Shown piece after piece: positions 1-64,000 of a stretch of DNA of 64,000 bases. The stretch is from a virus. Positions within the stretch are counted from its first letter, which is position 1; the number at the start of each line of letters is the position of its first letter. The DNA is taken from the IMG/VR virus record IMGVR_UViG_3300009008_000003; one strand, given 5' to 3'. Position numbers and translations under genes: made by a program. The notes beneath the pieces are model-generated. The model did not search any database. It had not been told where the DNA came from and worked only from the letters and a program-made list of their open reading frames with translations.

Positions 1-174
1 CCAATGGGTATTGGTAATATTTTTCTACAGTGGTTTGGTTAATATTTTTTATATCGGGGCGCTCTTCTGCTAGGAACGAATAGCCCGGTATATTTAAATC
101 AAGATTATGGTAATTTTTAAGATAAACTTCTCCACAGCACAGATGCAGTTTTATAAGTTCCATACAACCTCTTT

Positions 175-912
175 CTAGGGGATTAAATTTTCTTTTCTCA
201 TATCGTTTTTTATGGACTCATCCAGATAACCATGTGCTTTGGTAGGAATCCAATGAAACCCACAATACTTATAGCTATAAGAGTGGGGGTTTGCATTACG
301 ACCTCCTATCCCGTTTCCGGATTTAATAGCATGATTTCTTTTTGTTCCTAATATTTTGAATCCATCGTTTCTTGAGGTCTCGGTGCCCTCATGTTCGAAT
401 TTCCAAGGATTTCGTCCTTTCATATATTTCATCATATATTCTCTATTCCATATAGAACCCTGCAAAGAAATACGATGTAAACAGCTCGGCCCAAGCTCTA
501 TTATATCAAAATCCTTATACTCTTCAACGATTGTATGACCATCAGTATTTTCTGCATCTATTCCCAACACTATTCTACCAATTTTGTTATCAGTTTGTAT
601 CTTACTTTTCAAGACATTAAGTATATGGTTATTTGTTGGGGGGTATACCCATAGGTCTTCCATAAACATAATAAAATGTTCATCATCTATCGAATCAAGG
701 TAATTATATAGATCGTTTCCCCAATTTTGTACACCTGTTTGTTTGCCGAGTGATACAAACTTAAAGTTATCTGGTAAGTAGAAATTTGGCGAACTAAAGC
801 CTAATATGGTTACTTCGGGAATTGGGGTTTCCGGCCAAAATCTATTGAATAGGTAGTAAAATGGTTTTATCGCGTCTATATGATTATCTGAGGTAGTTAC
901 GTATATTTTCAT
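175..912 (-). CDS. putative glycosyltransferase-like protein
   Basis: ORF track 245 aa; GT-A-like N-terminus (FYYLFNRFWP), acidic MEDLW motif; similar to the adjacent ORF; sits in a GT cluster. Confidence 0.5.
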   Translation of the reverse strand: MKIYVTTSDNHIDAIKPFYYLFNRFWPETPIPEVTILGFSSPNFYLPDNFKFVSLGKQTGVQNWGNDLYNYLDSIDDEHFIMFMEDLWVYPPTNNHILNVLKSKIQTDNKIGRIVLGIDAENTDGHTIVEEYKDFDIIELGPSCLHRISLQGSIWNREYMMKYMKGRNPWKFEHEGTETSRNDGFKILGTKRNHAIKSGNGIGGRNANPHSYSYKYCGFHWIPTKAHGYLDESIKNDMRKENLIP

Positions 913-1646
913 AATTTTTTTCCTATAAACCTGTTACCTGGAATCCAGCCTTTTTCTGGGAATAAATTTCTAACTTCTATTGCAGCTTTATGAACGTGTT
1001 TATCTATGGCCTTTCCTGCAGTAGTGGCATCTGCCATAGGTATAATTTCTTCAGTTTTATGGAAAAATATTTTCCATTTTTTCTGCTTACTGGCGGCTAG
1101 TGTTCCAGATTGTTCTTGTTCTAGATAATCCCAACCGTCCTTTATTATATCGAAATAAAAATCCTTTTTCCATAAAGAGGGTTGGTTAGATCCTGGTATC
1201 AGACAAGTTCCGTGATTACAGCTTTTATTCCATAGCCAAAAATCGTTGACACCTTCCAAGCCCTTTTTGTCTATATTAAAACCCAACCACACTTTTCCAG
1301 TATCAGGCTTATTTATTAAATCTAAAGCTTCGTTTAAGAGGTCTTTTTTAACATCTTTTGTTATAAAATGTTTTACTAAAAGCATCAATATAATATCATC
1401 GTCTATGCGGCTTAGTGCTTTTTTTACAGAGGTTGAATAATTGTACCGCGTTGACTTTTTATCGGCGGAAATATAATTGATATTTGTATCTAAAAATTTT
1501 GGGGTATCCCCGTAGCCAAGTATATTAAGAGGCCCATGACCTGGCCAATATTTTTTTAGTAATATTAAAAATGATGGTATTAATTCATTATAACCATCGG
1601 AACTAATAGCCAATATCTGCATGTATACCCAATACTTTCTTTGCAA
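909..1646 (-). CDS. putative glycosyltransferase-like protein (paralogue of 175..912)
   Basis: Shares LLKKYWP and QPSLWKKDF-type motifs with the neighbour; true start probably MQILAISS (~1622). Confidence 0.5.
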   Translation of the reverse strand: MQRKYWVYMQILAISSDGYNELIPSFLILLKKYWPGHGPLNILGYGDTPKFLDTNINYISADKKSTRYNYSTSVKKALSRIDDDIILMLLVKHFITKDVKKDLLNEALDLINKPDTGKVWLGFNIDKKGLEGVNDFWLWNKSCNHGTCLIPGSNQPSLWKKDFYFDIIKDGWDYLEQEQSGTLAASKQKKWKIFFHKTEEIIPMADATTAGKAIDKHVHKAAIEVRNLFPEKGWIPGNRFIGKKL

Positions 1647-2466
1647 AATGATTCCAACTAAATTTTTGTACAGTTTTTAAACCTTGTGCTGCTATGGCTT
1701 TTCTTTTATCTTCGTGCTCAAGGTAATAATCTATTTTGTTTTTTAAATCTTTTGAGCTGTTAAAAATAACTAGATCTTTGCCATCCTCGAAAGCTGTTTC
1801 TCGTAAAGGCCAATCATTGGTCATTACGAAGCCACTGGAGGCCATTAGCTTATAAATCCTTGTTGATGTGCCCTCGTGTTTAACAATAAAGTTAAGATTT
1901 ATTTTACTACGACTAACAGTTTTAGCATGTTCTGTGCCGTACGTTCCTGTTATGTTTGTAAATCCAATATCTTTATGCCACTGTTGTCTGTCTCCGTACA
2001 GAGCACCTATAAAGGACACATCTATGTCTTGTGCTAAATCATATGGCTTATCTATGAGAGGATCAAATCCTTGATCTAGATAAAATGAATTCTTATTCAC
2101 TGTTAATGATTTTTCGTAAGGAACGGTTAACCCATGACAAGCAAAAGTGGCATAACGAACCTTTAGTTCAAGATCGCTATCCCAATTATGCATAGGATCC
2201 ATATACCATATACATGTTTTTGAGATCTTATTACATTCTATTACTACCCGTGCAGATACTGTGTTACATTTACAAAAAAGAACGAGGTCCGGTTTTTCTT
2301 TTTTAGTTAATTCTATTATTTCTTCATCCCGTTTACCTGCTCCTACTTTGCCTGCACGCTCCCTATAACTATAACGTATTGTTTCACAATCTGCGTTATC
2401 AAACCCGTTTGCAATGGGGACACTGGTGGAGAATTCTGTAAATACCCCTATAACTAGTACTTTCAT
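1603..2466 (-). CDS. CgeB/YkvP-like GT-B glycosyltransferase
   Basis: DVSFIG...SKINLNF...RIYKLMASSGFVMT...EDGKDLVIFNS...KIDYYLEHEDKRKAIAAQG is typical of the Glyco_trans_1_2 domain. Confidence 0.8.
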   Translation of the reverse strand: MKVLVIGVFTEFSTSVPIANGFDNADCETIRYSYRERAGKVGAGKRDEEIIELTKKEKPDLVLFCKCNTVSARVVIECNKISKTCIWYMDPMHNWDSDLELKVRYATFACHGLTVPYEKSLTVNKNSFYLDQGFDPLIDKPYDLAQDIDVSFIGALYGDRQQWHKDIGFTNITGTYGTEHAKTVSRSKINLNFIVKHEGTSTRIYKLMASSGFVMTNDWPLRETAFEDGKDLVIFNSSKDLKNKIDYYLEHEDKRKAIAAQGLKTVQKFSWNHFAKKVLGIHADIGY

Positions 2467-3278
2467 TTTAATTCTTTCATAACCATATCAAGTGATATTT
2501 CATTTAGATTTTCTGCTGCAAATATAGTAGCATTCTCTGCATATATGCTTATATCATTTTTTTCCCAGCGGTTGAAACCCTCGCCCCCAACCAACGCAAT
2601 TTGCGGTACACCCTGTGCTGCTGCGATGTGCATAGGTCCAGTATCGTTACTTATGAATAGATCGCACTGTGCAATAGCAGATACCAATTCTTCCGGTTTT
2701 AGCAGATTCCAAAAATCATAGTATACGTTTAGTACGTGTTGGTCATATATTGAACCAAAACCAGCTGTTAGTTTGTTTTGTAACTTTAGTTTTGTGGCTA
2801 GTGCTTGGTAATTTTTCCATTTTTTACCTTCCCACAAAGGGCCGGGGTTGCACCCAGCGTGTATACCTACTACGCCACGATTTTCAAACCAAGGTCCAGC
2901 CCCATAGATCGGGGCAATGAAAGGATGTTTGTGCTTATTAAGCTCTTCTTCCTCTATACCTATATTTTTTGCTAGATACAAATTTGATAACAACTCGTGA
3001 GAATGCATTCTTCTGTCGTATAGGTTACCAAATTTTATATCTGTTATCCATACATTTTCTCCCCACCAGGTGTTAAAGATGTAGTCATAGCTATCTTCTA
3101 GTTCGCCATTTATTTTATTTACATAATCTGGGTGATTGAATACGTTATCCCATCCAGGAAAATTGCATTTGAAATAAAAGTGTGTATCGTGTCCAGCGGC
3201 TTTTAGCGCTCGTACTAATGGAGTTGCCATTATTATATTACCAACCCCCTGGCCGGCAACTATTAAACTATTCGGCAT
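2463..3278 (-). CDS. GT9 (heptosyltransferase-like) glycosyltransferase
   Basis: GVGNIIMATPLVRALK, GIHAG..KKW, CDLFISNDTGPMHIAAAQGVP motifs. Confidence 0.9.
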   Translation of the reverse strand: MPNSLIVAGQGVGNIIMATPLVRALKAAGHDTHFYFKCNFPGWDNVFNHPDYVNKINGELEDSYDYIFNTWWGENVWITDIKFGNLYDRRMHSHELLSNLYLAKNIGIEEEELNKHKHPFIAPIYGAGPWFENRGVVGIHAGCNPGPLWEGKKWKNYQALATKLKLQNKLTAGFGSIYDQHVLNVYYDFWNLLKPEELVSAIAQCDLFISNDTGPMHIAAAQGVPQIALVGGEGFNRWEKNDISIYAENATIFAAENLNEISLDMVMKELK

Positions 3279-3954
3279 TGAATATCCCCATTGCGTTTGA
3301 GTTTTCTCCTATAAAATCTTTTGCACGATCATGATAGTTCTGTCTTGCCCATACTCCTTCTTCGCCTATATGGTCTACGATTGAGGGTAAAGTGCAGATT
3401 AAGGGATCACCATACTTTTTTACGTCTGTTGTAAGTGACCAATCCCATTCGCGAGCATTGCGCAAACCCCCGACGCTTTTATAAAAATCTGTTCCTATTA
3501 ACAGATTAGCCCCGCCGATGGATGCCTTTACTCCCACATAGTTGCACTCTTCCAATACATCGTGCTGATTAGTGCGAGTATCAAAGCCTGTTATTACTGG
3601 GTATCCATGCATATTAAATATTTTATCTAATGCTTGTGCCCAGTTTTTTGAGTACAACATATCAGAATCTGATATTAAAAAGTACGGGCATTCTTCTAAT
3701 ATCTTACCTTTTCTTAGTATCATATTGATACGCATAACCTTACAAAATGGGATACCGATATGTTTTTCTTCTAGCAGTGTCCAGCTGTATCGCTTGCACA
3801 AGGATCTTACTTTGGTTAATAGAAGTTCTTCTGATCCATCATCTATAATTATTACTTCTACATCATCCGGTAATGCAGACTTTGCTAAGCTTTGTAAGCT
3901 TCTTAATGTTATTTCATCTCTATTATAAGTGGTTACATATAAGGGTTTTTTCAT
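3268..3954 (-). CDS. GT2 family glycosyltransferase
   Basis: VTTYNR, IIIDDGS, SDSD (DxD) motifs. Confidence 0.85.
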   Translation of the reverse strand: MKKPLYVTTYNRDEITLRSLQSLAKSALPDDVEVIIIDDGSEELLLTKVRSLCKRYSWTLLEEKHIGIPFCKVMRINMILRKGKILEECPYFLISDSDMLYSKNWAQALDKIFNMHGYPVITGFDTRTNQHDVLEECNYVGVKASIGGANLLIGTDFYKSVGGLRNAREWDWSLTTDVKKYGDPLICTLPSIVDHIGEEGVWARQNYHDRAKDFIGENSNAMGIFNAE

Positions 3955-4655
3955 AGTGAAAATCTTTCTCGTTCGTCTTCTAATGGCACCGAGGGTTTAG
4001 TGATCATGCGATTACCTAAATTTCTTCCGTGGATAATTTGAATCCAACCTTTTTGGTCAACGTATTTAATAGGTGCTCCAAATTCTTCGTCTATCTTTCC
4101 GTGTTCTGTAAATCCAGCAGTTTTAGGCAAGCCATCTACTTTTTCTATCATATTAACAAAAGATCCCCAGGCATAGTCATCATAGTCTGCTAACATGTTT
4201 TTTCCTTCCCAAAGAGTATACCCTTTAGGAAACCTCACTAATAGCGGGCTTTCCGGATAGAAGGATCTTACCGTTTCCATGTAATCTTTGCAGATTACGT
4301 CGTCGTTGTCTAAACGTGAGCTTATGAGATATTCTTTACCGTCTAAATGACTGGTTACTCTTTCTATCCAGGGAGTATCATCTTCCCCATGATATCTATT
4401 AACATAAATTATGTCAGGAAATAAGGATTTGTACTCATGAAATTTATCCATCCAGCCAATAGGGGTTTCGGCGTCTATTAATATGAACCATTTAAAGTCT
4501 TTTACTGTTTGCCCCAATACGGAGGGCAGGCAATACTTTTCAAAAATGCGTGCACGATGCGCCATCCAGGAATTTTTGCCGCCAGCGTATATGTGCGTAT
4601 TGTTAGGTCTGTGCGGTATGTTAAATCTGGTTATCAGTATTTGTTCAAAACTCAT
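3951..4655 (-). CDS. putative rhamnosyltransferase-like glycosyltransferase
   Basis: ITRFN, R..IFEKYCLPSVLGQT.KDFKW, SRLDNDD motifs. Confidence 0.75.
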   Translation of the reverse strand: MSFEQILITRFNIPHRPNNTHIYAGGKNSWMAHRARIFEKYCLPSVLGQTVKDFKWFILIDAETPIGWMDKFHEYKSLFPDIIYVNRYHGEDDTPWIERVTSHLDGKEYLISSRLDNDDVICKDYMETVRSFYPESPLLVRFPKGYTLWEGKNMLADYDDYAWGSFVNMIEKVDGLPKTAGFTEHGKIDEEFGAPIKYVDQKGWIQIIHGRNLGNRMITKPSVPLEDERERFSL

Positions 4656-4887
4656 TCTTTTCTTTCCAAAATTGTCAATCCATTATTATGTTTGAATTCT
4701 TCCTTCACAAACCAGTGTTCATTTTTTTAGGAGATCCAGCTAAAAGCGCCCAAGTTGAATTAAGATCTCTTACCCCCATCTCTGTAATATGGTCACATTC
4801 TTTCGAATATTTAAATATAATTGGGAGTAGTTGATTTATATCTGTTGTTTTTGCGCAGGCTTTTTCATAGTTGCTATGTATTGTCAC
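4652..4887 (-). pseudogene. class I SAM methyltransferase remnant with internal deletion and frameshift
   Basis: Frame 1 gives DINQLLP..ECDHITEMGVR..STWALLAG. Straight after an A-run, another frame gives the C-terminus EHWFVKEEFKHNNGLTILERKE*, whose stop overlaps the next ATG (ATGA). Confidence 0.65.
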
Positions 4888-5111
4888 TCTCGCTCCTTTT
4901 TTTCCTTTATATACTGTGCCATTTTATATATGTCTTGTGGTGTAACCATTTTTTCATTTATGTCTTTGAAATGTGGTGGAGCATTTTTATGCATCTTGAG
5001 ATACTTTGCCACAAATTCTGCAGAAGTTGCTGCGCGCTTAAGAGAGTATATATGTAATACAAACACACACAACGCCGCTATCAGTATGACACCAATTACT
5101 ATTTCAATCAT
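4884..5111 (-). CDS. small membrane protein
   Basis: N-terminal hydrophobic helix; ORF packed between neighbours. Confidence 0.6.
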   Translation of the reverse strand: MIEIVIGVILIAALCVFVLHIYSLKRAATSAEFVAKYLKMHKNAPPHFKDINEKMVTPQDIYKMAQYIKEKKERE

Positions 5112-5923
5112 CTAATTTTCTCTATAAATTTTTCTAACATATCTTCAGTATAATCATCAAACAACCCGTGAATAGTGTTATCATAATTTTTGCCAAACGA
5201 CCACTGATCAATAAATTCAGGATCGCTAAATCCGTGCTTTTTATCCCAAGCTTTATTATATAGTAAAATTTGTGGTATCTTTAGGTACCATGCTAAAATA
5301 TTAATTGCGCTGTGGCAACATACACAGCCTTGGGCAGTTTGTAATACCTGTGCTGTTTCTGGCACCGTAAGTTTATCCACTAAGTTTATTATTTTTTTAT
5401 TTTTTGGAAATTCATGCTCTGTTCTATTACTTTGATGACTATCGACAGATACATAATTTTTACCTACTGGGACTACGTAATAATTTAATTCTATTAGTTT
5501 GCTGACAATTTTTTCTACAAGTGGTTCCGGTATGTTTTTGGCTGGGTCGCTTCCTGTTGTGCTCAACACTATGTACTTTAAATCTCTTAATTTATTAGGG
5601 TAATAGTAATTAGTAGGCTTGTACCAGTTTACAGCTTTATTAGGCAACCCAGGCAAAGGTGGTAAATGCATTGGTATAATACCATCCTGCGACATCTTTT
5701 GTATATCTTCTACTTTTTGAAAACCGTGATTCACCACTTTTAGTTGGTTCTTTTTGGGGTGGTGATCAAATATTTCGGTTACGGAGGGGTTGTGACAAAA
5801 TAATATTATATGTACTAAAAAGTCGGGAGGTATGTAATCAAGGGCAGCATATTGGCCGCCCTTGTACATGTTATTGAACATATCTCCCAGTCCGCCGCCC
5901 CATTGTATTTTGAACTCTTTCAT
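5108..5923 (-). CDS. GT9-like glycosyltransferase
   Basis: GGGLGDM N-terminal motif; NLVDKLTVPETAQVLQTAQGCVCCHSAINILAW. Confidence 0.7.
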   Translation of the reverse strand: MKEFKIQWGGGLGDMFNNMYKGGQYAALDYIPPDFLVHIILFCHNPSVTEIFDHHPKKNQLKVVNHGFQKVEDIQKMSQDGIIPMHLPPLPGLPNKAVNWYKPTNYYYPNKLRDLKYIVLSTTGSDPAKNIPEPLVEKIVSKLIELNYYVVPVGKNYVSVDSHQSNRTEHEFPKNKKIINLVDKLTVPETAQVLQTAQGCVCCHSAINILAWYLKIPQILLYNKAWDKKHGFSDPEFIDQWSFGKNYDNTIHGLFDDYTEDMLEKFIEKIR

Positions 5924-5932
5924 AAACTAAGT

Positions 5933-6142
5933 TTAATCATCTTTCCCGTTTTTGTCAATTATTTCGACCGACTCCAAGTTAAATTCCGCCTTACCCATCC
6001 ATATAGTTCTTGGGGCGGTATCTTGTACCTCTCTTAATCCCCCATACTGTTCGTAAGCGTAGGTTGGCATCCATGTCGAAAAGTCTTTTTCGTCGTACTC
6101 TTGGTTTTTATTTTTATATGTTACCTTGATTCGGTGTTTCAT
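5933..6142 (-). CDS. hypothetical protein
   Basis: ORF in a co-oriented operon. Confidence 0.5.
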   Translation of the reverse strand: MKHRIKVTYKNKNQEYDEKDFSTWMPTYAYEQYGGLREVQDTAPRTIWMGKAEFNLESVEIIDKNGKDD

Positions 6143-6761
6143 CGTATTGCCTCGTCAGTTTTTGTACCTCTATAGGTAGAGCTTCGTACATTGCTCTAGC
6201 CAGTAAATAGTGGGGAGTAAATATAGTAGGCACCAGTCTAAGATCAAGGTAAGCTTGTAAACTGGTAAAGTTGAAAGTGTATAACCCCGAAGCGAGCCAG
6301 CTTTCCGGTAACGCATGCTTTATCTCCTCAGTTTTTTGTTTTTTATTTAACCCGTGATCATTTATTATTCTAAATACTATATTGGTAAAGGCTCTGGCGA
6401 TCATTTTTTTATATACACATTCATACATGTTTTCGAGTACGAATTCATGCAATTCAAACCAAGGTTTACCCTCAAAAGCAAAAAACCCGACACGATGCCG
6501 GGTTGTACGAATAGCAGGAGAAACCCCTATTCGGTGTCTAGATATTTCCTGTAGTACGTTTCGGGGGAATTGGTTAATACGATATGTAATAACCAACTGT
6601 TCCCCGATACTTGTGTGGTTTTTGTGCTTGATTATTTTTTCTATATATTCATAATCGACTTCACCAACCTCCGCGCTGAGAAGATTTTCTGTTCCCATCG
6701 TAGTACGTGCCGCTTCTTCTACTAATTCTATTCCATCACATCTGCGGAGTATAACTTCCAT
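6114..6761 (-). CDS. thyX: FAD-dependent thymidylate synthase
   Basis: HTSIGEQ, SRHRIGVSPAIRTTR (RHR..S..[S/T].R), HALPES, NFTSLQAYLDLR. Confidence 0.8.
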   Translation of the reverse strand: MEVILRRCDGIELVEEAARTTMGTENLLSAEVGEVDYEYIEKIIKHKNHTSIGEQLVITYRINQFPRNVLQEISRHRIGVSPAIRTTRHRVGFFAFEGKPWFELHEFVLENMYECVYKKMIARAFTNIVFRIINDHGLNKKQKTEEIKHALPESWLASGLYTFNFTSLQAYLDLRLVPTIFTPHYLLARAMYEALPIEVQKLTRQYDETPNQGNI

Positions 6762-6985
6762 TAATAACTCCCAGGCATGTGCAGGTTTTTAGGCTGTGGC
6801 CGTTTTACATTACGACCTATATTATTTTTAACTTTTTCTGCAGCCTGCCTGAAATCTTTAAAAGCCAAGGGCTCTTGGCCTGTTTGTCTTTCATTGTGCG
6901 CTCTACATTTGTTTATTAAAATGTCAGCCTTTTTTACTAATTCTTCCGCGTCCCTCTTGACATTTATTACTTTTTGTAATTCCAT
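6761..6985 (-). CDS. hypothetical protein
   Basis: ORF, stop/start overlap with neighbour. Confidence 0.55.
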   Translation of the reverse strand: MELQKVINVKRDAEELVKKADILINKCRAHNERQTGQEPLAFKDFRQAAEKVKNNIGRNVKRPQPKNLHMPGSY

Positions 6986-6996
6986 AACATCCCTTA

Positions 6997-7251
6997 TTAA
7001 TCACCAAATATTACGGGCTTTTGACTACCGTCAGGCAAAGTAATGGTTTTAGCATTGCTTATTTTTTCTACCTGCTCTAAAAAGTCATCGAACGCCTTTT
7101 TCATGCGTTCGCCTACTTCTTCTTTCTTATCCTCTTCCCACCCAAACCCTTCCGCCAAAAGATCCAGCAAGATGCCAACTTGTATTTGTAACATGCGTAT
7201 ATCAATCCCCATGTTACTCAACATCTCCATCATTTGTTCATTATTTAACAT
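6997..7251 (-). CDS. hypothetical protein
   Basis: ORF downstream of a sigma70-like promoter. Confidence 0.55.
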   Translation of the reverse strand: MLNNEQMMEMLSNMGIDIRMLQIQVGILLDLLAEGFGWEEDKKEEVGERMKKAFDDFLEQVEKISNAKTITLPDGSQKPVIFGD

Positions 7252-7293
7252 TACTAATTTTTCCTATCTATATTTTATTTAATTTACTATTTA

Positions 7294-7321
7294 ATTATCG
7301 TACATTTTTCTTAATCGTCAA
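7294..7321 (-). promoter_or_regulatory. sigma70-like promoter
   Basis: TTGACG-16 nt-GATAAT on the minus strand. Confidence 0.45.
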
Positions 7322-7338
7322 TAGCCTTAACTAAAAAA

Positions 7339-7409
7339 CGAAAGGGTGGGAATTGAACCCACGATCTGGTGCTTTGCAGGCACCCGCCTTACCGCTTGGC
7401 TACCTTTCG
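7339..7409 (-). tRNA. tRNA-Cys(GCA)
   Basis: Cloverleaf; anticodon arm GGUGC-CUGCAAA-GCACC; GGUUCAAUUCC T arm. Confidence 0.9.
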
Positions 7410-7418
7410 GTGTTTAAG

Positions 7419-7491
7419 GTCCCATGAGGAAGTCGAATCCTCGTAACTGCAGCCACAGTGCAGCGCTCTTAACCACCTGAGCTAATGGGAC
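7419..7491 (-). tRNA. tRNA-His(GUG)
   Basis: Cloverleaf; anticodon loop CUGUGGC. Confidence 0.9.
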
Positions 7492-7494
7492 AAA

Positions 7495-7565
7495 CCCGAT
7501 ACTGGACTCGAACCAGTGACTCCATGCGCGTAAAGCATGTGCGCTAACCAACTGTGCTAATCGGG
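7495..7565 (-). tRNA. tRNA-Val(UAC)
   Basis: Cloverleaf; CAUGC-UUUACGC-GCAUG. Confidence 0.9.
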
Positions 7566-7766
7566 CAGTTTGTATTTATCTTTTATCTCTGTCTTTATAT
7601 ATTTGCACTGGTATTTACGAAACTTTTTCCAGCAACGCGTGTTCCAGCGCACACGCTTATTCCAACGTTTTTCCCATATCAGATCCTGTAGCTCAAACCG
7701 GTGTTTTGGTCTATACTCTAATTCCCTTATCCGTTCTTTTAGTCCAGAAAAAGGTCTGCGCTTCAT
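7557..7766 (-). CDS. hypothetical basic protein
   Basis: ORF track; preceded by a GGA-type RBS. Confidence 0.45.
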   Translation of the reverse strand: MKRRPFSGLKERIRELEYRPKHRFELQDLIWEKRWNKRVRWNTRCWKKFRKYQCKYIKTEIKDKYKLPD

Positions 7767-7779
7767 AACGTATAGTTCC

Positions 7780-8166
7780 TTATTTATAACCTATAATATC
7801 TTTTTCCCATGCAAACGGGTATTCATATGTCTTTACCAAGTCTTTTAAGCAGTGATAAATATTTGCGCGTCCGGCAGGATTTAACGAATGGACTACAACT
7901 ATCTGAGGAAGCTTCTCTGGGTGATCCCTTAGCCATTCAGCAACTTCATAGCCAGTATCTGGCCCGGATTCTACCATGTGCTTACCACCAAGATCATGGT
8001 CTAAAAATATAATATCAAACTTTTCGCTTGACTCTAAGACTTCTATGCATTCTTTAACCGTGGTTACGTATACTATAAAGCGGTCTTTGCCCCCGTAATT
8101 TTTACCAAACTCGCCTATACGTTCTACATTATCTTCAAGAACTAGTATTTTTATCATTTTTATCAC
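7780..8166 (-). CDS. cyclic-phosphate-processing receiver-like domain protein
   Basis: ILVLEDN..., DIIFLDHDLG, TGYEVAEWL, VHSLNPAGR pattern of phage stand-alone receiver domains. Confidence 0.75.
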   Translation of the reverse strand: MIKMIKILVLEDNVERIGEFGKNYGGKDRFIVYVTTVKECIEVLESSEKFDIIFLDHDLGGKHMVESGPDTGYEVAEWLRDHPEKLPQIVVVHSLNPAGRANIYHCLKDLVKTYEYPFAWEKDIIGYK

Positions 8167-8692
8167 CTAAGTAATTAACGTTGTTGGGTCGTTTACTCAT
8201 GATGACCTTCAGGTCGTCAAAAGAGATCGGGTAGAAATTATTGTTGTCTACACCTACATCATGTTGTTTACCTCTTGGGGGTAACCCTCCGTGCGAGTGC
8301 CCATATAATTGCCAGGCATTGAAATGTGATTTATACCATACACGCATAGCGTAGTGACACATAGTTATATAAATATCTTCTATTCTAGTATCTATTAGGT
8401 TTGTATGGGCTGCAAACCTAGAATGATTTGCTTTAGCTGATTTATCATGATTTCCCCATACTATGTTTATATTACCATTTAATCTATCTAAATAAACACC
8501 TGCGTCGGCTTTAAAGGCAAAGTCGCCAAGAAACCAAACCGTATCGTTTGGTTTTACCACCTCGTTCCAGTTTTGGATAAGAATTTCATCCATCTCCTCA
8601 ACACTGTCGAAGGGACGATTAGTATATTTAATTATATTAGCATGGCCAAAATGCTGGTCAGCTGTAAAAAACATATTACCAGTCAAGGACAT
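8135..8692 (-). CDS. calcineurin-like metallophosphoesterase
   Basis: ADQHFGH, LGDF, GNHD, HY, GHSHG motifs. Confidence 0.9.
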   Translation of the reverse strand: MSLTGNMFFTADQHFGHANIIKYTNRPFDSVEEMDEILIQNWNEVVKPNDTVWFLGDFAFKADAGVYLDRLNGNINIVWGNHDKSAKANHSRFAAHTNLIDTRIEDIYITMCHYAMRVWYKSHFNAWQLYGHSHGGLPPRGKQHDVGVDNNNFYPISFDDLKVIMSKRPNNVNYLGDKNDKNTSS

Positions 8693-8990
8693 CCTCCTCT
8701 ATACTTGCTATGCCCCAGATCGCGCCTACGGCTATGTCTATTAACTCTGCTTGTACTTTGCCAGGGTTATTCTCACGCACAGCATCTTTAAGTTCATCAT
8801 GCTCTTCATCGACTATGCCTAGAATTTCATGGATAGAAACGAAAGCATGTTCGCCTTTTTGTTTCATGCGAGCTTTTAAAACTTCGTCTACTAGAAGTAT
8901 TGTCTTAGCTAATACTTCCGTTGATATTTGTCTGCGGTCAGTTTTTATTTCCATTTTGTTCTTCTTCCCACTCATGCAATAATTTTGCAA
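8676..8990 (-). CDS. MazG-like all-alpha NTP pyrophosphohydrolase (tentative)
   Basis: EEHDELKDAV...ELIDIA acidic pattern. Confidence 0.45.
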   Translation of the reverse strand: MQNYCMSGKKNKMEIKTDRRQISTEVLAKTILLVDEVLKARMKQKGEHAFVSIHEILGIVDEEHDELKDAVRENNPGKVQAELIDIAVGAIWGIASIEEDVLDW

Positions 8991-9315
8991 ATGATTTTTG
9001 TTCGTTAAAAGGTTCGTTTTCGATTACTTTTATTTTTATATCTTTAAAAAGATTATATATAGCAAAAGCCATCCCCATGTCAAAATGAACACCAGTTGAT
9101 TTAGAATTATAAAAAATATGTACCTGGTGTGATCCGTCTATTGCATCAAAGTTATCTTTACATATTTGAAGCCCTGGATTATTTTGATTTGTATCACGAT
9201 GCGGCAAATGAACCGTATGGCCAAGAGATTCAAGCCTTTTTGTGTAAGCTTCCAACTTTTCTTTGAAGGCATCATCCGCCTGCCTTACCATACATATGAT
9301 TGTTATTCTACTCAT
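8938..9315 (-). CDS. nucleoside 2-deoxyribosyltransferase-like protein
   Basis: VHLPHRDT, NFDAID, STGVHFDMGMAFA. Confidence 0.6.
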   Translation of the reverse strand: MSRITIICMVRQADDAFKEKLEAYTKRLESLGHTVHLPHRDTNQNNPGLQICKDNFDAIDGSHQVHIFYNSKSTGVHFDMGMAFAIYNLFKDIKIKVIENEPFNEQKSFAKLLHEWEEEQNGNKN

Positions 9316-9335
9316 GTTTTCTCCTTTTAATTAAC

Positions 9336-9408
9336 CGGGACCGGGGGATTTGAACCCCAGACTCCGCCGTGACAGGGCGACGTGTTAGCCAGTTACACTA
9401 CGATCCCG
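9336..9408 (-). tRNA. tRNA-Asp(GUC)
   Basis: Cloverleaf; UCGCC-CUGUCAC-GGCGG. Confidence 0.9.
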
Positions 9409-9410
9409 CA

Positions 9411-9647
9411 TTACAAGCGCTTGTCAGAAATTCGTTTGGTGGGTTTACCTAACATTTCTGCGACACCTTCTGCTACAGAGTTGATCGAGAAGCTTATAAA
9501 CTCCTGCCATTCTGTTTCCATGTTTACGACACAAGAATTACCGCCATCCGTGAGATAAATAATGTCACCAGAATAATCTACTCCCATTGCGTCAAGAAAA
9601 GCTTTGGCTCTTTCTAATTCTTTGTCAGTCATTTTTCTTCGTAACAT
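9411..9647 (-). CDS. hypothetical protein
   Basis: ORF filling the gap between two tRNAs. Confidence 0.5.
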   Translation of the reverse strand: MLRRKMTDKELERAKAFLDAMGVDYSGDIIYLTDGGNSCVVNMETEWQEFISFSINSVAEGVAEMLGKPTKRISDKRL

Positions 9648-9660
9648 AATTTCCTTCCAA

Positions 9661-9734
9661 TGGAACAGGGAAGACTTGAACTTCCGACCGCCCGCGTATC
9701 AGACGGGTACTCTAACCAACTGAGTTACTGTTCC
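9661..9734 (-). tRNA. tRNA-Ile(GAU)
   Basis: Cloverleaf; CCCGU-CUGAUAC-GCGGG. Confidence 0.92.
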
Positions 9735-10207
9735 TGGTTTCTTAACTTATCTCTTACTTTCATTAACGTTTTACCAAGAAGATTTTCACCTTCCCATTGT
9801 GTTTCGTTATGTATACGATTACTGTGCAACGGGATACCAATGCCCCAAACTGGGTCTTCTCTTGCCTCTACTAAGACTCTATCTCCTGTCTCCAATAAAA
9901 GCTTTTTAAGTTCTGGATTCTGTGAGAACTTAGCATAACAGGCCTGGAACATAACTTCTTCTCGTAGTTCGGCCCAGGTTTTTTCAACGTAGTCGGAAAC
10001 GCTACGCCCCAGAGCTTTTTGTTTATGTGGATCTTGTTCTTCTAAAATATACTTCGCCTTTTGTGGTGCATTAAAAGCTAACGCTTTGTGCCACATATAG
10101 GCTTGTTCACTTCTATTAAACTTTTCACCCTCGAGTGTAAAGTTTGCTGGATAGAAATTACTTAGTGGCCCGCCTGAAAAATATATATGCGTATCAGTCG
10201 TCTTCAT
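9725..10207 (-). CDS. NADAR (YbiA-like) protein
   Basis: LSNFYPANF, SEQAYMWHKA, KALGR, KFSQNPELKKLLLETGDRVLVEA..D.VWGIG, G.NLLGKTLMKVR. Confidence 0.95.
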   Translation of the reverse strand: MKTTDTHIYFSGGPLSNFYPANFTLEGEKFNRSEQAYMWHKALAFNAPQKAKYILEEQDPHKQKALGRSVSDYVEKTWAELREEVMFQACYAKFSQNPELKKLLLETGDRVLVEAREDPVWGIGIPLHSNRIHNETQWEGENLLGKTLMKVRDKLRNQEQ

Positions 10208-10652
10208 ATTTCAAGAACTCCATGGCTTTTTTATATTTTTTCATTAACCTAACACTTTCATCTATAGAAAGCTTTTCGTGTCGTTCCGGAGACATGTTGT
10301 CCGGCAGATCAGCTGCAAGCTTTATAGTTCTTGCTATAAGATTCGCTTTTACTCTCTCTAGATACTGCGGGTAATCTTCTTTACCCATAGTATACTCCCT
10401 ACGTGTAATAGCATCCACCGCCTCTATAACTGTCTCAGAAAACCCTTCTTTTTTTAGATCATCCAAAGTCCAATCGGTGTCTTCCACAACGTCGTGAAGA
10501 AGCGCTACTATTAAAAAAGCTTCTGGGTATCTTTGCATCCTAACAAATACCCTCAGAGAATGTGCTACCATTGGTTTATCTGATTTATCTGTTTCCACTT
10601 CAAAGGCTTCGCACACTATGTTTACTGCTTTCAATATCATTGGGCTAATCAT
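10194..10652 (-). CDS. HD-domain protein (small alarmone hydrolase-like)
   Basis: AHSLRV, VALLHDVVEDTDWT, EAVDAITR, IKLAAD..NM. Confidence 0.85.
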   Translation of the reverse strand: MISPMILKAVNIVCEAFEVETDKSDKPMVAHSLRVFVRMQRYPEAFLIVALLHDVVEDTDWTLDDLKKEGFSETVIEAVDAITRREYTMGKEDYPQYLERVKANLIARTIKLAADLPDNMSPERHEKLSIDESVRLMKKYKKAMEFLKYEDD

Positions 10653-11343
10653 CTTTAAATATCTCCTCTATGGCGTTTTTACCTTCGCTTGTTAATTCTC
10701 TTGATCCTATTGCGGTTATCAGGGAATAAGGGCATTTTTCATTTAATTTAAATTTATTTATATCTACTACTCTCCAATTAGGTCTATAACTTGGACCGTC
10801 AAACCAGCGTTTCCATTGGCCAGCGTTTTGGTCGAATAAAAGTATTGGATAAATTAAATCGTCTTCCAATCTACCAATTTTTGGGCTGAATACGTTTATC
10901 CAGTGTCTTTTGCTTATGGATGAGTACAGATTGCTAGTTTTGTTCTTAGCTAATTTCATCTTGTCTTTAGCAAATTCTATTGCCCAAGCGGTACCTCCGG
11001 CAACGTTGCCTTTTTTATCTATATACCCCACTGCGTAAACTGCCTGCGATACACCGAAAAAGTTCTTTAGTTGTTCGGGCGCAATCTGGTAAAAATTACG
11101 CCTTAACAGGTTAGTAGAAAATTTACTTTTGCAAGGAAAAGACCTGTTTAGTATGTGAGATACGCGTTTTAATTCGTTATCAGCTAAGAATAGCTCTCCC
11201 TTAAGTACTAATCTTGGGGCTGCTGGTTTTAACACTTTATGGCCAGGAAAGGTTAAACCGTATGTGAAACAATTGTGTCTTTTTCCTGCTTTTGCCCAAC
11301 ATGTATCAGCCCCGATAGCGCCCCCGGACATCAGTTTTATCAT
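10645..11343 (-). CDS. SLOG/YpsA-like hypothetical protein
   Basis: SGGAIGAD N-terminal loop, GGTAWA motif. Confidence 0.55.
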   Translation of the reverse strand: MIKLMSGGAIGADTCWAKAGKRHNCFTYGLTFPGHKVLKPAAPRLVLKGELFLADNELKRVSHILNRSFPCKSKFSTNLLRRNFYQIAPEQLKNFFGVSQAVYAVGYIDKKGNVAGGTAWAIEFAKDKMKLAKNKTSNLYSSISKRHWINVFSPKIGRLEDDLIYPILLFDQNAGQWKRWFDGPSYRPNWRVVDINKFKLNEKCPYSLITAIGSRELTSEGKNAIEEIFKDD

Positions 11344-11449
11344 ATAATACTACCTTTTTTGCTTTATAGTAAAAATCTATACGCCATGTATAAACTACTT
11401 TACTTATACCACAATATTTTTATTTTTTTTTATTTTTATATTTCTACTT

Positions 11450-11586
11450 GCACCTTTCCGGTGTCGGATGTTCGGTAGACGAGGTGGTGGCATCGGCCAC
11501 CCAGAGTACCGTGGTGGCGCTATGGGCCACCCCTTCAGTAAAACATACTGGATGAAGGTAATAAGTCAGTCAGGGCGTTGCGCCCT
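11450..11586 (-). ncRNA. unassigned structured RNA candidate
   Basis: GC-rich island with 5 hairpins, two closed by GNRA loops (GGGC-GCAA-CGCCC region; CACC-GGAAA-GGUG). Confidence 0.5.
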
Positions 11587-11610
11587 AATTATTGAATTCT
11601 AGAAATATAT

Positions 11611-11737
11611 TGCGGGCGACTGGATTTGAACCAGCGTTCCTTGGTCACAGGAGTAGAGATCGTCTACCCGTTTATCCGTGCCTGATCAGAACACGACCCG
11701 TACGCAGAAAGGAGTACTCCTACTATACCACGCCCGC
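11611..11737 (-). ncRNA. tRNA-like RNA (Gly-like acceptor) with expanded anticodon arm
   Basis: Acceptor GCGGGCG/CGCCCGC, D and T arms intact; ~65-nt branched insert replaces the anticodon loop. Confidence 0.8.
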
Positions 11738-11742
11738 ATGAA

Positions 11743-11823
11743 AGCCGGTGAAGGGATTCGAACCCCTGCGGGTTGCCCGGCTGCTTACAAGGCAGCTCCA
11801 ATCGACCGCTATGGGACACCGGC
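11743..11823 (-). tRNA. tRNA-Thr(UGU) with long variable arm
   Basis: GCUGC-CUUGUAA-GCAGC; variable hairpin CGGG-CAA-CCCG. Confidence 0.8.
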
Positions 11824-11828
11824 GTAAA

Positions 11829-11902
11829 TACACCCAGGAAGATTCGAACTCCCAACCTTCTGATCCGTAATCAGTGGCTCTATCCAATTGAGCTATGGGT
11901 GC
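11829..11902 (-). tRNA. tRNA-Arg(ACG)
   Basis: Cloverleaf; loop UUACGGA. Confidence 0.9.
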
Positions 11903-12363
11903 TTGGAATTAAACTCATGCATAATAGCTGATTCCAAAAGTTTTTCTCTTGGTACAGGTTCTCCCTTCTTTCTGAATTTATAAGATATAATTGTACCACA
12001 TCTTCTAGAACAGCAAGCAAGGCTATTTTTTAATCTTCTTTTGGCCTTGATAAAAACCGTACCGCAATTTGGGCATTTTAACTTTACCATGGAAACACCT
12101 CTACCCGCGCTATGGTATTTGGTATGCGCTTTCCTTGTCATCAGTTCTAAATTGTTTAAAACGTTATTGTGCCCATTATTATCTATATGATGAACTATTT
12201 CATCTTCTGTGAGCTGCCTGCCCAACTCATTTTCTATAAGAACACGATGCAAATACACATAACCCTTCTTAGTGGCTTTCGGGTGTGTTGGGATAGTAGA
12301 ACAATAATTGTACTGGTTTTGTTTTATTATATTTTTGATTTTCCACATTATTAACCTTTTCAT
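11893..12363 (-). CDS. HNH homing endonuclease
   Basis: YVYLHRVLIE..LGR.L..DEIVHHIDNNGHNN..NNLELMTRKAH; C-terminal CPNC..CCSRRC zinc motif. Confidence 0.9.
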   Translation of the reverse strand: MKRLIMWKIKNIIKQNQYNYCSTIPTHPKATKKGYVYLHRVLIENELGRQLTEDEIVHHIDNNGHNNVLNNLELMTRKAHTKYHSAGRGVSMVKLKCPNCGTVFIKAKRRLKNSLACCSRRCGTIISYKFRKKGEPVPREKLLESAIMHEFNSKHP

Positions 12364-12368
12364 TGAAA

Positions 12369-12460
12369 CGAATGAAAGCCTCTCCGCTGCCAGATCACCC
12401 TAAAGCATGCTGGGCCTAGCTCACTTCATCGAGGCCCAGTCGTACGCCTGTTTTCATTCG
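12369..12460 (-). ncRNA. unassigned structured RNA candidate
   Basis: Closing stem CGAAUGAAA/UUUCAUUCG; inner stem CUGGGCCU/AGGCCCAG. Confidence 0.5.
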
Positions 12461-12467
12461 TGATTTA

Positions 12468-13298
12468 TTAGTCTAGGAATATTACGTTCCGTGCTGCGGC
12501 CGCCCTGCCTTCGGTGTTAACTATGACAAGATGCCAAATATTTCCAAGGTCTACAGTCGCGTGTTCGTCGTGGGTTATACGTCCTTTTACGTATACTTTG
12601 GGATCCCGTACTCGTCTTTCAAAAACTATACGACGAGCATCTTTGTTTTCTCTAATGAGCTTCTGGTATTGCTCTTCAGATAGATTAGAGAAGGAAGGTC
12701 CGCCATATTTATGGCTGCGCCCAGTATAAGTAACGGTTCCACCAAAACGCATGAGGTAATCAGCGGTATGAGGATTGCCGCCCTGCGCCAGTGGTTCTTT
12801 TTCGTGGATAATAGTAGAGCCACTATCAGGATCGAAGTACGGCTTCGGTACGAAACAGAATTCTCCTTGTCGGATAATTTTCCGACCATCTTTCATTTTA
12901 CGCCTACGCTTGTGCAGATCTTTTCCTTTAACCCCTGCTTGTGCTTCAATTTCTACAAGCTCTTTCGGTTTAAGGGCCTGTTTGGCTTCACGCACGTTGG
13001 AGGCTCCAGCGGTTTCTGGTATTGCGGCAGTAAACCAATTACGTTCATCGTGCCCACACAGAAAACGTGCTTTAGGGTTATCCGGGTCACGGATCATCAA
13101 TAACAGATGACGATCAACCGGCTGCGCATCAAGAACATGCATCTCGATATCTTTGTTGTTGAGGATGATATCGAAAAATTCTCCTTGCCCATCTCGGCGG
13201 ATATCTACTGTTACATTACGACGCCAAAGATCGTTAACTCGAACCTTTGCCCGTGCGCCGATTTTTTCGAATTTTTCCTTAACTAGGTCAGTATGCAT
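12468..13298 (-). CDS. conserved hypothetical protein
   Basis: 276-aa ORF with RQGE and H..H motifs. Confidence 0.7.
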   Translation of the reverse strand: MHTDLVKEKFEKIGARAKVRVNDLWRRNVTVDIRRDGQGEFFDIILNNKDIEMHVLDAQPVDRHLLLMIRDPDNPKARFLCGHDERNWFTAAIPETAGASNVREAKQALKPKELVEIEAQAGVKGKDLHKRRRKMKDGRKIIRQGEFCFVPKPYFDPDSGSTIIHEKEPLAQGGNPHTADYLMRFGGTVTYTGRSHKYGGPSFSNLSEEQYQKLIRENKDARRIVFERRVRDPKVYVKGRITHDEHATVDLGNIWHLVIVNTEGRAAAARNVIFLD

Positions 13299-14002
13299 TA
13301 CTTATCCTTATTTGCTTCTTCTTTTTCCGGGTTGTAATCGACTCTATTATGATACTGAGAGTCGAGTTCTTTTTTAAGAACAGCCTTTATAACCCTTAGC
13401 TCTTTTACTTTGAGTTCATCTAGCTGTTCATCATCCGCGAGTTGATTGATCTTGGATTCAATTAAATCAACCCTTTCCTTAGGTTTATTGAGTTTTCCCG
13501 CTAGGAATAAACTTCTAGCGGCAGCATCTATGCCGTCACAGATCATTAAGATACAAGCTTCTGTTGTTTCTGGTTTTGTAGTCTTGTAACGGAATGCTTC
13601 AGGATTTTTCTTGTCTGATTTTTCAAAAAATGGCATAATAATAGTAGTACCATGATGCTGCATTGCGACTTTAATGACTTCTGAAGGAAAATCATTTTGC
13701 AACAAGATTTCTGCGGTGTCGCTTGCATGGCGGCTAACTAATTGGTATGACATTGCTGGTTTTAAATCATCATGTATATTGTGTTCATCCTGATTTTCGG
13801 TAAAATGCAAAGGATGTTTCATCTTACCTACATCGTGGAATAGTGCAGCAAGCTTTAACAACTCTTTATCTGTGCCGGGCAATTCAGCTGCGATTGCCTC
13901 AGCAAGACCAGCGGTTTGTTCGCTGTGCTTTACTGTTCCAGGAGCGGCCGCTTTAAAAGCTTCCAATAGTGGGTGCTCTAGGAATTCTTTATAGTCCTTC
14001 AT
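13298..14002 (-). CDS. stand-alone HD (HDIG/PgpH-like) phosphohydrolase
   Basis: APGTVKHS, AALFHDVGK..HP..FTENQ...N.HD.L.P..S, QHHGTT, FRY...KPET.EACILM.CD. Confidence 0.85.
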   Translation of the reverse strand: MKDYKEFLEHPLLEAFKAAAPGTVKHSEQTAGLAEAIAAELPGTDKELLKLAALFHDVGKMKHPLHFTENQDEHNIHDDLKPAMSYQLVSRHASDTAEILLQNDFPSEVIKVAMQHHGTTIIMPFFEKSDKKNPEAFRYKTTKPETTEACILMICDGIDAAARSLFLAGKLNKPKERVDLIESKINQLADDEQLDELKVKELRVIKAVLKKELDSQYHNRVDYNPEKEEANKDK

Positions 14003-14074
14003 ATATCCTCTATGTTTATAACTTATTCAATTCTACTTTGGTCATCCTCTTGGGATGGCGTGAGAGCGAGTGGA

Positions 14075-14322
14075 TTTTATTAATTATATTAATTAATATT
14101 TAATTGGGTAAAGAGGTAGCTCGTGAGTAACTATCTGTGAGAAATGTCTAATTGTATGGTATTTGAAATTTTTATATATCAATTATTTTATAAAAATCAT
14201 TTTTTATAGAATAAATGTGTTTAAAAATTGGTAAATACTATATCCAATTGGACTTTTCTAAAGATTTAGTTTCGTGCTACGGGTTTTAGGTAATTAAATA
14301 TTTAATAATATAATTAATAAAA
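14075..14322. repeat. ~250-bp AT-rich imperfect palindrome (~100-bp arms)
   Basis: 14075-14174 aligns to the reverse complement of 14222-14322; central TTTTATAAAA. Confidence 0.75.
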
Positions 14323-14487
14323 ATAGCGGAACGCAATGCGCTTGTTCCACCTTACAGATTCAGGCGATGCGCCTGACTATTATTTGAATCTAGAATTGAA
14401 AGTAATTAGTGTCTGGCTTTTAAGGAAAGCTGGTTTTAGCTAGCCTTATTCAACCTTCCAATTTACCTTTAACTTATTACTTATCAG

Positions 14488-14561
14488 TACCCAAGACAGG
14501 ATTCGAACCTGCGAATACTGGGCTGAAAACCCAGCGTCTTCGGCCACTTGACTACTTGGGC
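14488..14561 (-). tRNA. tRNA-Glu(UUC)
   Basis: CUGGG-UUUUCAG-CCCAG; cloverleaf. Confidence 0.9.
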
Positions 14562-14656
14562 TGGTGCCGGGGGGAGGATTTGAACCTCCAAATGCGTGCG
14601 AATGCGCCTGAAAGCCCCGCTCCTAACGGTGCGTCTGCCAGTTGCGCCACCCCAGC
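14562..14656 (-). ncRNA. tRNA-Leu-like RNA with aberrant anticodon arm (CCA encoded)
   Basis: GCUGGGG/CCCCGGC-ACCA, Leu-type D arm GCGCAACUGGCAGACGC, T arm intact; no 5-bp/7-nt anticodon arm can be drawn. Confidence 0.65.
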
Positions 14657-14668
14657 TAAAATTTAAAC

Positions 14669-15385
14669 CTAGAACACTCTTCTTATACCATTATATTGGG
14701 TATATATTTTTTGACCTTGGGCTGATTCCCATTCGAGGTCTTTATGAAAATGGCCGCTGTACCAGAATTTAAATTCTGTACGAAGTTCTATTTCGTCAAG
14801 AATCTTGCATACCGGGTCATTTAATTTGCCGCCTATTCCTGGAACCTGCATTGCATACCAAGTTGGTAAAGTATGGGTAAATATAAAATCAACTTTATAG
14901 TTTACCTTTTCTAAATTAGCGAACCCATTATCAATTTCTTTGTAAGACGGGGTTTCTTCTCTCCACCATGAAATGCCTGGTGTTCTATCAAGCTTATCTA
15001 TGGAAGTAGCGCCGCCCATTACAAATACTTTTTTATCCCCAAAGGTATAAACTTCACCCCTGCGAAGATGGAATACAGAATCATTTACTTTACCAACCGG
15101 GCCACCGAACATTATAACGGTTTTTAATTTAGCAAGCCGTTGAAAATTCTCATGGTTACCGTCTATGAACACGGTTGTCCATGGCTTTTCATGCAGCCAA
15201 TTAAGCCAGTATGCTTCGTGTTTGCTTTGTGTTTGTTGGAAAATAAAACCAAAATCCCCCAACACGCAAACTATGTCGTTTTTGTTGAGGTCTTTACCTT
15301 CGGGAAAATATGTGGAATTTAAATAGGACATCTCACCGCAGTAGTTGCTGTGTAAATCACCTATTGTATACATACACATACACAT
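14669..15385 (-). CDS. metallophosphoesterase
   Basis: GDLH, LGDFG, DGNHEN, FTHT, SGHFH. Confidence 0.9.
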   Translation of the reverse strand: MCMCMYTIGDLHSNYCGEMSYLNSTYFPEGKDLNKNDIVCVLGDFGFIFQQTQSKHEAYWLNWLHEKPWTTVFIDGNHENFQRLAKLKTVIMFGGPVGKVNDSVFHLRRGEVYTFGDKKVFVMGGATSIDKLDRTPGISWWREETPSYKEIDNGFANLEKVNYKVDFIFTHTLPTWYAMQVPGIGGKLNDPVCKILDEIELRTEFKFWYSGHFHKDLEWESAQGQKIYTQYNGIRRVF

Positions 15386-15407
15386 AATAAAAACCTCCTT
15401 TCTTTAG

Positions 15408-15448
15408 TACTCCTGGGTGGATTCGAACTAGCATTTATCCTTAAGAGA
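15408..15448 (-). pseudogene. isolated degenerate tRNA 3' half (CUU loop, Lys-like)
   Basis: CU-CUU-AA-GGAUA...UUCGAAUCCACC-CAGGAGUA; no matching 5' half. Confidence 0.5.
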
Positions 15449-15498
15449 GTTGAACTCCTCTTCGCCTATTGGGCGTGTCATCCGGACTCTGCAGCGAG

Positions 15499-15584
15499 CG
15501 GAGAAGGAAGGACTCGAACCCTCATCCCCGAAGAGAACGGCTTTCAAGGCCGGTGCGGTCATCCAGTTACGCTATTACTTCTCC
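15499..15584 (-). tRNA. tRNA-Ser(UGA)
   Basis: CCGGC-CUUGAAA-GCCGU, long variable arm, G73. Confidence 0.88.
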
Positions 15585-15587
15585 TTG

Positions 15588-15842
15588 TTATGGTCTTTCA
15601 ATAGGACCGCCTGGTCCGCCTGGTCCTGGCTGTATCTTATATTCACTTTTTAACCTACTTACTTTAGGCATATCGTCAATCTCTTCTGTCCACCATGTGC
15701 CACGAATTCTGCCATCTTCGACTTCATCATCTTTGAGCTTCTTGATTATTTCTTCAAGCTGCTCATCGGTAGTATTTTCGTCTATAGTGCAAATGACCTC
15801 TGGCTCATTTAACATCTCGCCTCGGAACATTAGTAGTTTCAT
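15588..15842 (-). CDS. hypothetical protein (C-terminal PGPGGPGGP)
   Basis: ORF track; acidic. Confidence 0.55.
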   Translation of the reverse strand: MKLLMFRGEMLNEPEVICTIDENTTDEQLEEIIKKLKDDEVEDGRIRGTWWTEEIDDMPKVSRLKSEYKIQPGPGGPGGPIERP

Positions 15843-16087
15843 ATTATTATCCCCATATCACGTGCTTTTTGATTCATTTTCCAAGTGAGTTCAAACTCAG
15901 GAATCATTTCATCTGCTGCTTTATTTATGCTACGTCCGGCAAGTAGTTTTACAAGAAATTTAGGAAGGTGTGTCCCCTTTTCTACACGTTCTATAAATTT
16001 TTGCCTTTGGAAACTTACGTATTCTTCAAGTGTGCTGTCAAGATGCTGTCTTAAAGTGTATGCTGTTTCATCCATAATAATCTCCAC
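15839..16087 (-). CDS. hypothetical protein
   Basis: ORF, stop/start overlap with neighbour. Confidence 0.55.
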   Translation of the reverse strand: MEIIMDETAYTLRQHLDSTLEEYVSFQRQKFIERVEKGTHLPKFLVKLLAGRSINKAADEMIPEFELTWKMNQKARDMGIII

Positions 16088-16105
16088 TTATTTTGTTTTA
16101 CCAAA

Positions 16106-16178
16106 CAGACGCGGAAGGACTTGAACCCTCATTGCCGGGACCAAAACCCGGTGTCCGGACCAATTGGACGACGCGCCT
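16106..16178 (-). tRNA. tRNA-Gln(UUG)
   Basis: CCGGG-UUUUGGU-CCCGG. Confidence 0.88.
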
Positions 16179-16183
16179 AAAAA

Positions 16184-16275
16184 TATATGCAAAGTCGATC
16201 TTGCACGACCACTCGCCCATCAGCTATGAACCGACTGCTGGTTCGGGGGCATGCTCCCCGACAACTTTGCATATA
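16184..16275 (-). ncRNA. unassigned multibranch RNA candidate
   Basis: 12-bp closing stem UAUAUGCAAAGU/ACUUUGCAUAUA enclosing three hairpins. Confidence 0.55.
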
Positions 16276-16281
16276 ATAAAA

Positions 16282-16318
16282 TACTCCCGCCAGGGCTCGA
16301 ACCTGGAACCTACGGCTT
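16282..16318 (-). pseudogene. tRNA 3' exon (AA-GCCGU...T arm...CGGGAGU-A)
   Basis: Follows the omega-G of a group I intron remnant; no 5' exon found. Confidence 0.75.
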
Positions 16319-16408
16319 CACGTTTGTGTTGGTTTCCCAACTCCGTGGACTTTCTCTTTATCTTAGCGTTTGCCTTAGATAGTGGCTGTCAAGTCTCTGC
16401 ACCTTCTT
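16319..16408 (-). mobile_element. 3' half of a small Azoarcus-type (IC3-like) group I intron
   Basis: GAAGGUGCAGAGACUUGAC...CUAAGGCAAACGCUAAG..AAAGAGAAAGUCCACGGAGUUGGGAAACCAACACAAACGUG resembles Azoarcus P6-P9 as recalled. Confidence 0.85.
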
Positions 16409-16481
16409 GACTCGAACCTCCAGAGCTTTTACACCGTAGTCTGGTTAGCAACCAGGTTCCTTACCATTAGGATAGCCCACA
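16409..16481 (-). pseudogene. tRNA-Ser(GCU) truncated in the T arm
   Basis: D arm, CUGG-UUGCUAA-CCAG and variable arm present; stops at GGAGGUUCGAGUC and runs into intron sequence. Confidence 0.75.
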
Positions 16482-16484
16482 AAG

Positions 16485-16558
16485 TAGGAAGGATGAGAAT
16501 TGAACTCATTGTCTCAGCCTTATAAGGACCGTGCATTTACCGCTTGTGCTACCTTCCC
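16485..16558 (-). tRNA. tRNA-Ile(UAU)
   Basis: CGGUC-CUUAUAA-GGCUG. Confidence 0.85.
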
Positions 16559-16562
16559 GTGT

Positions 16563-16760
16563 TTATCTATCGTCTTGACTTACGCCGTACCCATAAGGTC
16601 CAAAGTCCAAAGAAGACTTTTTTGCCGGCTTATACTCTGCAGTTTTTTCCTCAAAAAGATCGGTTATAGTCCTAACTATATCTCTGAAATCTTTATCGGA
16701 TATTTTCTTATTGTCCACATTTGCTTTTATAGTAAGCATGTGTATTTCTGCTGAATTCAT
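16563..16760 (-). CDS. hypothetical protein
   Basis: ORF between tRNAs, with RBS. Confidence 0.5.
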   Translation of the reverse strand: MNSAEIHMLTIKANVDNKKISDKDFRDIVRTITDLFEEKTAEYKPAKKSSLDFGPYGYGVSQDDR

Positions 16761-16783
16761 TTTATTCCTTTTTGTTAAACGAA

Positions 16784-16857
16784 TGCGCCCAGGAGGAATC
16801 GAACCTCCGACCGACGGATTAAAAGTCCGCTACTCTACCTAGCTGAGTTATGGACGC
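16784..16857 (-). tRNA. tRNA-Lys(UUU)
   Basis: GCGGA-CUUUUAA-UCCGU. Confidence 0.92.
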
Positions 16858-16871
16858 TAATATGTTATTTT

Positions 16872-17153
16872 TTATTTATCTTCTAAAAATAACATAAATA
16901 GTAGTTTTAGTTCTCCTACCGTTTTCCAGGTTTTACCTTCCCCAAGTTGTACTCCATCAAAACTATCCTCCTCTGAGAATAAATAGTGACCATTTCCAAA
17001 ATCATACTCATAGTAATGGAGCTTCGGTTCGTTTTTTTCTCTTGGGATATCAACCCGTACAAACTCAAAATCAATAAATGTTTGTTCCGTTATAGGAGTT
17101 TCATCCATAAACGGCATTAGGTCTTCAATCGCTATTGTCTTTATCTTCGTCAT
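16872..17153 (-). CDS. hypothetical protein
   Basis: ORF track. Confidence 0.55.
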   Translation of the reverse strand: MTKIKTIAIEDLMPFMDETPITEQTFIDFEFVRVDIPREKNEPKLHYYEYDFGNGHYLFSEEDSFDGVQLGEGKTWKTVGELKLLFMLFLEDK

Positions 17154-17397
17154 CGAACTTCTCCTTGTGTTTAGTAAGGTTAGATACTACTATTCCATCG
17201 TGTTCGAAGGTGTCTTCGCACACATCACTGAATTCAAATCTAAGCTCGTCACCTTCTTTCCACCCAAGTTTTTGTATTAACTCATCAGGTAATAACACAT
17301 AACCATCTAAAGTGATTGTGGTTTTATATATTTTATTACCTAACACATTCTCAACACCTTCAAGTGTCTCTTTCATTTCTTCTTTTACTCTACTCAT
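17125..17397 (-). CDS. AbrB/MazE-like swapped-hairpin domain protein
   Basis: DGYVLLPDELIQKLGWKEGDELRF. Confidence 0.75.
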   Translation of the reverse strand: MSRVKEEMKETLEGVENVLGNKIYKTTITLDGYVLLPDELIQKLGWKEGDELRFEFSDVCEDTFEHDGIVVSNLTKHKEKFDDEDKDNSD

Positions 17398-17421
17398 TTT
17401 ATCTCCTTTTATTTAGAATAG

Positions 17422-17494
17422 TGGAGGATGAGGTAGTCGAAACCCCGTCTGCTGGGTGCAAGCCAACTATTTTGACCACTTAAATTAATCCCCC
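17422..17494 (-). tRNA. tRNA-Ala(UGC)
   Basis: Loop CUUGCAC; G3:U70 pair. Confidence 0.88.
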
Positions 17495-17598
17495 GTTGAT
17501 TCCTCTTTCTTTTTTAGACGGTATTTGTCTATGGCATGCTTTTTCCAGTTAAGATACATCTGCTAACAAAATAATCAACTGATTATTTACTCAATTTT

Positions 17599-17820
17599 TC
17601 AACCACCGGAAGTACATTCTTTAGGTGGTTTATCTTTATTTTTGTAGTCTGTTGCGTAGAAGCCAGAACCTTTAAGAATAGGGCTTCCACCAGCTTTCAT
17701 AATCCGTTCAGGCCTTCCAGCGTTACACTCTGGACATCTATCCGGAGGCGACATGTCCATTCCTTGGAATACATCGAATTTGTGTTCGCACTTACTACAT
17801 TTAAATGTATATGTTGGCAT
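17599..17820 (-). CDS. FmdB-family zinc-ribbon protein
   Basis: MPTYTFKCSKC.H.F...CPEC...KGSGFYATDY. Confidence 0.9.
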   Translation of the reverse strand: MPTYTFKCSKCEHKFDVFQGMDMSPPDRCPECNAGRPERIMKAGGSPILKGSGFYATDYKNKDKPPKECTSGG

Positions 17821-17851
17821 ATTACTCCTTATATATTATAAACTAATTAAG

Positions 17852-17964
17852 AGCCCGCAGCGAGACTCGAACTCGCAACCTAGGGAGTATACACCTCCGG
17901 CTGCGATGCATGGGTTGTGTACGTTAATAAGACTCCCCTGTTCTACCAATTGAACTATACGGGC
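17852..17964 (-). ncRNA. tRNA-like RNA (Phe/Lys-like body) with ~40-nt insert in the anticodon loop
   Basis: GCCCGUA/UGCGGGC, D and T arms canonical; GGGGAGU...ACUCCCU stem with inner GUACAC/GUGUAU helix. Confidence 0.85.
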
Positions 17965-17969
17965 AAAAG

Positions 17970-18143
17970 GGCAAACGACGAGATTCGAACTCGCACTTTT
18001 TAAGCGGTCTGTTACCCGCAGGGACCCGCATATGGGACTTAAATTCCTTAACCGCTTTCCTTCAGCTAAGACTTGCCACCTATAAGCTTTCTGCGAACGC
18101 ATAGCTTATTCTATTCACTCTGCCAATTTAAGTTACGTTTGCC
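17970..18143 (-). ncRNA. tRNA-like RNA with ~120-nt two-hairpin insert replacing the anticodon/variable arms
   Basis: (G)GCAAACG/CGUUUGC(C), D arm ACUU..GAGU, T arm GCGAG-UUCGAAU-CUCGU; inner stems AUAAGCU/AGCUUAU and AAGCGGU/ACCGCUU. Confidence 0.75.
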
Positions 18144-18147
18144 ATAA

Positions 18148-18266
18148 AAGGGACAGAAGGACTCGAACCCACATTCTCCAGAAAGCGGTACTCATACTAT
18201 AGACGGGCCCGCCCATGGTCAGCAGAGTCCTACCCTCCGGTGTTTTACCAATTAAACTACATCCCT
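18148..18266 (-). ncRNA. tRNA-like RNA (Trp-like body) with ~50-nt insert in the anticodon loop
   Basis: AGGGAUG/UGUCCCU, D arm GUUU..AAAC, CCGGA/UCUGG stem extended by GGUA/UACC, CUC/GAG and AUGGGC/GCCCGU helices. Confidence 0.8.
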
Positions 18267-18294
18267 GCGAATTGTAGCACGCAGCTACAATTCA

Positions 18295-18470
18295 TCAACC
18301 AGTGTGCTTTTACGCCAAAGACGGTAGGAAGACGCTCCTTACCCGCGGACCTCACTACGTCTTTTTCCTAGGAGGCTGCTTTTAACATACCGCTACATCA
18401 CAGAGTTGCTATGCATATGTGTGTCGTCACTCTTTAAATGTGGCTGCTTCTAAGCCAACATCCTGGTTGA
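18295..18470 (-). ncRNA. 23S rRNA L11/GTPase-associated-centre (H43-H44) mimic with ~113-nt insertion
   Basis: UCAACCAGGAUGUUGGCUUAGAAGCAGCCACAUUUAAAGAGU[insert]GCGUAAAAGCACACUGGUUGA, compared with bacterial 23S ~1051-1108. Confidence 0.85.
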
Positions 18471-18471
18471 T

Positions 18472-18843
18472 TTAATAATGACGTTTTCTGTGGCAGTTAG
18501 CACAAAGAAGAATACATTTATCTAATTCTTTTTTGATAGATTCTAGGCTTTTAGAAGTTTTACTTATAGTAAAATCCTTATCTCCTTTTATATGATGAAA
18601 ATCATATATTGCTTTATTTTTATCTCGGGTGCCGCAGTCTTGACATTTACCGCCAAGATATTCAACTGCCTGTGTTTTTATAAGTTTTCGTCTTTTGCTC
18701 CCATACTCTAAACGACATGTTTTACAATAAGAATCTAAATATTTCCATATTTGTCCATTTTTACCGCGTTGTTGTTGAGAATAGAAGGATGCACTGGGTT
18801 TTTTCTGCTTACATTTTTTGCAGGTTTTTTCTTTTTTAATCAT
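18472..18843 (-). CDS. HNH endonuclease
   Basis: CKKC..CKTC, AVEYLGGKCQDCG, YDFHH, ELDKCILLCANCHRKRH. Confidence 0.9.
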   Translation of the reverse strand: MIKKEKTCKKCKQKKPSASFYSQQQRGKNGQIWKYLDSYCKTCRLEYGSKRRKLIKTQAVEYLGGKCQDCGTRDKNKAIYDFHHIKGDKDFTISKTSKSLESIKKELDKCILLCANCHRKRHY

Positions 18844-18848
18844 ACATT

Positions 18849-18877
18849 AATATAGCACATTAATGAGTGATTGTCAA
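18849..18877 (-). promoter_or_regulatory. sigma70-like promoter (probably leaderless HNH mRNA)
   Basis: TTGACA-17 nt-TATATT, with ATG 6 nt downstream of the -10. Confidence 0.7.
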
Positions 18878-18885
18878 GCTTTGAA

Positions 18886-18962
18886 TCCGGCTGGAAGGAA
18901 TCGAACCTCCGAAATTTCCTGGTCCCAAACCAGGCGCCCTAACCTGACTAGGCTACAGCCGG
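18886..18962 (-). tRNA. tRNA-Pro(UGG)
   Basis: CCUGG-UUUGGGA-CCAGG. Confidence 0.92.
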
Positions 18963-19000
18963 AAAATACCCCTAACCTAAACGGTTAAGACTATTTTTAC

Positions 19001-19390
19001 TTATTCCACAATTTTTGCTTTAAGCTCTTCATAGGTGAGATTATGATATGAACGCTGGTGTGTCACAGGATCGACCACGACGAATACTATTTTATTTATT
19101 TTACATATTTCTTTTTTAGTGGTCATGTTACGAACCATACATTCGATGGTAATCGAGCTATTACCCACCTCGACGAGATCACATCCAATTTCGATAAGAT
19201 CGCCCTTACTTGCGGGTGACACAAAGTCTACTTCAGATATGTACTTAGTGACAATAGAGTTAATGCCTGTTTTTGACATTACCCACACAGCCGCTTCCTC
19301 GTCAAGCCAGCTTAATAACCGACCGCCGAATAGTGTTTCGTGACTATTCAAGTCACCTGGCTTAATTAAATGCACCGAACGATATTCCAT
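19001..19390 (-). CDS. acyl-CoA thioesterase (hotdog fold)
   Basis: PGDLNSHETLFGGRLLSWLDE, VDF.SP...GDLIE, VFVVVD. Confidence 0.9.
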   Translation of the reverse strand: MEYRSVHLIKPGDLNSHETLFGGRLLSWLDEEAAVWVMSKTGINSIVTKYISEVDFVSPASKGDLIEIGCDLVEVGNSSITIECMVRNMTTKKEICKINKIVFVVVDPVTHQRSYHNLTYEELKAKIVE

Positions 19391-20676
19391 TAATCCGTCC
19401 TTTCGCCTTCTTCGTGAACGCGTTTTAGTGTTGGGAATCTTAATGAGGGTTTACCTGTTTTCGCATCTTTACATTCTTCAAAATATTTAACCGTTATTTG
19501 TTTTCCAATAAGCTGCTCTGGGTGATAATAGTATTGTACACGTTGGTCATGAGACCAACCGGACCCTACCCCTACTTCGTTTTCTTTGTACATAATAATA
19601 GCCTTTGTCATACAAAGAATTTCTTCTTCGAGCCCAGATTGCTGGCTTATAATACGGAATGGCCCTGTTTCTACACTAACGACTTTAAATTCATCATCTT
19701 TAAATTTCTTTAGTTTAAGAAGTTCATCTGTTCTCTTACCTTTATAGGCAACATTTTTTCTGATCATGATGCCTTCCCAGCCAGACTCTTCGGCTTTATC
19801 CGTAAGCTCTTTAAGATGATTTTCATCTTTGATAAGCTCGTGATTAACTATTTTTATTTTTTTATTATTTAATACTTTTACCAACTTATCGTGCCGTTGA
19901 ACAAGAGTATCTGTAGATGCCGCGTTATCAAAATCCTCTGTACTTAACATATCGAATACCAGGAATTCTGGATTAGGGATAGTGTAATCTTTTTTACGAA
20001 CCAGTTTTACAATGGAAGAAAAATCTTCATCTCCATTTTCGTCAACCATGCAAAGTTCTCCATCTAAAACACAGTTTTTAAGCCCAAGCTCTTTTATCTC
20101 TTCAGCAAGTTTACCAAGAGTTGTAAAAGGTTTACCAGTACGAGAATAGAACAAAGTGTTTCCTCCAGCGTCTATTTTAGCTATACACCGTACTCCGTCC
20201 AGTTTGCGGGAAGCATACCACCCATTTTTGTAATCTACCTTTTTCTTATGTTCCTCATATACTTTAGCAAGAGTTACTTTAAACTCTTTAATAGTATTTG
20301 GCCATACCTGGTTAATTTGCTTAATACCTAATCTAACCTTTAGATTTTTATCTAATATCATGTGGACTATATCGCCATATCCGTTGCAGCTTGCACAATA
20401 ATCATTTATAGTGCGATGAGCTTCATGACCACTTAATCTGCCACTTGCTAAATCATCCAACATTGCTGTTAGACTAACATAGCTATTTTCTGGGGTGTCT
20501 TTTATGTTAAGCTTTAGCAAATTTGCTGAAGTTATACCAAACTGTTTGTCTGGATTATGCGCGTACTCAAAGTATGTTTTTGTATCTGGATACTTAGCTA
20601 ATATTTTCTTCTTTTCGGTCATCGAATTAGTTGTATTTAATTCATCTAGACATGTTTTTAATAATTTTAAACTCAT
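19390..20676 (-). CDS. lig: ATP-dependent DNA ligase
   Basis: KLDGVRC (motif I), LDGEL, FLVFD, WEGIMIR, LLKLK, OB-fold VGSG, SLRFP. Confidence 0.95.
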   Translation of the reverse strand: MSLKLLKTCLDELNTTNSMTEKKKILAKYPDTKTYFEYAHNPDKQFGITSANLLKLNIKDTPENSYVSLTAMLDDLASGRLSGHEAHRTINDYCASCNGYGDIVHMILDKNLKVRLGIKQINQVWPNTIKEFKVTLAKVYEEHKKKVDYKNGWYASRKLDGVRCIAKIDAGGNTLFYSRTGKPFTTLGKLAEEIKELGLKNCVLDGELCMVDENGDEDFSSIVKLVRKKDYTIPNPEFLVFDMLSTEDFDNAASTDTLVQRHDKLVKVLNNKKIKIVNHELIKDENHLKELTDKAEESGWEGIMIRKNVAYKGKRTDELLKLKKFKDDEFKVVSVETGPFRIISQQSGLEEEILCMTKAIIMYKENEVGVGSGWSHDQRVQYYYHPEQLIGKQITVKYFEECKDAKTGKPSLRFPTLKRVHEEGERTD

Positions 20677-20682
20677 AGGTTC

Positions 20683-20886
20683 CTATATCATAAGGTTATT
20701 TTGTATCTTTGTTAATAATTGTAAGTATATGCAATCATTTTTATGTTTCACCTCGTCTGCATCAAATGCTGTTGCAAAACAATGCTTACAAAATTTTTCT
20801 GGTCTTCTATCATCATAGGTGATTGATACTTCCTCTATTAGTAAAAATCTTTCCATCTCTTCTAACAGCTCTCTTGATATTTGCAT
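20683..20886 (-). CDS. hypothetical protein (CxxC, H..C)
   Basis: ORF in operon. Confidence 0.5.
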   Translation of the reverse strand: MQISRELLEEMERFLLIEEVSITYDDRRPEKFCKHCFATAFDADEVKHKNDCIYLQLLTKIQNNLMI

Positions 20887-21558
20887 TTATACTCCTAACT
20901 TATTTATTTTTCTTGGGTCCCACTTGGTCATCCAGTGAACCCCATCTTCATTTATCTCTTTTACAAACTCTGGGCGAACTATTTTGCCCTTCATTTGTTT
21001 ACGATAGTTCTTGACAACTATCCCTTCGCGCTCGTGATCTGTGCTGTAAGCAGATGGCCCTTCTACCAGGTCTTCTATCTCGGTAATAGAATCAACATAG
21101 CCCTCATAAAGCAAAGGCACCAGTTTAATTCCCAGTTCAAAACAGATTAGTTGTTTATCGTCCCTGTTTACAAATTTGCCCTCTTGGAAAATATCTATAC
21201 AGATAAACCAGTCAGGAAGATTATCATAGTATATATGATGAGTAGCCCACATAAATTCGCCATAGATAATTGTATTCTTTGGCATGTAATACGTCAGGGC
21301 TCCCCACCGCTCATTAGCCCACGCTTTCAATCGACCAAATTGTGGATGTTCTCCCTCGTCTACAAGTGAGCCGCGTTTTTGTAAACGAAAACCGTCTTTG
21401 GTAGCGATAATGCCAACGTTAGCACCATCTATTTTTTCTTCTACCGTTAAGTAACCGTTAAGAAGTTGTTTAACTTCTTTCTTGCTTAGCTTTCTTTTAC
21501 CTGAAACATTGTATTTATTTGTAGGTATTCGAAAAGTTTTTTCGTATTTTCTAAACAT
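20887..21558 (-). CDS. RNA ligase family nucleotidyltransferase (Rnl2-like)
   Basis: YEKTFRIP, EEKIDGAN (motif I), IYGEF, REGIVVK, KGKIVRPEF. Confidence 0.85.
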   Translation of the reverse strand: MFRKYEKTFRIPTNKYNVSGKRKLSKKEVKQLLNGYLTVEEKIDGANVGIIATKDGFRLQKRGSLVDEGEHPQFGRLKAWANERWGALTYYMPKNTIIYGEFMWATHHIYYDNLPDWFICIDIFQEGKFVNRDDKQLICFELGIKLVPLLYEGYVDSITEIEDLVEGPSAYSTDHEREGIVVKNYRKQMKGKIVRPEFVKEINEDGVHWMTKWDPRKINKLGV

Positions 21559-21589
21559 GACATCTCCTTTAAACTAAAAAAATAAACAA

Positions 21590-21662
21590 CGCCATCCCTA
21601 GGAATTGAACCTAGAACCACCTGATTAACAGTCAGGCACTCTGCCAATTGAGTTAGAATGGC
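21590..21662 (-). tRNA. tRNA-Asn(GUU)
   Basis: CCUGA-CUGUUAA-UCAGG; G73. Confidence 0.92.
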
Positions 21663-21665
21663 CTA

Positions 21666-21812
21666 TATGCTCCCTAACAGCGAGCATAGCAGTGTCGTGA
21701 GAGGCATTGCTACCTGTGTCTTTCGGGGTTTCTGGTTTGGAGCAAACTACTACAAACCCTTTTTCGTAATTTTTAAAATAAGGGCGGGGCACCTATCCTT
21801 GTGCCGCCGCCC
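21666..21812 (-). ncRNA. unassigned hairpin-rich RNA candidate
   Basis: GGGCGGCGGCAC/GUGCCCCGCCC, GGGUUU/AAACCC, AGGUA-GCAA-UGCCU, AUGCUC/GAGCAU. Confidence 0.4.
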
Positions 21813-21904
21813 AGAACATTTTTTATCTTTATTCAATTATGTAAATTGTACAGATTATAAGTCTGTTGCACTATGCGTGCTAAAGATGTAGTCTTCCACT
21901 ATCG

Positions 21905-22110
21905 CTTTCCATGCCTATTCGTTTTAGTCTAATACTTCTGCTCTGCCACTGAGCTAATTCGCCATCAGTGGCACTATAGGTTTGCCATTGCTGCCCAGTT
22001 ATGAGCTGGGTGTACGCAGTTTAGGTTGCGCTATAATGCCTTTGGAGGCGAATATGGGGATCGAACCCATGCGCGAAGGGGTTTTACGAATATCATGTAC
22101 TCGCATGAAA
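21905..22110 (-). ncRNA. circularly permuted tRNA-like RNA (3' half first, 5' half last; YrlA-like topology)
   Basis: 3' half 22043-22092 (T arm, AUUCGCC-U-CCA) precedes 5' half 21916-21963 (GGCGAAU, D arm). Halves pair in acceptor (7 bp), anticodon stem (GAAG/CUUC) and extension (ACGAAUA/UAUUCGU). Confidence 0.75.
21969..22040 (-). tRNA. tRNA-Met(CAU)-like with degenerate T arm, nested between the permuted halves
   Basis: GGCAUUA/UAGUGCC-A; CCCAG-CUCAUAA-CUGGG; T loop reduced to GGCAAACC. Confidence 0.65.
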
Positions 22111-22261
22111 CAGTTTCATGACCGTTAAACTATACGGCGAAACACTAATCATTAAGCTGACCCATACACTACCTTCTTTAACGTCCGGTCGTATGGTTGT
22201 GATTCTAAAGCTGAGGCTACCGTATATTAAGGCGATCGCTTTTATATTCTATATAATGCGA

Positions 22262-23005
22262 TCATCCTTTATTGATGAAATTGAAAATCTTGGAACCGAT
22301 TTTAACGTCTTGAGCGATGACTTGGTTGGCCTTTACTCGTGCTTTCTTGACGGCTCTGATAAGAGAGTCAATACGTCCTAGACGTTCAGATTTTTCTCCA
22401 GGAGTAAGTCTGGCAGAATTGTAAATCGTTTCGTAAGAACCGACTTGTTCTTCCTTTACAACAAGTTGTACCTGTGCAGGATGCTCCTTAGTTGCGGGAG
22501 CTAATTCAATCGGAACTTGTTTCTTAACTACACGAAAACGTACTTCAGGATCAGTTTTCATGAAGCCAGAACCGGCACCGGTGTCTTTTTTCCAGACTCG
22601 AGCGGGATCCAGTGTAGGAATCGCTTTGTACATGGCACGAATTTCCATGAGCTGGGTTTCCAGGGCCAGCAACGAGGTAGCAGAAAGCTCCACTTCATCG
22701 TTACCGATTTTGACAGCCGACTTAGCCGAGCCAGAACTATTAGTCATCTCTTTGGAAACGATAGCATCCACGCTTTTGGATACTTGCTTGGCTACAAAAG
22801 CGAGTTTATCGTCAACAGTTGTGACAATCGCTTTTTCGTCTTTGGGGATCTGTTCCCCGTCTTCATCCATAGGGCTATAAGTTTTCAGAACCCCGTCGAA
22901 ATGTTCGGAACGTTTGGTGAACGTTGTGATGCCCTCACCCAAAGCATTTGTTGCAGAAGATCTCAACGAACCTTCCACGGCTAGCAATTCATGTAATTTA
23001 CCCAC
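22262..23005 (-). CDS. conserved hypothetical protein
   Basis: 247-aa helical ORF (MGKLHELLAVEG...). Confidence 0.8.
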   Translation of the reverse strand: MGKLHELLAVEGSLRSSATNALGEGITTFTKRSEHFDGVLKTYSPMDEDGEQIPKDEKAIVTTVDDKLAFVAKQVSKSVDAIVSKEMTNSSGSAKSAVKIGNDEVELSATSLLALETQLMEIRAMYKAIPTLDPARVWKKDTGAGSGFMKTDPEVRFRVVKKQVPIELAPATKEHPAQVQLVVKEEQVGSYETIYNSARLTPGEKSERLGRIDSLIRAVKKARVKANQVIAQDVKIGSKIFNFINKG

Positions 23006-23099
23006 GTAAATATACTCCTTCTTTGTTAAGACTTACACTGATTTGAGTTGTTATATATCAAAGACCTTGTTAATGTTACTCAATAAAACATTAATAAAA

Positions 23100-23174
23100 T
23101 AGCAGAGACGGGACTCGAACCCGTGACCTAGAGGTTATGAACCTCTCGAGCTAAACCAACTGCTCCACTCTGCA
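23100..23174 (-). tRNA. tRNA-Met(CAU), initiator-like
   Basis: AGAGG-UUCAUAA-CCUCU; fMet-type D arm GGAGCAG..GCUCG; 1:72 mismatch; only two G-C pairs next to the loop. Confidence 0.88.
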
Positions 23175-23189
23175 TATGTAGTTTTACTT

Positions 23190-23453
23190 TAGCTATTTCT
23201 TGGGTCTTCGGGCATCCGTCCCACCGGTACACGAAGTGTCTGGTGCGGTCCGTGCCCGTTGAGGGCCCTGAATAGCTAGTGTGAGATTTCCCTGGCTTCC
23301 GTCCAGGCACGGAGGCTGCCCGCGTGCCGCTGCAGTTCCGCGGGGACATGCCGGCTCCGGGCGCGCGAGCTCACAATGCGAAGCATTGACTGCTTCGGCA
23401 GGACGCTACGTCCTACCCAACTAGAAACCCTTATTCAAGGCTCAACTTCTAGT
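23190..23453 (-). ncRNA. unassigned GC-rich structured RNA (~230-260 nt)
   Basis: Sharp GC island; UUGGGU/ACCCAA, GUGAG/CUCAC, AGCUAUU/AAUAGCU long-range pairings plus ~6 hairpins. Confidence 0.7.
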
Positions 23454-23475
23454 CAGTAAAATAATCTAAAACTAG

Positions 23476-23842
23476 TGGAGACGGCGGGAATTGAACCCGC
23501 GTCCATCAAAACCTTTAACCAAAGTCATTCACAGCTTAGTTAGTTTTTTACACTTTATTTAAAGACGCTAGTAACGCTTCACTAAACAACGCTCATTATC
23601 GTCTACTCCGAGTTGGTCTCCTCGGTTGTCACAGAGTGGATTTAAATTTGTATCGCCATTAAATCCCTATGGCTAGTCAGTTATTTTTACGCCACTATCA
23701 GTACCAACTAACAGGTCTGTAGTAGCGGGTAGCCCTCAGGCTGCCAAAGCGTAAGATTTATCATTTAAATTTTGGTAAGCCTATGACTAGGCTTATGCTG
23801 CACTTCGATCTCAAATAACGACGTCGAAACCAATTCGTCCCC
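23476..23842 (-). ncRNA. ssrA: tmRNA; tag (A)DKSYALAA at 23736-23762
   Basis: GGGGACGAAUUGGUUUCGAC...GGACGCGGGUUCAAUUCCCGCCGUCUCCA; G3:U70; ORF GAT AAA TCT TAC GCT TTG GCA GCC TGA. Confidence 0.95.
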
Positions 23843-23847
23843 ATAAA

Positions 23848-23936
23848 TTGCGCTGGATGGACTCGAACCACCATTTGCGGGCTCTTAGTAAGCTGGCCAG
23901 CTTTGTCCCGTGCGTTACCAACTTCGCCACAGCGCA
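23848..23936 (-). ncRNA. tRNA-like RNA with palindromic insert in the anticodon loop
   Basis: UGCGCUG/CAGCGCA, D and T arms intact; CGGG...CCCG encloses AAGCUGGCCAGCUU. Confidence 0.75.
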
Positions 23937-24103
23937 AAAATTGCTCAGCTATATGAGCGCTTGGCATAATGCCTTCCATTCCTATGTATTCCTTAAATAA
24001 AGGCGCCCATAGACGATACCTGTACACATTCAGGTCGGAATGTTACGCATGAATTTCGCCGCCCATAATGACGGGTACTTTTCAGAGGCGTCCGGATTAT
24101 CAA

Positions 24104-24175
24104 TGCGAAAGACGGGAGTCGAACCACGTGACCTTCCGCAGCTCTTGCGGATACTATTCACTGAGCTACTTTCGC
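24104..24175 (-). pseudogene. degenerate tRNA-like gene
   Basis: GCGAAAG/CUUUCGC-A; D stem broken; UCCGCA-AGAGC-UGCGGA hairpin (5-nt loop); bulged T stem. Confidence 0.6.
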
Positions 24176-24195
24176 TTATATAAAAAAGGAACAAT

Positions 24196-24223
24196 AAAAA
24201 AGGCGACCTATGGCCGCCTTTTA
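24196..24223 (-). terminator. intrinsic terminator (possibly bidirectional)
   Basis: AAAAAGGCG-ACCTATGGC-CGCCTTTT. Confidence 0.6.
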
Positions 24224-24348
24224 ATAGTCAACTCGACCATGAAAAATTTTTAAGATGTATTTCTCCCTTGGTATAATACCGCCTTGGTAGACGGAATTAT
24301 AGCGCTAAAGACGAGATGTTTTTTCATTGTATCTTCCATGATAGAGTT

Positions 24349-24377
24349 ATTATACTAAAAATTGTATGAAATGTCAA
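24349..24377 (-). promoter_or_regulatory. consensus sigma70 promoter upstream of the tmRNA/tRNA block
   Basis: TTGACA-17 nt-TATAAT. Confidence 0.85.
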
Positions 24378-24380
24378 ATA

Positions 24381-24601
24381 GCCCTGCAGCAAGTCCAGGG
24401 CATGGAGGCTGCTCTTTTGGATGCCTCTTTCGCCAACCTGTCACCTAAAAATCCATGCTCCGGTCTCCCAGCTACACTTCGTTACCTTTAGGTCAATCTC
24501 TACTGGCATTGTCTATATATAAACGGACTTTCCCGTACCAGTCTACCAAGACCTTATCTGGCTGACTCCACCTGTACCTGTATAGGGTCAGGAATCAAGT
24601 C
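24381..24601 (-). ncRNA. unassigned structured RNA candidate
   Basis: ACUGGUA/UGCCAGU three-way junction, GCAUGGA/UCCAUGC, GGUCU/AGACC, terminal GCCCUG/CAGGGC. Confidence 0.5.
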
Positions 24602-24666
24602 TAATTAAATAGGAGCTTAACATGAAAAGTTAAACACCATCTGCGTATTTCTTATACCACAAAATT

Positions 24667-25557
24667 TTAAAAATTTCCATAATTCACCTGAAAGCAAGGG
24701 AGCCCAAGATCTTTACGCCAAAGATCAACTACTTGATCTCTATCATCAAGGACGAATTCAACAAAGTATTTATCCTTAATATGCTTCTCGTAAAGCTCAC
24801 GTTTAACAATCGAGTCTTTTCGCGTATCTCCCGCAGCTCTCATAAAAACCTTATCATATACTATTGCATTTTTATCAAGCCATTCTATGCTTGCATCTTT
24901 AGCTACTCCGTCCCGACCTGACAAGATTATTATGCTAATTTTATAACCTTCGAAAAAGGCTGCCTGCGCTACTAATGAGGCCACAGGTTCATTGACTTTA
25001 TCGTCGCCAACTTTATCCCAATCAAAAGGTCCACGTTGACCAGCAAACAATGCAAGTGTTCCATCCAGATCAACAAGTATAGCTGCAGGCAAAGAGTTAT
25101 CCTGCTTAGCAGCAAAAGAAGCTTCAGGTGTCTTTACATACTGGTCATGCATATCACGAATAACCTTTTCGCCTACTGAATTGGGTCGGCCAAGATCACG
25201 CTTAATACATTCATCAAGTGGAAGATCAAAATCTTTTACCTCAACTATAATGTTGGTACCTTGGACCTGGTTAAAGGTCTTAACTAAGCTTTGTATAGTA
25301 GTCAGGTGTGATGGGTGAAAGTTAGTATCATCAATGATAACACTTTTGCCATCAGACAATGCTTTGAGCATTAAATCGTTTCTGACCTGTTTGACAAATT
25401 TCTCATTGTCTCTGGACCAATGACTTACATCAAGCATAGCACGAAGATCATCCTTGTTTATCCGCTTATACCTCCCAGGATGAGCAGCAACCATCTCTTT
25501 AGCCCAAGTGGATTTCCCGGAAGCGGGCAACCCTCTTAGGAAATGTACTTTTCTCAT
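24667..25557 (-). CDS. pseT: polynucleotide 5'-kinase/3'-phosphatase (T4 Pnkp-like)
   Basis: GLPASGKSTWA, RINKDDLR, DLDGTLA HAD motif, LDDRDQVVDLWR. Confidence 0.95.
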   Translation of the reverse strand: MRKVHFLRGLPASGKSTWAKEMVAAHPGRYKRINKDDLRAMLDVSHWSRDNEKFVKQVRNDLMLKALSDGKSVIIDDTNFHPSHLTTIQSLVKTFNQVQGTNIIVEVKDFDLPLDECIKRDLGRPNSVGEKVIRDMHDQYVKTPEASFAAKQDNSLPAAILVDLDGTLALFAGQRGPFDWDKVGDDKVNEPVASLVAQAAFFEGYKISIIILSGRDGVAKDASIEWLDKNAIVYDKVFMRAAGDTRKDSIVKRELYEKHIKDKYFVEFVLDDRDQVVDLWRKDLGLPCFQVNYGNF

Positions 25558-26663
25558 TTATTCTCCTTATGTTCAAAATCCCACCAAACCGCTTTCCAGA
25601 CGAGCTTCATTACCATTTTCTCTTTCTTATCCCACATGGCAAAGAGTAGTCCTGGGTCTTTATATCGTTGGAAAGTTTTGGCCACGTATTTACGTTCGTC
25701 TTCATCTCTTAATCTTGTATCAATAATGAAGTTTAAAGCATCCCAAGAATACTTAGCATAACTCTCCTTGAATTCCTTGACAAGTTTATCCACCCACTCC
25801 CAGTGTTCCTCAAGAACACCTTCTTTGAGCTTATCTATTTCGTCGTTTACAAGATACTCGAATACTTTCTTTGGAGTTAGGGATACACGCATGCGTTGTA
25901 ACTCCTTGTATTCTTCGAATTTAACCTTAACGCGAAGGTTGCTTGGACGATAGTGTACAACTACACCTTCCTTATTTTGGAAGATATCCTCTGTGCCCCG
26001 TTTTACAAGCTGATCAAAATCACTTTCATAAACTGTATGGCTTGGAGTATATTCTACCGGCATAGGAAATCCCGGGTTATAGTAATCTAGCTCTTCCCCG
26101 GTAGCTGTGTTGATAACCGTTATAAGATAAAGAGCTTCTTCATCTCCGTAATCAAGTACAAGCCTATCTTCGGCTCTATCTTCTGGGTAGATAATTTCGA
26201 ATTGATATGTGTAGTTGGGGTTAAGCTGATTCAGCAAGTGGCTATATTTTTTATTTAATATTTCATTAGCTCTTATAGCTTGCCGGGAGTCAAATGATCC
26301 TCTGGTAGCAATATAAGGCTTATCGCCCATGAAATACATAATGCCGGCATAACCATCTAGCTTATCTTGTATTACATAGTCATCGTCTGGTAGTACGATT
26401 CCCTGGTCTTTCAATTCATTATAATTAAAGAACTTAGGAATAGGACGAGAAATTATTTTAAACTCATTAGTAGATGTATCTACGATAAGACCTCTACACT
26501 GGCAGATAACGTCGTTCCAGCGCCAATTGAACATGGCCTTATGAGCATAGTTATAAATAACTAAAGCGGGGTTGTCAGGATGTACTTGTTTTCTTATATA
26601 TCCCTCAAGGATCATTTCGTCAATGGCGAATTCGTCCTCCATTGTCAAGATTCTATTAAGCAT
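25554..26663 (-). CDS. T4 RNA ligase 1-like
   Basis: CRGLI, PKFFN, KLDG (motif I), EGVVV, RVKVK; adjacent to Pnkp. Confidence 0.9.
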   Translation of the reverse strand: MLNRILTMEDEFAIDEMILEGYIRKQVHPDNPALVIYNYAHKAMFNWRWNDVICQCRGLIVDTSTNEFKIISRPIPKFFNYNELKDQGIVLPDDDYVIQDKLDGYAGIMYFMGDKPYIATRGSFDSRQAIRANEILNKKYSHLLNQLNPNYTYQFEIIYPEDRAEDRLVLDYGDEEALYLITVINTATGEELDYYNPGFPMPVEYTPSHTVYESDFDQLVKRGTEDIFQNKEGVVVHYRPSNLRVKVKFEEYKELQRMRVSLTPKKVFEYLVNDEIDKLKEGVLEEHWEWVDKLVKEFKESYAKYSWDALNFIIDTRLRDEDERKYVAKTFQRYKDPGLLFAMWDKKEKMVMKLVWKAVWWDFEHKENK

Positions 26664-27106
26664 AGTTCCTCCAATATTGGTTTAAGCACTTTCTTCTGCG
26701 CTTCGTTTACCATAAATAATAACATGGTTCCATCAACCAAGAGATAATCGTCTACCTCTGGTTTTGTTTTTCTATCTATATCTGAAACAAAAGTAGAGGC
26801 ACATTTAAGTTTAGATAAATCTATTTCGTGTACTTGTATAGAAAATACAGCCATATTTTTATTTTTTATATATGAGTAAGTATCGTGGTAGGTTATAGCA
26901 GACGCGGCTACCCCGTCGTCATCAAAAACCAGTCCGGTTTCTTCTTCCACTTCTCTAAGCGCAGTACTTATTAGAAGTTCGCCATCTTCTTGAACACCTT
27001 TCGGCAGAGACCAGAAATCATGTTCGGTTACATGGCATAGCAATATCCTGTTGGTTTTTTTATCTATTATTATAGTTGCAGCTGTTGTAACCATTTTGAT
27101 CTCCAA
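26645..27106 (-). CDS. Nudix hydrolase
   Basis: PKGVQEDGE...TALREVEEETG. Confidence 0.9.
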   Translation of the reverse strand: MEIKMVTTAATIIIDKKTNRILLCHVTEHDFWSLPKGVQEDGELLISTALREVEEETGLVFDDDGVAASAITYHDTYSYIKNKNMAVFSIQVHEIDLSKLKCASTFVSDIDRKTKPEVDDYLLVDGTMLLFMVNEAQKKVLKPILEELCLIES

Positions 27107-27143
27107 TTAAATAAGCGGGGCAGTTGCCCACCCCGCATATTGA

Positions 27144-28529
27144 TTAACTATTTATTCTAGCGCGTACTTCTTCGAAAGTAGTGGGATTAACTACTTTACC
27201 GTTCTCGAATACTGTCTGTAAAAGATCCGGTGCCGCTGGAAAAGAATCTTCAGGTTCGGTTGTGTATGTACTATCGCCGGTTAGCATGAGTTTCAGACGA
27301 CCTCGTTTGGAATTCTTAGAAGCCATTGTCTTTGGCTCTTTGTAGATATCGCGGTGTTCACCATCAACGACAGCATCGCAGCATTTGAAAGCAAACTGGC
27401 AGGTATCGCGATCAAACTTTTGCAGTAAACCGCCGCCGGAACCAAAAGCTATATTATCAGCTGAGAATTTTTCAGCTTTCATAGCTGATAGGATTGTCCT
27501 GATCATTTCGCGGTCAATTCCATCGCCTTGGATAATACGCACGTGTGGATCCAAAACACGATAACCCTTATCGTTGGTAGTTCCCCCGAAACGCTCCCAA
27601 AGAATACGTAGTACATTGAGTACCACTGTAGGAGGATCACCGCTATCCGGACGTATCACAAGAGTGCCCTCGCGTGAAAGAACTTCTTCTTTCAATGCTG
27701 TTCCCCAAAGATTACGACAGGCATTGTAGATATCGTATTGATCCGAAACACAGGCTACCAGGCCGGTTGGGTACTTTACCAGCATGTTGCGGAAGGCCTC
27801 TACTTCGCCGTCTTTGAGCCAAGCTGTCATAGTACTATGTTCTGAGGCAGGAATAGAGAACCCGATTTCTTTGTACTTGCCGTCATAATACTCGTTGGCA
27901 AAATGAAGCGCTGGTAGGGTGTCTGTCCCCAAGAAGCTGGTCAAATGTGCCATACCGCCTATACCGGCTTGTTCCATGCAGGTTACCCCGCGACAACCGA
28001 AATCATGTAATTTGAAGCCGATTGTTTCTGGGGTGCCCGTGGCTTCCAGGAATTCAAGAATGATTTTCTTGCATTCGTAAGAGTTTGTTGCTATTGTGGT
28101 TGGATACCATGTTTGTACTAGCAACGTCTCCAAATAATTTGTTAACCAATAGAATTCCGGGTCGGTATTTTCAACTGTCATCAAAACATTCCTTATAGGG
28201 ATCTTAGTGCCCTCTGGAACAGCTTTAATACGGATAGGCAAAATACCACCATGCTTTTCATATAGATGTCCCCAGCCCGCCAGATTAAACAACTCTTTGT
28301 TGCCGAAATGGTGGCCAGCGATAGTCTCTGCTTCCAGTACATCACTCGGGGTAAATGCTATGCCTTCAAAAAACCTTTTGATTATGTATTGAAGACCAAA
28401 AAAGATTGTTGCAGGGAATTCTCCTCCGCGCGATTCGAAGTAAGAATACACCTGCTCGGTACATGGCGGATACTGGGGCCAGTGAGTCATTTTATAGCTG
28501 TCAGTCAGCATCAGAAGATTGTTCAGCAT
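27144..28529 (-). CDS. nadV: nicotinamide phosphoribosyltransferase
   Basis: TDSYK..H, LHDFG.RG, SIPASEHS, VIRPDSGDP, IIQGDG, FGSGGGLLQK. Confidence 0.95.
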   Translation of the reverse strand: MLNNLLMLTDSYKMTHWPQYPPCTEQVYSYFESRGGEFPATIFFGLQYIIKRFFEGIAFTPSDVLEAETIAGHHFGNKELFNLAGWGHLYEKHGGILPIRIKAVPEGTKIPIRNVLMTVENTDPEFYWLTNYLETLLVQTWYPTTIATNSYECKKIILEFLEATGTPETIGFKLHDFGCRGVTCMEQAGIGGMAHLTSFLGTDTLPALHFANEYYDGKYKEIGFSIPASEHSTMTAWLKDGEVEAFRNMLVKYPTGLVACVSDQYDIYNACRNLWGTALKEEVLSREGTLVIRPDSGDPPTVVLNVLRILWERFGGTTNDKGYRVLDPHVRIIQGDGIDREMIRTILSAMKAEKFSADNIAFGSGGGLLQKFDRDTCQFAFKCCDAVVDGEHRDIYKEPKTMASKNSKRGRLKLMLTGDSTYTTEPEDSFPAAPDLLQTVFENGKVVNPTTFEEVRARINS

Positions 28530-29493
28530 TGTTTTCTTCCTCCAGTTTGAGATAATCTACCAAAGCGGCTTTTAACACGGTATGTGCAGGAACCATTTGC
28601 AATCCCACATGGTTATCTGTAAGATGTTTGAAGGGGATCCATTTTACTTCAACGATATCGTCAGCAAATTTAGCAGCACCATATAAATAATCTACGGCAA
28701 AGAAAGCTGTTGTAACTTTATCGTCTTCGTTTTTATATCGCCAATCATCTATGAAATAGCTACCTATATAAGAAGGGGGTCCGAATTCCATGTCATAGGC
28801 AGTTTCTTCCCTGGCTTCACGTCTGGCAGCTTCTTCGAAAGATTCTCCTGGATCTACATGGCCGCCTATAAAACGCCAACCTTTTTCCCCCTCTTTTCTG
28901 CCAAGCAGCACTTCTTCCTTATTCCGATTCAGTATGGCTATGTCAACTGTGGAAATTACAGCAGGAAATTTATTACGAGTTGCCCAGACTACTCCGGCTC
29001 TAAATTCTGGAGTATCGATTACTCTATTACCAAGTCTATTCCTCAGCTCGGTACCTCGGTACTCTTTAACATATTCCCGGGGTACCAGTTCTTGTGTTGG
29101 GTATTTGCCGGAATAGTGCGCTATGAAAGAGTCTGTACCGCCGTACAGTAAAGCAGTTTGTCTTGGCCCTAGCAAATGATGTATCCCCGCGTCTAGCGAT
29201 ATAGACCAGGTTTCATCGCTGAGACAATCAGAAATAGGACAAATAGCCATTTTTGAAAAGTCTTCTGGGAAGCTGCTGGCAATCATTTGTTGCCTACTCA
29301 TGTAATCTAGTGGATTTCTGGAGGTTGTTGGCTGATGGCCTATGCCTAGAAATATGATGACCTTATCATGGCGATCCAATACTGTCTGTATTAAATCTTT
29401 GTGGACTCTGGTCAACTCATGTACTTGGAATCGACCTACAATCACTCCTACATCAGCTTCTTGTATGGATTTATTTTCCATTTTTACCTCCAT
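28501..29493 (-). CDS. bifunctional NMN adenylyltransferase / Nudix hydrolase (NadM-Nudix)
   Basis: VIVGRFQVHELTRVH, RNPLDY, GGHVDPGESFEEAARREAREET. Confidence 0.92.
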   Translation of the reverse strand: MEVKMENKSIQEADVGVIVGRFQVHELTRVHKDLIQTVLDRHDKVIIFLGIGHQPTTSRNPLDYMSRQQMIASSFPEDFSKMAICPISDCLSDETWSISLDAGIHHLLGPRQTALLYGGTDSFIAHYSGKYPTQELVPREYVKEYRGTELRNRLGNRVIDTPEFRAGVVWATRNKFPAVISTVDIAILNRNKEEVLLGRKEGEKGWRFIGGHVDPGESFEEAARREAREETAYDMEFGPPSYIGSYFIDDWRYKNEDDKVTTAFFAVDYLYGAAKFADDIVEVKWIPFKHLTDNHVGLQMVPAHTVLKAALVDYLKLEEENNAEQSSDAD

Positions 29494-29875
29494 TTAGTAA
29501 CAGGAATATTGTTTCTTGACTATCTATAAAAGGAGCGTATTCGGGGGAGTTATCTATCAATATACCTACCTTGAATTCTTTGCATAGCTCCCCTTTAGAC
29601 TTCCACCAGGTTTCATCGTCTGTCCACCAGGTCCCTTTCTCATCTAGTTTCATTACGGCATTTTTATAGTGCAAATAGTCTACGATGGAAATTACATGAT
29701 CAAAATGTATTCCTCTCTTGTACCCATATTTTTCCAACTTGCGAACAACGTCGGGTCTGGGCGGTCCCGACATGATAGATATATCTATCCCGTTGTCTTT
29801 TAAAAGTGCCATTATTGGCTGGAAAATGTTGGGATATTCTGTTAACACCCCGTGCATGTCGAAAGCTATGTGCAT
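29471..29875 (-). CDS. HAD-like protein
   Basis: FDMHGVL (variant DxDGVL), MSG, ILIDN. Confidence 0.6.
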   Translation of the reverse strand: MHIAFDMHGVLTEYPNIFQPIMALLKDNGIDISIMSGPPRPDVVRKLEKYGYKRGIHFDHVISIVDYLHYKNAVMKLDEKGTWWTDDETWWKSKGELCKEFKVGILIDNSPEYAPFIDSQETIFLLLNGGKNGK

Positions 29876-29886
29876 GATTACCTCAT

Positions 29887-30384
29887 TTATAAATAACCCT
29901 CTGCTATCCTTTTTATATTTTCAACGTGTTCGTCTAAAGTAGTTGCTATATTCGCTGCAGTTTTTTTATTGACGAGATCAACTTGTATTCTAACGTCTTG
30001 TTCCCTAAGGTAGCCAGGTTCTATGCCAATGGTGACAATATCTGGTACCCAAGAATTATATAGACCCGCAATTGCTAGGTTTCGTCCTAGTTCGTACATG
30101 CATATAGGTTGAACAGACGCGCTGTTAACAAACCACATGCTGAAGATATCACAGCTATTTATTGCCTGAAATTCCCATTCTACCTGTTCTCTAGCGGCTG
30201 ATGGATCATCTATAGGAAAATTTTTTCTCCTTGGATTGAGCAAAAGCATATCTTCGTCTTTTAATTTTTCTACAACTTCATCTTGCCATGTCGGGCAGTT
30301 TGTTATTCCGCCGGCTAAAAATACAACCGGTATACTAAATTCATACCTGTCTTTTATAGAGTCAGGTGCTGTTATTAATTTCAT
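29887..30384 (-). CDS. nucleoside 2-deoxyribosyltransferase-like protein
   Basis: VFLAGGITNCPTWQ, LNPRR, QVEWE, ICMYELG. Confidence 0.85.
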   Translation of the reverse strand: MKLITAPDSIKDRYEFSIPVVFLAGGITNCPTWQDEVVEKLKDEDMLLLNPRRKNFPIDDPSAAREQVEWEFQAINSCDIFSMWFVNSASVQPICMYELGRNLAIAGLYNSWVPDIVTIGIEPGYLREQDVRIQVDLVNKKTAANIATTLDEHVENIKRIAEGYL

Positions 30385-30395
30385 TTAAATTTTCC

Positions 30396-30728
30396 TTATA
30401 AAGCCATAACCAAAGCTATCCATACTATATGTAATAACTGATCTGTTACTATGTACCCTAGTGGGAACATTGGGTGATCTTCCTTCAGGAAGTTTTTTCT
30501 ATTAAAAGTTCGTAACCACCAGGATACGAATTGTGTTCTGTCTATTGCGTAGTGTTGTACTGCTATTAGCAAAAATTTCCACCATACCATTCCGGGAACT
30601 AGTAAGAATAAAACCATATATATGCACACATGGCGCAAACATATCAAGGTACTTTCTTTTTTTGCTAAAGCGGTGCCATCGCCTTGAAACAGCCAATCGC
30701 CAATAAAGTGTGCTAATAACCAATGCAT
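30396..30728 (-). CDS. DUF3307-like membrane protein
   Basis: LLAHFIGDWLFQ, HV.IY, HYAID, DQLLH. Confidence 0.85.
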   Translation of the reverse strand: MHWLLAHFIGDWLFQGDGTALAKKESTLICLRHVCIYMVLFLLVPGMVWWKFLLIAVQHYAIDRTQFVSWWLRTFNRKNFLKEDHPMFPLGYIVTDQLLHIVWIALVMAL

Positions 30729-30838
30729 TTTACTCTCCTATATTGTCTCTGAGCTCCTCATTTAAATTGAATACATGGGTTTCCTTCAATTCATATTCAA
30801 CGATCTCACAAGATTCATATATACGTCTTCTACGATTA

Positions 30839-31036
30839 TTAGGACCTAAATATTTTCTTAACATAGAAAGGTGACTTCTTTAATGGTCCGAATCTCCAAG
30901 TTTTGCCACCCTTGGTAAAGCGTGGGTAACTTCCCCCGTTAGAAAATTTACCCTCTGGGTTTCTTATTTTATATAATTTCATTTTTATGCTCCTAGAATA
31001 AAAAAAAGCCCGCCGTATTGACGGGCTTTCGATCAT
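30839..31036 (-). CDS. hypothetical protein (true start likely MKLYKIR)
   Basis: ORF; annotated 5' part overlaps the terminator. Confidence 0.45.
   Translation of the reverse strand: MIESPSIRRAFFYSRSIKMKLYKIRNPEGKFSNGGSYPRFTKGGKTWRFGPLKKSPFYVKKIFRS
31000..31029 (-). terminator. intrinsic terminator
   Basis: GCCCG/CGGGC hairpin followed by a U8 tract on the minus strand. Confidence 0.75.
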
Positions 31037-31061
31037 ATCATCTCGGCAATAAACCTAATAT

Positions 31062-32348
31062 TTAAGGTTTAATACCGGTTTCACGGGAAGATGGACGAGT
31101 ATCAACTTCAAAAGCTCCCATTACTTCTGCCATCTTGAGATCAAGTAATCCCTGGATAGAAGCATCGTACGGAGCTACGCCACCGGAACCGTCGTCAGTA
31201 GCAGTTCCTCCTGCAAAGAAGTAGGTAGGTACGGGACGATAACGAACCGCCTCGGCATTTGCCAGGCCTACTGTTTCCAGCGTTTTCATCTTAAGCTCGA
31301 ATCCGCCATCAGCATAGAATACAGAACGACGATAATTAGCATCGGCGGCTGCTTCCATGTCGCGTGCTTTCTTGTAGTTGCGAGCTTCTTCAACACGGAT
31401 TTCAGCAACCGAGCGTTTACGTGCAGCTTCAATAGTAGCAGTGAGTGAATCAACACGGGCCTGTTCAATCACCGGTGCAAGTTCTTGTAGCTTAGCATAC
31501 CGAGCTTCCGTAACCGCTTTGCGGCCCTGGAACTCGGCACGTTCAGCTTCAGACTTGGCAAGCTCAGATTGCGCCCGGGCTGTTTGGATTTCAGAATTAA
31601 TCTGTTTCTGTCTATCCTGTTGGGCCTCGACGCGGGCGTCATATTTAAACTGTTCAATGTTGAACATGTCTGCCATTATACCATAGGTATCAAAAATACC
31701 AGTAGTTGATCTCAGCGGGGTTATGCCGTCGTCTGCGTATAAAATACGAGCTACAGTACGTTTCTGGGTTTTAGGCGGAGACATGGTAGAATCCACCACA
31801 ACACGTTCGTTGGTTTCATATTGATAGTCACCGTATAGCAACTGATCGATACATAATTCGTAGAACCGTTGGCGACCATCGCCTTGCCAGGTTTCGCGAG
31901 CTTCAAAGACCGGACCTGTTTTCTTGATAGCATTAATAAGACGCGGGTGGATCATGTTTTGCGATAGATCTTCAATGCCGGTAAAATTATGCTCTGTTCG
32001 CAGTTGTAACCGCTGCAGATTATTTGTAGGCAGGATAATACGAAGATTTCCTAACAAATCGGCAGTGGTAGCATCGTTGAAGCGGGCAACAGGTTTCTGC
32101 CGTCCTTCCTGAATGAAGTTATGAGTGTAGTTTTTAGGCCACTTATCCTGTATTTCCAGGAAATTCACATAAAATCCAGGTTGGTCATATACTTTCATAT
32201 TACCAGTGTACATCTGCTGAGTAACATGATAGGTGCCAGATTCTACGCTGTTAGCACCCTTTACCAGGGCCCAAATGGCCAACAATAGTACCACAGCTAC
32301 AAGACCAGTTAAAACCTTTTTCCACAAAGGTTTACTTGTGCTTGACAT
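31062..32348 (-). CDS. SPFH/band-7 membrane protein
   Basis: N-terminal TM helix, SPFH core, Ala/Glu coiled coil. Confidence 0.8.
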   Translation of the reverse strand: MSSTSKPLWKKVLTGLVAVVLLLAIWALVKGANSVESGTYHVTQQMYTGNMKVYDQPGFYVNFLEIQDKWPKNYTHNFIQEGRQKPVARFNDATTADLLGNLRIILPTNNLQRLQLRTEHNFTGIEDLSQNMIHPRLINAIKKTGPVFEARETWQGDGRQRFYELCIDQLLYGDYQYETNERVVVDSTMSPPKTQKRTVARILYADDGITPLRSTTGIFDTYGIMADMFNIEQFKYDARVEAQQDRQKQINSEIQTARAQSELAKSEAERAEFQGRKAVTEARYAKLQELAPVIEQARVDSLTATIEAARKRSVAEIRVEEARNYKKARDMEAAADANYRRSVFYADGGFELKMKTLETVGLANAEAVRYRPVPTYFFAGGTATDDGSGGVAPYDASIQGLLDLKMAEVMGAFEVDTRPSSRETGIKP

Positions 32349-32604
32349 TTTTTTCCTCCAATTTTTCCGTTTGTTTTTCTACCTTTTCCGTTTGTTTGTC
32401 GGTGTTGATAATTTTTTCTGTCAGATCAAGTTCTTCTTCAGCATCTTTAAGGTGCTGTTCTTTATCTATCAGATCCTTTCGTTTATCCTTTACTATTTTA
32501 TCTTTGGTTTTTCGTGTGGTTGTTTTACGGTTAAACACCCAGTAAAGAAGTAATAAGGCTGCAATTACTATTACTAGCCTTATTATCATAACTGCAACAA
32601 TCAT
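32332..32604 (-). CDS. small membrane/coiled-coil protein
   Basis: TM helix plus charged tail; upstream of SPFH. Confidence 0.65.
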   Translation of the reverse strand: MIVAVMIIRLVIVIAALLLLYWVFNRKTTTRKTKDKIVKDKRKDLIDKEQHLKDAEEELDLTEKIINTDKQTEKVEKQTEKLEEKNVKHK

Positions 32605-32810
32605 CTTTTCTCCTGCCTGTTGTTCTTTCTACGTGACGGTTTTAATGAGTAGTTTGGAACAGGGTCAGTAAAATTTTTTATTTTAACCCTGTTAACCTCG
32701 GTACCGCTTTGAATAATAGCTCCGCATGTACTACAAATATTGCTCCCGCATACATTGATCATATCCATAATAGCGCAGCATTCTGGGCATACGAACTTAG
32801 TTGTTTTCAC
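32601..32810 (-). CDS. zinc-ribbon hypothetical protein
   Basis: CPEC..CSTC. Confidence 0.5.
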   Translation of the reverse strand: MKTTKFVCPECCAIMDMINVCGSNICSTCGAIIQSGTEVNRVKIKNFTDPVPNYSLKPSRRKNNRQEKR

Positions 32811-32908
32811 GTGCGTTCTCCCTGTTATAAAAAAAGCCCGGAATCAACCGAGCAATAAATGTATTTAGACTTTAAACTATGTATCTTATACCATAATTGA
32901 GGAGATAT

Positions 32909-33091
32909 TTAGTAGGGATTACCTAGCAACTCTACCGTGGGTATTATGAATTTAGACTCAAAAAAGTCGAATTCATCTTTTATGACTTCTAAATCATCTT
33001 TAGCTTTAATCATAAATTCTAATATAGGATCACCTTCTTCTATATTAAAGTCTTCCTCTTCGCTAGCGTCGTATTCTATATATTTACCCAT
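32909..33091 (-). CDS. acidic hypothetical protein
   Basis: ORF track. Confidence 0.45.
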   Translation of the reverse strand: MGKYIEYDASEEEDFNIEEGDPILEFMIKAKDDLEVIKDEFDFFESKFIIPTVELLGNPY

Positions 33092-33120
33092 AAAAAAGAT
33101 AGCCGGGGATACCCCGGCTA
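33092..33120 (-). terminator. intrinsic terminator
   Basis: TAGCCGGGG/CCCCGGCTA hairpin plus U-tract. Confidence 0.65.
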
Positions 33121-33130
33121 CTTATATTCG

Positions 33131-33355
33131 TTAACCTATTATTTGAGAATTGTCAAATATTAGTAGTTTTTCTGCTATATCGTTCCAATCAATTTCCTCA
33201 TCGAAATCAGCAAGAGTGGGGACGTTGTCGTCAATAAAATCCTTAACTAACGCGGCTAAAAGCGTTGGTTCGAAATCGGATAACATTCGCATGTTATTGA
33301 GATTGTCCGGATAATTTTCTTTTAACTCATCGATCACAACTTGTTCTAATTCCAT
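33131..33355 (-). CDS. hypothetical protein
   Basis: ORF after the RNR gene. Confidence 0.5.
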   Translation of the reverse strand: MELEQVVIDELKENYPDNLNNMRMLSDFEPTLLAALVKDFIDDNVPTLADFDEEIDWNDIAEKLLIFDNSQIIG

Positions 33356-33367
33356 TTGTAAACTCCT

Positions 33368-35902
33368 TTAACATAGCGAAAGTCCACAATGTGGGCAAAC
33401 AGCGCATCCTTCTTGTAGTAACATCTGCTCGCCGCAGGACTCGCATGTCTGTTTAATTTTTGTTCCGTTGGGAATGTAAGATTTTAAAAGTTTGTTTAAT
33501 AAAAATATAAATGATCCTGCTGGCAAGCCTGCATCATCAATTGCTTCGCTTATCTCGGTTAAAGGTATATTGTGTCGTAGCAAAAGCCCAAGCATTCTGC
33601 AGATCTTTTCTATATTAGTTTGATGATAACTTTTACCTTCAAGGTCATCTATATACTTTTGAAGAAATTCGTATTTTTTTGAGAATCCTTTCAATAATTC
33701 TAATGTTTCGTTTGTAATTACTGTCTTTTCAACCGAATTAGTATAAGTAAACACAGCTATCGGTTTTACCTTTCTATCACTTTCAAAAGCTAGTATGACA
33801 TACCACTTTTTATTTTCAGACTTAATTAAGTGACCACGTGCAGGAAACTTTTCAGGGAATTTAACGTTGTGTCGTATTTCTAACTCATCGTGTTCTTCTT
33901 CCGTTGTTTCCAAAACAGCGGTCATTGTGCCTGCTCTATAGGTAGTTAACCCCTTAATATTATTAGAGTAGGCAGTTTCGTATACCTCTTTAAACTGTTC
34001 ATAACTATAATCACTAGGAATGTTTATAGTTTTGGATATACCTAAATGTAAGTATCTATAGATAACAATCAAGGGTGCTAAGTGTTCTTCTACGCTAAGT
34101 TCAGCTGCTCCGGCATAGACACCTTCTGAATTTAATTTTTCTCGAACTCTTGGTTCTATTTCGTCTAGCACCCAGCGCCAGCCATAATCTTGTACTAGCT
34201 CGGCTTTAACCATGCCACGATTTTTATCTATCTCATAACGCATTCCATCAAATGTACCTTCTAATACTTCTTCGTCCCCCCTGGCTTTAAAGGTAAATTC
34301 TTTTGTTTCAAACCATTCACCCTTTTTAGGATCAGGAAACCTCATTCCATTGTATTCTAAGTTAGACTTTTCGCCGTCATTTACTATGATCCAACGCGTG
34401 TATTCTTTACTGAATACGGGTTCTGCTCCTCCGGATGTAATATTGGCTAGTACACCAGTATTGCCGGTTGGTGCAATCATTGTAAGATGAGAATTGCGTA
34501 AACCATGCTTACGTATACCTTCTTCTAGTTCAGTTTTCCATATTACTGGAAGTGGCAAATTTTTCCAATATGGAGTATTTAAGTGTTTATCAGCATCGAA
34601 TAGCGAGAAAGCTCCCTTTTCTTTTGCTAATTCTATAGAGGCTTTATAAACAGCATAAGTTATTGTTTTGTATAATTTATCTACGAATTCTAAAAACTTC
34701 TTAGAGCCATAGCGTTCGCCCATCATAAAGCCAATAGAACCTAAGCCCATTATACCGAGGCCTATACGTCTAAACTTTTTTGACTCTATTTCTAATTCTT
34801 TAAGTGGATAATTAGTTGCATCTAATACATTGTCCAGAAAGCGCACCATATGTGGTATGGTTTTTTCTAATCCTTCGAAATCAAAGCCTTTTTTAGAGTT
34901 ACTCCAAAAATATGGTAGATTTATAGATCCTAAATCGCACACTCCTGTAGGCATTGGTACTTCGCCGCAGGGGTTAGTTTGGTGCACTGTTTCACAATAT
35001 GCTGCTGGGTTGTTTTTGTTGACTAGATCTAAAAATATTATGCCGGGTTCATTACGAGTGTAAGATGCGTTCATTATATTTTCGTAAATATCTCTAGCCT
35101 TTACTGTTTTGTATACGATAATTGGTAAATCTAAATTTTTCCAAGTATCAATATCGCCATTCCATTTACTTTTGTATTCTTTACAAGTGGTGTCAGGAAA
35201 AACTAAATCCCAATTGGCATCGGCTTTTACAGCTTCCATGAATCCGGCTGTTACTCCTACCGACGTGTTAAATTTCGTAAGATAATCTTTGCTTTGTTTA
35301 GCGTGTATAAAATCTTCTATATCTGGGTGCCAAACGCTAATAATGCCCATCATGGCACCCTTGCGAATCTTATCCTTTAAATCTTTCCGATCTTTATCTT
35401 TATCGAGAATGGGGACACCGCCGCCTCTTGTTATAACATCTGAAACAGTATTCCATATTTCCATAAAAGCTACGGGTCCTGGGGTGGATACTCTGACGCC
35501 CTCTATAATAGTTCCACGAGGCCTCAAGTAAGAAAAGTTAGTACCATACCCTGACTCGCTCTTTAGGATATGTGCTTGCATTTTTACTTGATTAAAAATG
35601 TTTTCGATACTATCAATATCTTCAATGCCTTCTAAGTCGCCGGGGTGCATTGTAGTACAATTTATAAGTGTTGTATTCTTGTAATCAGTCCCGGCGTTTG
35701 CAATTATTCTACCTCCTGGCATGAAAGGTTTATTACCGGTGAATAATGTGCTTAAAAAGACGTCTTTAAGTGGCCTAGCGCCTTCTGGGTGTGGGTGTTC
35801 TACCCACGCCATATCCCAAGCTACCCTGTCCCAGGTATTGCTAAAGGATTCATTATTATATTTATAATTGGCAGCCCAAACCTCTAGTGGTAATTTACTC
35901 AT
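33368..35902 (-). CDS. nrdJ: class II (adenosylcobalamin-dependent) ribonucleotide reductase
   Basis: PGGRIIANAG, NC, NEPG, TNPCGE, CDLGSINL, RRIGLGIMG, IAPTG, C-terminal CESC..CPHC; no beta subunit nearby. Confidence 0.9.
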   Translation of the reverse strand: MSKLPLEVWAANYKYNNESFSNTWDRVAWDMAWVEHPHPEGARPLKDVFLSTLFTGNKPFMPGGRIIANAGTDYKNTTLINCTTMHPGDLEGIEDIDSIENIFNQVKMQAHILKSESGYGTNFSYLRPRGTIIEGVRVSTPGPVAFMEIWNTVSDVITRGGGVPILDKDKDRKDLKDKIRKGAMMGIISVWHPDIEDFIHAKQSKDYLTKFNTSVGVTAGFMEAVKADANWDLVFPDTTCKEYKSKWNGDIDTWKNLDLPIIVYKTVKARDIYENIMNASYTRNEPGIIFLDLVNKNNPAAYCETVHQTNPCGEVPMPTGVCDLGSINLPYFWSNSKKGFDFEGLEKTIPHMVRFLDNVLDATNYPLKELEIESKKFRRIGLGIMGLGSIGFMMGERYGSKKFLEFVDKLYKTITYAVYKASIELAKEKGAFSLFDADKHLNTPYWKNLPLPVIWKTELEEGIRKHGLRNSHLTMIAPTGNTGVLANITSGGAEPVFSKEYTRWIIVNDGEKSNLEYNGMRFPDPKKGEWFETKEFTFKARGDEEVLEGTFDGMRYEIDKNRGMVKAELVQDYGWRWVLDEIEPRVREKLNSEGVYAGAAELSVEEHLAPLIVIYRYLHLGISKTINIPSDYSYEQFKEVYETAYSNNIKGLTTYRAGTMTAVLETTEEEHDELEIRHNVKFPEKFPARGHLIKSENKKWYVILAFESDRKVKPIAVFTYTNSVEKTVITNETLELLKGFSKKYEFLQKYIDDLEGKSYHQTNIEKICRMLGLLLRHNIPLTEISEAIDDAGLPAGSFIFLLNKLLKSYIPNGTKIKQTCESCGEQMLLQEGCAVCPHCGLSLC

Positions 35903-35909
35903 GTCTATC

Positions 35910-36104
35910 CTAGTTAAAAGCTGCTAATAGTGCAGCAAGGGGCGTTTTACCAATTCCTACTACTGTGTCTTGTTTGTTATCTATTTCGACTGGTGTAGAT
36001 GATTGTATTCTGCCCTCTATATTATTAAAATTAGTTAAATTTAAAAAAATTTTAAAATCATGATCATAAATGATACCTTCTTGCATATAAGCAAAGGGTC
36101 TCAA
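35910..36104 (-). CDS. hypothetical protein
   Basis: ORF track. Confidence 0.4.
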   Translation of the reverse strand: MRPFAYMQEGIIYDHDFKIFLNLTNFNNIEGRIQSSTPVEIDNKQDTVVGIGKTPLAALLAAFN

Positions 36105-36120
36105 ATATTTATATTCACTG

Positions 36121-36156
36121 AAAAAAAGAGGGAGACACCCACCGGTGTCCCCCTTC
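36121..36156 (-). terminator. intrinsic terminator
   Basis: GACACC/GGTGTC-containing hairpin plus U7. Confidence 0.7.
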
Positions 36157-36162
36157 TTGGTA

Positions 36163-36633
36163 TTATCTGAAATCAGCGTCTTCCTCCGTTTCAGCGGGAG
36201 TTTCTTCTGCCACTGGAAATTCTAGATCTCCATCGAAAGCTAAAGTTGCTTTTTCGCTTTCTGGAATAGCTTTATATAAAGACAGCTTGTTTCTATCCTC
36301 GTCTACTTCTACAAAGACATTAGCGGTTAATCCGGGAATGTCTTGAATAATATCATCTATTTCTCTATCGTCTGTTAATAGATCTGAAGCACCAGCAGCC
36401 TCAAATAAGGAAAGAATCTTCCACAGGGCATTGTCGGTGAAAACTAAATTATCGAATAGTTTTCTTCCGTTGTAATCACCCTGGTCACCCACTACGAAAG
36501 TTACGCTAGCCATGTCATTCCCCGGCCCAGATATTCTTTTTTCTGCTTTGATGGCCTTGACATTGTAACGCGATTCAGGTAGTGGAGTAAACTTATTTTG
36601 ATTTTTCTTCGCTTCACTAAATTTATATCCCAT
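36163..36633 (-). CDS. DUF669-like ssDNA-binding protein
   Basis: FTPLPE.RY, YNGRKLFDNL, acidic tail; next to an AAA recombinase. Confidence 0.75.
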   Translation of the reverse strand: MGYKFSEAKKNQNKFTPLPESRYNVKAIKAEKRISGPGNDMASVTFVVGDQGDYNGRKLFDNLVFTDNALWKILSLFEAAGASDLLTDDREIDDIIQDIPGLTANVFVEVDEDRNKLSLYKAIPESEKATLAFDGDLEFPVAEETPAETEEDADFR

Positions 36634-36635
36634 TA

Positions 36636-37607
36636 TTATTTTTCCTCGTCACTTTCACTTTTTGTTACTAATTCTGTATTTAAGTCATTGATGAATAATT
36701 CTGCTTCGTCGTCCTTAAGATCAAGGGCAGAAGAGACAGAATAATCTTCGTTTAATTTTGATGCAAAAGCTGCATCGTCATCTAATAGTTTCTTTAAGTT
36801 TTTAATTTTAATTAAATTATCTCCGGTTACACCGGCAGTTTTAATGGCTTTCCCATTAAATGTTGTGTCAACTGATCTGTTACCAGTTACTTCCAGGCGT
36901 TTTTGTCCTGCGACTTTATCAACATCTCTGTAAATTACGTCTTTTCCAAAATAGTTTTCTAGCTTCTCGAAAGAGTACTCGAAAACATCTGGTAATTTAT
37001 TTGTGCGATCTTTAATAACTCTTGCCATTACAACTTCTTTGCCAACTGCTCCCTCTTTATAGAGTTCTAATACAATGTCAAAGATGAATGGATATTCTTT
37101 TGGACAATCTGGTTTAGTTCCAACAACTTTCATAAAGTCACCAGAACCGCCATCCGAACTATACTCGGTTTTGTCCCTAGCTGTTACTATTACATTAAGA
37201 TCAACTGCTATAAGCTTTGTTGCAAGACTCTTCGAATCAGCCTTGATTGCTTTGTAATCGTGCGGTGCAAGCACATAAGAAGATGAACCTTTTTTTACGC
37301 GCAAACGTTTTAAATGCGATTCTTGTAAGAAATCCCAATATACTGAGCTGGAATCTAACACAATAGTTTTGAATTCCCCAGGATCTATAATAATTTCATC
37401 TACGGCTTTATGTACTGTGGCTACGTCTGTGGTCACTATAGATTCAAAATCGAATTCTTTTGTATAGTGAACAGTGCCTTTTTCCATATCAATTACAGCG
37501 GGCTTTGGAAACTGTAAAGCTGTTCTTGTTTTTAATGTTCCCGTAGCGCCAAAAATTAACATTTTCAACTTAACATTTGTTTGTGGCGGTTTAGAAAATA
37601 AACTCAT
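36636..37607 (-). CDS. AAA_24/Sak4-like ATPase (single-strand annealing)
   Basis: IFGATGTLKT, IDMEKG, IVLDS, FIFDIV. Confidence 0.85.
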   Translation of the reverse strand: MSLFSKPPQTNVKLKMLIFGATGTLKTRTALQFPKPAVIDMEKGTVHYTKEFDFESIVTTDVATVHKAVDEIIIDPGEFKTIVLDSSSVYWDFLQESHLKRLRVKKGSSSYVLAPHDYKAIKADSKSLATKLIAVDLNVIVTARDKTEYSSDGGSGDFMKVVGTKPDCPKEYPFIFDIVLELYKEGAVGKEVVMARVIKDRTNKLPDVFEYSFEKLENYFGKDVIYRDVDKVAGQKRLEVTGNRSVDTTFNGKAIKTAGVTGDNLIKIKNLKKLLDDDAAFASKLNEDYSVSSALDLKDDEAELFINDLNTELVTKSESDEEK

Positions 37608-37617
37608 TAATTTGTTC

Positions 37618-38289
37618 CTAATTTTTGTAGTCTAGTAGCCTTTCGGCTATTTTATATGTAGTTATGACATCTTTGATACAGTATTTTCCAATCTCTTGTA
37701 TCTTTCCGTCTTTCCATGCGTCAAACACGTTGCTTGCGCGTACTTCACCTTCTTTGGGTGATTCTAGCCCTAATGAAACTGCGGCTATTTCTAGAGAAGT
37801 TGCTTTTCTGAACTCCCAATCAGCTAAAAGCATTTGCACATCAAAGTGAGGATCAGTTTGATACCGTCGGGTATTTATAAACCTGAAACTGGTCTGCGGT
37901 ACAGAGTGTATCAGTGATCTTATTATAATAAAAGGTACGTCAAAACGCAACCCGTTATATGAGATAAATACATCCTTGAAGATCATTCCATTGATGTATT
38001 TCCAAAAGTTTTGCAGGATATCTTTTTCTGTTCCTTTTATAAACGCAACCTCTTCTGGGCCGCCCTCTTTATTAGGCCTATAACATCCTATACATACGAT
38101 CTGCCCATACCAAGGATCAGTAGACGCTAGTCTATTCCATAACCCTTCTTCGGTTTCTCCTTCTCGCATGTTTTTCTTAAAAATATCTACCCTTTCGTTT
38201 AATTTCTCTATATGTAAATCTGTCATTTTTTGATCTGGTATAGTTTCTATATCGAATACTATAGGATCTTTAAAACTTTTAGATGGCAT
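37618..38289 (-). CDS. PolB-like 3'-5' exonuclease
   Basis: VFDIET, YNGLRFDVPF, HFD, YCIKDV. Confidence 0.9.
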   Translation of the reverse strand: MPSKSFKDPIVFDIETIPDQKMTDLHIEKLNERVDIFKKNMREGETEEGLWNRLASTDPWYGQIVCIGCYRPNKEGGPEEVAFIKGTEKDILQNFWKYINGMIFKDVFISYNGLRFDVPFIIIRSLIHSVPQTSFRFINTRRYQTDPHFDVQMLLADWEFRKATSLEIAAVSLGLESPKEGEVRASNVFDAWKDGKIQEIGKYCIKDVITTYKIAERLLDYKN

Positions 38290-38692
38290 GTGATGTATCC
38301 TTATTGACAGCCAGGTTAGTGAATGCTACAACTCTATCTAAATCACGAAGCACTCTAAGGTTTTTACATTCCCTTATCTCTACTTCTTTATTTATTTTTA
38401 ATAGCATTTCAATCAACAGAGCCAAGTCTTTCTCTAAATATCCCAATTCCACCAAAATTATTGGTTTTCCTTCATTCACACTCTCGCTATAGTCAACTAG
38501 GATTCCGCATTCTGGCACAACATAGCTTTTAACACCTCTACGAGATTGGTAATTTTTTTGTGGTTCTGGAGGCGTAAGCTTACCATTTACTATTGCCCAT
38601 ACCTTTTTTCCGTAAGTTCTATAGAATAACATTTTCACTCCAACAGTATAATAGGGTTTTCTATGGGAGCTATTATCGCCTTGATTTCCCAT
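38279..38692 (-). CDS. hypothetical protein
   Basis: ORF; true start likely MLFYRT. Confidence 0.5.
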   Translation of the reverse strand: MGNQGDNSSHRKPYYTVGVKMLFYRTYGKKVWAIVNGKLTPPEPQKNYQSRRGVKSYVVPECGILVDYSESVNEGKPIILVELGYLEKDLALLIEMLLKINKEVEIRECKNLRVLRDLDRVVAFTNLAVNKDTSHAI

Positions 38693-39465
38693 CCATTTCC
38701 TATATTTTTTTCTATCTCCTCTCTTACTTTTTCAGGGGTGTTGGTCCTGGGGCTTAGATGCCCTATGATTAAATTATCTAAAACGTCAATGCCTATTTTA
38801 TTAACAGCTTCCGTCATTTGCTTATTGCTAAGATGCCCAAAATTGCTTTTGATACGATCTTTTAGGAATTCGTCATAATCGTCATAGTTGTTTAAAGATT
38901 CTTCATCATAATCTGCCTCGATAAATAGGGTTTCGACCCCTTCTAATTTTTTGTACATTAATTTAGTCATAGCTCCAGTATCGGTTATATAACCGATTTT
39001 ATATCCGGATGGTTTATGTGTAATAACAAACCCAACGGATGATACGCTATCGTGTTTTGTGCTAAAGGGCTCTATTTCGAAATTTGTTATTCCAATAACA
39101 TTCCCCGCAGCCATGTTAGATGTTCCCACGTAGGTGCCATCCCAAGTTAGTACCGAGGATACCATGTTGACGGGTTTAGGTATTTTGCTAAAGTAATTAG
39201 CTTTTTTCTCCATAGATACCTGATTTACCCATACTTGTGGATGAAATTTATTCCAAATAGCTCCTACACTTTTGATATGATCTGTATGTTCGTGTGTAAT
39301 TAGAACATTAGAAATATCAATAGGGCGCATTTTGAAGTAGTTCTCTAATTTCTTAGTTAGAGCTCTAACCCCCATTCCTGCGTCTATTAAGAACATCATG
39401 TCGTCATCAAATATTAGCGTAGTATTAGCCTCTGACGAAGAAGCTAACGGCCAAATTCCTAACAT
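38635..39465 (-). CDS. metallo-beta-lactamase fold hydrolase (YycJ/WalJ-like)
   Basis: LASSS.AN, THEHTDH, KHD, TDTG, EADYD, GHLSN, GHLS. Confidence 0.9.
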   Translation of the reverse strand: MLGIWPLASSSEANTTLIFDDDMMFLIDAGMGVRALTKKLENYFKMRPIDISNVLITHEHTDHIKSVGAIWNKFHPQVWVNQVSMEKKANYFSKIPKPVNMVSSVLTWDGTYVGTSNMAAGNVIGITNFEIEPFSTKHDSVSSVGFVITHKPSGYKIGYITDTGAMTKLMYKKLEGVETLFIEADYDEESLNNYDDYDEFLKDRIKSNFGHLSNKQMTEAVNKIGIDVLDNLIIGHLSPRTNTPEKVREEIEKNIGNGWEIKAIIAPIENPIILLE

Positions 39466-39654
39466 CTATTTTATTAATCCTTCTAATTCTGTTATAGTTA
39501 CTTTCCTTTCCTCTCCGTTATACATATTTAATTCAACATATTCTTCTAGTTCTTCTTCCGGCTCTTCCGGGTCGTACGATATGCCAATTGCATTTATGTA
39601 TGCGGTTTCCCCAGTTTTAAGCTCTATTTTAGACGACACTTTAATCTTCATCAA
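39466..39654 (-). CDS. hypothetical protein
   Basis: ORF in operon. Confidence 0.5.
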   Translation of the reverse strand: MMKIKVSSKIELKTGETAYINAIGISYDPEEPEEELEEYVELNMYNGEERKVTITELEGLIK

Positions 39655-42319
39655 AATTAACCCTCACGACTCTTACCACTTTTCCATTCATCTTTTTTGG
39701 CTCTGTGTCTCTATCGAGAATTTTTCCCTCTTGAAACAATTCGTTATATATGGCTTTCTTACTGTGCCCGAAAGGCCTGCCAACAAGCTGCAAGTATCTG
39801 GTTACTTCAGAGTAAGCTAAATTTACCACTAAGTAAGTTTCGCCAGCGTGATGAAAACCAACACTTGTTACATTCTTTTTTGTTTCGTCGGATACGGATT
39901 GGGATGCTTGGATTTTGAGTCTATCCGATGCTAACATTTCTTGCAATGTTTCCCAAAATATATTTGAAGCCAACTCTTCTGTTGCTCCTTGTAAATTAGC
40001 TAATAATTCTACTTCAAGTTGCTTATGAAAATCTTCGATAAGTTTTTCTGGATCTTTCCATAGGAAAGTAGCTACATAATAGTAACTAGTCATTAGCATA
40101 GCAAAATTTCTAGCTATGCGAACAGAGTTAGGTTGCCCTGATATGGTTTTATTAAAATTTGCAGCGTACTTAGACATTGTTTTTTGGAAAATGGCAGGGT
40201 CTTGTCGTAACACCCATTGAATATATCTCGGGGTAAATCCACTGTATTTGTGCTGCAGCCTGTTACAGATTTCACCTTTTTCCAAGTCGGTTTCATTTTT
40301 AGATTTGTAACGAATAGTTATCATTCTTGCCAGGTTAGAAGCTTCGCCTTCTATATCATGCTCTGCGGTTACAGCCAGGTATCCTCGTATATAATAACTT
40401 TCTTGGAATGTACTATCTGACTTTAGACGTGACCGCCCAGAATCGTCGGCATAACCTTGTAATATAGCAAGTGCTTTTGCCCAGTCGCCTTTAGAAAAAT
40501 TTGCCTTTTTAAAATCATCAACATGAAAGAAAGCATCTTTAAATCTATGGCCCATTTTCTGCAATGAGTAAGGAGTACTTAACCATGATGGAACATTTTT
40601 AAAATTCCCATAAAACATCATCATTTTGTTCAATAGCCAGGACTTTCCTTTTCCTGTGGTGCCCTGCAAATAATAGATAAATCTAGTTTTATCATCTTGC
40701 GTTACAAAGGCTCCAATCACCGGTAACATAGCGTGTGCAAATGTTGCATGTGCTATGAATGGATCCTCCGGAACCGTTAGTAGGGTATCTCTTATATGAT
40801 CACTTATATCGTCGAACTCGTCGTCTGATAGTACAGTAAAATCCAATTGCTCGGCTTTGTCCTCCCCTGTCAGGTCTATTTTAATTTCTGTATTTTTTTC
40901 TATTCCATCAACGCTTACAACATATGAGGGTGTATAGTAAGCGGTTAATTCTGTATTATACCCGAAATTTTTACTTATTTCTAGTTTCCTTGGGTTGCTA
41001 AAGGTTTCTATGGCTATCGCCAAGGGCTTGAATGCTGTAAAGGTAAGGTTACCAAGACCGCCAGCGGTGTATAAGGCCTCCTTGAATTTTGACTCTGTAG
41101 AAAAGTGAACAGGGTCAATATCAAACGGAAAGGAACTACCATCTCTTTTATGTATAATACCTTTAAACATGCGATATTTTTTTATACCATCATCTATTTC
41201 TAGATCTTCGTGAACATCATAAACAAAAGTTGATAATGGAATATCCCCGCTGCCGTCTTTTCCCCTTAGGTAATAACAGTTGTCTGCTGAGTATAAATCC
41301 ATGAGAGGAGAACTATCCGAGGCCCCAATTGGTTCATCATCGCCGCGTGTTCTATAATAGAATGCTATCGGTGACTTGCTTTTTCCTATTATACTACATT
41401 GATGTGGACAAATCTTTTCGAATCTTCTGTCCTGTAAAGTTGTACATAGTATAGGCTTGTATTGTTTTTTAAGTGCCCGATCCACATGGTATTTAACTTT
41501 TTTGGGGTCGTAGTCTGAACATTTGCTTAGGAATTCTTTTTCCAGAAAAACGGAGCCGCCCTCTAAGCCCGCAAAAGTAAGCATCAATGCTACACGTTCC
41601 TGGTCTGTAAGGTGGTTCGATGCTTCTACCTTTTCTTTTAAATTTCGTATAGCGGCACAGTTCTTTACTACCGCCTCTAAGGGGTTTGCGGAATTGAGCA
41701 CTTGGCGATAATTTGCAAACTTTATGTTTTTAAAACAAAATGTAGGGTCTGTAAAATATGATTTTTGTTGTGTTTTTTGATGAATCGCATAAGGACCTTT
41801 TACAAGATTACCCGAATCTGCCCTATCTTGTTTAGGGAAGAGCTCCAAGTGTAATCCTTCGTGTACAGGATCTACTTTTTCAAACATGTTTTCCAGAGAA
41901 TTTTTTACAACTCTAGCGTCCATTGGTTTTTCAAAGAATACCCACACATGATAACCTTTAAAGCCTGACCATTCTACGTAATGGGGCAAATTAAATTTAT
42001 TTAAAACATTCTGTACTTCTTCTACTTGTTTATCTAGGATCTCTTTCCAATCATCAATGTTGAAAGTTGGCTTGTTCCACTCGGTCTTGTTTATATCAAT
42101 GTCTACTACAGCCCATTTAACCGTCCACTTTCCTGGTGGGTCTTCCTTAAGTTGGTAGAACCCAAAAGTGGCCTTACCCTCTAAATGATCTTTTATATCC
42201 TGGAGGCTAATCGGACGGTTAAAAGCCTGGTACTGCCCATCACCTTTTTGTATAGCATACCGAGATTCGGTGTGAACAAAGAGTCTTTTGTACTCTTCTG
42301 CTGTTAGAGGTATGCCCAA
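39641..42319 (-). CDS. AEP primase-helicase fusion
   Basis: HLEGK.T.GFY, VVDID, SGFKGYH, ELFPKQ, GNLVKGP, C..C..C cluster, Walker A GTTGKGKS, VDDFK. Confidence 0.9.
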   Translation of the reverse strand: MGIPLTAEEYKRLFVHTESRYAIQKGDGQYQAFNRPISLQDIKDHLEGKATFGFYQLKEDPPGKWTVKWAVVDIDINKTEWNKPTFNIDDWKEILDKQVEEVQNVLNKFNLPHYVEWSGFKGYHVWVFFEKPMDARVVKNSLENMFEKVDPVHEGLHLELFPKQDRADSGNLVKGPYAIHQKTQQKSYFTDPTFCFKNIKFANYRQVLNSANPLEAVVKNCAAIRNLKEKVEASNHLTDQERVALMLTFAGLEGGSVFLEKEFLSKCSDYDPKKVKYHVDRALKKQYKPILCTTLQDRRFEKICPHQCSIIGKSKSPIAFYYRTRGDDEPIGASDSSPLMDLYSADNCYYLRGKDGSGDIPLSTFVYDVHEDLEIDDGIKKYRMFKGIIHKRDGSSFPFDIDPVHFSTESKFKEALYTAGGLGNLTFTAFKPLAIAIETFSNPRKLEISKNFGYNTELTAYYTPSYVVSVDGIEKNTEIKIDLTGEDKAEQLDFTVLSDDEFDDISDHIRDTLLTVPEDPFIAHATFAHAMLPVIGAFVTQDDKTRFIYYLQGTTGKGKSWLLNKMMMFYGNFKNVPSWLSTPYSLQKMGHRFKDAFFHVDDFKKANFSKGDWAKALAILQGYADDSGRSRLKSDSTFQESYYIRGYLAVTAEHDIEGEASNLARMITIRYKSKNETDLEKGEICNRLQHKYSGFTPRYIQWVLRQDPAIFQKTMSKYAANFNKTISGQPNSVRIARNFAMLMTSYYYVATFLWKDPEKLIEDFHKQLEVELLANLQGATEELASNIFWETLQEMLASDRLKIQASQSVSDETKKNVTSVGFHHAGETYLVVNLAYSEVTRYLQLVGRPFGHSKKAIYNELFQEGKILDRDTEPKKMNGKVVRVVRVNFDED

Positions 42320-42328
42320 TGGTCCTCC

Positions 42329-42808
42329 TTATTCAATTCTAATTTCTTTCCATGTAATGTTTTTATCTTGTATCAACTGTTTAATAGCTCGTTGACCGCT
42401 AGTTAGTTTTGACTTTCCAGATTTAATTTCTACAAAAACTATCTCATCTTTTGCAAAAACTACATAATCTATTGGGTTGCCCAGAAAATGCGCCTGTTTA
42501 GGGTTATAAGGAAAATCTTTTAAAAAGGGGGCAAGCGTTTCGGCTATTTGCCCCGTTCTTATTTCGGAGGATTTTTTTTGAGAAAGCAGCTGGTCGTGCT
42601 GTAATGATTTATCCATAAGCCGTTCTTGGTGAATTCGCACTTTGTAATTTAATCTACGAATTTGTATTAAACCAGCCGCAAGAAACAGGACCAGCGCAGT
42701 AATTATAATGCTTGAAACCATATTAACTTTCCCTCGCGCTTGGTGGTATGTTTGCTTTGTTTGTGTAGCTAAGTATCCTTGCTTTGCTTGCAAATGTATG
42801 CAAATCAC
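42329..42808 (-). CDS. Holliday-junction-resolvase-like PD-(D/E)xK endonuclease with N-terminal TM (start probably ~42721)
   Basis: GQIAETLAPFL, FLGNPIDYVVF, FVEIKSG. Confidence 0.85.
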   Translation of the reverse strand: MICIHLQAKQGYLATQTKQTYHQARGKVNMVSSIIITALVLFLAAGLIQIRRLNYKVRIHQERLMDKSLQHDQLLSQKKSSEIRTGQIAETLAPFLKDFPYNPKQAHFLGNPIDYVVFAKDEIVFVEIKSGKSKLTSGQRAIKQLIQDKNITWKEIRIE

Positions 42809-43106
42809 AGCACGTAAATAGCATAGTCGGAGGTAATGTTTTTGGGTCTATTTGGTCCCGTTCTTTTTTTGTCTGTGCCCTGTCAGCTACAAACACAGCA
42901 CATAAACCACCAAGAGTGGTCCCGATATTGGCCCTGTAAAAATATTTACAAGTGCCACATACCTTTTTTATAAGGTGGTTAGGAAGTGGACTTTCTCCGT
43001 TTTCGGTTGTGGGTTTAGATACAAATTCATCTTTTTTATCTTTGCCAGTATGCTTTATATCATCTAAGAAATCTCCAAAATCGGAATAATCGTTTCCTAC
43101 CCCCAT
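42723..43106 (-). CDS. hypothetical protein (CGTC...C..C)
   Basis: ORF in operon. Confidence 0.55.
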   Translation of the reverse strand: MGVGNDYSDFGDFLDDIKHTGKDKKDEFVSKPTTENGESPLPNHLIKKVCGTCKYFYRANIGTTLGGLCAVFVADRAQTKKERDQIDPKTLPPTMLFTCCDLHTFASKARILSYTNKANIPPSARES

Positions 43107-43540
43107 CTATTTGCTCTCCTATCTTTGATAGTTAAGCCATTTAGATGATCAACCTCATGCTGTAAGACAAGGGCTTCAAGTTCTTTGGCATTCCTTTGGC
43201 CTCTGATGTCATCAACTATTTTGATTCTTTTGTATCTTTTTGTGTTATATCTTCTGTCTAAGGACAAACATCCTTCGTTTTCAACGACGTATTGGTTTGC
43301 TTTCCTAAGTATTACAGGATTTACTAAAGGATAGTTAATACCACCTGGAAGTCTTATGATGGCTACCTTAAAGGGTAAGCCCACCTGAGGAGCTGCTAAT
43401 CCGTATCCTTTATCTTTTAGTTCCTCTTTTTCCCAATGTTCTTCCAGTAGTGCTATGATTTCTTTTGCCTTTTCTTCGCTGACTTCTTGTATATCTGTCG
43501 TTAGTAAGCCGTGTGGAAGAACTTTGACTGCTTTCATCAA
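43097..43540 (-). CDS. def: peptide deformylase
   Basis: GLAAPQVG, EGCLS, QHEVDHLNG. Confidence 0.95.
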   Translation of the reverse strand: MMKAVKVLPHGLLTTDIQEVSEEKAKEIIALLEEHWEKEELKDKGYGLAAPQVGLPFKVAIIRLPGGINYPLVNPVILRKANQYVVENEGCLSLDRRYNTKRYKRIKIVDDIRGQRNAKELEALVLQHEVDHLNGLTIKDRRANRWG

Positions 43541-45000
43541 TCAGTGCCTTTCAAATTTTTGAGTATTTTTGATCTACGGACAGCTTGTCCCCTTAATAGA
43601 TCTATTCTTCGATCTACAAAATCTATAATAATGGGGTGTTTATCCACTGTAGCGGCCTTACGCATTAAACGGCCTGCAGATTGCCTTATTTTAATGGTAG
43701 ATTTAATAGGCGCGCACAATAATCCAACCTCTAACGTGGGTACATCCAGTCCCGTTGAGAATAATCCGTATGTAGATATTATAATGCGAAGATCCCCTTT
43801 ACGCAAGCGATCTATCACTTTTTTTCGATGTATTTTCGAAGCCTTTGATTTTAATACATCTACACGAACATCTCCCAACGATTTTGCTAATCTTTCTTTT
43901 GTGGCCTTTGGTATTGGGGCTATTAAAACATCCGATCCTGGTATCTTTTCGTGCAGCAGCAGGCATTGTACTATTCTTGAACATAGTAAAACAGTTTGCT
44001 CTTTTGGATAAAAATTTAGTTCTTCTATGATTAAGTCATTTCTTTCTTCGTCCTCTGATAGATCAGTTATCATATCTTGATAATCAGTTGTTGTAGTCAA
44101 CGGATAATAGTAATCCGTATTTATTGATTTATAAGTGGGGTAGAGTAGAACGTCATCTAATTCATCTAGTGGAACTTCATGTATCTTTGGTCCTGTTGCC
44201 CAATTTATTAAATCGCTTAGTCCATCGTCTCGTTTAAGCGTAGCACTAAATCCAAATTTATACTTTGTTTTTAATGTATTCATTACATCAAAGTATGTGG
44301 TGGCAGATACAATATGCACTTCATCTACAATTACCTGGCCGAAAAATTTATTACAGGCATTAATTGTCTTTTTATCAAATCTATGCAGTGTTTGAAAAGT
44401 GGCAATAGATATTGGCCTAAATTCGCATTTACCTTCTGCCATAAGTCCTATGTGCTCATCTGGTATATTTGTAAATTTTTTAATTTGTGCTATAAATTGT
44501 TGCGCTAACTCAATTCTGTTTACTACAACTAAAGTAGCTACTTTTCGTTGTGTTAGCATATTTACCATTACAAGAGTTTTCCCAGAACCTGTCATAGCTT
44601 GAACAACACCCATAGTTCTGTCTCCGATGCTGATCATAGCATCATGTTGGTACTTTCGTAGGGTGCCAGTGAATTTGTACTTGCCTAATGTTTCTTTTGC
44701 TAAATCTATGCCCTCCGCCCTAGCATCTGCAAACACTGGTTTTATATTAGCCATTTTTGTAAGCTCTAACAGGCGTTGAGTATACCCTACTGGTATGGAA
44801 ACTTCTGATGAGCCTAAATGCCACATATATGTTAAATTTTTTTGTATTCCATAGTTAGGAAGATTTAATTTTTGTTTATTTATATATTGTGGATTTGTTA
44901 TAGTTAATTCTTTTTCTAATATGGATATTACCGCTCTTTCTTCTTTGTTTTTACGATCATACTTAATATTAGTAGTTTCTTGTACTATTACGAACATCAT
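43537..45000 (-). CDS. SF2 helicase (ResIII/UvsW-like)
   Basis: LRKYQ, TGSGKT, DEVH, FSAT, TGLDVP, QSAGR. Confidence 0.93.
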   Translation of the reverse strand: MMFVIVQETTNIKYDRKNKEERAVISILEKELTITNPQYINKQKLNLPNYGIQKNLTYMWHLGSSEVSIPVGYTQRLLELTKMANIKPVFADARAEGIDLAKETLGKYKFTGTLRKYQHDAMISIGDRTMGVVQAMTGSGKTLVMVNMLTQRKVATLVVVNRIELAQQFIAQIKKFTNIPDEHIGLMAEGKCEFRPISIATFQTLHRFDKKTINACNKFFGQVIVDEVHIVSATTYFDVMNTLKTKYKFGFSATLKRDDGLSDLINWATGPKIHEVPLDELDDVLLYPTYKSINTDYYYPLTTTTDYQDMITDLSEDEERNDLIIEELNFYPKEQTVLLCSRIVQCLLLHEKIPGSDVLIAPIPKATKERLAKSLGDVRVDVLKSKASKIHRKKVIDRLRKGDLRIIISTYGLFSTGLDVPTLEVGLLCAPIKSTIKIRQSAGRLMRKAATVDKHPIIIDFVDRRIDLLRGQAVRRSKILKNLKGTD

Positions 45001-45686
45001 TTCCTTTCTTTTGCTACATAATGCGAGCCTGCCACTATTGGGCTATAATGTGTTTTTATTTTACTAATTGTTTTGTTGTGTGCTATTGCCATAAACGGTA
45101 TTCTCTCAAAGTGTAATCCAGCTGGCTCTATTATTCTTCCTTTTTCCTCATATGCTGAATATATGAGATGTGATCCTGTTGTATATATAGTTGTAAATAA
45201 ATTAAAAATAGTTAGTAATCTATCTTTAGCCATTGTGTCTCTTGGACTTAAATAAGCCACTATTGAAGCCCTTGCTTTTTTTCTAGCAAAGTTTCTCACC
45301 TCTGTTGGGCTAACTCCTCCCGGGTGTTTAAAAGCTAAAAAATCGAAAGGTCTATAAGCTACTACCTTACGCTTCCAGTCTTCTATTTTACTATCTGTTT
45401 GTCCCCTGTCAACCGTGTTCTCATTTATTAAAATTACCTCATACTCAAAGTCACGATAACCTTCCTGGTTAGCTACACTTTCTAAACTTTGGTCCAGGTA
45501 ATTGTAAAAATTAGAACCTATCATAATTACACTGATATCCATTTTACTCCCGCTAAAAATCGAAGGTACATTGCCTTGTATAATTCTTATACCACATATT
45601 GACAGAAAATTTGCTCTATCGTATACTTTAAAGGACAGTAAAACTTTAATAAAGAGGAAATTATGCCCGACAAAAAAACCGAACAA
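44997..45686 (-). CDS. GT2-like protein (start probably MDISV at ~45541)
   Basis: ISVIM, SLESVANQ, EVILIN, RNFARKKAR. Confidence 0.6.
   Translation of the reverse strand: MFGFFVGHNFLFIKVLLSFKVYDRANFLSICGIRIIQGNVPSIFSGSKMDISVIMIGSNFYNYLDQSLESVANQEGYRDFEYEVILINENTVDRGQTDSKIEDWKRKVVAYRPFDFLAFKHPGGVSPTEVRNFARKKARASIVAYLSPRDTMAKDRLLTIFNLFTTIYTTGSHLIYSAYEEKGRIIEPAGLHFERIPFMAIAHNKTISKIKTHYSPIVAGSHYVAKERK
45586..45596 (-). promoter_or_regulatory. TGTGGTATAAG extended -10-like motif
   Basis: Same 11-mer at 11403-11413 and 24651-24661; variant at 32885-32895; all intergenic or at gene borders. Confidence 0.55.
45599..45627 (+). promoter_or_regulatory. sigma70 promoter at the strand switch
   Basis: TTGACA-17 nt-TATACT upstream of the 45663 ORF. 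Confidence 0.75.
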
Positions 45687-46079
45687 CCAGTAGTTGACCT
45701 AAAACTAACAGACGCACAAATCCAAGAGCATTTGGAAAATCTTGTTTTTAAATTTAGCACTGAGTACAGTTTTGAACTTTTTGATAAAACTTCGGTAAAG
45801 ATATCTAACCTAAACAACAGTAATCAACTTACAGTAGAAGATGAAATGCAGGCAATAAAGGGTTCACCCGCCTTTACCGTGCATAAATACCAAATTAAAA
45901 TACTCAGCCATACTTTAAAATCTTATGGCGAAGAGAAATTTGATACCCCAGAGGCTGCTTTAGAATTTATAACCAAACTTCCAAGCTCTGTGCTAGATAT
46001 AATTATATCATACCAGAATACTTTTGAAAAGGTTATCCATGATGCAGCTAAAGATAAGCATTTTAAAAATTTATCCTAA
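45663..46079 (+). CDS. putative tail assembly chaperone / baseplate hub assembly protein
   Basis: First gene of the structural module; position before tape-measure-like ORF. Confidence 0.55.
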   Translation: MPDKKTEQPVVDLKLTDAQIQEHLENLVFKFSTEYSFELFDKTSVKISNLNNSNQLTVEDEMQAIKGSPAFTVHKYQIKILSHTLKSYGEEKFDTPEAALEFITKLPSSVLDIIISYQNTFEKVIHDAAKDKHFKNLS

Positions 46080-46105
46080 GCCCTATTAATCGGCTTCGCG
46101 CTGAA

Positions 46106-46402
46106 ATGATGATTAATGGGGCGGATGTAGCTAAGATTATGCGCACCCCAACCGAGCTTGCTCTATTGATGTTTTATGCGTCCAAAGAGAGGCAACATTT
46201 TTTAGAAACAGAACTAAAATATAGATCCGTTTTAATGAACCCTGAAGATGACGAAGCCCGAACTAGTTTTAACCAATTACTAAGCGATTACTGGGATTCT
46301 ATAGATCCCACACGAAAAAAAGAAAGAGTTTCTTTTGCAGACAAGATAAAAGAATTCGACAATAAATTCAAAGATAAACCAATTGTGTTTAAACAAGAAT
46401 AA
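46106..46402 (+). CDS. hypothetical protein
   Basis: ORF. Confidence 0.55.
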   Translation: MMINGADVAKIMRTPTELALLMFYASKERQHFLETELKYRSVLMNPEDDEARTSFNQLLSDYWDSIDPTRKKERVSFADKIKEFDNKFKDKPIVFKQE

Positions 46403-46407
46403 GTACT

Positions 46408-49400
46408 ATGCCTAAATCTCCATTTAATTTTTACGATAATGAATATATTCAATCTGCTATGGGGCAAGAAGCTTCCAGTCCCTTAAATTTCCATATGCAA
46501 GATCGTATACCGCATCATGTGTATTACGCGGAAACCTTTGGCGATAGGACGCGGGAAGCGCCCGGGTATTATGGCGGTATAACAAAAGACTCCATACGTT
46601 ACAATGACGTCTATACCAGCACAGCTGGAGCAACTACTGCATTTGAAGCTGCGTTTGGATCTGCCTTTGGTTTAGCCGGTGCAGGAGTTGGATCATTTTT
46701 AGGACCGGCTACTGGTCCAGGAGCCTTTGTAGCTCCTTTAGTAGGAGCCGGTATAGGAGATACCATAGGGCGTGGTATAGGATCTTTTATAGGCAATACT
46801 ATAGGAGCTGCTCACCAGGATGAGTTAAATAGTATTAATTATATATTCCAAAGCACAAAAGGCATAGCAGGAGGAGGCCTGGATTGGGGGGAATCTACAG
46901 CTGCTGCCAGCAATTTAAGGGGTTGGGCACGTAGTTCTTACGAAACTAGCAGGTTAACCGGAGGGGTTGAAGGTCTTGGCGAGCTAATGGGAGAACTGAC
47001 TAGTGTCGGTGCCTTTAATGATGTTACTTCTGCTGACCAATATGTTCAAAAAGTAAAAGATGAGATAGGAGCACTCAAGCAATTACAATCTAGATTACGT
47101 GCATCTAAGGAAGAGATTCTCGGGTTTATGGGCGAATCATATTCTATGGGCATAAACGCTAGTGATTTAACAGACGGAGCGCTTTCCAGGGGCGTGCTAG
47201 AGGTAGGTGCTGCTATGGGGTTTGAATCTACTCAACTAGCTCAAGCAGGTTTATCAGCTGGCGGCATAATGGCTAACGCAGGAATATCGGCATCCAATGC
47301 TTTTGGTGCTGGTGTAACTTCTATGATTCATAGCCAGGCTTTATATAATAGTTTAGGCTCTGCTGACCAAAGAATAATAGCTATGGGCGGCGGGGTTGAG
47401 GCTATGGCAGCAGGCAATGTTCGCCAAGGTATGAATTTCATGCAAAGTGATATGGGCCAAATGGCTATGGCTGCTATGGTTGCCGGTGGTTTAAATACAA
47501 GCCAAATGGCTAATATGAGTTTTGCGGGAATAATGGAAGCGGGTAGTCCGACATTTACAGATCCTCTGTCCAGAGCAACCTTTACTGGCTTACAGCGCGA
47601 ATTAATAGGAGCTATGAACCCACTAGTTATGGATCAACTAGAAGGTCGCATGAGTGTTGATCGTGCCAGAGAGGATCTTATGTTAGATCAAAATCAGTCG
47701 ATATCCAATGCTGCACTTAGGGGTTGGTTCGTAAATTATGCAGGATATACTTATCAATCGGCTGCAGAGGCTGCTCTAAAAATGGGCATGGATTCTTATG
47801 ATTATGCTGCATCTGCTGATAGAGCTGCTAGATATGCTCCTTCAACTTCGCATAGTAGAACATCTAGATTAGCACTTAATACAGAAAGAGCTACTGGAGC
47901 TGTTGTTGGTTTCCTATCAGATCTTTGGGGAGAAATTGCTGATCCGATTCGTTCAGATTGGGAAGCTGCTGGGGAGGGTATTTTAGCTGATGTTTCTTCT
48001 TTTGTTGGTGGAACTGGAAGAATAAGTAACAGACTTATTGGCAGGGACGAGGCTATACGACTTCCGGACTATGCTCTAGACCAACTTGAAGATTGGGATA
48101 ACGCGGCAGCCGCGGGAGAACTTGCGGATATGCTTTCGACTGTTGGTAGTGTTAGAGGTTCTAGTGATTATGGGTATAGAAAAGATATTTCATGGACATC
48201 CAGCTATCGCCTAAATGCCAGTCAGCGAGAAGTGGCACAGACTCATGCTATGAACAGAAATGCCACAAAATGGATGGGCCGTGCTATTGCCCGCGGGGCT
48301 TTAAGGCATGAGCATTTTGACAGCGCTGAAGCTTATGAATCTCAAATAGATTTATTTGAAGAGGTAGCAGCCGGAGTCCAGCAGGAATATACTGGTGAAA
48401 TGGATTTAGATTTATTAAAACAGATAAGCGGGGCTGGGCTATCTGGCATGACATTTTCCGCTGCCTCCCAAAAGTGGGCTAGAATAAGAGGAAATAATAT
48501 GACGGTGGCAGAAGCAGCAAGCGAACTATATTATGCAGGGGACAACGGAAGTGATACAGCGCGCGGTTTAGCGGGACGCAGAGAATTTACTCCAGACTAT
48601 TGGAGACCTTTAAAAGGTATTGGGAATACTATAGAAGATTATGAAGAAGAATACGAGGGCATAGTAGGCCGGGTAAATGCTGAAGGTAAAAGATTATTTG
48701 GTGGCGGCGGACTCGCCGGCACCTCCGGAGATTGGTCTTGGTTTTCGCAAAGAAAATTCTTTAAAGCAATTGAATCCGTTTATGGGGATAAATATACATT
48801 AAAAGATGTAGAAATGGATAGAATTTTTGAAGAACTTAGAGACACCGAAAACATTAGTGTAGAGGATTGGGATGAAGATTATGGCGAGCTACGCAATAGA
48901 TATACAGCTATGCAAGTAGGAACAATGGAGGACAGGGAAAGAGCTCGCAATAATAATCTTATAATGACTGCCGGCTCAGCGTTATCTAACCTTAGAAAAG
49001 GATCCCTTAGTAGTGGCGTTATGCGAGGGATGGTTAGCTCTTACGATGAACATGTAGGCGGTGTGAATGCGCGGCTTAGAGGTATATTACAAGCTACCGG
49101 CGTGCGAGGCGCTCTAGGAGCTGCCGTAAGTGGGGGAATGGATGAAATGTTAGATCTTACGGGAGCGATATCAAAGGCTTCAGAATTAGCAGATGAAGCT
49201 GGATTAGGCCCACAATTAGGAACATTCCTAGTTAGAGAAGCCGGCGTTATGGCTAATCCTTATCTACGCGAAGGCGTGCGGGCACAAATTTCTACCAGAA
49301 ATAGCGGATATAGCCTTGAAGACCAGGAAGCGGCGGCTAGTCATGCCTTTTCTGCAGCAGCTAGTTCAGAGCAGAGAGAATTGGCGGCAGGGGTAGAGGC

Positions 49401-49617
49401 AGATACCAAAGCATTATATGCCATGATGAATAGTACTTCTACCTTCATACATAATGTAGATCCTAAAATTACTACAGAAGAAGAGATGAAGGAGTATTTG
49501 AGCGAAGGTGATACCCCAAGAAAAACACTAGATTCAAATATTATGCAGCAATTCACTCTACAAAGAATACATGAAGTTTTAAATACCAGATTGCCACATT
49601 ATCCACATTATGAGTAA
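46408..49617 (+). CDS. tape-measure-like protein
   Basis: 1069 aa, Gly/Ala-rich, hydrophobic GAFVAPLVGAGIG segment. Confidence 0.6.
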   Translation: MPKSPFNFYDNEYIQSAMGQEASSPLNFHMQDRIPHHVYYAETFGDRTREAPGYYGGITKDSIRYNDVYTSTAGATTAFEAAFGSAFGLAGAGVGSFLGPATGPGAFVAPLVGAGIGDTIGRGIGSFIGNTIGAAHQDELNSINYIFQSTKGIAGGGLDWGESTAAASNLRGWARSSYETSRLTGGVEGLGELMGELTSVGAFNDVTSADQYVQKVKDEIGALKQLQSRLRASKEEILGFMGESYSMGINASDLTDGALSRGVLEVGAAMGFESTQLAQAGLSAGGIMANAGISASNAFGAGVTSMIHSQALYNSLGSADQRIIAMGGGVEAMAAGNVRQGMNFMQSDMGQMAMAAMVAGGLNTSQMANMSFAGIMEAGSPTFTDPLSRATFTGLQRELIGAMNPLVMDQLEGRMSVDRAREDLMLDQNQSISNAALRGWFVNYAGYTYQSAAEAALKMGMDSYDYAASADRAARYAPSTSHSRTSRLALNTERATGAVVGFLSDLWGEIADPIRSDWEAAGEGILADVSSFVGGTGRISNRLIGRDEAIRLPDYALDQLEDWDNAAAAGELADMLSTVGSVRGSSDYGYRKDISWTSSYRLNASQREVAQTHAMNRNATKWMGRAIARGALRHEHFDSAEAYESQIDLFEEVAAGVQQEYTGEMDLDLLKQISGAGLSGMTFSAASQKWARIRGNNMTVAEAASELYYAGDNGSDTARGLAGRREFTPDYWRPLKGIGNTIEDYEEEYEGIVGRVNAEGKRLFGGGGLAGTSGDWSWFSQRKFFKAIESVYGDKYTLKDVEMDRIFEELRDTENISVEDWDEDYGELRNRYTAMQVGTMEDRERARNNNLIMTAGSALSNLRKGSLSSGVMRGMVSSYDEHVGGVNARLRGILQATGVRGALGAAVSGGMDEMLDLTGAISKASELADEAGLGPQLGTFLVREAGVMANPYLREGVRAQISTRNSGYSLEDQEAAASHAFSAAASSEQRELAAGVEADTKALYAMMNSTSTFIHNVDPKITTEEEMKEYLSEGDTPRKTLDSNIMQQFTLQRIHEVLNTRLPHYPHYE

Positions 49618-51886
49618 ATTAGTAAAAGCAAAAGTTTATTTAGAAGGAATACAAGTTCCTTTTACCAGAGTACAAATAGTAGAAAGAGAAAATGCTCCGC
49701 CTACGTGTTCCATTAACTTTTCAACTAACGATCGTTTTTTAAATTTATTACCTAAAACAGTGTGTCACGTTTTTTATTATCATAACGGTGCTTATAGGCT
49801 AATATATACAGGGGAATTAACTTCTGTAGGTTTTCAAAAAACGACAGGTAGTAGAAGTGTAAACGCTAACTTCGTCGGGTTTACTACAAACTGGAGAGAT
49901 TTTGTAATGGGGGTAGCGGGCTTTGGGGGAGAGAATCGTCGCGAGATGACGGATTTTTATCTAATACGAGGTTTGCCAGAAGTTCCCAGCAGTAAGAACG
50001 AAGATCTATTTTTCCAAAAAGCCGAAGCACAGAATTTAGACAAAGACGAACAACCGCACGGAGGAGAATCCTCAGTTCCGGACTATGTTGCTCAGGGTTG
50101 GCATTTTACTAAACGGGCACAGAAAAATTCATTTTTTGACTTAGTTTATAACAAGCTTTTAGACCTGGCAATAACTAGAGAATATGATTCAGACGGCAAT
50201 GAAATACTAGGACCATACAATTATACAGTTCCAAATTTATTAGAAGCCTTGTTTAGAAATTTAAATGATTTTGTCGTATCTTCTAACCCATACTATAATA
50301 TTTTAAACAAGAGATCTAAATTATGGGAACGAGTCTATACTATAAAAAATAGTAACGCCGATGAAATCTTTACTAGACTGATAACTTTCAATAATAGTCC
50401 ATTCCGAGGACACCTTAGAAGTTTAGCGGGTGTCAATAGTTTTAGCACTGTTTTGCAAGGGATATTAGACTACTTCTTATATAGCATCGCGGAAATAGGT
50501 GCGCCAATTTCATATGAAAATGGAAATAAATTTAAAAATATTATACTAAAACCTGACCTCAGTTATGCACTGCCTATAAAATGCAATGTAATTTATCCGG
50601 ACGATATTTCTACTCTAAGTTTTTCTAGAAATTTTGAAAATGAACCAACTAGAATGTCTGCTACATTGGCTCCACAAATATTAAAACGAGGAACTGACCC
50701 GGCAATAGCTGACTTCATGTTTATGGTTCCAAAGATTTGGGTTGATGAAGAAATAAAACCTAATATATGGCTTGAAGAAGAATATTTCGAATATAAGTCT
50801 ATTGGTGCTTGGGCAGCTCATTTTCCACAGGAAGAATCAAAAACTGTTTCTTACCCTGCAGCAGGTCTTAGTTATAGAGAGCTATTGTCTGGTATGCGCG
50901 CTGTTAAAACCGGGTACCCGTCTTCTGTAGAGCTGGCATTTGTTGGCGCTGTATTTCCTACAGACCCGGAAGGCAACCAAGATGATTTCTTTTTTGTAGA
51001 AGCGGAAGGCGTTCACAGTCCATTTTTAGATAAATTAAATAAAAAAGGCAAAAGTAAAGAAGAATACCATGAGCGTGGCTTACTATCCACAGAAGAAATA
51101 GAAGAATACATGGTAAAGGTTCTAGAGGCTAGATTTTATAATGCAAAATTTAGTGCAAGACGCGCAGCTGTATCCACGAGTTATAATCCTAATAGATTGG
51201 TTGGCTTTCCTTCTCTTGTAATAGGTGAAGAAAAACTATCATCATTGGTGGGACTGGTCACGGGTATTACATCCACAATAGATGCTAATGGAAATGCCAC
51301 GCAAGATTTAACTTTGGATAAAGTTAGAATTATAGACGAGCAAACTGAACTTGACACCACATACGAATCTAGAGCCCTGCGGGATTTATTACCACACTTT
51401 GACTATTTTTATGACTCTAGCTATATGCCAGCTAAAATAGGTACTGAACTATATAATGAAATAATGGCTTATGACGATTCGGACAAAGATGGAAGTATAT
51501 ATGAATTTGCTACTCCTGGCATAACCAATAGTAGTTATCTTGGAGTTTCCAATATAACTTATAGCGCTATTTTACATTTAAAAGCTATTCTAAAGAATAG
51601 TAATGACAGGGAGCGTAGACAATTTATAAATATAAATACATCAAGAAATATACCAAGTGAATCAGAGACGTGGAAGTTTTTAGGGGCTGACAGCGCTGTT
51701 TCCTTAGACCATGAAAACAACACGCACTCTATAAAAGATTTAGCTGGTAAAGAATTCGAAGAGAGTGAGCTATGGGATGCAATAATAGATGACCCCGAAG
51801 GCAAAGGTACCAGGAAACTGTTTGTGAAAGAGCGACAAGAAGTCGTGCAAGAAATAATGATATCTAATAATGTGGAGTTAGGATAA
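49610..51886 (+). CDS. baseplate hub/tail protein (putative)
   Basis: KVYLEGIQVPF N-terminus; position after tape measure. Confidence 0.55.
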   Translation: MSKLVKAKVYLEGIQVPFTRVQIVERENAPPTCSINFSTNDRFLNLLPKTVCHVFYYHNGAYRLIYTGELTSVGFQKTTGSRSVNANFVGFTTNWRDFVMGVAGFGGENRREMTDFYLIRGLPEVPSSKNEDLFFQKAEAQNLDKDEQPHGGESSVPDYVAQGWHFTKRAQKNSFFDLVYNKLLDLAITREYDSDGNEILGPYNYTVPNLLEALFRNLNDFVVSSNPYYNILNKRSKLWERVYTIKNSNADEIFTRLITFNNSPFRGHLRSLAGVNSFSTVLQGILDYFLYSIAEIGAPISYENGNKFKNIILKPDLSYALPIKCNVIYPDDISTLSFSRNFENEPTRMSATLAPQILKRGTDPAIADFMFMVPKIWVDEEIKPNIWLEEEYFEYKSIGAWAAHFPQEESKTVSYPAAGLSYRELLSGMRAVKTGYPSSVELAFVGAVFPTDPEGNQDDFFFVEAEGVHSPFLDKLNKKGKSKEEYHERGLLSTEEIEEYMVKVLEARFYNAKFSARRAAVSTSYNPNRLVGFPSLVIGEEKLSSLVGLVTGITSTIDANGNATQDLTLDKVRIIDEQTELDTTYESRALRDLLPHFDYFYDSSYMPAKIGTELYNEIMAYDDSDKDGSIYEFATPGITNSSYLGVSNITYSAILHLKAILKNSNDRERRQFININTSRNIPSESETWKFLGADSAVSLDHENNTHSIKDLAGKEFEESELWDAIIDDPEGKGTRKLFVKERQEVVQEIMISNNVELG

Positions 51887-52950
51887 TGGCAATTGATTAT
51901 GCTACCGTTATAAATAATACAGGGACAGGCGGCGATATCCTACTTAATGCTCCCAATGCGGTTGCGTATTTAGATTCTGCTGGTAGCCGTGGGGTAACAG
52001 GGCGATCTAATATAGTAAATAAGTACGAAACCAAAAACATTGGTATTGATTTTAAACAACAAAGCGCTATGCTATTAACAACGCCAAACCCAAACGCCGG
52101 AAAAGATGCTATTCCATCTATTTTTGGCACAAATCAGTTTTTATTAACAGCTTTTAGGGAAGTGCGACAAGAGAAAGTACAGATACTGGAAACATTTGGT
52201 GCACCATCTTTGTACTTTTTCGACGAAAAAACAAAGGTATACAATATAACCGGAGTTTTATTAGAGGCAAAACCTGCCAATTTAAAACAGCGTTTTGACT
52301 ATGAAGATAATAGCGATTTCACACAAATGCGAAACCAGAGTAAAGAGTGGGTTGGTGGGTTCAAGGAATTTTGGAATACACATCTTAGAGGAAGTAAACT
52401 TGCGGAAAGTGGCAGAATAGCATTGTTAGTTTTTGGTAATGATATAATGTATGGGTATCCAGTGTCTTTTACTTTAAATAAAAGTAGCGCTACTCCAGCG
52501 CATCGTATTTTTAATATGTCTATGATAATTACAGACCATGTTACTAAGGAATCCTATTCTTATTATTATAAGCCATATCTTAGTGAGGATGTTCTGATGA
52601 TTTTACAGCTTGGAAGCATAATGGAACTTACCAGGTTGGACGAAATTTCTCGTATAACAGACTACACTATAGTTAATACTACTACCATTGATAATTTTAT
52701 TAATATTATAGCTAATCAGTTAATTACATTAAAAGAAGACAGAGATGAACTGCTAGCGGAAATAAGGGGATTAGATATGAACACCCCTACTTATGGCAAC
52801 GATGTATTAGTCAAAAATTCGGAAATAGAAGACATTGATGTAAAAATAACAGAACTAGAGACATTCCGTGCAGAGGTAGAAGTAGAGATATTTAAATTAT
52901 CAAATGATAATAACGGGTTACAAATAAAACTAAACGAACAAAGTACATAA
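51886..52950 (+). CDS. putative tail/baseplate protein with C-terminal coiled coil
   Basis: QEKVQILETFG..YFF motif; context. Confidence 0.5.
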   Translation: MAIDYATVINNTGTGGDILLNAPNAVAYLDSAGSRGVTGRSNIVNKYETKNIGIDFKQQSAMLLTTPNPNAGKDAIPSIFGTNQFLLTAFREVRQEKVQILETFGAPSLYFFDEKTKVYNITGVLLEAKPANLKQRFDYEDNSDFTQMRNQSKEWVGGFKEFWNTHLRGSKLAESGRIALLVFGNDIMYGYPVSFTLNKSSATPAHRIFNMSMIITDHVTKESYSYYYKPYLSEDVLMILQLGSIMELTRLDEISRITDYTIVNTTTIDNFINIIANQLITLKEDRDELLAEIRGLDMNTPTYGNDVLVKNSEIEDIDVKITELETFRAEVEVEIFKLSNDNNGLQIKLNEQST

Positions 52951-52951
52951 T

Positions 52952-53683
52952 ATGCCAACATTACAAGAGCGTAAGCAAGAAGAAATGAAAATGTGGGAAG
53001 CTTGGAAAACTGGGGATAATAAAGCACTTCCAAGTTTATTGACCAGTATGGACCCACTAATACAACAACAAGTATCTAAATACTCCACATCGGGCTTACC
53101 TAGGGTTGCCCTGGAAACGCAGGCTCGTAAATTAGCATACGATAGTTTTCATACTTACGACCCCAGTAAGGCTGGTTTAAATACACATGTTGTAAATAAC
53201 ATGAGACATATGCAACGCTTTGTAATTGAATATCAGAACGTTGGCAAGATTCCAGAGCATCGCGGTATTCTGATAACAAAGTACAATAACACCTACAGGC
53301 TCTTAGAAAATAAATTAGGTAGAGAACCTAGCCTAGCTGAGTTATCGGCCGATCTAGGGTGGTCTTTGGCCGAAACAGAGCGTATGCAGATGGAGCTTCG
53401 TAAGGATTTAACCATTGTACAAGAGTCAGGAGAAGAAGATGACTCTTCCGCGTTCTTTGATAGTAAACTTTACGAGACAGATAAGCTAAAAGATTATATT
53501 AGCTTCGTGTATCACAGCGCGTCTATGGAAGATAAAAAAATAATAGAATACTCTTTTGGTATTGGTGGTAGACAGCCACTTAAGGTAAAAGAGATAGCCA
53601 AAAAGCTTAACAAATCAGAATCATATATCAGAAAACGTAGAGCTATTATTGCCGAACAAATACAAGCTCATAGGAAATTTTAA
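52952..53683 (+). CDS. RNA polymerase sigma-70 family factor
   Basis: GDNKAL, YDPSKA, LGREPSLAELSADLG (region 3), HTH LKVKEIAKKLNKS (region 4). Confidence 0.88.
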   Translation: MPTLQERKQEEMKMWEAWKTGDNKALPSLLTSMDPLIQQQVSKYSTSGLPRVALETQARKLAYDSFHTYDPSKAGLNTHVVNNMRHMQRFVIEYQNVGKIPEHRGILITKYNNTYRLLENKLGREPSLAELSADLGWSLAETERMQMELRKDLTIVQESGEEDDSSAFFDSKLYETDKLKDYISFVYHSASMEDKKIIEYSFGIGGRQPLKVKEIAKKLNKSESYIRKRRAIIAEQIQAHRKF

Positions 53684-55611
53684 TGGGTTGCTTTGACTCT
53701 ATAAGAGATGAAATAGAAAAACAAAAAGAACACCTTGGCGGTGATATAAATTCGTCTAATTTTAGCTCAGTGAACACCAACGCTGGCATTATGAACTTAC
53801 TTAATAATATAGCCATTGGTCCTTTGGCAAACGTTATTCTGGGAGTTACCCAATCTTTGATTCATGTAGTTAGAGATAGAGTAGCAGATGGTCAAGATAT
53901 AATAAACGAAATAGTAGATACAGCTACCACTATAGGACCAGCCATAACTGTCGGGTTTGATTTAGCACTTAAAAAAAGATTGGCACAAACACTTAAAGAT
54001 AACTTAGAAGCAAGAAGAATTGCTACTCGTAATATATACGCAGCCTTAGAAGATATATTTAATATTTTAGAAGGCCTCTTTTATGCTTATGTCTTAGAAG
54101 ATAATTTGGATGATGCATACGCTGCCATAACACAAGCTTTAAAGTATTTAAACGCAGCTACTAATTTACTTGGTCAACCTGAGCCGGGTTATATAGCCAT
54201 ACAAAACAACATAAGCATTGCTCACACTAATGTTGTAGTTGCTTTGAATTACTTGCATTACAATACAGAGGTAGCAGAGCAAGCAGGAGCTATACTTGAT
54301 AATATATTTAGAGATGGTGCCAATTCAGAAGAAATAGAAGACCAGATAAATGATGTTATTGAGAATTATAGAGATACAATAGGCACTATTTTTAAGGTGG
54401 TGGCCGATAGGCTGTTAGCAGATTTACAAATAATTGCAGATAATTTACCAACAACTTTACCAAATTTGCAAATAGATGCCTATACTTTAGATTACGAAGG
54501 CATTGGCGCTATAAACATTATTTCTTTCGAGGGTATTATAGAATCCCTAAAGGTGGGGGTTATACCAACTAGTTTAGCTATAAAAGCAGTTACTACCGCT
54601 TTATTAAATTTTGATACTGACTATTCTAATTTAACTAACTCCTCCCAGCTAGCATTAAACAGATTACTAGATATATATAATAAATTAAGAGCAACGCACA
54701 GTGATATAGGCGGTTATCTAGCCGATGCAGAATTATCGGGAGGCAGTGTTAATGATTTTAGATTGGGGTGGAAAAAAACTGAGTGGATCTGGGATCTGGT
54801 AGATATAGAGACAAAGCTACGAAATGATAGCTCCGTAAATTTACTAATAGACCAAGAACGGGAAGAAGCTTTACAAACCGAAGCTTTTAATGATTTAATA
54901 GCTTGGTTAAGCAGAGTAGATGAGAACGATGACTATATTTATCAAGAATCATTAGAAGGTGTGGCTGGATCTATAGGTCTATTTTGCACAGAAGCTCTGA
55001 GATTAATTACTGGGTTTACAAACAGTAGTAATAGACAAAGATTAAAAGATCTAACTGGCAATATTTTAGTACAATTAAACAATGCTATTATAGAAGATGG
55101 ACGTCTACTTACAAAAACAAATACATTTTTAGAAAGTATACCAGAAGACATCATCAGTGATGCAGAGAATTTCATTCTGCATGTTACAGAATATCTTGAT
55201 AGCATAGACTTTTCTGCATCTTCAAGTATTATAAAAACAGGAATGATGGCCTCTGCTGTAACATCCACTATGAATGCTTCTCTATCGCTGGCTAGTGATG
55301 CTGCATCAATTACCAGCGGGTTGAACATGTTGGTGGCTAGCACTGCTAGTAATGTGATAAACTGTTTTCAAGATAATGGAAGTACAAAAGCTAGCGCAGA
55401 CACTGGTACTTTACCAAGCGCTCTAGAAACAGAAGAACAAGTACAACAAGAAGCTAATGAACGTACTTTGAGGGATAATAAATTCTTTCAACAATTTTAT
55501 GAAATGATTTTAGAATCTCCTCTAAAGGATATATCACCAAACGAAGGCCCTATGCACGATCCTGATGACCCCCCTAAATATGGCGAAGAGGATCATAGGA
55601 GATTAGTATGA
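53683..55611 (+). CDS. hypothetical virion protein
   Basis: 642-aa helical ORF. Confidence 0.7.
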   Translation: MGCFDSIRDEIEKQKEHLGGDINSSNFSSVNTNAGIMNLLNNIAIGPLANVILGVTQSLIHVVRDRVADGQDIINEIVDTATTIGPAITVGFDLALKKRLAQTLKDNLEARRIATRNIYAALEDIFNILEGLFYAYVLEDNLDDAYAAITQALKYLNAATNLLGQPEPGYIAIQNNISIAHTNVVVALNYLHYNTEVAEQAGAILDNIFRDGANSEEIEDQINDVIENYRDTIGTIFKVVADRLLADLQIIADNLPTTLPNLQIDAYTLDYEGIGAINIISFEGIIESLKVGVIPTSLAIKAVTTALLNFDTDYSNLTNSSQLALNRLLDIYNKLRATHSDIGGYLADAELSGGSVNDFRLGWKKTEWIWDLVDIETKLRNDSSVNLLIDQEREEALQTEAFNDLIAWLSRVDENDDYIYQESLEGVAGSIGLFCTEALRLITGFTNSSNRQRLKDLTGNILVQLNNAIIEDGRLLTKTNTFLESIPEDIISDAENFILHVTEYLDSIDFSASSSIIKTGMMASAVTSTMNASLSLASDAASITSGLNMLVASTASNVINCFQDNGSTKASADTGTLPSALETEEQVQQEANERTLRDNKFFQQFYEMILESPLKDISPNEGPMHDPDDPPKYGEEDHRRLV

Positions 55612-56045
55612 GACAAAGATATAGAGATATAAAGGTAGTAAATATAAATGCATCCACAAATAGAGCCGAATTTAAGTTGGATGAAAATAACGTATCAGCA
55701 TTGACTAATGAGGAAACCTTTTTACAATATATAGTGAAGGTTCTTTTGAATACTAAGGGCACTAATGGCTATAATCCATCAATAGGCACTTATTTAAATT
55801 CTTTTATAAATAAAGGATTTACCTTAGACGGTATAGAGGATAGTAAAACAGATATTGCGGTAGCAGTAAAACAGGCTGTTGAGAGTATTAAAGCAGAACA
55901 GGCTAAAATACCATCATTGCCTACTAGCCAACAACTAAAAAATATTGAAATAATAAAAATAAATTATTCAAAAGAAGCACAAACGTGGCATATTTTTTTA
56001 GCTATAACATCAAAGAATGATTTAAGGTATAGCATAACAATTTGA
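55608..56045 (+). CDS. gp25-like baseplate wedge protein
   Basis: LQYIVKVLL..KG...YNPSIGT; precedes baseplate J. Confidence 0.7.
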   Translation: MRQRYRDIKVVNINASTNRAEFKLDENNVSALTNEETFLQYIVKVLLNTKGTNGYNPSIGTYLNSFINKGFTLDGIEDSKTDIAVAVKQAVESIKAEQAKIPSLPTSQQLKNIEIIKINYSKEAQTWHIFLAITSKNDLRYSITI

Positions 56046-56052
56046 GGATTGG

Positions 56053-57270
56053 ATGTCTTATTTATCAACATTAACGCAGCTTACAGAGAAATTAAAACTA
56101 AAGCTTAGACAATTAGACCCTAGCTTAGATTTACGAGATGGATCTGCTATAAACGATCTTGTGGTTTTCCCAATTGCTTCTATGCTAGAACCCTATGAAG
56201 CAGTACATGAAGCTAACATACAAAAAGCAATGATAAATTCTTCTGGGTTATCAGAGGATGACCTGGATATTATAGCTTCAAATTTCTTTATTGAAAGGGA
56301 ATCCGGTACTAAAGCAACCGGTAATGTTAGAATATACTTTTCTAGTAAAAAGAATATAACTATACCAGTTGGAAGCAGGTTTAAATCAAAAAGTGGTTTA
56401 ATATATAAAGCTACAAAAACTCGATATGTAACCGCAGATGCTATGGGGTTGGAAAGATATCCTTATTATAGTTCCAATGATATACCAGTAGAAGCAGAAG
56501 AGATGGGGGATGTTTATAGGGTAGATGCTGGAGAAATAACTGAATGGGTAGACAGGACAACTAGTTATCAAGCTGTAACTAATATTGTAGCCATAACTGG
56601 AGGGGTTGATAAAGAAACAAATGCAGAATTATATGATAGACTATTGGTATCACAAAATGTACAAGCAGCTACTTCTACCGGCGGGATAAATAAAGTTCTA
56701 ATAAATAATTACCCTAATGTGCAGAATGTAGGAATTGTAGGAGCCGGTGATACTCTAATGATACGAGATCTAAATTATGACCGCGGACAATTAGAAAATT
56801 ATAATAAAATAGACTTTAACGGTTGCAAACAGTGGCAGCATTGGGCTCCTTATAATAAGTCAGTGATAATGATGGGAAAGACCGGTAGCGACCCGTATAC
56901 TGTAAGTGGAGTATATGATTTTCCTGTACCTAGTGTCTTTTTACAAGAAGTAACAGATGATATGTATTTAGGAGTCTACGCGGAAGATAGTTATTACTGT
57001 ACGGCCGGGCTACAAGAGCTTTTATACGATAATTTTAACCCATCCGGTGTACATATGTCAGGTCTATCGCCTGTGTGGTTCGCTTCTACCACAGAAAGAG
57101 GCTTAAGCAGCGCAACTAAAGAAATTATATGGGAAGATAATATGGTAAGACTTGGAGTTCAAGAGTATGATGTAAGCTCTGTATATTTATCTGAAGCTAT
57201 TCTTGATGCAGTATTGTCTGGCCTGGAAATGGAATTAGAAAGAGTAGAATTACCGGGAGACATTATATAA
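56053..57270 (+). CDS. baseplate J-like protein (N-terminal part)
   Basis: LDLRDGSAINDL, LDIIASNFFIERE.G.KATGNV, GGVDKETNAEL. Confidence 0.85.
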   Translation: MSYLSTLTQLTEKLKLKLRQLDPSLDLRDGSAINDLVVFPIASMLEPYEAVHEANIQKAMINSSGLSEDDLDIIASNFFIERESGTKATGNVRIYFSSKKNITIPVGSRFKSKSGLIYKATKTRYVTADAMGLERYPYYSSNDIPVEAEEMGDVYRVDAGEITEWVDRTTSYQAVTNIVAITGGVDKETNAELYDRLLVSQNVQAATSTGGINKVLINNYPNVQNVGIVGAGDTLMIRDLNYDRGQLENYNKIDFNGCKQWQHWAPYNKSVIMMGKTGSDPYTVSGVYDFPVPSVFLQEVTDDMYLGVYAEDSYYCTAGLQELLYDNFNPSGVHMSGLSPVWFASTTERGLSSATKEIIWEDNMVRLGVQEYDVSSVYLSEAILDAVLSGLEMELERVELPGDII

Positions 57271-58943
57271 TGAGCAGAATAGTAGAACATCACGAAAATC
57301 CTTCTGTGCCAATTGAAAGGGTTGATAATGCTTTTGTTGCATTAAACAACTTAGTGCTAGATAGTAAAACTAGAAAATCATATAATGAAAGTCCGGTATT
57401 ACATACTATTTTAACACAGGATAATGGTATAGAAATCACTGGAACTTTTAAAACGAACGACGCTACAACTGACGGACAGTTTTCTTATGTAACCGTACGT
57501 AAACAGCACAATTCCCCCATTGCCTGGGATGGTTTGGGGTTTGCTTGGAGAAAAGGGGATGGTAGTGATTATAATGTGTACATCGTGGATAACAATGCTT
57601 TAGAAGAAGATGTTATTATGATGGGCGAGCAGGTAGTACAAACAGGAGGTATAAATAAGTTTTTAGCTGCTGGTAAATGTACTATAACCGCTAATAGCAC
57701 TTACTATTTCAAAATGACTATTAATGAATATAATAGTGTAGCTGTTTATATAGACGACGCAGATGCAACTACAAAAATAGTAGAGATAGGACCAACTTGG
57801 GATAGTGTGTATACACCAGCGGCCAATGGGACAGATTTTGGCGTGTCTGTGTTGACTTCGCGCGGGTATAGTTGGTGGTACGACACAATACAAATTTCAT
57901 CGACTTTATCAAACTGGTCAAATGTCTTATTAAAATTTTATACCCCAAGTTCCCAAATTTCTGACACTCAACAAGCAAATGTTTATATAAATGCTATAGG
58001 GACTTGGAATATTAATACCTGTAGCGGGTTAACTGCTCTTATATATAATGTAGATAATAGTGCATATGAGTTATTGGAAACCCGTTATGATTCTTTAATG
58101 TCTGAAGGAATAATAGAGGTAACAACGGCCTCCGGCATTAGTTCTTATAGGGATACATCTGATTATGTAAATGTACTGCTAACCACAGTCAGCGGATACG
58201 ATGATGCTACCATTTCCTTAAATTATGCCTATATTGATAATATTCTTTTATCCGGCATACACACTGGTAATTTTGTAGATATTTATGTAAATTCGCCAGA
58301 TGATATAACATTTGATACTGTAGAAGATGTTAGTGTATCTGATGATCAAGTATCACTTACAGCTGATAATTTTACACTGCCGGTAGCTCAGGTAGATGCT
58401 GTAAGACTAAACGCAACCGGCGATGATTTAGAATTTAAAGTAATGCCGAACACTAAATCTTTTTACGGGTCTACAAGCACGGATGCTTATATTCAACTGT
58501 ATAGTGATTATATTGCCGGTACCATTGATATAGATTATAGGTACTTATTAACCGGATCAGGCATGCAAGCTTTAGTTCAAACTTCAGAATTCAGGGGACT
58601 TGGTCAGAGTAATCTTATAAAAACAATGCCCATGATACTTATCAATTTTGATACAGTTTTGTATACCGGTGGACCAGACTTAGAAGTCTTAAAGACAAAA
58701 CTTAAAGATTGGGTAAATGCTTTAGATACGTCATTTGAGGTCACCGATCTAATTGCTTATATGTATCAATTAGGCGTACAATATATTGATCTTACCACTT
58801 TTAAAATAAAGTATACAAAATATAACACTGTGGGAACAAGATTAGTAAACGGTGCCGAATTAGTATCATCCTATACTTTAGATAGTTTAGAAAACTTTTA
58901 CACTGATACCAATGAAATGGCTGGCATAATTCGCACAGCATGA
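57270..58943 (+). CDS. baseplate wedge protein (beta-rich; possible J C-terminal domain)
   Basis: TAATG overlap with the previous ORF. Confidence 0.6.
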   Translation: MSRIVEHHENPSVPIERVDNAFVALNNLVLDSKTRKSYNESPVLHTILTQDNGIEITGTFKTNDATTDGQFSYVTVRKQHNSPIAWDGLGFAWRKGDGSDYNVYIVDNNALEEDVIMMGEQVVQTGGINKFLAAGKCTITANSTYYFKMTINEYNSVAVYIDDADATTKIVEIGPTWDSVYTPAANGTDFGVSVLTSRGYSWWYDTIQISSTLSNWSNVLLKFYTPSSQISDTQQANVYINAIGTWNINTCSGLTALIYNVDNSAYELLETRYDSLMSEGIIEVTTASGISSYRDTSDYVNVLLTTVSGYDDATISLNYAYIDNILLSGIHTGNFVDIYVNSPDDITFDTVEDVSVSDDQVSLTADNFTLPVAQVDAVRLNATGDDLEFKVMPNTKSFYGSTSTDAYIQLYSDYIAGTIDIDYRYLLTGSGMQALVQTSEFRGLGQSNLIKTMPMILINFDTVLYTGGPDLEVLKTKLKDWVNALDTSFEVTDLIAYMYQLGVQYIDLTTFKIKYTKYNTVGTRLVNGAELVSSYTLDSLENFYTDTNEMAGIIRTA

Positions 58944-59019
58944 AAATAAATAATACTTATAAGCGGATTAATAAAAGACGTATCGCCACAATAACACAAT
59001 TACATTATAGGACGTTATA

Positions 59020-61332
59020 ATGAAAAAAAGAATAGTTACACAGGGTACATTAGATAGTTTACCTTCAATTATAAGCGGTGTGCAGCAGTATACTGAGACT
59101 AATTTAGAGAATCTCCTAAAAGTATTTGTGGAGACACCTGGCATTGTATGCCGTTTAAAGGATGGGGGTATAGATGCTAGTGATCATGGTCTAGAACTTT
59201 ATTGCTTAACTACAACTATCGGTCAAGTGCAGCCCGGTTATGTATTAACTCCTGATTATCAATGGTTACAAACTTCTACTGCTACGATACCTGGTTTGGT
59301 AGATGGTGAATATGTAGTATTGAAATATAAAGATGAAAACGTAGCAGGTAGTGTTACTAACGGGTTAGATGGTTTTGTATACCCAAGCGGTGTAGATGCA
59401 TTCTATAAAACAATAGATGCTTCTTACACGGTCACCGGAATCACACCTGCAGATTGGGATAGTAGTACAGAGCTGTTAATAGGAGTTTTTAATTGGGAAG
59501 GATCACCTGGTTATGCAACAGAGGATTTGAGAATAAGCGGTGTTTTACAGTTACGTGATAAAGTAATATCTGAATTATATGCAGCCGCGGATCGTAATGA
59601 CATTAAATTTAGTGGTCTTGTCGGTGCTTCCGGGATTTATATTGGTAATAATGTAAAAATAGTATCCGATGGTACTGAACCAGCGTATACTATAACTGCC
59701 AGTGGTTTTAAAGAAGCTTTAGTTGTCAGTTCGGGGATAGCTTACAACGGAACTTATAACCGTGATGACGGAGAAGGTACTAGAACAGTTGTTGATGAAC
59801 AGCATATTTTACCTGCTCATTCTGCTGGAACTAGTGGTTTAGCTGAATTAGAAGCTTTATTTAGAGATGGTGTTATAGACTATGACGATGGTTGGGGGGT
59901 AAGGGAAGTCCAAGCCTACGCTATCCCTGTACAACCTAATCCTCCTACTGATCTTTCTAAAACTATTTATAGTCATATACCTGATTCTGAGTTTAGGTCT
60001 GACATCGAAGCTGCTGGACTTACTTTTAATGTAGCACAGGCCGAAAGATCAAAAATATTATTAGGTAGAGGCTATGTAACTGATTTACAGAATAAAATTG
60101 TAGATTATATGATTTCAAGTCCAGCCGCCACTGTCAGTGGGTGTTATGTTGACTATAGAGATGGCGGTACTTATTCTGTGGCAGCTTCTGGAATATGGAC
60201 CTCTGTAACAGGAATCGTTACTGGAGGTTATTCTTTTGGTTCTACGTATGATACCATAACTGCCACACAACTAGGGTGGGATGATGCCGGTAATCAAGAC
60301 ACTCGTACATTATCAGACGTAGTTAGTGTTAATAGCCAGTATATAGGACTACTTTTATCAAATGATACCGACGGAAGTATTCAATCGTCTGTTGATCAGA
60401 AGGACGACGAAGTAGAAACAGCGGCCGCTTCTCTCATAAATCAAAATAATAAAACACGTATATTCCCGGATAAAGCACAAAAATCTTTTACCTGCAGACT
60501 AGAATGGGTAGCTCCCACCTTAGTGAATAATCAAAAGATTAAAAACTACGAAGTAAAAGTAATGCAAGTTAAGGGTTCTGGTGCGGAAGATAAGCTTATA
60601 AAAGAGTTATTAGAAACCTACCCAGAACAAGTCAAAGGGGAATATAGACACCACACTACTCCAGATTTTAAGACTAAAGACAAAAATAGCAGATATTTGG
60701 ATGATGAAAGAAATCCTGTTGTGGTCGAAGAAGCAAGTGATTTTCCAAACAAGTTGGTTTTTGTATCTGGTGTTAATACAGCATTTGTAACTGCACAGGA
60801 TAAAATAAAAATAGGCAGTTCCTATAGCCGTGTTAAATCTTTTGACTTTGAAGGTCCTGCAACAGCCTCCTCTGGGTTAGTTACTGTTTATCTTACTATC
60901 TCCGGTGGAACGGACGATGCGGCTGAGTTTATAACAGAGACAACGGATGATGATAGTATCTATGGTGTATATGGTACAACCTATTCATTTGATGTTGTGC
61001 CTGACCATTACTATATGGCTTATGCAAGATCTGTTAATATTTACGACTATGCATCCGCGTGGACGAGTGGGCTTTATATAGACGTTCGTGCGGCTACCCC
61101 AGATAATGAAACTTTAACAATTCAAAACATCGTAGATGCAGAATCTCAAAGATTAGCTAAGGCTCGGGTAATAGAATTAAAAGCTTTAAGCTTAGAAACT
61201 GAAAAGCAATTAACATCTTTAGAACAAGCTATAGCTGCATTGCCTAAGACAGGAGAATACGTTAACCTTGTAACCGCTATTAACCAAATAGCTAATTCTG
61301 GTATAACGGGATTCGTACCATATGGCTCTTAA
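59020..61332 (+). CDS. virion structural protein (FN3-like segments)
   Basis: PNPPTDL, LEWVAP, beta-rich. Confidence 0.6.
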   Translation: MKKRIVTQGTLDSLPSIISGVQQYTETNLENLLKVFVETPGIVCRLKDGGIDASDHGLELYCLTTTIGQVQPGYVLTPDYQWLQTSTATIPGLVDGEYVVLKYKDENVAGSVTNGLDGFVYPSGVDAFYKTIDASYTVTGITPADWDSSTELLIGVFNWEGSPGYATEDLRISGVLQLRDKVISELYAAADRNDIKFSGLVGASGIYIGNNVKIVSDGTEPAYTITASGFKEALVVSSGIAYNGTYNRDDGEGTRTVVDEQHILPAHSAGTSGLAELEALFRDGVIDYDDGWGVREVQAYAIPVQPNPPTDLSKTIYSHIPDSEFRSDIEAAGLTFNVAQAERSKILLGRGYVTDLQNKIVDYMISSPAATVSGCYVDYRDGGTYSVAASGIWTSVTGIVTGGYSFGSTYDTITATQLGWDDAGNQDTRTLSDVVSVNSQYIGLLLSNDTDGSIQSSVDQKDDEVETAAASLINQNNKTRIFPDKAQKSFTCRLEWVAPTLVNNQKIKNYEVKVMQVKGSGAEDKLIKELLETYPEQVKGEYRHHTTPDFKTKDKNSRYLDDERNPVVVEEASDFPNKLVFVSGVNTAFVTAQDKIKIGSSYSRVKSFDFEGPATASSGLVTVYLTISGGTDDAAEFITETTDDDSIYGVYGTTYSFDVVPDHYYMAYARSVNIYDYASAWTSGLYIDVRAATPDNETLTIQNIVDAESQRLAKARVIELKALSLETEKQLTSLEQAIAALPKTGEYVNLVTAINQIANSGITGFVPYGS

Positions 61333-62884
61333 TCCTCTTTTTTCCTCTGGCATTATTACGGTTAGTGACCCCGCCGCTGAGTTTATGGGCGGGGCTAGCC
61401 AAATTGGGCAAGGAGTAAATACTGATTTTTACTTCCCGTCAAAAGGAACTAATACTCTTGTATTAGAAAACTTGCCAGAAGGTGGAGCTGGATTTTTACT
61501 AGACAACTTGATGCAGCGGAGCGATACAATGGGCTCCTGGAAAGCACAAATTGCTAGTAGTTTCAAAGTAAATGAGACAGGTAACATACAGTTTGAAGAT
61601 TTAAGAGATTCTGTTTACTCTTTAGTTTTTAACAGTTTAGAATATGTAAGATATAACAGATACAACATAAAAGTAGGCGAAGAAAGAAATATTGTTCGTC
61701 TAATGCCAGCGGTTTCTCCTGCTTATGCTGTCATTACCAGCGTTAGTATAGGTTTAGAATCATATAATTATTTAGATGATAGCATACCTAGATTACTTAC
61801 TTACTCTGGAAACTCTACTAACATTTACATTAGTGGGTGCGATAGCGCAGATACATTACTAGCATTGGGTTCCGCAGGGGATGTTTGTAGATATTTGGAC
61901 GATGCTAAAGTAGTCTTCAATGATATATCTAGTATAGATGCTGGCAATTACATAGTAACGCTAGCTACTGAAACTACAGATTTCCCCGTAAATACATACG
62001 TTGATTTTCTAAATGGCAGCGGAATCGGTGGAAGTCCTTATGTAACTTTAAACTGGAGACGAGATTTTACAAACCAGGTTCCACAACATTGGACTATTTT
62101 TTACAAATGGAGCGGAGTAGAGTGGCAATACATAAACCATGTTGAGGGCAGTAGACTTACCGCAACTGTGAATGAGTTGTCCTTTGAAACGGAATATGAA
62201 TTTAGAATAAGAGGTGTTGGGGTTAACTACCAAGGGGGTAGATGGAGCAATGTTGTAACTGTAACAACGCCAGCACAAGAGGGGGTTGCAGCTGAAGTGG
62301 ATACTTCTAGTATAGAGGCAGATGTAGTATGCTTGAAGAAAATGGAAGATCTTAAACGTCAATTTGATCTTGCAGACTGGGCTTCTTATGCTCTTCTTGA
62401 AAACTTCTGTAATAGTGGTTTAAGAAACTACGAGGTAGATGTAGCTAGTCCTCTCGCAATCGTAGACAACGCAGTTACGTTCACGGGGGTATCTAGTAGT
62501 GGTATAGAATATACCTATACTTCAACATTGACGGCTGTAGATGCTGGTGAAGAGATTGATCAATTCATGATACACTTAGAACCAGACGGCATGGATTTAC
62601 TGGATACTAGTCCATATGTTAATACTTCTGTTATTGCTACATTCTCTGGAGAATCCCCAGGTTACCACGAATGCTTAATGTTCTGGTCAAGTGGACTAGT
62701 AGCAGATATATACGAAGTGGGGGAAATATCCGGACTTAGTAATAACTATACTCATTTTGGTTATAAAGTAATAATGGAAGCTCACGTAGATGGTAAAACG
62801 GCATTAGGTTCCATAGATCGTGTCGGTGTATATGTTAATCCCGCACCGACTGAGGGTGATGTGGAAACTCCAGTATTTGATTAA
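61322..62884 (+). CDS. fibronectin type III domain virion protein
   Basis: VTLNW...TATVNELSFETEYEFRIRGVG...WSNVVTVTTP. Confidence 0.75.
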   Translation: MALNPLFSSGIITVSDPAAEFMGGASQIGQGVNTDFYFPSKGTNTLVLENLPEGGAGFLLDNLMQRSDTMGSWKAQIASSFKVNETGNIQFEDLRDSVYSLVFNSLEYVRYNRYNIKVGEERNIVRLMPAVSPAYAVITSVSIGLESYNYLDDSIPRLLTYSGNSTNIYISGCDSADTLLALGSAGDVCRYLDDAKVVFNDISSIDAGNYIVTLATETTDFPVNTYVDFLNGSGIGGSPYVTLNWRRDFTNQVPQHWTIFYKWSGVEWQYINHVEGSRLTATVNELSFETEYEFRIRGVGVNYQGGRWSNVVTVTTPAQEGVAAEVDTSSIEADVVCLKKMEDLKRQFDLADWASYALLENFCNSGLRNYEVDVASPLAIVDNAVTFTGVSSSGIEYTYTSTLTAVDAGEEIDQFMIHLEPDGMDLLDTSPYVNTSVIATFSGESPGYHECLMFWSSGLVADIYEVGEISGLSNNYTHFGYKVIMEAHVDGKTALGSIDRVGVYVNPAPTEGDVETPVFD

Positions 62885-62895
62885 AGGTGTAAATT

Positions 62896-63249
62896 ATGGG
62901 TTATTATACTAAAGGTTATTTAAGTGAAAGTACGCTTGGGCAACCTATATTTCCAAGTGATGCAACAGAGACAGATGTGCACATACCTTCTATGGATGGC
63001 GATAGTGATATATTAGATGAGTTATGGCTTTATGCTGGTAATAGCGGAACAATAGATTCTACAGTTACTGTATTCTTTAGTGGCCAGTCCTCGTTCAATG
63101 TAGGTATACCTGCTAGCAATGGACTTGTGTTAGTACTACCAGGCTTACCAGTTGGTCTAGGAACCGACGTTAGTGTTATAGCCTCTGGCACAGAATTGGG
63201 AACTACTTTTTTTACAGGATATGTTAATAACATAGATCAAACACTATGA
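62896..63249 (+). CDS. small virion protein
   Basis: ORF in structural operon. Confidence 0.6.
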   Translation: MGYYTKGYLSESTLGQPIFPSDATETDVHIPSMDGDSDILDELWLYAGNSGTIDSTVTVFFSGQSSFNVGIPASNGLVLVLPGLPVGLGTDVSVIASGTELGTTFFTGYVNNIDQTL

Positions 63250-63860
63250 GCGACCTGCAAATAGAAATAGCGGCTGAGATTCCGCAACACGTGGTACATA
63301 TGTTTCAGGAAAAGTTTGATCCTGGAACAGCGGCTGTTGCTGCATCCGGTATTGGCCCCATGCATATAGGTACTTTTTTTAAACTAGACTATGTCGAGGG
63401 CAGCGAGGAATTAGAATGGAGTACTTCCGATTATTTTGACGATAAAATATCTATAAATAGAGTTGTGATATCAGGGGGGCAAGAAGGAGAAACTACAAAT
63501 ATAGCAAAGCCTATTAGTGATACCGATCAATGTCTTATATACTATTCTCCGCAGGTATATACTGGTGGAAATTATAGGGACTTTAATTTTGCCTTTTGGG
63601 TTACATGTAGTGGAACCGGTGGCGATAAACAGTTGTCTTCTGCTGATAGAGGCACTGCACAGCAAATGGATTATATAATCTTCAGTGTACATTTTAGCGG
63701 TGTTGATTTCGCATGGAATGGGGTAGCAGATGAAACACCGGGTAGTCTTATAGAGGTAAATTCATATACTAGTATTGAAGATAGTAATAGAAATGAAGTA
63801 GAAGGAGACCCAATATATGCTATTACTTTTCCAGGCACCGCAACAGGAACTGTGTTATAA
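63246..63860 (+). CDS. hypothetical virion protein
   Basis: ORF in structural operon. Confidence 0.6.
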   Translation: MSDLQIEIAAEIPQHVVHMFQEKFDPGTAAVAASGIGPMHIGTFFKLDYVEGSEELEWSTSDYFDDKISINRVVISGGQEGETTNIAKPISDTDQCLIYYSPQVYTGGNYRDFNFAFWVTCSGTGGDKQLSSADRGTAQQMDYIIFSVHFSGVDFAWNGVADETPGSLIEVNSYTSIEDSNRNEVEGDPIYAITFPGTATGTVL

Positions 63861-64000
63861 TGGCTGATTTTGTGTACATATATAAATTTCAAGTAGTTCA
63901 AGACCAGTTAAATCTTATAACTAGTTACAATGCCTCTGGAGCCTTTACTTTTTATGCAAGATTGGATCATACTAGCACTATTCGTCCTACGGTTACACAC
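63860..64000 (+). CDS. partial ORF running off the window (MADFVYIYKF...)
   Basis: ATG overlaps the previous TAA. Confidence 0.45.
   Translation, partial: MADFVYIYKFQVVQDQLNLITSYNASGAFTFYARLDHTSTIRPTVTH

What the first reader, a model, noticed from the sequence alone, without database searches (positions are those of the whole stretch)
18295..18470. Phage RNA that copies the 23S rRNA L11/GTPase-associated centre, split by a ~113-nt insert
Seen: the minus strand reads UCAACCAGGAUGUUGGCUUAGAAGCAGCCACAUUUAAAGAGU|GACGAC...CGUCUUUG|GCGUAAAAGCACACUGGUUGA. Established: bacterial 23S ~1051-1108 reads GCCAGGAUGUUGGCUUAGAAGCAGCCAUCAUUUAAAGAAAGCGUAAUAGCUCACUGGU (H43/H44; binds L11 and thiostrepton, contacts EF-G/EF-Tu/RelA). 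Only this domain is present, closed by its own 8-bp stem UCAACCAG/CUGGUUGA, so it is not a stray rRNA operon fragment. The insert holds two hairpins and sits in H44; the left part ends in U and the insert ends in G, but there is no group I core. It lies in one apparent transcript: promoter 18849-18877, HNH, this RNA, then three cargo tRNAs. Inference: a ribosome-mimic decoy that titrates L11/L10, RelA or an rRNA-targeting defence toxin, or a patch for cleaved host rRNA. I know of no description of such an element.
Basis: partly seen in the sequence, partly recalled or inferred. Interest (0 to 1): 0.9.

Follow-up and report, generated by a model that had tools for sequence, protein, structure and literature searches.

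The report
Phage RNA copying ribosome's uL11-binding centre
This marine phage encodes, inside its tRNA gene cluster, a 178-nt non-coding RNA whose two ends rebuild the piece of 23S ribosomal RNA that binds protein uL11 and meets the translation GTPases. It belongs to a large phage-only RNA family that I could not find described, and it probably works away from the ribosome as an imitation of that site.

Summary
Window 18294-18471 (minus strand) is a self-closed copy of 23S rRNA H42-tip/H43/H44 (E. coli 1048-1111). A 113-nt insert splits it between positions 1090 and 1091.

It is not an assembly chimera, a stray rRNA fragment or a group I intron. It is one member of a large phage RNA family:
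- More than 150 IMG/VR contigs carry it, as do complete cultured genomes such as Pectobacterium phage CBB, Cronobacter phage GAP32 and Pseudomonas phage pf16.
- Only 36 hits turned up in 185,579 prokaryote species genomes.
- A covariance model built without the window scores it at 91.6 bits (E 3e-27).
- The family keeps the tertiary signature of the centre (U1060-A1088, both base triples, the 1082:1086 pair) and covaries strongly.
- Every member has the same three-way junction: U1090, a G-C-closed helix of 28-370 nt, UUU(G/A), then G1091. The insert is therefore a built-in variable arm.

Members lie in same-strand tRNA arrays and have no conserved protein neighbour. Rfam 15 and the searchable literature hold no description.

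Function is inferred, not shown. The most likely role is a free-standing decoy of the uL11/GTPase-associated centre. No expression data were obtainable. This scan has flagged the same family before on other DNA (91 notes, 73 genomes).

The parts
18294..18471 (-). Whole RNA element: a phage mimic of the 23S GTPase-associated centre, 178 nt
   Evidence: Family covariance model built without this sequence: 91.6 bits, E 2.9e-27. Sequence read.
18463..18471 (-). 5' strand of the closing stem (tip of H42, E. coli 1047-1055)
   Evidence: Pairs with 18294-18302. In the family, 1048-1055/1104-1111 shows all four Watson-Crick pair types.
18438..18461 (-). H43 hairpin (E. coli 1057-1081; the A1067 loop lies at 18453-18445, with A1067 at 18451); U1078 is absent
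   Evidence: Identical to the enterobacterial rRNA except for the U1078 deletion. The 1058:1080 pair covaries: UA 35, GC 28, AU 26, CG 4.
18429..18437 (-). Junction strand U1082-U1090 (UUAAAGAGU), including A1088 (18431), which makes the tertiary pair with U1060 (18458)
   Evidence: U1060/A1088 is present in 95 of 95 members. The 1082:1086 pair covaries: UA 49, CG 25, AU 14.
18316..18428 (-). Variable arm ('insert'), 113 nt. It has a closing helix GAC/GUC (18428-18426 with 18322-18320), three predicted hairpins (about 18425-18384, 18379-18345 and 18343-18323) and the junction strand UUUG (18319-18316).
   Evidence: Fold. Family-wide, the closing helix covaries (helix 6), and the G...C closing pair and UUUR strand are nearly invariant. 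No relative of this particular insert was found.
18304..18315 (-). Upper H44 hairpin and the 1095 loop (G1091-C1102; GCGUAAAAGCAC; A1095 at 18311)
   Evidence: G1093, U1094 and A1098 are present in 95 of 95 members, A1095 in 93 of 95; U1090 pairs with A1101 in 93 of 95.
18294..18302 (-). 3' strand of the closing stem (E. coli 1104-1112)
18849..18877 (-). Promoter-like site TTGACA-17-TATATT, upstream of the HNH gene and the RNA
   Evidence: Consensus scan, 11 of 12 matches with an extended -10 TG. This is a consensus match only; the region has no more such sites than shuffled sequence.
18472..18843 (-). HNH endonuclease ORF (123 aa). It ends directly before the element and is probably an incidental mobile gene.
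   Evidence: Weak Pfam HNH match, E 0.0017, 18.9 bits, below the 21.4-bit cut-off. BLAST hits to annotated phage HNH genes. No conserved protein neighbour in the family.
18271..18291 (-). 9-bp hairpin in the spacer between the element and the next tRNA-shaped gene
   Evidence: No U-tract follows it, so the scan does not score it as a terminator.

Best explanation
The stretch is a gene for a stable, stand-alone structured RNA of a phage-specific family. Its two ends fold into a faithful copy of the 23S rRNA GTPase-associated centre (tip of H42, H43, H44), the domain that binds uL11 and touches EF-G, the EF-Tu ternary complex and RelA-bound tRNA. A family-specific three-way junction in H44 carries a variable arm.

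It is most likely transcribed with the neighbouring tRNA-type genes and cut out by the tRNA-processing enzymes. It cannot be built into a ribosome, so it must act in trans as an imitation of that ribosomal site, probably loaded with host uL11, competing with ribosomes for something that recognises the centre.

My ranking of that 'something':
1. A host or competitor effector that modifies or cuts this rRNA domain. The RNA would then be an anti-defence decoy, like the spare tRNAs beside it.
2. Free uL11 itself, which would blunt RelA and the stringent response.
3. A low-abundance translational GTPase.

Shown: the sequence, the fold (by covariation), family membership, restriction to phages and the tRNA-array context. 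Inferred: expression, processing, uL11 binding, and the whole of the function.
For: Fold:
- On 25 members, 94.5% of cells are paired against 75.3% in shuffles.
- 13 pairs show compensatory changes.
- The covariation score is 0.513 against 0.135 in shuffles (0 of 500 shuffles reach it) and at most 0.146 when partners are slid.
- The highest mutual-information pairs are exactly the known pairs of the centre.

Tertiary signature kept in 95 unique members:
- U1060-A1088 in 95 of 95.
- G1071 with G1091-C1100, and C1072 with C1092-G1099, in 94 of 95, plus one isosteric U with U-A.
- A1084, A1085 and G1087 invariant.

Family size and distribution:
- 71 with an independent 5' pattern, about half of them new.
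- Complete cultured genomes: CBB, GAP32, Serratia BF, Erwinia, Xanthomonas, Pseudomonas pf16 and Aeromonas phages.
- Only 36 hits in 185,579 species genomes, mostly MAG contigs.

Single lineage rather than repeated capture from hosts: G1089, U1090-A1101, the G-C-closed arm and the UUUR strand are shared by all members whatever the host.

Stable-RNA context: 60 of 116 unique members have a tRNA within 300 nt, and all 257 tRNAs within 1 kb are on the same strand, many only 2-12 nt away.

Partner is probably host-encoded: no conserved protein neighbour, and uL11 and uL10 genes in 0 of 47 carrier genomes.

Precedent for an effector aimed at this exact hairpin: the T6SS toxin Tre23 ADP-ribosylates H44 around 1095-1098 (PMC8661411). 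The 1095 loop is more strictly kept than A1067 (A1095 98% against A1067 80%).
Against: - Nothing on expression, RNA ends or binding partners could be obtained.
- No anti-phage defence that targets H43/H44 has been described. Tre23 is an interbacterial toxin.
- A sponge for uL11, EF-G or EF-Tu faces very abundant targets.
- A plain decoy does not explain why the three-way junction and UUUR strand are universally kept, and the arm might even block uL11.
- Some long members add a sarcin-ricin-type hairpin (3 of 116 here, and earlier notes of this scan). That fits a factor-docking-site mimic better than a single-toxin decoy. The window's own insert has none.
Confidence: 0.55

Rival explanations
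1. uL11 sponge against the stringent response. The RNA soaks up free or exchangeable host uL11, so ribosomes lose the protein that RelA needs, and ppGpp synthesis is blunted during infection.
For: Every nucleotide that builds the uL11-binding fold is invariant, while A1067, which matters for factors and thiopeptides but not for uL11 (my own knowledge), is relaxed to 80%. No phage uL11 gene is present. From my own knowledge, marine phages are thought to manipulate ppGpp in other ways, such as MazG.
Against: uL11 is as abundant as ribosomes and mostly bound to them. This reading does not explain the sarcin-ricin hairpins of some long members. The obligatory arm next to A1088 may hinder uL11.
Confidence: 0.15
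2. Mimic of the factor-docking site. The RNA, with uL11 and perhaps stalk proteins, binds a translational GTPase or RelA off the ribosome and sequesters or mis-activates it.
For: Some family members combine the centre with a sarcin-ricin-type hairpin, the other half of the factor-binding site (L106, L028, L022; earlier notes). bL12-like ORFs occur in 8 of 47 carrier genomes. From my own knowledge, isolated thiostrepton-domain and sarcin-ricin oligonucleotides bind EF-G in vitro (Munishkin and Wool 1997).
Against: The window's RNA and most members lack a sarcin-ricin hairpin. EF-G and EF-Tu are too abundant to titrate. A1067 is not strictly kept. The window's genome record holds no bL12 or GTPase gene.
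Confidence: 0.15
3. The insert is an intron. It is removed to give a roughly 65-nt mini-domain, as the first reader suggested from the U before it and the G at its end.
For: In the window the 5' part ends in U and the insert ends in G. From my own knowledge, this region of H44 is among the rRNA sites where introns have been reported.
Against: No Rfam intron family matches the window at E up to 10. None overlaps the element at gathering score in 18 members with 180-370-nt inserts, although the same search found a true group I intron elsewhere in one of those loci (L050). Inserts go down to 28 nt and share no core. The last base is A in about 22% of an unbiased sample. U1090 pairs with A1101, and the arm's closing helix covaries as part of a three-way junction.
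Confidence: 0.03
4. A functionless captured rRNA fragment, or an assembly chimera with host rRNA.
For: The 5' half is so rRNA-like that rRNA contigs of unrelated organisms lay on it at 90% likeness or more.
Against: The same split element sits at syntenic intergenic sites in complete cultured phage genomes and in more than 150 independent contigs. It shows compensatory changes and phage-specific invariant bases. The laid rRNA contigs diverge from the window near the junction, between about 18428 and 18436, and continue as real rRNA.
Confidence: 0.01
5. A cis-acting element of the tRNA-array transcript, for example a processing or stability module or a ribosomal-protein-style leader, rather than a trans-acting RNA.
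For: It lies tightly among same-strand tRNA genes. In the window it sits between the HNH gene and tRNA-shaped genes with no terminator between them.
Against: There is no conserved downstream gene. About 40% of members have no tRNA within 1 kb, and CBB and GAP32 have none within 2.3 kb. No ribosomal-protein leader family matches. Conserving a complete tertiary fold with both loops is more than a processing signal would need.
Confidence: 0.06

Closest known systems
GTPase-associated centre of bacterial 23S rRNA (tip of H42, H43, H44; E. coli 1051-1108; the 58-nt uL11- and thiostrepton-binding fragment)
   Same: Near-identical sequence in the window. Same helices, the same tertiary pair U1060-A1088, the same base triples, the same 1082:1086 pair and the same 1067 and 1095 loops. 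A real 23S domain scores 60.9 bits on the phage family model (L004).
   Different: The phage RNA is a free-standing gene closed by its own stem, in a phage with no rRNA operon. It has an obligatory three-way junction between 1090 and 1091 with a UUUR strand and a variable arm. G1089 and U1090-A1101 are fixed, and A1067 is relaxed to 80%.
Ribosomal-protein mRNA leaders that mimic rRNA binding sites, above all the rplJL leader bound by L10(L12)4, which imitates part of H42 (my own knowledge; survey in PMC3616713)
   Same: An RNA outside the ribosome that imitates an rRNA protein-binding site of the same stalk-base region.
   Different: Those leaders are partial mimics acting in cis on ribosomal-protein genes. 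This RNA is a complete copy of the tertiary fold, has no ribosomal-protein gene nearby, lies among tRNA genes and is restricted to phages. No Rfam leader family matches it.
Small stable RNAs of phage tRNA clusters (T4 rnaC and rnaD, 'species 1 and 2' RNAs)
   Same: Unexplained stable RNAs encoded inside a phage tRNA gene cluster that also holds a homing endonuclease gene (T4 segB).
   Different: Not homologous. The family model finds nothing above 8.3 bits (E 0.44) in the T4 tRNA region.
Targets and decoys in bacterial conflict: the Tre23 toxin, which ADP-ribosylates H44 of the centre (PMC8661411), and, from my own knowledge, phage tRNA sets and RNA anti-CRISPRs that act as substitutes or decoys
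   Same: Tre23 shows that effectors aimed at exactly this hairpin exist (the modification maps to around 1095-1098). Phages already use RNA copies of host RNAs against defence.
   Different: No link between this RNA and any toxin has been shown. Tre23 is an interbacterial weapon, not a known anti-phage system.
Synthetic 'ribosome-in-pieces' oligonucleotides of the thiostrepton domain and the sarcin-ricin loop, which bind EF-G (Munishkin and Wool 1997; my own knowledge)
   Same: Isolated copies of the same domain that keep their ligand binding off the ribosome.
   Different: Those are laboratory constructs. This is a natural gene family with an added arm.

Membership tests
Phage GTPase-centre-mimic RNA family (unnamed; defined here from IMG/VR and cultured phages) | H42 tip, H43 and H44 with the invariant bases of the centre, scored by a covariance model built from 24 other members | tested here: met
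   91.6 bits, E 2.9e-27, full model length 1-151.
Phage GTPase-centre-mimic RNA family (unnamed; defined here from IMG/VR and cultured phages) | Three-way junction between 1090 and 1091: U1090, a G...C-closed arm, UUU(G/A), then G1091; with G1089 and U1090-A1101 | tested here: met
   The window reads GAGU|GAC...GUC UUUG|GCGUAAAAGCAC. Family frequencies are 92-100%.
Phage GTPase-centre-mimic RNA family (unnamed; defined here from IMG/VR and cultured phages) | Lies in a phage genome among same-strand tRNA-type genes | tested here: met
   tRNA-Pro at 18885-18963 lies upstream and tRNA-shaped genes at 18148-18266 and below lie downstream, all on the minus strand.
Bacterial LSU rRNA (Rfam RF02541) | A full-length 23S rRNA, or a fragment continuous with flanking rRNA sequence | tested here: not met
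   Only model positions 1096-1145 match, at 24.5 bits against a 50-bit cut-off, and there is no other LSU match in the 139.8-kb record. The flanks are an HNH ORF and tRNA-type genes.
Group I intron (Rfam RF00028) | Catalytic core P3-P9, detectable by the covariance model | tested here: not met
   No hit in the window at E up to 10. No hit on the inserts of 18 longer members, while the model found a real intron elsewhere in L050.
Group I intron (Rfam RF00028) | Invariant terminal G and a length sufficient for a ribozyme | tested here: not met
   The last base is A in about 22% of an unbiased sample. Inserts go down to 28 nt.
Ribosomal-protein leader (cis-regulatory rRNA mimic, e.g. L10_leader) | Lies upstream of, and regulates, a ribosomal-protein gene | tested here: not met
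   No ribosomal-protein gene is nearby. uL11 and uL10 are absent from the record and from 47 carrier genomes. No Rfam leader hit.
uL11-binding RNA (functional class) | Binds uL11 with the affinity of the rRNA domain | not testable with these tools
   Only the conservation of the fold can be shown. Testing binding needs a gel-shift or calorimetry assay with host uL11.

The most novel reading that the evidence does not exclude
The RNA, loaded with host uL11 and perhaps stalk proteins, forms a ribosome-free 'stalk-base' particle that docks a translation factor or a ribosome-directed defence effector. The phage would thereby carry a working piece of ribosome architecture as a weapon or shield. Long relatives that add a sarcin-ricin hairpin would rebuild the whole factor-binding site in one molecule.
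Probability: 0.15. Interest if true: 0.95.

Novelty: new variant of a known kind. Interest (0 to 1): 0.8.

Why it matters
If the RNA is made and binds what its fold predicts, large phages from soil, gut, freshwater and sea carry a portable copy of one of the most conserved functional sites of the ribosome. That would add a new class to the set of phage tools aimed at host translation, alongside tRNAs, tmRNA and ribosomal proteins.

It would also point either to an as yet unknown family of defence or competition effectors that attack the uL11 stalk base, or to a new way of controlling uL11, RelA or GTPase function.

The family also offers a natural, covariation-rich data set on what the GTPase-associated centre tolerates: an arm at 1090/1091, a second expansion site at about 1077/1078, loss of U1078, and A1067G. 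Cultured carriers exist (CBB, GAP32, pf16 and others), so the question can be tested directly.

Tried and rejected
- Expression. No RNA holder was listed for the stretch. I laid the three seawater metatranscriptome runs of the same study anyway. Only rRNA contigs of other organisms landed, on about 18428-18474, and they run on as true rRNA beyond that, so nothing can be said about the phage RNA.
- Rfam 15. Nothing overlaps the element at gathering score (window; 18 related loci) or at E up to 10 (window region).
- Relatives of the window's own insert. There are none among 116 unique members (blastn-short). Related loci found through the neighbouring DNA ligase were too distant to use. The three-hairpin fold of this insert therefore rests on energy prediction alone.
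- Sarcin-ricin loop in the window's insert. None found. A GGUAAGG heptamer lies 28 nt before the end of the insert, close to where 24 of 116 members carry a conserved CACCCCG-tetraloop-YGGUAAGG hairpin. In the window it is predicted to sit in a different hairpin, so I do not claim homology. I found no 23S counterpart of that hairpin.
- Conserved protein neighbour. None; the largest cluster covers 7 of 116 loci.
- Phage-encoded partner. The window's record has no uL11, bL12, translational GTPase or RelA/SpoT gene. Across 47 carrier genomes, uL11 and uL10 score 0 of 47 and bL12-like ORFs 8 of 47, with no control set for the base rate.
- T4 rnaC and rnaD as relatives. Rejected.
- Covariation of the UUUR strand with any position of the core. 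None found.
- Literature. Six full-text searches found no description (one search was for Tre23).
- Paenibacillus phage Pd_22F. The hit is a genuine 23S gene in that record, not a family member.

Full report
**What is in the window.**
- The 42-nt 5' part (18470-18429) and the 21-nt 3' part (18315-18295) together reproduce E. coli 23S positions 1048-1111.
- Against a real enterobacterial 23S (Salmonella LT2), the differences are U1078 missing, A1089G, A1090U, U1097A, U1101A and three positions of the H42 stem.
- A1090U and U1101A together keep the 1090-1101 pair.
- The two parts are separated by 113 nt (18428-18316) and closed by a 9-bp stem (18471-18463 with 18302-18294).
- No ORF of 50 aa or more overlaps the element. 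The HNH ORF (18472-18843) ends with its stop codon directly before it.
- The Rfam bacterial LSU model sees only the 5' half (24.5 bits, below the 50-bit cut-off) and nothing else in the 139.8-kb virus record, so there is no rRNA operon.
- No Rfam family reaches its cut-off on the element, or even E up to 10.

**It is one of a family.**
- BLAST against cultured phages found the same split element in unannotated intergenic DNA of the jumbo phages CBB and GAP32, with the same break point (AAAGAGU|G...CUUUG|GCGUAA) but a 182-nt insert.
- It also found the element in Serratia BF, several Erwinia and Xanthomonas phages, Pseudomonas pf16, Astolliot, UNO-G1W1 and Milchi, and Aeromonas 4_4572.
- A pattern taken only from the 5' half hit 71, about half of them new.
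- By contrast, 185,579 prokaryote species genomes gave only 36 hits, mostly MAG contigs.
- I analysed 116 unique elements.
- A covariance model built from 24 members without the window scores the window at 91.6 bits (E 2.9e-27), CBB and GAP32 at about 80 bits, a true 23S domain at 60.9 bits and nothing else. The record has one copy.
- This rules out a chimera or a stray fragment.

**The fold is under selection.**
- In 95 unique members with the E. coli-length 5' half, the H42-tip pairs 1048-1054/1105-1111 each show all four Watson-Crick types, and 1055:1104 is mostly G-C.
- The pair 1058:1080 is UA 35, GC 28, AU 26, CG 4. The pair 1082:1086 is UA 49, CG 25, AU 14.
- The tertiary pair U1060-A1088 is present in 95 of 95.
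- The two base triples (G1071 with G1091-C1100; C1072 with C1092-G1099) are present in 94 of 95, and the exception is an isosteric U with U-A.
- The formal count on 25 aligned members gives 94.5% paired cells against 75.3% in shuffles. Thirteen pairs have changes on both sides. The covariation score is 0.513 against 0.135 (0 of 500 shuffles reach it) and at most 0.146 for slid partners.
- The top mutual-information pairs are exactly the known pairs of the centre.
- A1095 is kept in 98% of members and A1067 in 80% (G in 16%).

**The 'insert' is a built-in arm, not an intron.**
- In a sample chosen without regard to the 3' side, the junction reads C-UUU-(G or A) followed by GCGUA(A/G)NAGCAC in nearly all members. 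The last base is A in about 22%.
- The first and last bases of the arm form a G-C pair (94 and 92 of 95), and the next two pairs covary.
- U1090 pairs with A1101 in 93 of 95.
- Every member therefore has a three-way junction in H44: the lower stem, the arm, a UUUR strand, and the upper stem with the 1095 loop.
- The arm ranges from 28 to about 370 nt and has no common core.
- No Rfam intron model matches the window or the arms of 18 long members. The same search found a true group I intron elsewhere in one of those loci.
- A subset of arms (24 of 116) carries a conserved hairpin, CACCCCG-tetraloop-YGGUAAGG, 22 nt before the arm's end.
- Three long arms carry a sarcin-ricin-type sequence. The window's arm carries no sarcin-ricin-type sequence, and whether it holds the conserved hairpin is unclear, since its GGUAAGG lies in a different predicted hairpin.
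- The window's arm has no detectable relative. Its predicted three hairpins are therefore unverified.

**Context.**
- Sixty of 116 unique members have a tRNA or tmRNA gene within 300 nt, often 2-12 nt away.
- All 257 tRNA genes within 1 kb lie on the same strand.
- No protein family is conserved within 3 kb.
- In the window, going downstream on the minus strand, the order is:
  - tRNA-Pro (18963-18885).
  - A strong promoter-like site (TTGACA-17-TATATT, 18877-18849).
  - A small HNH gene.
  - The element.
  - A 9-bp hairpin.
  - Three tRNA-shaped genes whose anticodon loops are replaced by 44-53 nt.
- No terminator-like site lies between them.
- A tmRNA, an RNA ligase and a DNA ligase lie nearby.
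- T4 likewise has a homing endonuclease gene inside its tRNA cluster, so I take the HNH gene as incidental.
- Co-transcription is plausible but not shown.

**How it probably works.**
- The RNA has no sequence with which to enter a ribosome, and the phage has no rRNA, so it must act as a free molecule with the shape of the uL11 stalk base.
- The partner is probably host-encoded. The window's record lacks uL11, bL12, translational GTPase and RelA/SpoT genes. Of 47 carrier genomes over 100 kb, none has uL11 or uL10 and 8 have a bL12-like ORF.
- I rank the readings as follows:
  - **Decoy for an effector that attacks this rRNA domain.** Precedent: Tre23 ADP-ribosylates H44 around 1095-1098 (PMC8661411). 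The gene sits among the phage's spare translation RNAs, and the 1095 loop is kept more strictly than A1067.
  - **Sponge for uL11**, which would blunt RelA.
  - **Docking-site mimic for a low-abundance GTPase**, which the sarcin-ricin hairpins of some relatives favour.
- All three are inference.
- The universal three-way junction and UUUR strand are not explained by any of them.

**Novelty.**
- I found no description in Rfam 15 or in six full-text literature searches.
- In three GenBank phage records the stretch is annotated as a hypothetical protein.
- This scan has met the family before: 91 notes in 73 genomes, all reaching a similar reading and none with expression data. My analysis was made independently of them, apart from the lead to look for a sarcin-ricin hairpin.
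- The principle, an RNA that imitates an rRNA site, is known from ribosomal-protein leaders. A free-standing, complete, phage-borne copy of a ribosomal functional centre is not known.

**Limits.**
- No RNA data could be obtained.
- The pattern searches fix some of the columns counted. The 5' and 3' patterns were used as controls for each other.
- The 47-genome gene survey has no control set.

Noticed in passing
window 17852-17964, 17970-18145, 18148-18266 and 11611-11737 (minus strand): tRNA-shaped genes with intact acceptor, D and T arms but 44-53 nt in place of the anticodon loop. Rfam tRNA scores are 52.7, 21.8, 41 and 38.3 bits, and ARAGORN does not call them.
   Followed up: partly
window 23473-23842 (minus strand): Phage tmRNA gene with tag peptide DKSYALAA (Rfam 96.3 bits; also called by ARAGORN). 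It sits in the same RNA-gene island, next to a tRNA hit at 23848-23936.
   Followed up: no
window 18843-18877 (minus strand): The ATG of the HNH gene lies only 5 nt after the -10 box of the promoter-like site. Either the mRNA is leaderless, or the promoter originally served the RNA array and the HNH gene inserted behind it.
   Followed up: no
window 18271-18298 (minus strand): A second promoter-like site (TTGATG-16-TACAAT, with an extended -10 TG) overlaps the end of the element and the 9-bp spacer hairpin. It would start transcription about at the first base of the next tRNA-shaped gene.
   Followed up: no
window 19001-23005 (minus strand): Genes around the RNA island: a 4HBT thioesterase (19001-19390), an ATP-dependent DNA ligase (19390-20676), an Rnl-type RNA ligase (20887-21558) and DUF7873 (22262-23005).
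   Followed up: partly
family loci such as L007, L059, L077, L067, L045, L073, L093 (H43 3' strand): About 12 of 116 members carry a second expansion, an extra hairpin inserted right after position 1076/1077 of H43. The window and CBB instead lack U1078. This site of the centre tolerates both insertion and deletion.
   Followed up: partly
family loci such as L011, L108, L044, L036, L061, L046, L114, L019 (arm, 22 nt before its end): A conserved hairpin, CACCCCG-(GNRA or UAAC)-YGGUAAGG, flanked by a covarying GGC/GCY helix, occurs in 24 of 116 arms. I could not match it to any part of a Paenibacillus 23S rRNA, and its role is unknown.
   Followed up: partly
L106, L028, L022 (arms of 311-314 nt): Sarcin-ricin-type sequences (AGUACGAGAGGGAC and near variants) lie about 220 nt into the arm of three long members. 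This agrees with earlier notes of this scan on other genomes.
   Followed up: partly
carrier genomes G007, G008, G016-G019, G024, G041 (handles): bL12-like ORFs (Pfam Ribosomal_L12) occur in 8 of 47 phage records that carry the RNA. uL11 and uL10 occur in none. I have no base rate for comparable phages without the RNA.
   Followed up: no
GenBank PQ464595 (Erwinia phage Kaldavass), PP551948 (Pseudomonas phage UNO-G1W1), PQ464597 (Pseudomonas phage Milchi): In these records the stretch homologous to the RNA is annotated as a 'hypothetical protein' CDS, which is probably a mis-annotation.
   Followed up: no
L050 2941-3164: A bona fide group I intron (Rfam 70.1 bits) inside the tRNA array of another carrier phage. 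I used it here only as a positive control.
   Followed up: no

What the first reader, a model, noticed from the sequence alone, without database searches (positions are those of the whole stretch)
21905..22110. Circularly permuted tRNA-like RNA with a whole tRNA-Met-like gene nested in its acceptor loop
Seen, in transcript order: extension-UAUUCGU..CUUC-GCGC-T arm-AUUCGCC-U-CCA; then the tRNA-Met(CAU)-like gene (21969-22040); then GGCGAAU-D arm-GAAG..ACGAAUA-extension. The outer halves pair in three places (7-bp acceptor, 4-bp anticodon stem, 7-bp plus CAUG/CAUG extension), which is unlikely by chance. Established analogues: permuted tRNAs of Cyanidioschyzon, two-piece tmRNAs, and bacterial YrlA Y RNAs (T arm before D arm, bound by Ro60/Rsr). 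No Ro60 gene is in this window. Nesting a second tRNA-like gene in the loop, with CCA encoded, would let RNase P/Z release a two-piece, possibly chargeable (Cys-like GGCG/U73) RNA (inference).
Basis: partly seen in the sequence, partly recalled or inferred. Interest (0 to 1): 0.8.

Follow-up and report, generated by a model that had tools for sequence, protein, structure and literature searches.

The report
Phage tRNA-mimic RNA beside DUF7873
This marine phage encodes a back-to-front tRNA look-alike of the Y-RNA (YrlA) type. It belongs to a large, unannotated RNA family that sits directly after an unstudied phage protein gene (DUF7873), usually in genomes without the Ro60 protein such RNAs normally serve, and this copy alone carries an extra cloverleaf-shaped insert at its acceptor end.

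Summary
On the minus strand, about 22120-21904, the order is T arm, acceptor 3' strand, U73-CCA, a 72-nt insert, acceptor 5' strand, D arm, and the two ends pair with each other.

It is neither chance nor misassembly:
- A covariance model built from 83 related elements, window excluded, scores it 59.4 bits (E 5e-15).
- The genome record holds no second copy of either half.

It belongs to a family found just downstream of nearly every DUF7873 gene I fetched, including cultured Gordonia, Rhizobium and Klebsiella phages. The acceptor stem, anticodon-like stem and Levitt 15:48 pair all covary.

The architecture is that of YrlA, but three YrlA features fail:
- Rfam's YrlA model does not reach threshold.
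- The Ro60-binding motif is present in 1 of 105 elements.
- 10 of 12 near-complete carrier genomes lack Ro60.

The "nested tRNA-Met gene" is overstated. It is a stable cloverleaf-like insert with a CUCAUAA loop but no T arm and no G18G19. No tRNA finder calls it, and no other family member has one.

RNase P opening into a two-piece RNA with a CCA end is plausible, because M. smegmatis YrlA does this, but it is untested. Cys-like charging has no support.

This scan has already noted the DUF7873-RNA pair many times on other DNA.

The parts
21904..22120 (-). Whole tRNA-mimic RNA (minimum extent): 5' hairpin, closing helices, permuted tRNA-like head, insert
   Evidence: Sequence; fold; R1 hit on 21932-22084 at 59.4 bits
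22262..23005 (-). DUF7873 gene (247 aa), the conserved upstream neighbour and candidate protein partner
   Evidence: Pfam PF25283, E 3e-68. Relatives in more than 110 loci are followed by the RNA
22104..22120 (-). 5' hairpin CAUGAAA-CUG-UUUCAUG
   Evidence: Sequence; L001 has a counterpart, CUUUU-GAACUG-AAAAG
22086..22102 (-). 5' strands of the closing stem: GAGUA (loop-E-like), P3 CAUG, bulged A, P2 UAUUCGU
   Evidence: In L001 and L004 both P2 strands are different sequences that still pair. In L001 P3 differs from the window by a compensated change, in L004 it is a different paired sequence. GAGUA is kept in L001, AAGUA in L004
21906..21922 (-). 3' strands of the closing stem: P2 ACGAAUA, bulge GG, P3 CAUG, GAAA
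   Evidence: Flank duplexes across the family: cognate -20.2 against non-cognate -12.9 kcal/mol
22075..22085 (-). T-side internal loop AAAACCC and the P1 strand CUUC (tRNA positions 40-43)
   Evidence: All five P1 pairs covary in 83 sequences
21923..21938 (-). P1 strand GAAG (positions 27-30) and the D-side internal loop UAUUAGACUAAA with the AUYAG motif
22054..22074 (-). Variable loop GCGC (C48) and T arm AUGGG-UUCGAUC-CCCAU
   Evidence: U54, U55, C56 and A58 are invariant in the family
22043..22053 (-). Acceptor 3' strand AUUCGCC, discriminator U73, encoded CCA
   Evidence: None of the window's 17 ARAGORN-called tRNA genes encodes CCA
21970..22040 (-). Cloverleaf-like insert: 10-bp stem, 4-bp hairpin, 5-bp hairpin with a CUCAUAA loop, no T arm
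   Evidence: Fold z = -2.67, 1 of 200 shuffles as good. Not called as a tRNA. Unique among 105 members
21940..21963 (-). Acceptor 5' strand GGCGAAU (U at -1), U8 A9, D arm GCUC-AGUGGCA-GAGC (A14, G15, G18G19)
21770..21812 (-). Likely intrinsic terminator of the unit: GGGCGGCGGCAC-AAGGAUAG-GUGCCCCGCCC followed by UUAUUUU
   Evidence: Read from the sequence; the hairpin is visible in a cmscan alignment; the simple scan missed it because the stem is bulged

Best explanation
Shown: this is a single-module member of a large phage family of circularly permuted tRNA mimics of the YrlA type. They are encoded on the same strand, 60-450 nt downstream of a DUF7873 gene. The head keeps the complete tRNA elbow: 7-bp acceptor stem, T arm, D arm, U8, A14, G18G19 and an R15:Y48 Levitt pair. 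In place of an anticodon arm, the two ends of the RNA pair into a long bulged stem.

Inferred: the RNA is a stable non-coding scaffold that works with DUF7873 as a ribonucleoprotein, without Ro60. The bulged closing stem, which in this clade carries an AGUA/GAA loop-E-like motif, would be the protein-binding module. The tRNA-shaped head would engage enzymes or factors that recognise tRNA. The 72-nt cloverleaf-like insert and the encoded CCA are lineage-specific decorations of the acceptor end.
For: - Family membership: R1, built without the window, gives 59.4 bits, E 5e-15.
- Linkage: 87 of 107 DUF7873 loci pass a strict pattern scan. The 19 loci that failed it and were then searched with R1 all have a hit, 18 downstream of the gene and one (L029) upstream. 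All 111 hits at E <= 1e-7 lie on the gene's strand, and one of them is a tRNA-junction false positive.
- Neighbours: no protein family recurs next to DUF7873, at most 2 of 91 flanking ORFs.
- Structure: P1, which my scanner did not select for, is paired in 69.5% of cells with double-sided changes at all 5 pairs. For the whole structure, 87.8% of cells pair, against 36-48% when the partners are slid.
- Tertiary fold: 15:48 is G:C in 50 and A:U in 47 of 105; U8 in 104, A14 in 103, GG in 99 of 105.
- Closing stem: cognate flank duplexes average -20.2 kcal/mol against -12.9 for non-cognate pairs. P2 and P3 change sequence but keep pairing between the window, L001 and L004.
- Independence from Ro60: TROVE is absent from the own record and from 10 of 12 carrier genomes that are at least 90% complete. 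The GNCGAAN0-1G motif is found in 1 of 105 elements. The two genomes with TROVE carry a separate YrlA-like RNA beside it, and one of those has GUCGAAUG.
Against: - There are no transcript, binding or processing data.
- The DUF7873 model (pLDDT 87.6) matches no known fold and is not markedly basic, with a median pI of 6.4.
- Adjacency alone does not show binding. An earlier audit in this scan priced the RNP claim at 22/100.
- The own record is only about 74% complete, so a phage Ro60 could lie in the missing part, and a host Ro60 cannot be excluded.
- In the window the long-range P2 competes with a local hairpin.
- The window has one module where many relatives have two.
Confidence: 0.5

Rival explanations
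1. Processed two-piece tRNA mimic. RNase P cuts 5' of G+1 (GAU|GGCGAAU), as it does in M. smegmatis YrlA. The insert is removed or trimmed, and the RNA ends in a genuine U73-CCA-3' held in place by the acceptor, P1, P2 and P3 helices. That end could be charged, or could soak up host factors or toxins that act on tRNA CCA ends. This is compatible with DUF7873 partnership.
For: - The head has a 7-bp acceptor stem stacked on a 5-bp T stem, U at -1 and G at +1.
- CCA follows N73 in 55 of 103 members, and U is at -1 in 54 of 103.
- The window encodes UCCA although none of its 17 ARAGORN-called tRNA genes does.
- M. smegmatis YrlA is cut by RNase P and carries CCA in vivo (PMC4201824).
Against: - The eight closest relatives have no CCA, and in several of them (clearest in L001 and L004) a hairpin directly continues the acceptor helix, so the end is closed.
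- CCA is also common in ordinary tRNAs of related loci, 43 of 119, so in general it may simply follow local tRNA style.
- Encoded CCA could instead block RNase Z (from general knowledge) and keep the loop intact.
- There are no conserved identity elements: G3:U70 in 3 of 103, and no anticodon.
- The insert lacks the T arm that RNase P uses.
Confidence: 0.25
2. Classical Ro60-dependent Y RNA (YrlA), serving a Ro60 supplied by the host or encoded in the missing quarter of the phage genome. In this reading DUF7873 is only a neighbour.
For: - The topology is the same as YrlA.
- Rfam YrlA hits relatives at 26-38 bits, E 4e-5 to 0.25.
- TROVE is present in 2 of 12 near-complete carrier genomes, once about 4 kb from DUF7873.
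- The own record is 74% complete.
Against: - The window element gets no YrlA hit at E up to 10.
- The Ro60-binding motif is present in 1 of 105.
- 10 of 12 near-complete carriers lack TROVE.
- The genomes with TROVE have their own extra YrlA-like RNA beside it.
- The RNA tracks DUF7873, not TROVE.
Confidence: 0.15
3. A true permuted tRNA gene. The ends would be cut and joined by the neighbouring Pnkp, Rnl1 or Rnl2-like enzymes, then opened at the acceptor to give a decoding tRNA, as in Cyanidioschyzon.
For: - The 3' half lies before the 5' half.
- RNA ligases and Pnkp flank the locus.
- An AUYAG-like motif after P1 resembles half an anticodon loop.
Against: - No 7-nt anticodon loop can be formed. 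P1 is followed by a 12/7-nt internal loop and a further 7+4 bp of helix.
- There is no helix-bulge-helix motif.
- RNA ligases are not conserved neighbours of the family.
- The acceptor is closed by plain hairpins in many members.
Confidence: 0.03
4. Chance resemblance, a decayed tRNA pseudogene pair, or an assembly artefact.
For: The fold z-score of the whole region is only -1.74.
Against: - R1 gives E 5e-15.
- More than 100 independent homologues covary.
- No second copy of either half exists.
Confidence: 0.01

Closest known systems
YrlA (Y RNA-like A; Rfam RF02553), the tRNA-mimicking Y RNA bound by bacterial and phage Ro60/Rsr (Chen et al. 2014, PMC4201824; Wang et al. 2018, 10.1101/312249)
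   Same: Permuted order with the T arm before the D arm. The acceptor stem is closed by a loop. The elbow nucleotides and a covarying Levitt pair are conserved. The ends pair into a stem where the anticodon arm would be. Relatives are often tandem, like YrlA/YrlB. A 7-bp acceptor stem, as in M. smegmatis YrlA, which RNase P cuts.
   Different: Below the Rfam threshold: no hit for the window, 26-38 bits for relatives against a cut-off of 69. No GNCGAAN0-1G Ro60 motif. Linked to DUF7873 instead of Ro60, and most carrier genomes lack Ro60. The window copy carries a 72-nt branched insert after an encoded CCA.
Permuted tRNA genes of Cyanidioschyzon merolae, some green algae and Thermofilum (from my own knowledge)
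   Same: The 3' half is encoded upstream of the 5' half, and the flanks pair.
   Different: Those mature, through a helix-bulge-helix cut and ligation, into ordinary decoding tRNAs. Here there is no anticodon loop, no such motif, and no splicing endonuclease is expected in bacteria.
Two-piece (permuted) tmRNAs of alpha-proteobacteria, beta-proteobacteria and cyanobacteria (Rfam RF01849-RF01851)
   Same: Permuted T-arm and acceptor module, and processing into two paired pieces with a CCA end.
   Different: No tag reading frame or pseudoknots. It has a full D arm. 3:70 is C:G, not G:U. The only hits near these models are very weak ones to the T arm alone. The phage also has an ordinary one-piece tmRNA at 23473-23842.
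Small stable tRNA-like RNAs of phage tRNA clusters (T4 species 1 and 2; T5 RNA1 and RNA2), and this phage's own anticodon-less tRNA-shaped RNAs
   Same: Encoded among phage tRNA genes, with a tRNA body, no decoding function, and unknown role.
   Different: Those are not permuted and are not tied to DUF7873. I did not compare them here; this is from earlier notes and my own knowledge.

Membership tests
YrlA (Rfam RF02553) | tRNA-like module in permuted order (T arm, closed acceptor stem, D arm) with tRNA tertiary nucleotides | tested here: met
   Family-wide U8, A14, G18G19 and R15:Y48
YrlA (Rfam RF02553) | Score at or above the curated gathering threshold (69 bits) | tested here: not met
   No YrlA hit on the window element at E up to 10. 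Relatives score 26-38 bits. Ro60-adjacent phage elements also score only 33-43 bits, so the model is insensitive for phages.
YrlA (Rfam RF02553) | Ro60-binding motif GNCGAAN0-1G near the 5' end (Chen et al. 2014) | tested here: not met
   Absent from the window RNA and present in 1 of 105 family members. Present as GUCGAAUG beside a phage TROVE gene, which serves as a positive control.
YrlA (Rfam RF02553) | Encoded beside, or co-occurring with, a Ro60/TROVE gene | tested here: not met
   No TROVE in the 139.8-kb record, which is 74% complete. TROVE is present in 2 of 12 carrier genomes that are at least 90% complete. Host Ro60 could not be assessed.
YrlA (Rfam RF02553) | Bound by Ro60 in vivo | not testable with these tools
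   Needs immunoprecipitation or a gel shift.
   59.4 bits, E 5e-15, with the window excluded from the seed
   The gene ends at 22262 and the T arm starts at 22070. Same arrangement.
   Only one R1 hit in the window and in the whole record. The window's clade (L001-L004, L050, L051) is single-module.
Permuted tRNA genes (Cyanidioschyzon type) | Joined halves give a 7-nt anticodon loop; the flanks form a helix-bulge-helix splice motif | tested here: not met
   P1 (4 bp) is followed by a 12/7-nt internal loop, a 7-bp helix, an A/GG bulge and a 4-bp helix.
Two-piece tmRNA | G3:U70, a tag reading frame with pseudoknots, and a match to the permuted tmRNA models | tested here: not met
   3:70 is C:G. 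The only tmRNA hit is a 7-bit match to the T arm.
tRNA (the nested insert, 21970-22040) | Recognised by tRNA models; T arm with UUCRA; G18G19 in the D loop | tested here: not met
   No Rfam tRNA hit at E up to 10. ARAGORN finds nothing at default settings or at a relaxed threshold. The sequence shows an AACCUAAACU loop and no T arm.
tRNA (the nested insert, 21970-22040) | 5-bp stem with a 7-nt loop carrying U33 and a purine at 37 | tested here: met
   CCCAG-CUCAUAA-CUGGG

The most novel reading that the evidence does not exclude
In this phage the tRNA mimic is a processing cassette. RNase P, with trimming nucleases, opens the acceptor loop. That yields a two-piece DUF7873-bound tRNA mimic with a genuine U73-CCA 3' end, and separately a T-armless mini-cloverleaf that displays a Met/Ile2-type CAU anticodon loop. 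Each piece would act as a decoy or substrate for host factors that touch tRNA ends or CAU anticodons, such as defence toxins or modification enzymes. The cassette would thus be a natural tRNA-scaffold system delivering a second small RNA.
Probability: 0.12. Interest if true: 0.8.

Novelty: new variant of a known kind. Interest (0 to 1): 0.6.

Why it matters
Y RNAs of the YrlA type are the only described bacterial RNAs with this back-to-front tRNA shape, and they are defined by Ro60. Here the same shape is tied to a different, uncharacterised protein in well over a hundred phage loci, mostly in genomes without Ro60. Several cultured, genetically tractable phages (Klebsiella, Gordonia, Rhizobium, Vibrio) carry it unannotated or mis-annotated. 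That makes directly testable the question of what tRNA mimicry by Y-like RNAs is for. It also identifies a probable RNA-binding function for DUF7873. The window's own copy adds an unusual natural example of a structured "cargo" inserted at the acceptor end of a tRNA scaffold.

Tried and rejected
- Rfam at gathering and at E up to 10, and ARAGORN, on the locus: nothing relevant.
- PHROGs for DUF7873: no family.
- Fold of DUF7873 against PDB by Foldseek, against 48,161 chains by VIA-align, and against BFVD: only non-specific helical matches, best Z 8.8 over 121 residues, rmsd 3.5.
- Profile of DUF7873 against PDB sequences: E 0.17 at best.
- ESM Atlas: only DUF7873 clusters.
- Genome-contig scan: 4 loci only, because a single peptide pattern was used.
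- Neither viral nor metagenome contigs hold a DUF7873 closer than 50% identity. The insert and the window-specific CCA therefore cannot be tested by covariation.
- Exact 19-nt pattern from the insert's CAU hairpin in viral contigs: 0 hits.
- BLAST of both halves and of the insert against the whole record: self hits only.
- Idea of a cyanobacterial HIP1 signature: GCGATCGC occurs once in the window, so no enrichment.
- Promoter and terminator scan: no more sites than chance.
- Literature: no paper mentions DUF7873. The YrlA and permuted-tRNA searches gave no description of this pairing. A 2026 preprint on three tRNA-mimic families concerns other RNAs.
- Burroughs and Aravind 2016, and Sim et al. 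2020, could not be read.
- I did not run complex prediction, because no protein-protein claim is made.

Full report
**What is there**

The window is the minus strand of a 139.8-kb IMG/VR virus record that is about 74% complete. Read on the minus strand, 22120-21904 runs as follows:
- a small hairpin (22120-22104), then GAGUA
- P3 strand CAUG, a bulged A, P2 strand UAUUCGU
- a 7-nt A-rich loop, then P1 strand CUUC
- a 4-nt variable loop ending in C48
- a canonical T arm (AUGGG-UUCGAUC-CCCAU)
- the acceptor 3' strand AUUCGCC, U73, CCA, AA
- a 72-nt insert, then CUGAU
- the acceptor 5' strand GGCGAAU, U8 A9
- a canonical D arm (GCUC-AGUGGCA-GAGC), A26
- P1 strand GAAG, a 12-nt loop, P2 strand ACGAAUA, GG, P3 strand CAUG, GAAA

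The minimum-free-energy fold reproduces every helix. The ensemble is diffuse, however: z = -1.74, and a local hairpin GCGAGUA/UAUUCGU competes with P2. ARAGORN and Rfam call nothing at this locus. A bulged GC-rich hairpin with a U tract at 21812-21770 is the likely terminator.

**More than chance, and not an artefact**

The upstream gene (22262-23005) is a DUF7873 protein. I fetched its relatives from viral contigs (32 loci), from metagenomes (80 loci), from species genomes (4 loci) and from cultured phages (75 records).

A strict pattern scan looked for a T arm, seven nucleotides, then within 140 nt their perfect complement followed by a D arm. It found such an element within 600 nt downstream of the gene, on the same strand, in 87 of 107 loci with enough flank. 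In 27 loci it found more than one.

I aligned 83 unique elements, excluding the window, and built covariance model R1.
- R1 scores the window element at 59.4 bits, E 5e-15. All other window hits are at 33 bits or less and lie at junctions of neighbouring tRNA genes.
- The 19 loci that had failed the strict scan and that I then searched with R1 all have a hit of 43-71 bits, 18 downstream of the gene and one (L029) upstream. So do Gordonia phage Fryberger, Rhizobium phage RHph_Y65 and Klebsiella phage FBKp24.
- In those three cultured phages the RNA is unannotated. In FBKp24 it is partly labelled "tRNA-Sup-TTA".
- Across 100 sources, all 111 hits at E <= 1e-7 lie on the DUF7873 strand. One of them is a tRNA-tRNA junction.
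- The own record has a single element and no second copy of either half.

**Structure by comparison**

On the 83-sequence alignment, 87.8% of cells pair, against 36-48% when the partners are slid. All 21 pairs show changes on both sides.

The T, acceptor and D stems were selected by my scanner, so their pairing percentage is partly built in. P1 was not selected. It is paired in 69.5% of cells and all five of its pairs show double-sided changes.

Two further features were also not selected:
- The Levitt pair is G15:C48 in 50 and A15:U48 in 47 of 105 elements. U8, A14 and G18G19 are almost invariant.
- The 40-nt flanks outside P1 pair far better with their own partner than with partners from other elements (-20.2 against -12.9 kcal/mol). 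For 72 of 103 elements the cognate partner beats at least 27 of 30 non-cognate ones.

In the window's own clade, P2 and P3 change sequence but stay paired:
- Window: UAUUCGU/ACGAAUA and CAUG/CAUG.
- L001: CUUCUA/UAGAAG and CAUA/UAUG.
- L004: UUCUUGU/ACAAGA and GUAU/GUAC.

The flanking GAGUA...GAAA is kept in L001, and L004 has AAGUA...GAAA. AGUA opposite GAA is the consensus of the loop-E or bulged-G motif, a common protein platform. That identification is from my own knowledge and is an inference.

**Relation to YrlA and Ro60**

The topology is exactly that described for YrlA (PMC4201824). Rfam's YrlA model hits relatives over its full length, but at 26-38 bits against a threshold of 69. It does not hit the window element at all.

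The reported Ro60-binding motif GNCGAAN0-1G occurs in the 5' flank of 1 of 105 elements.

TROVE is absent from the own record. Among carrier genomes at least 90% complete, it is present in 2 of 12. Those two genomes each carry a further YrlA-like element next to the TROVE gene. One of these has GUCGAAUG in its closing stem. The Ro60-linked RNA and the DUF7873-linked RNA are therefore separate modules that can coexist.

No protein family recurs beside DUF7873. The RNA ligase, Pnkp and DNA ligase around the window locus are a local circumstance, not part of the module.

DUF7873 folds confidently (pLDDT 87.6): helices plus a long beta-hairpin bearing the invariant KEHPAQVQ. It matches no solved or viral predicted fold. 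It has seven conserved basic residues but a near-neutral overall charge.

**The acceptor end and the insert**

Among 103 unique members:
- N73 is U in 51.
- CCA follows N73 in 55.
- The base before G+1 is U in 54.
- 1:72 is G:C in 78.
- G3:U70 occurs in 3.
- The loop has a median of 16 nt, and the window's 83 nt is the longest.

Ordinary tRNAs in related loci encode CCA in 43 of 119 cases. In general, then, CCA may simply follow local tRNA style. In the window, however, none of the 17 ARAGORN-called tRNA genes encodes CCA, while the mimic does.

The eight closest relatives lack CCA, and in several of them (clearest in L001 and L004) a hairpin directly continues the acceptor helix. Other long loops in the family are plain hairpins. 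Only the window has a branched insert.

The insert folds stably: -25 kcal/mol, z = -2.67. It forms a 10-bp stem, a 4-bp hairpin, a CCCAG-CUCAUAA-CUGGG hairpin and a 2-bp stub. It has an anticodon-like CAU loop but no T arm and no G18G19. No tRNA tool calls it, and nothing like it was found elsewhere. With no relative closer than 50% protein identity, its conservation cannot be assessed.

**How it most likely works**

Shown: the RNA is a conserved L-shaped tRNA mimic with a closing stem, genetically locked to DUF7873.

Inferred: it is the RNA subunit of a DUF7873 ribonucleoprotein that uses a tRNA-shaped head to engage tRNA-recognising factors, by analogy with Ro60-YrlA. I give this about 0.5.

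Whether the acceptor loop is opened is undecided. The determinants for bacterial RNase P are present, and M. smegmatis YrlA sets the precedent. But the closed acceptor ends of the nearest relatives argue that an open end is not essential to the family. I give opening about 0.25; it is compatible with the main reading.

Charging is unlikely as a family trait, because there are no identity elements. The Cys suggestion has only U73 and four acceptor bases behind it. A decoding permuted tRNA is very unlikely, at about 0.03.

**Novelty and standing**

The kind, a YrlA-type tRNA mimic, is known. The DUF7873 linkage, the lack of the Ro60 motif and the insert make this a new variant. I found no description in the searchable literature, but I could not read Burroughs and Aravind 2016.

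This scan has already recorded the DUF7873-RNA pair many times on other DNA (251 notes in at least 149 genomes). My result agrees with those notes independently. Specific to this window are the single-module form, the branched CAU-loop insert, and an encoded CCA in a phage whose tRNA genes lack it.

Noticed in passing
L041:498-593 (G003, about 900 nt upstream of a TROVE gene); L042:2767-2841 (G001, about 1 kb downstream of a TROVE gene): The two DUF7873-carrying phage genomes that also encode Ro60 have a separate permuted tRNA-like RNA beside the Ro60 gene. The G003 copy has the canonical GUCGAAUG Ro60 motif in a long GC-rich closing stem.
   Followed up: partly
L131:3518-3597 against the R1 hit at 3556-3655 (Klebsiella phage vB_KpM_FBKp24, MW394391.1): The public record annotates a 'tRNA-OTHER / tRNA-Sup-TTA' that overlaps the tRNA-mimic RNA. 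This looks like a mis-call of the permuted element. The record also annotates a promoter between DUF7873 and the RNAs.
   Followed up: partly
window 21923-21934 (-) and the equivalent position in family members: Right after P1 many members carry A-U-Y-A-G. UNAG occurs within the first 8 nt in 46 of 105. Of 68 members with the looser U-N-A-R motif there, 61 have a triplet that would be a leucine anticodon (UAG 22, CAG 12, UAA 11, AAG 8, CAA 4, GAG 4), although the body has a short variable loop. It may be a vestigial anticodon half-loop or a U-turn motif; unexplained.
   Followed up: partly
window 21850-21866 (-) and 21854-21883 (-): Between the RNA and its terminator lies a hairpin ACAGA-CUUAUAA-UCUGU with an anticodon-like 7-nt loop. 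It overlaps the best promoter-like match in the region (TTAGCA-18-TATAAT, 10 of 12).
   Followed up: no
window 22086-22104 (-): GCGAGUA can pair locally with UAUUCGU, competing with the long-range P2 helix. The centroid fold prefers this local hairpin. L001 does not conserve it. It could be a folding intermediate or a switch.
   Followed up: partly
window 17932-18008, 14528-14603, 16450-16523 and others (-); L130:339-415: A permuted-tRNA covariance model scores junctions of closely spaced tandem tRNA genes at up to 33 bits in the window, and 43 bits in Rhizobium phage RHph_Y65. Hits below about 45 bits need the acceptor pairing checked by eye.
   Followed up: yes
G000:C1:119009-119197 (-), outside the window: A 378-aa open frame gives a weak PolyA_pol (CCA-adding enzyme family) match of 14.2 bits, below the cut-off. 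It could be a divergent nucleotidyltransferase, which would be relevant because this phage's tRNA genes lack CCA.
   Followed up: no
window 19390-21558 and 24667-27106 (-): Around the locus lie an Rnl2-like RNA ligase, an ATP-dependent DNA ligase, a T4-type Pnkp, an Rnl1-like ligase and a NUDIX protein. This is an RNA-repair set interleaved with tRNA genes, a tmRNA and other structured RNAs.
   Followed up: partly

Follow-up and report, generated by a model that had tools for sequence, protein, structure and literature searches.

RNA genes at the locus

The locus lies in a 139.8-kb virus contig of IMG/VR (74% complete according to CheckV), and the public runs that contain this contig are marine metagenomes. 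A stretch of 64,000 nucleotides of this contig is referred to as the window. On its minus strand a tRNA-like gene, a tmRNA gene, the element studied here, a tRNA-Met gene and a gene for a DUF7873 protein follow one another (Table 1), and the block around the element holds the RNA-repair genes Rnl1, Pnkp and Rnl2. Like the stable RNAs of phage tRNA clusters (T4 rnaC/rnaD type), the element is located in a co-oriented array of tRNA-type genes; at least 18 of these, plus the tmRNA, share its strand.

The preliminary description of this DNA had placed a GC-rich, probably pseudoknotted RNA of about 230 nt between tmRNA and tRNA-Met. The position was confirmed by the calls for both neighbours. The length was underestimated: from the 3' end of the tmRNA to the 5' end of tRNA-Met, about 300 nt belong to the element. 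The 3' end of the tmRNA reads ...CUCCA-CUA, and CCA is not encoded. Neither SmpB nor a CCA-adding enzyme was found in the record, which is uninformative at 74% completeness. Expression was examined in the assembled contigs of one small seawater metatranscriptome, in which the sole matching contig (219 nt) covers the tmRNA body (23502-23719) with one difference; for natural expression of the tmRNA this is a hint, short of proof. No contig of that library covered the element, which speaks neither for nor against its expression.

Table 1. Positions of the element, its parts and its neighbours (window coordinates, except where L034, the related phage contig, is named).
Feature	Position	Strand	Remarks
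tRNA-like gene	23848-23936	-	upstream of tmRNA; counterpart at L034:4645-4734
tmRNA	23475..23842	-	directly upstream of the element; tag DKSYALAA; ARAGORN; Rfam RF00023, 96.3 bits
Whole element ('X RNA'), about 300 nt	23175..23474	-	starts right behind the tmRNA discriminator base, ends one base before tRNA-Met +1; from MFE fold and L034 homologue
P0 5' strand, UAGUUUUA	23467..23474	-	pairs with 23179-23186
Hairpin A	23417..23456	-	10-bp outer stem, 5-nt internal loop, 5-bp inner stem, GAAUA loop
Hairpin B, GUAGGACG-UAG-CGUCCUGC	23398..23416	-	two-sided change in one of the six pairs counted; 8 bp long in the MFE
Hairpin C, CGAAGC / 7-nt loop / GCUUCG	23379..23397	-	stem identical in both phages
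Alternative hairpin C', CAAUGC-UUC-GCAUUG	23374-23388	-	overlaps hairpin C
Arm D	23281..23374	-	conserved base GUGAG/CUCAC; 84-nt interior, 23286-23369
Arm E	23190..23278	-	closing stem E1, UAGCUAUU/AAUAGCUA; 73-nt interior, 66% GC
P0 3' strand, UAAAACUA	23179..23186	-	within invariant 14-mer CUAAAGUAAAACUA; ends 4 nt before tRNA-Met
tRNA-Met (CAU)	23100..23174	-	directly downstream of the element; ARAGORN; Rfam, 61.3 bits
DUF7873 protein gene	23005-22262	-	downstream of tRNA-Met
Element homologue	L034:5104-5322		AT-rich

A homologue in a related phage and the common fold

Among 5.8 billion proteins, the DUF7873 and Pnkp proteins had one relative each above 57% identity (65 and 71%, respectively), and each of these relatives is encoded on a contig of 136,612 bases. 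L034, which is part of the contig carrying the DUF7873 relative, also encodes a Pnkp-type protein. Its genes are arranged in the order Rnl1, Pnkp, tRNA-like gene, tmRNA (tag DTPLLMAA), a stretch of about 220 nt, an HNH endonuclease gene, tRNA-Met, DUF7873 and Rnl2. The DNA of the two phages aligns across the tRNA-like gene, the tmRNA and the first 100 nt or so of the element; the alignment is lost in the GC-rich part and regained just before tRNA-Met. Identity in the alignment of tRNA-like gene, tmRNA and element was 81%, compared to about 70-74% in most of the neighbouring coding DNA, and the 5' half of the element (P0 and hairpins A, B and C) was 82% identical. The homologue search proposed as a check in the preliminary description thus gave one homologue, with compensatory changes. 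The HNH endonuclease gene of L034 (L034:5333-5842) is free-standing and sits exactly between P0 and tRNA-Met, overlapping the latter with its last codons; only 4 nt are present at that spot in the window phage.

When the L034 homologue was folded alone, the MFE structure consisted of P0 and hairpins or arms A, B, C, D and E, with a z score of -9.86 relative to dinucleotide shuffles. The window sequence yields the same P0, A, B, C, base of D, and E. In the MAFFT alignment 43 pairs in six helices (P0, A outer, A inner, B, C and E1) were compared; 98.8% of the cells were paired and both partners had changed in eight pairs, of which four belong to A, one to B and three to E1, all in a single pairwise comparison of the two known members. 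When the 3' partners were slid by 1-3 columns as a control, 0-2 two-sided changes and 34-52% pairing were obtained, and 2 of 500 shuffles reached the observed values. The element is very probably a selected RNA structure.

Hairpin A carries the largest share of these changes, with two one-sided pair changes in addition to the four two-sided ones, while its top, GCCUUGAAUAA, is invariant between the phages. Five of its cells are G-U pairs, which would turn into A-C mismatches on the plus strand; on account of these cells, and in agreement with the orientation of all flanking RNA genes, we assign the element to the minus strand. Hairpin B, listed in the preliminary description as GGACG/CGUCC, is retained in L034 with its one compensatory pair. 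The stem GAAGCA/UGCUUC from the same list is hairpin C and is present in both phages; being invariant, it offers no covariation test, and hairpin C together with its 3' flank (AAUGCUUCGCAUU) does not differ between the phages. The 8-bp P0 was predicted independently in both phages, and its strands are identical. As P0 and hairpin C do not vary, their pairing is neither supported nor contradicted by covariation. The alternative hairpin C' (YAAUGC-UUC-GCAUUR) has C-G as its outer pair in the window and U-A in L034, and this change is suggestive at most of pairing in C'. In both phages P0 is followed by an AU-rich single strand of 10 nt.

The pseudoknot of the preliminary description was built on two helices, AGCUAUU/AAUAGCU and UUGGGU/ACCCAA, which can both be drawn in the window and do cross. 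The first of these is E1, with its three compensatory pairs in comparison to L034. The second is the sole crossing helix and conflicts with two covarying hairpins, as it shares bases with the 3' strand of A and with the 5' strand of B; UUGG ends the outer stem of A and GU starts B. When the L034 sequence was read by eye, CUAAGG was found in place of UUGGGU, and arm E contained no complement to it. The pseudoknot is thus unsupported.

Coding can be set aside almost entirely as an explanation of the locus. Two frames are open there, one of 73 aa (23128-23349, minus strand) and one of 47 aa (23281-23424, plus strand), and conserved translation of the longer one had been named beforehand as an observation that would speak against an RNA. 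Neither frame has a Pfam match, the 73-aa frame enters the tRNA-Met gene, and L034 is without most of the sequence concerned. In addition, the substitutions between the two phages are of the RNA type and compensate each other within stems.

The search for further homologues was extended to several collections. In 50,697 phage records, blastn returned none, either with the element or with the L034 stretch from the tRNA-like gene through tmRNA to the element. Exact-pattern scans of the IMG/VR viral contigs gave no homologue, the 16 matches of one scan all being rejected by the covariance model, and the 11 matches of a metagenome scan were all unrelated palindromes or tandem repeats. Two unrelated metagenome contigs (L045:423-535 and L048) carry tandem 30-nt repeats, CCATTAGCGAAGCAGGGAATGCTTCGCATT, that hold the hairpin-C word by chance. 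Of two scans of a genome collection, the first had no match and the second a single chance 21-mer within a coding gene. No further member was detected by nhmmer, blastn or a covariance model of the 5' half (R1) in about 0.5 Mb comprising the loci of the DUF7873 and Pnkp relatives and the phage's own genome. The RNA block is not kept beside DUF7873 in relatives at 57% protein identity or below, and in a 204-kb phage with a tmRNA, a terminator follows the tmRNA in place of the element. The element is known from two marine phages only and is clade-specific.

The GC island and the variable arms

The abrupt GC island that had drawn attention to the locus was borne out. In 100-nt windows at 23250-23399 the GC fraction was 0.66-0.71, the surroundings being at about 0.35-0.45, and the peak of 71% stands in a genome of 38.4% GC. 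Genome-wide, 100-nt windows had a mean GC of 0.384 with a standard deviation of 0.064, and the island is the longest and highest of the record. In another sample of that study, a contig of 466 nt covers tRNA-Met, the element and the end of the tmRNA with zero differences, so that a false join in the assembly can be dismissed and the island is real DNA. The interior of arm D and that of arm E make up the island, split by the conserved frame AAAUCUCAC-ACUAGCUAUU. The complementary words listed in the preliminary description are all present, with the qualification that CACCAG/CCGGUG reads so on the minus strand only, and the local hairpins other than B and C lie inside arms D and E, where the two phages cannot be aligned.

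Compared to dinucleotide shuffles, the 300-nt stretch as a whole had fold z scores of -3.8 on the minus strand and -5.1 on the plus strand. The excess sits in hairpins A-C (z -5.13) and in arm E (z -3.33). For arm D the z score was +0.92, and 170 of 200 shuffles folded equally well or better. GUGAG/CUCAC, proposed to close a large domain, forms the base of arm D and is conserved (UGAG/CUCA in L034, misaligned by MAFFT and excluded from the pair count). The 84-nt interior of 74% GC corresponds in L034 to a hairpin tip of 20 nt and 20% GC. Arm D of L034 is a plain AU helix of 11 bp with a 6-nt loop, and its upper 20 nt are what has been replaced in the window. The interior of arm D looks like a lineage-specific replacement without evidence of a selected fold. 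The idea that arm D contains a multiple cloning site, raised by five 6-bp palindromes in 50 nt, was dismissed as unremarkable, since by a rough estimate about 2.3 are expected in an interior of some 80 nt with such a GC content.

Arm E behaved differently from arm D. Its interior is 73 nt long with 66% GC, compared to 53 nt and 45% GC in L034, and nearly all its bases differ between the phages despite the same architecture, in which a bulge separates E1 (8 bp) from E2 (3-4 bp) and a 2-bp step leads on to E3 (7 bp). GC is concentrated in the paired bases (67%, against 35% in the unpaired ones). E is a genuine arm whose version in the window is richer in GC.

These differences bear on the possibility that the interior of arm D, and perhaps arm E, is functionless foreign DNA, a patch brought in by recombination or gene conversion from a GC-richer relative or host and possibly promoted by homing-endonuclease activity at the locus. 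The unpaired bases predicted for arm D are GC-rich (0.62), unlike those of arm E (0.35), the fold of arm D is no better than that of its shuffles, and an HNH endonuclease gene lies a few bases from the element in L034. That GC-rich patches occur in this genome is shown by the only other comparable island, a patch within the GDP-L-fucose synthase gene. However, neither an exact nor a near donor was found in the phage, viral, metagenome and genome collections, where the sole match was the chance 21-mer in a coding gene; the fucose-synthase patch is likewise without a close donor; and arm E retains the architecture of the family, which argues against random foreign DNA there. We consider a foreign origin possible, although the odds are rather against it. 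The fucose-synthase patch itself (up to 67% GC; L040:340-690, G000:C1 about 92540-92890) is located about 1 kb beyond the first base of the window. It is in frame between AT-rich flanks, which makes the gene a mosaic; with the best protein relative at only 82% identity, it is left without a donor.

The exchange of the arm D interior also affects the ribozyme that had been suggested as a candidate. A large pseudoknotted RNA or ribozyme of about 230 nt with a GC-rich core would agree with the two crossing helices and with the absence of any match to a known family. Nevertheless, the GC-rich core is swapped for a 20-nt AU tip in L034 and folds no better than shuffles, and an interior that is so freely swapped is unlikely to contain a catalytic core; no self-cleaving or self-splicing family scored at E up to 10. 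With one of the crossing words embedded in the covarying hairpins A and B and its counterpart missing in L034, such an RNA is very improbable. The element is uncatalogued and conserved, it is unknotted, and catalysis is unlikely. Of all its parts, the GC core is conserved least and folds least convincingly, and the functional evidence lies in the 5' half. As a caution, the eye-catching GC island is less telling than the ordinary-looking 5' half.

Putative function, comparison with known RNAs and upstream genes

The comparison with Rfam proposed in the preliminary description was run and matched the element to no family. Rfam 15 was searched at gathering thresholds for the whole window, and at E up to 10 for 601 nt around the element and for the GC-rich 196 nt; noise in the element was limited to hairpin matches with E of at least 0.15 and scores far under the cut-offs. 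Among the families tested without a match were RNase P, SRP, 6S, group I/II introns, self-cleaving ribozymes, riboswitches, GOLLD, ROOL and Y RNA-like. The suggestion of a structured non-coding RNA outside the RNase P, SRP, 6S and group I/II families is thus upheld by the lack of a match together with the compensatory changes in L034. Permuted tmRNA (RF04321) was considered and rejected, with 23.9 bits of the 47 needed; what aligned was conserved sequence of the adjacent one-piece tmRNA (T arm and 3' end), with the element placed in an insertion.

Our reading of the locus, to which we assign a probability of roughly 0.6, is that the element is an excised RNA of about 300 nt with paired ends and a working 5' half. 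It would be cotranscribed with the tRNA-like gene, tmRNA and tRNA-Met; the genes are a few bases apart and neither promoter-like nor terminator-like sites were found between tmRNA and tRNA-Met, which makes co-transcription likely. In the transcript, the 8 bp of P0 would join the bases after the tmRNA 3' end to those before tRNA-Met, with hairpins and arms A-E inside. Maturation of the neighbours could then free the RNA, by a 3' cut after the tmRNA discriminator, placed there because CCA is not encoded, and by an RNase P cut at tRNA-Met +1. The enzymes are assigned from general tRNA and tmRNA maturation. The ends of the released RNA would be paired in P0, which may contribute to its stability, and many stable RNAs have paired ends. 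In L034 the HNH gene intervenes between P0 and tRNA-Met; this rules out RNase P as the source of the 3' end in that phage, where the end must be formed in another way.

P0 and hairpins A, B and C, as conserved as the tmRNA, are likely to be the working part, since in this half invariant loops occur beside covarying stems while D and E vary. On the strength of this sequence pattern, the 5' half is probably where a protein or a second RNA docks. No antisense target or repeat of more than 13 nt was found in the phage genome. Arm D has been replaced and enlarged by 84 nt and arm E has kept its shape in a GC-richer form, the two together making up the GC island.

The main rival to this reading is a cis-acting insulator or processing spacer, whose hairpins would keep the folds of tmRNA and tRNA-Met apart and give host RNases an entry, the excised piece being degraded. 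The element exactly fills the gap between two RNAs that need excision, P0 places both cut sites side by side, and the AU-rich single strand of 10 nt after P0 is present in both phages. Wholesale change is tolerated in arms D and E, and the tmRNA of the 204-kb phage manages with a terminator instead of the element. Conversely, a passive spacer is not expected to be as conserved as the tmRNA (82 vs. 81%), nor would the invariant GCCUUGAAUAA and AAUGCUUCGCAUU be expected beside covarying stems. We regard a mere spacer as unlikely, if still the strongest competitor of an excised RNA with a working 5' half. A bolder form of the latter would make P0 and hairpins A-C the founding example of a new trans-acting phage RNA that acts together with the phage tmRNA and the initiator-like tRNA-Met. 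One conceivable task would be to capture a host factor of translation, ribosome rescue or RNA repair, arms D and E being interchangeable cargo or a means of stabilisation. This version is doubtful.

Small stable RNAs are known from the tRNA cluster of T4 (species 1 and 2; rnaC and rnaD); they are structured, are not tRNAs and have no known function. The element resembles rnaC and rnaD in being a structured non-tRNA RNA among co-oriented phage tRNA-type genes, presumably cut from the same precursor. It differs from the T4 RNAs, as these are generally described, in being about twice as long, in its position behind a tmRNA and in the closing stem around five hairpins. P0 is reminiscent of the leader-trailer processing stems of rRNA and tRNA precursors, in which a helix of the flanks joins two processing sites, here the 3' end of the tmRNA and the 5' end of tRNA-Met. 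However, P0 encloses a spacer rather than a mature RNA and is only 8 bp long, too short for a classical RNase III stalk.

GOLLD (RF01998) and ROOL are likewise structured RNAs of phages and prophages with unknown function, often near tRNA islands. In a marine sample, one GOLLD member follows a Met-tRNA (PMC12286853). The element matched neither Rfam model at any threshold used. Compared to these RNAs as generally known and as described (PMC12286853), it is much smaller, is without supported pseudoknots, has two members and contains freely variable arms. The top of hairpin A is similar to lambda nutR boxB (GCCUU-GAAUA-AGGGU vs. GCCCU-GAAAA-AGGGC, 12 of 15 positions), with the same shape of a 5-bp stem and a GNRNA pentaloop; the boxB pentaloop is recognised by N (PMC9074901). 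Such boxB-shaped hairpins occur in the genome at the chance rate (14 seen, 11.4 expected), and boxA (CGCUCUUA-like) was absent upstream of hairpin A in the window and in L034; for the time being we treat the likeness as coincidence.

Phage tRNA islands contain many structured RNAs of unknown function, such as T4 rnaC and rnaD, GOLLD and ROOL. The element adds to these a small family backed by covariation and physically tied to a phage tmRNA and tRNA-Met in an RNA-repair block. Its value is mainly that of a catalogue entry and, with two members, of a test case for RNAs that combine variable arms with a fixed frame.

Several observations concern the genes upstream of the tmRNA. In the tRNA-like gene next to it, a 14-nt palindrome, AAGCUGGCCAGCUU, replaces the anticodon arm, and the palindrome and its flanks show no change in L034. 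An unannotated tRNA-like gene of 72 nt at 24104-24175 (minus strand) was missed by ARAGORN and by Rfam at the gathering score; its counterpart in L034 (4335-4406) is called as tRNA-Leu(GAG). The anticodon stem of this gene covaries (UCCGC/GCGGA vs. CCCAC/GUGGG), and U33 is absent from both versions. A perfect sigma-70 consensus (TTGACA, 17 nt, TATAAT; 12 of 12 positions) is present at 24349-24377 on the minus strand, followed after about 130 nt by a strong terminator-like hairpin of 11 bp with a T run (24198-24222, minus strand). Together they may form a unit for a small RNA that immediately precedes the tRNA-like genes. The terminator-like hairpin and the next 49 nt are nearly identical in L034.
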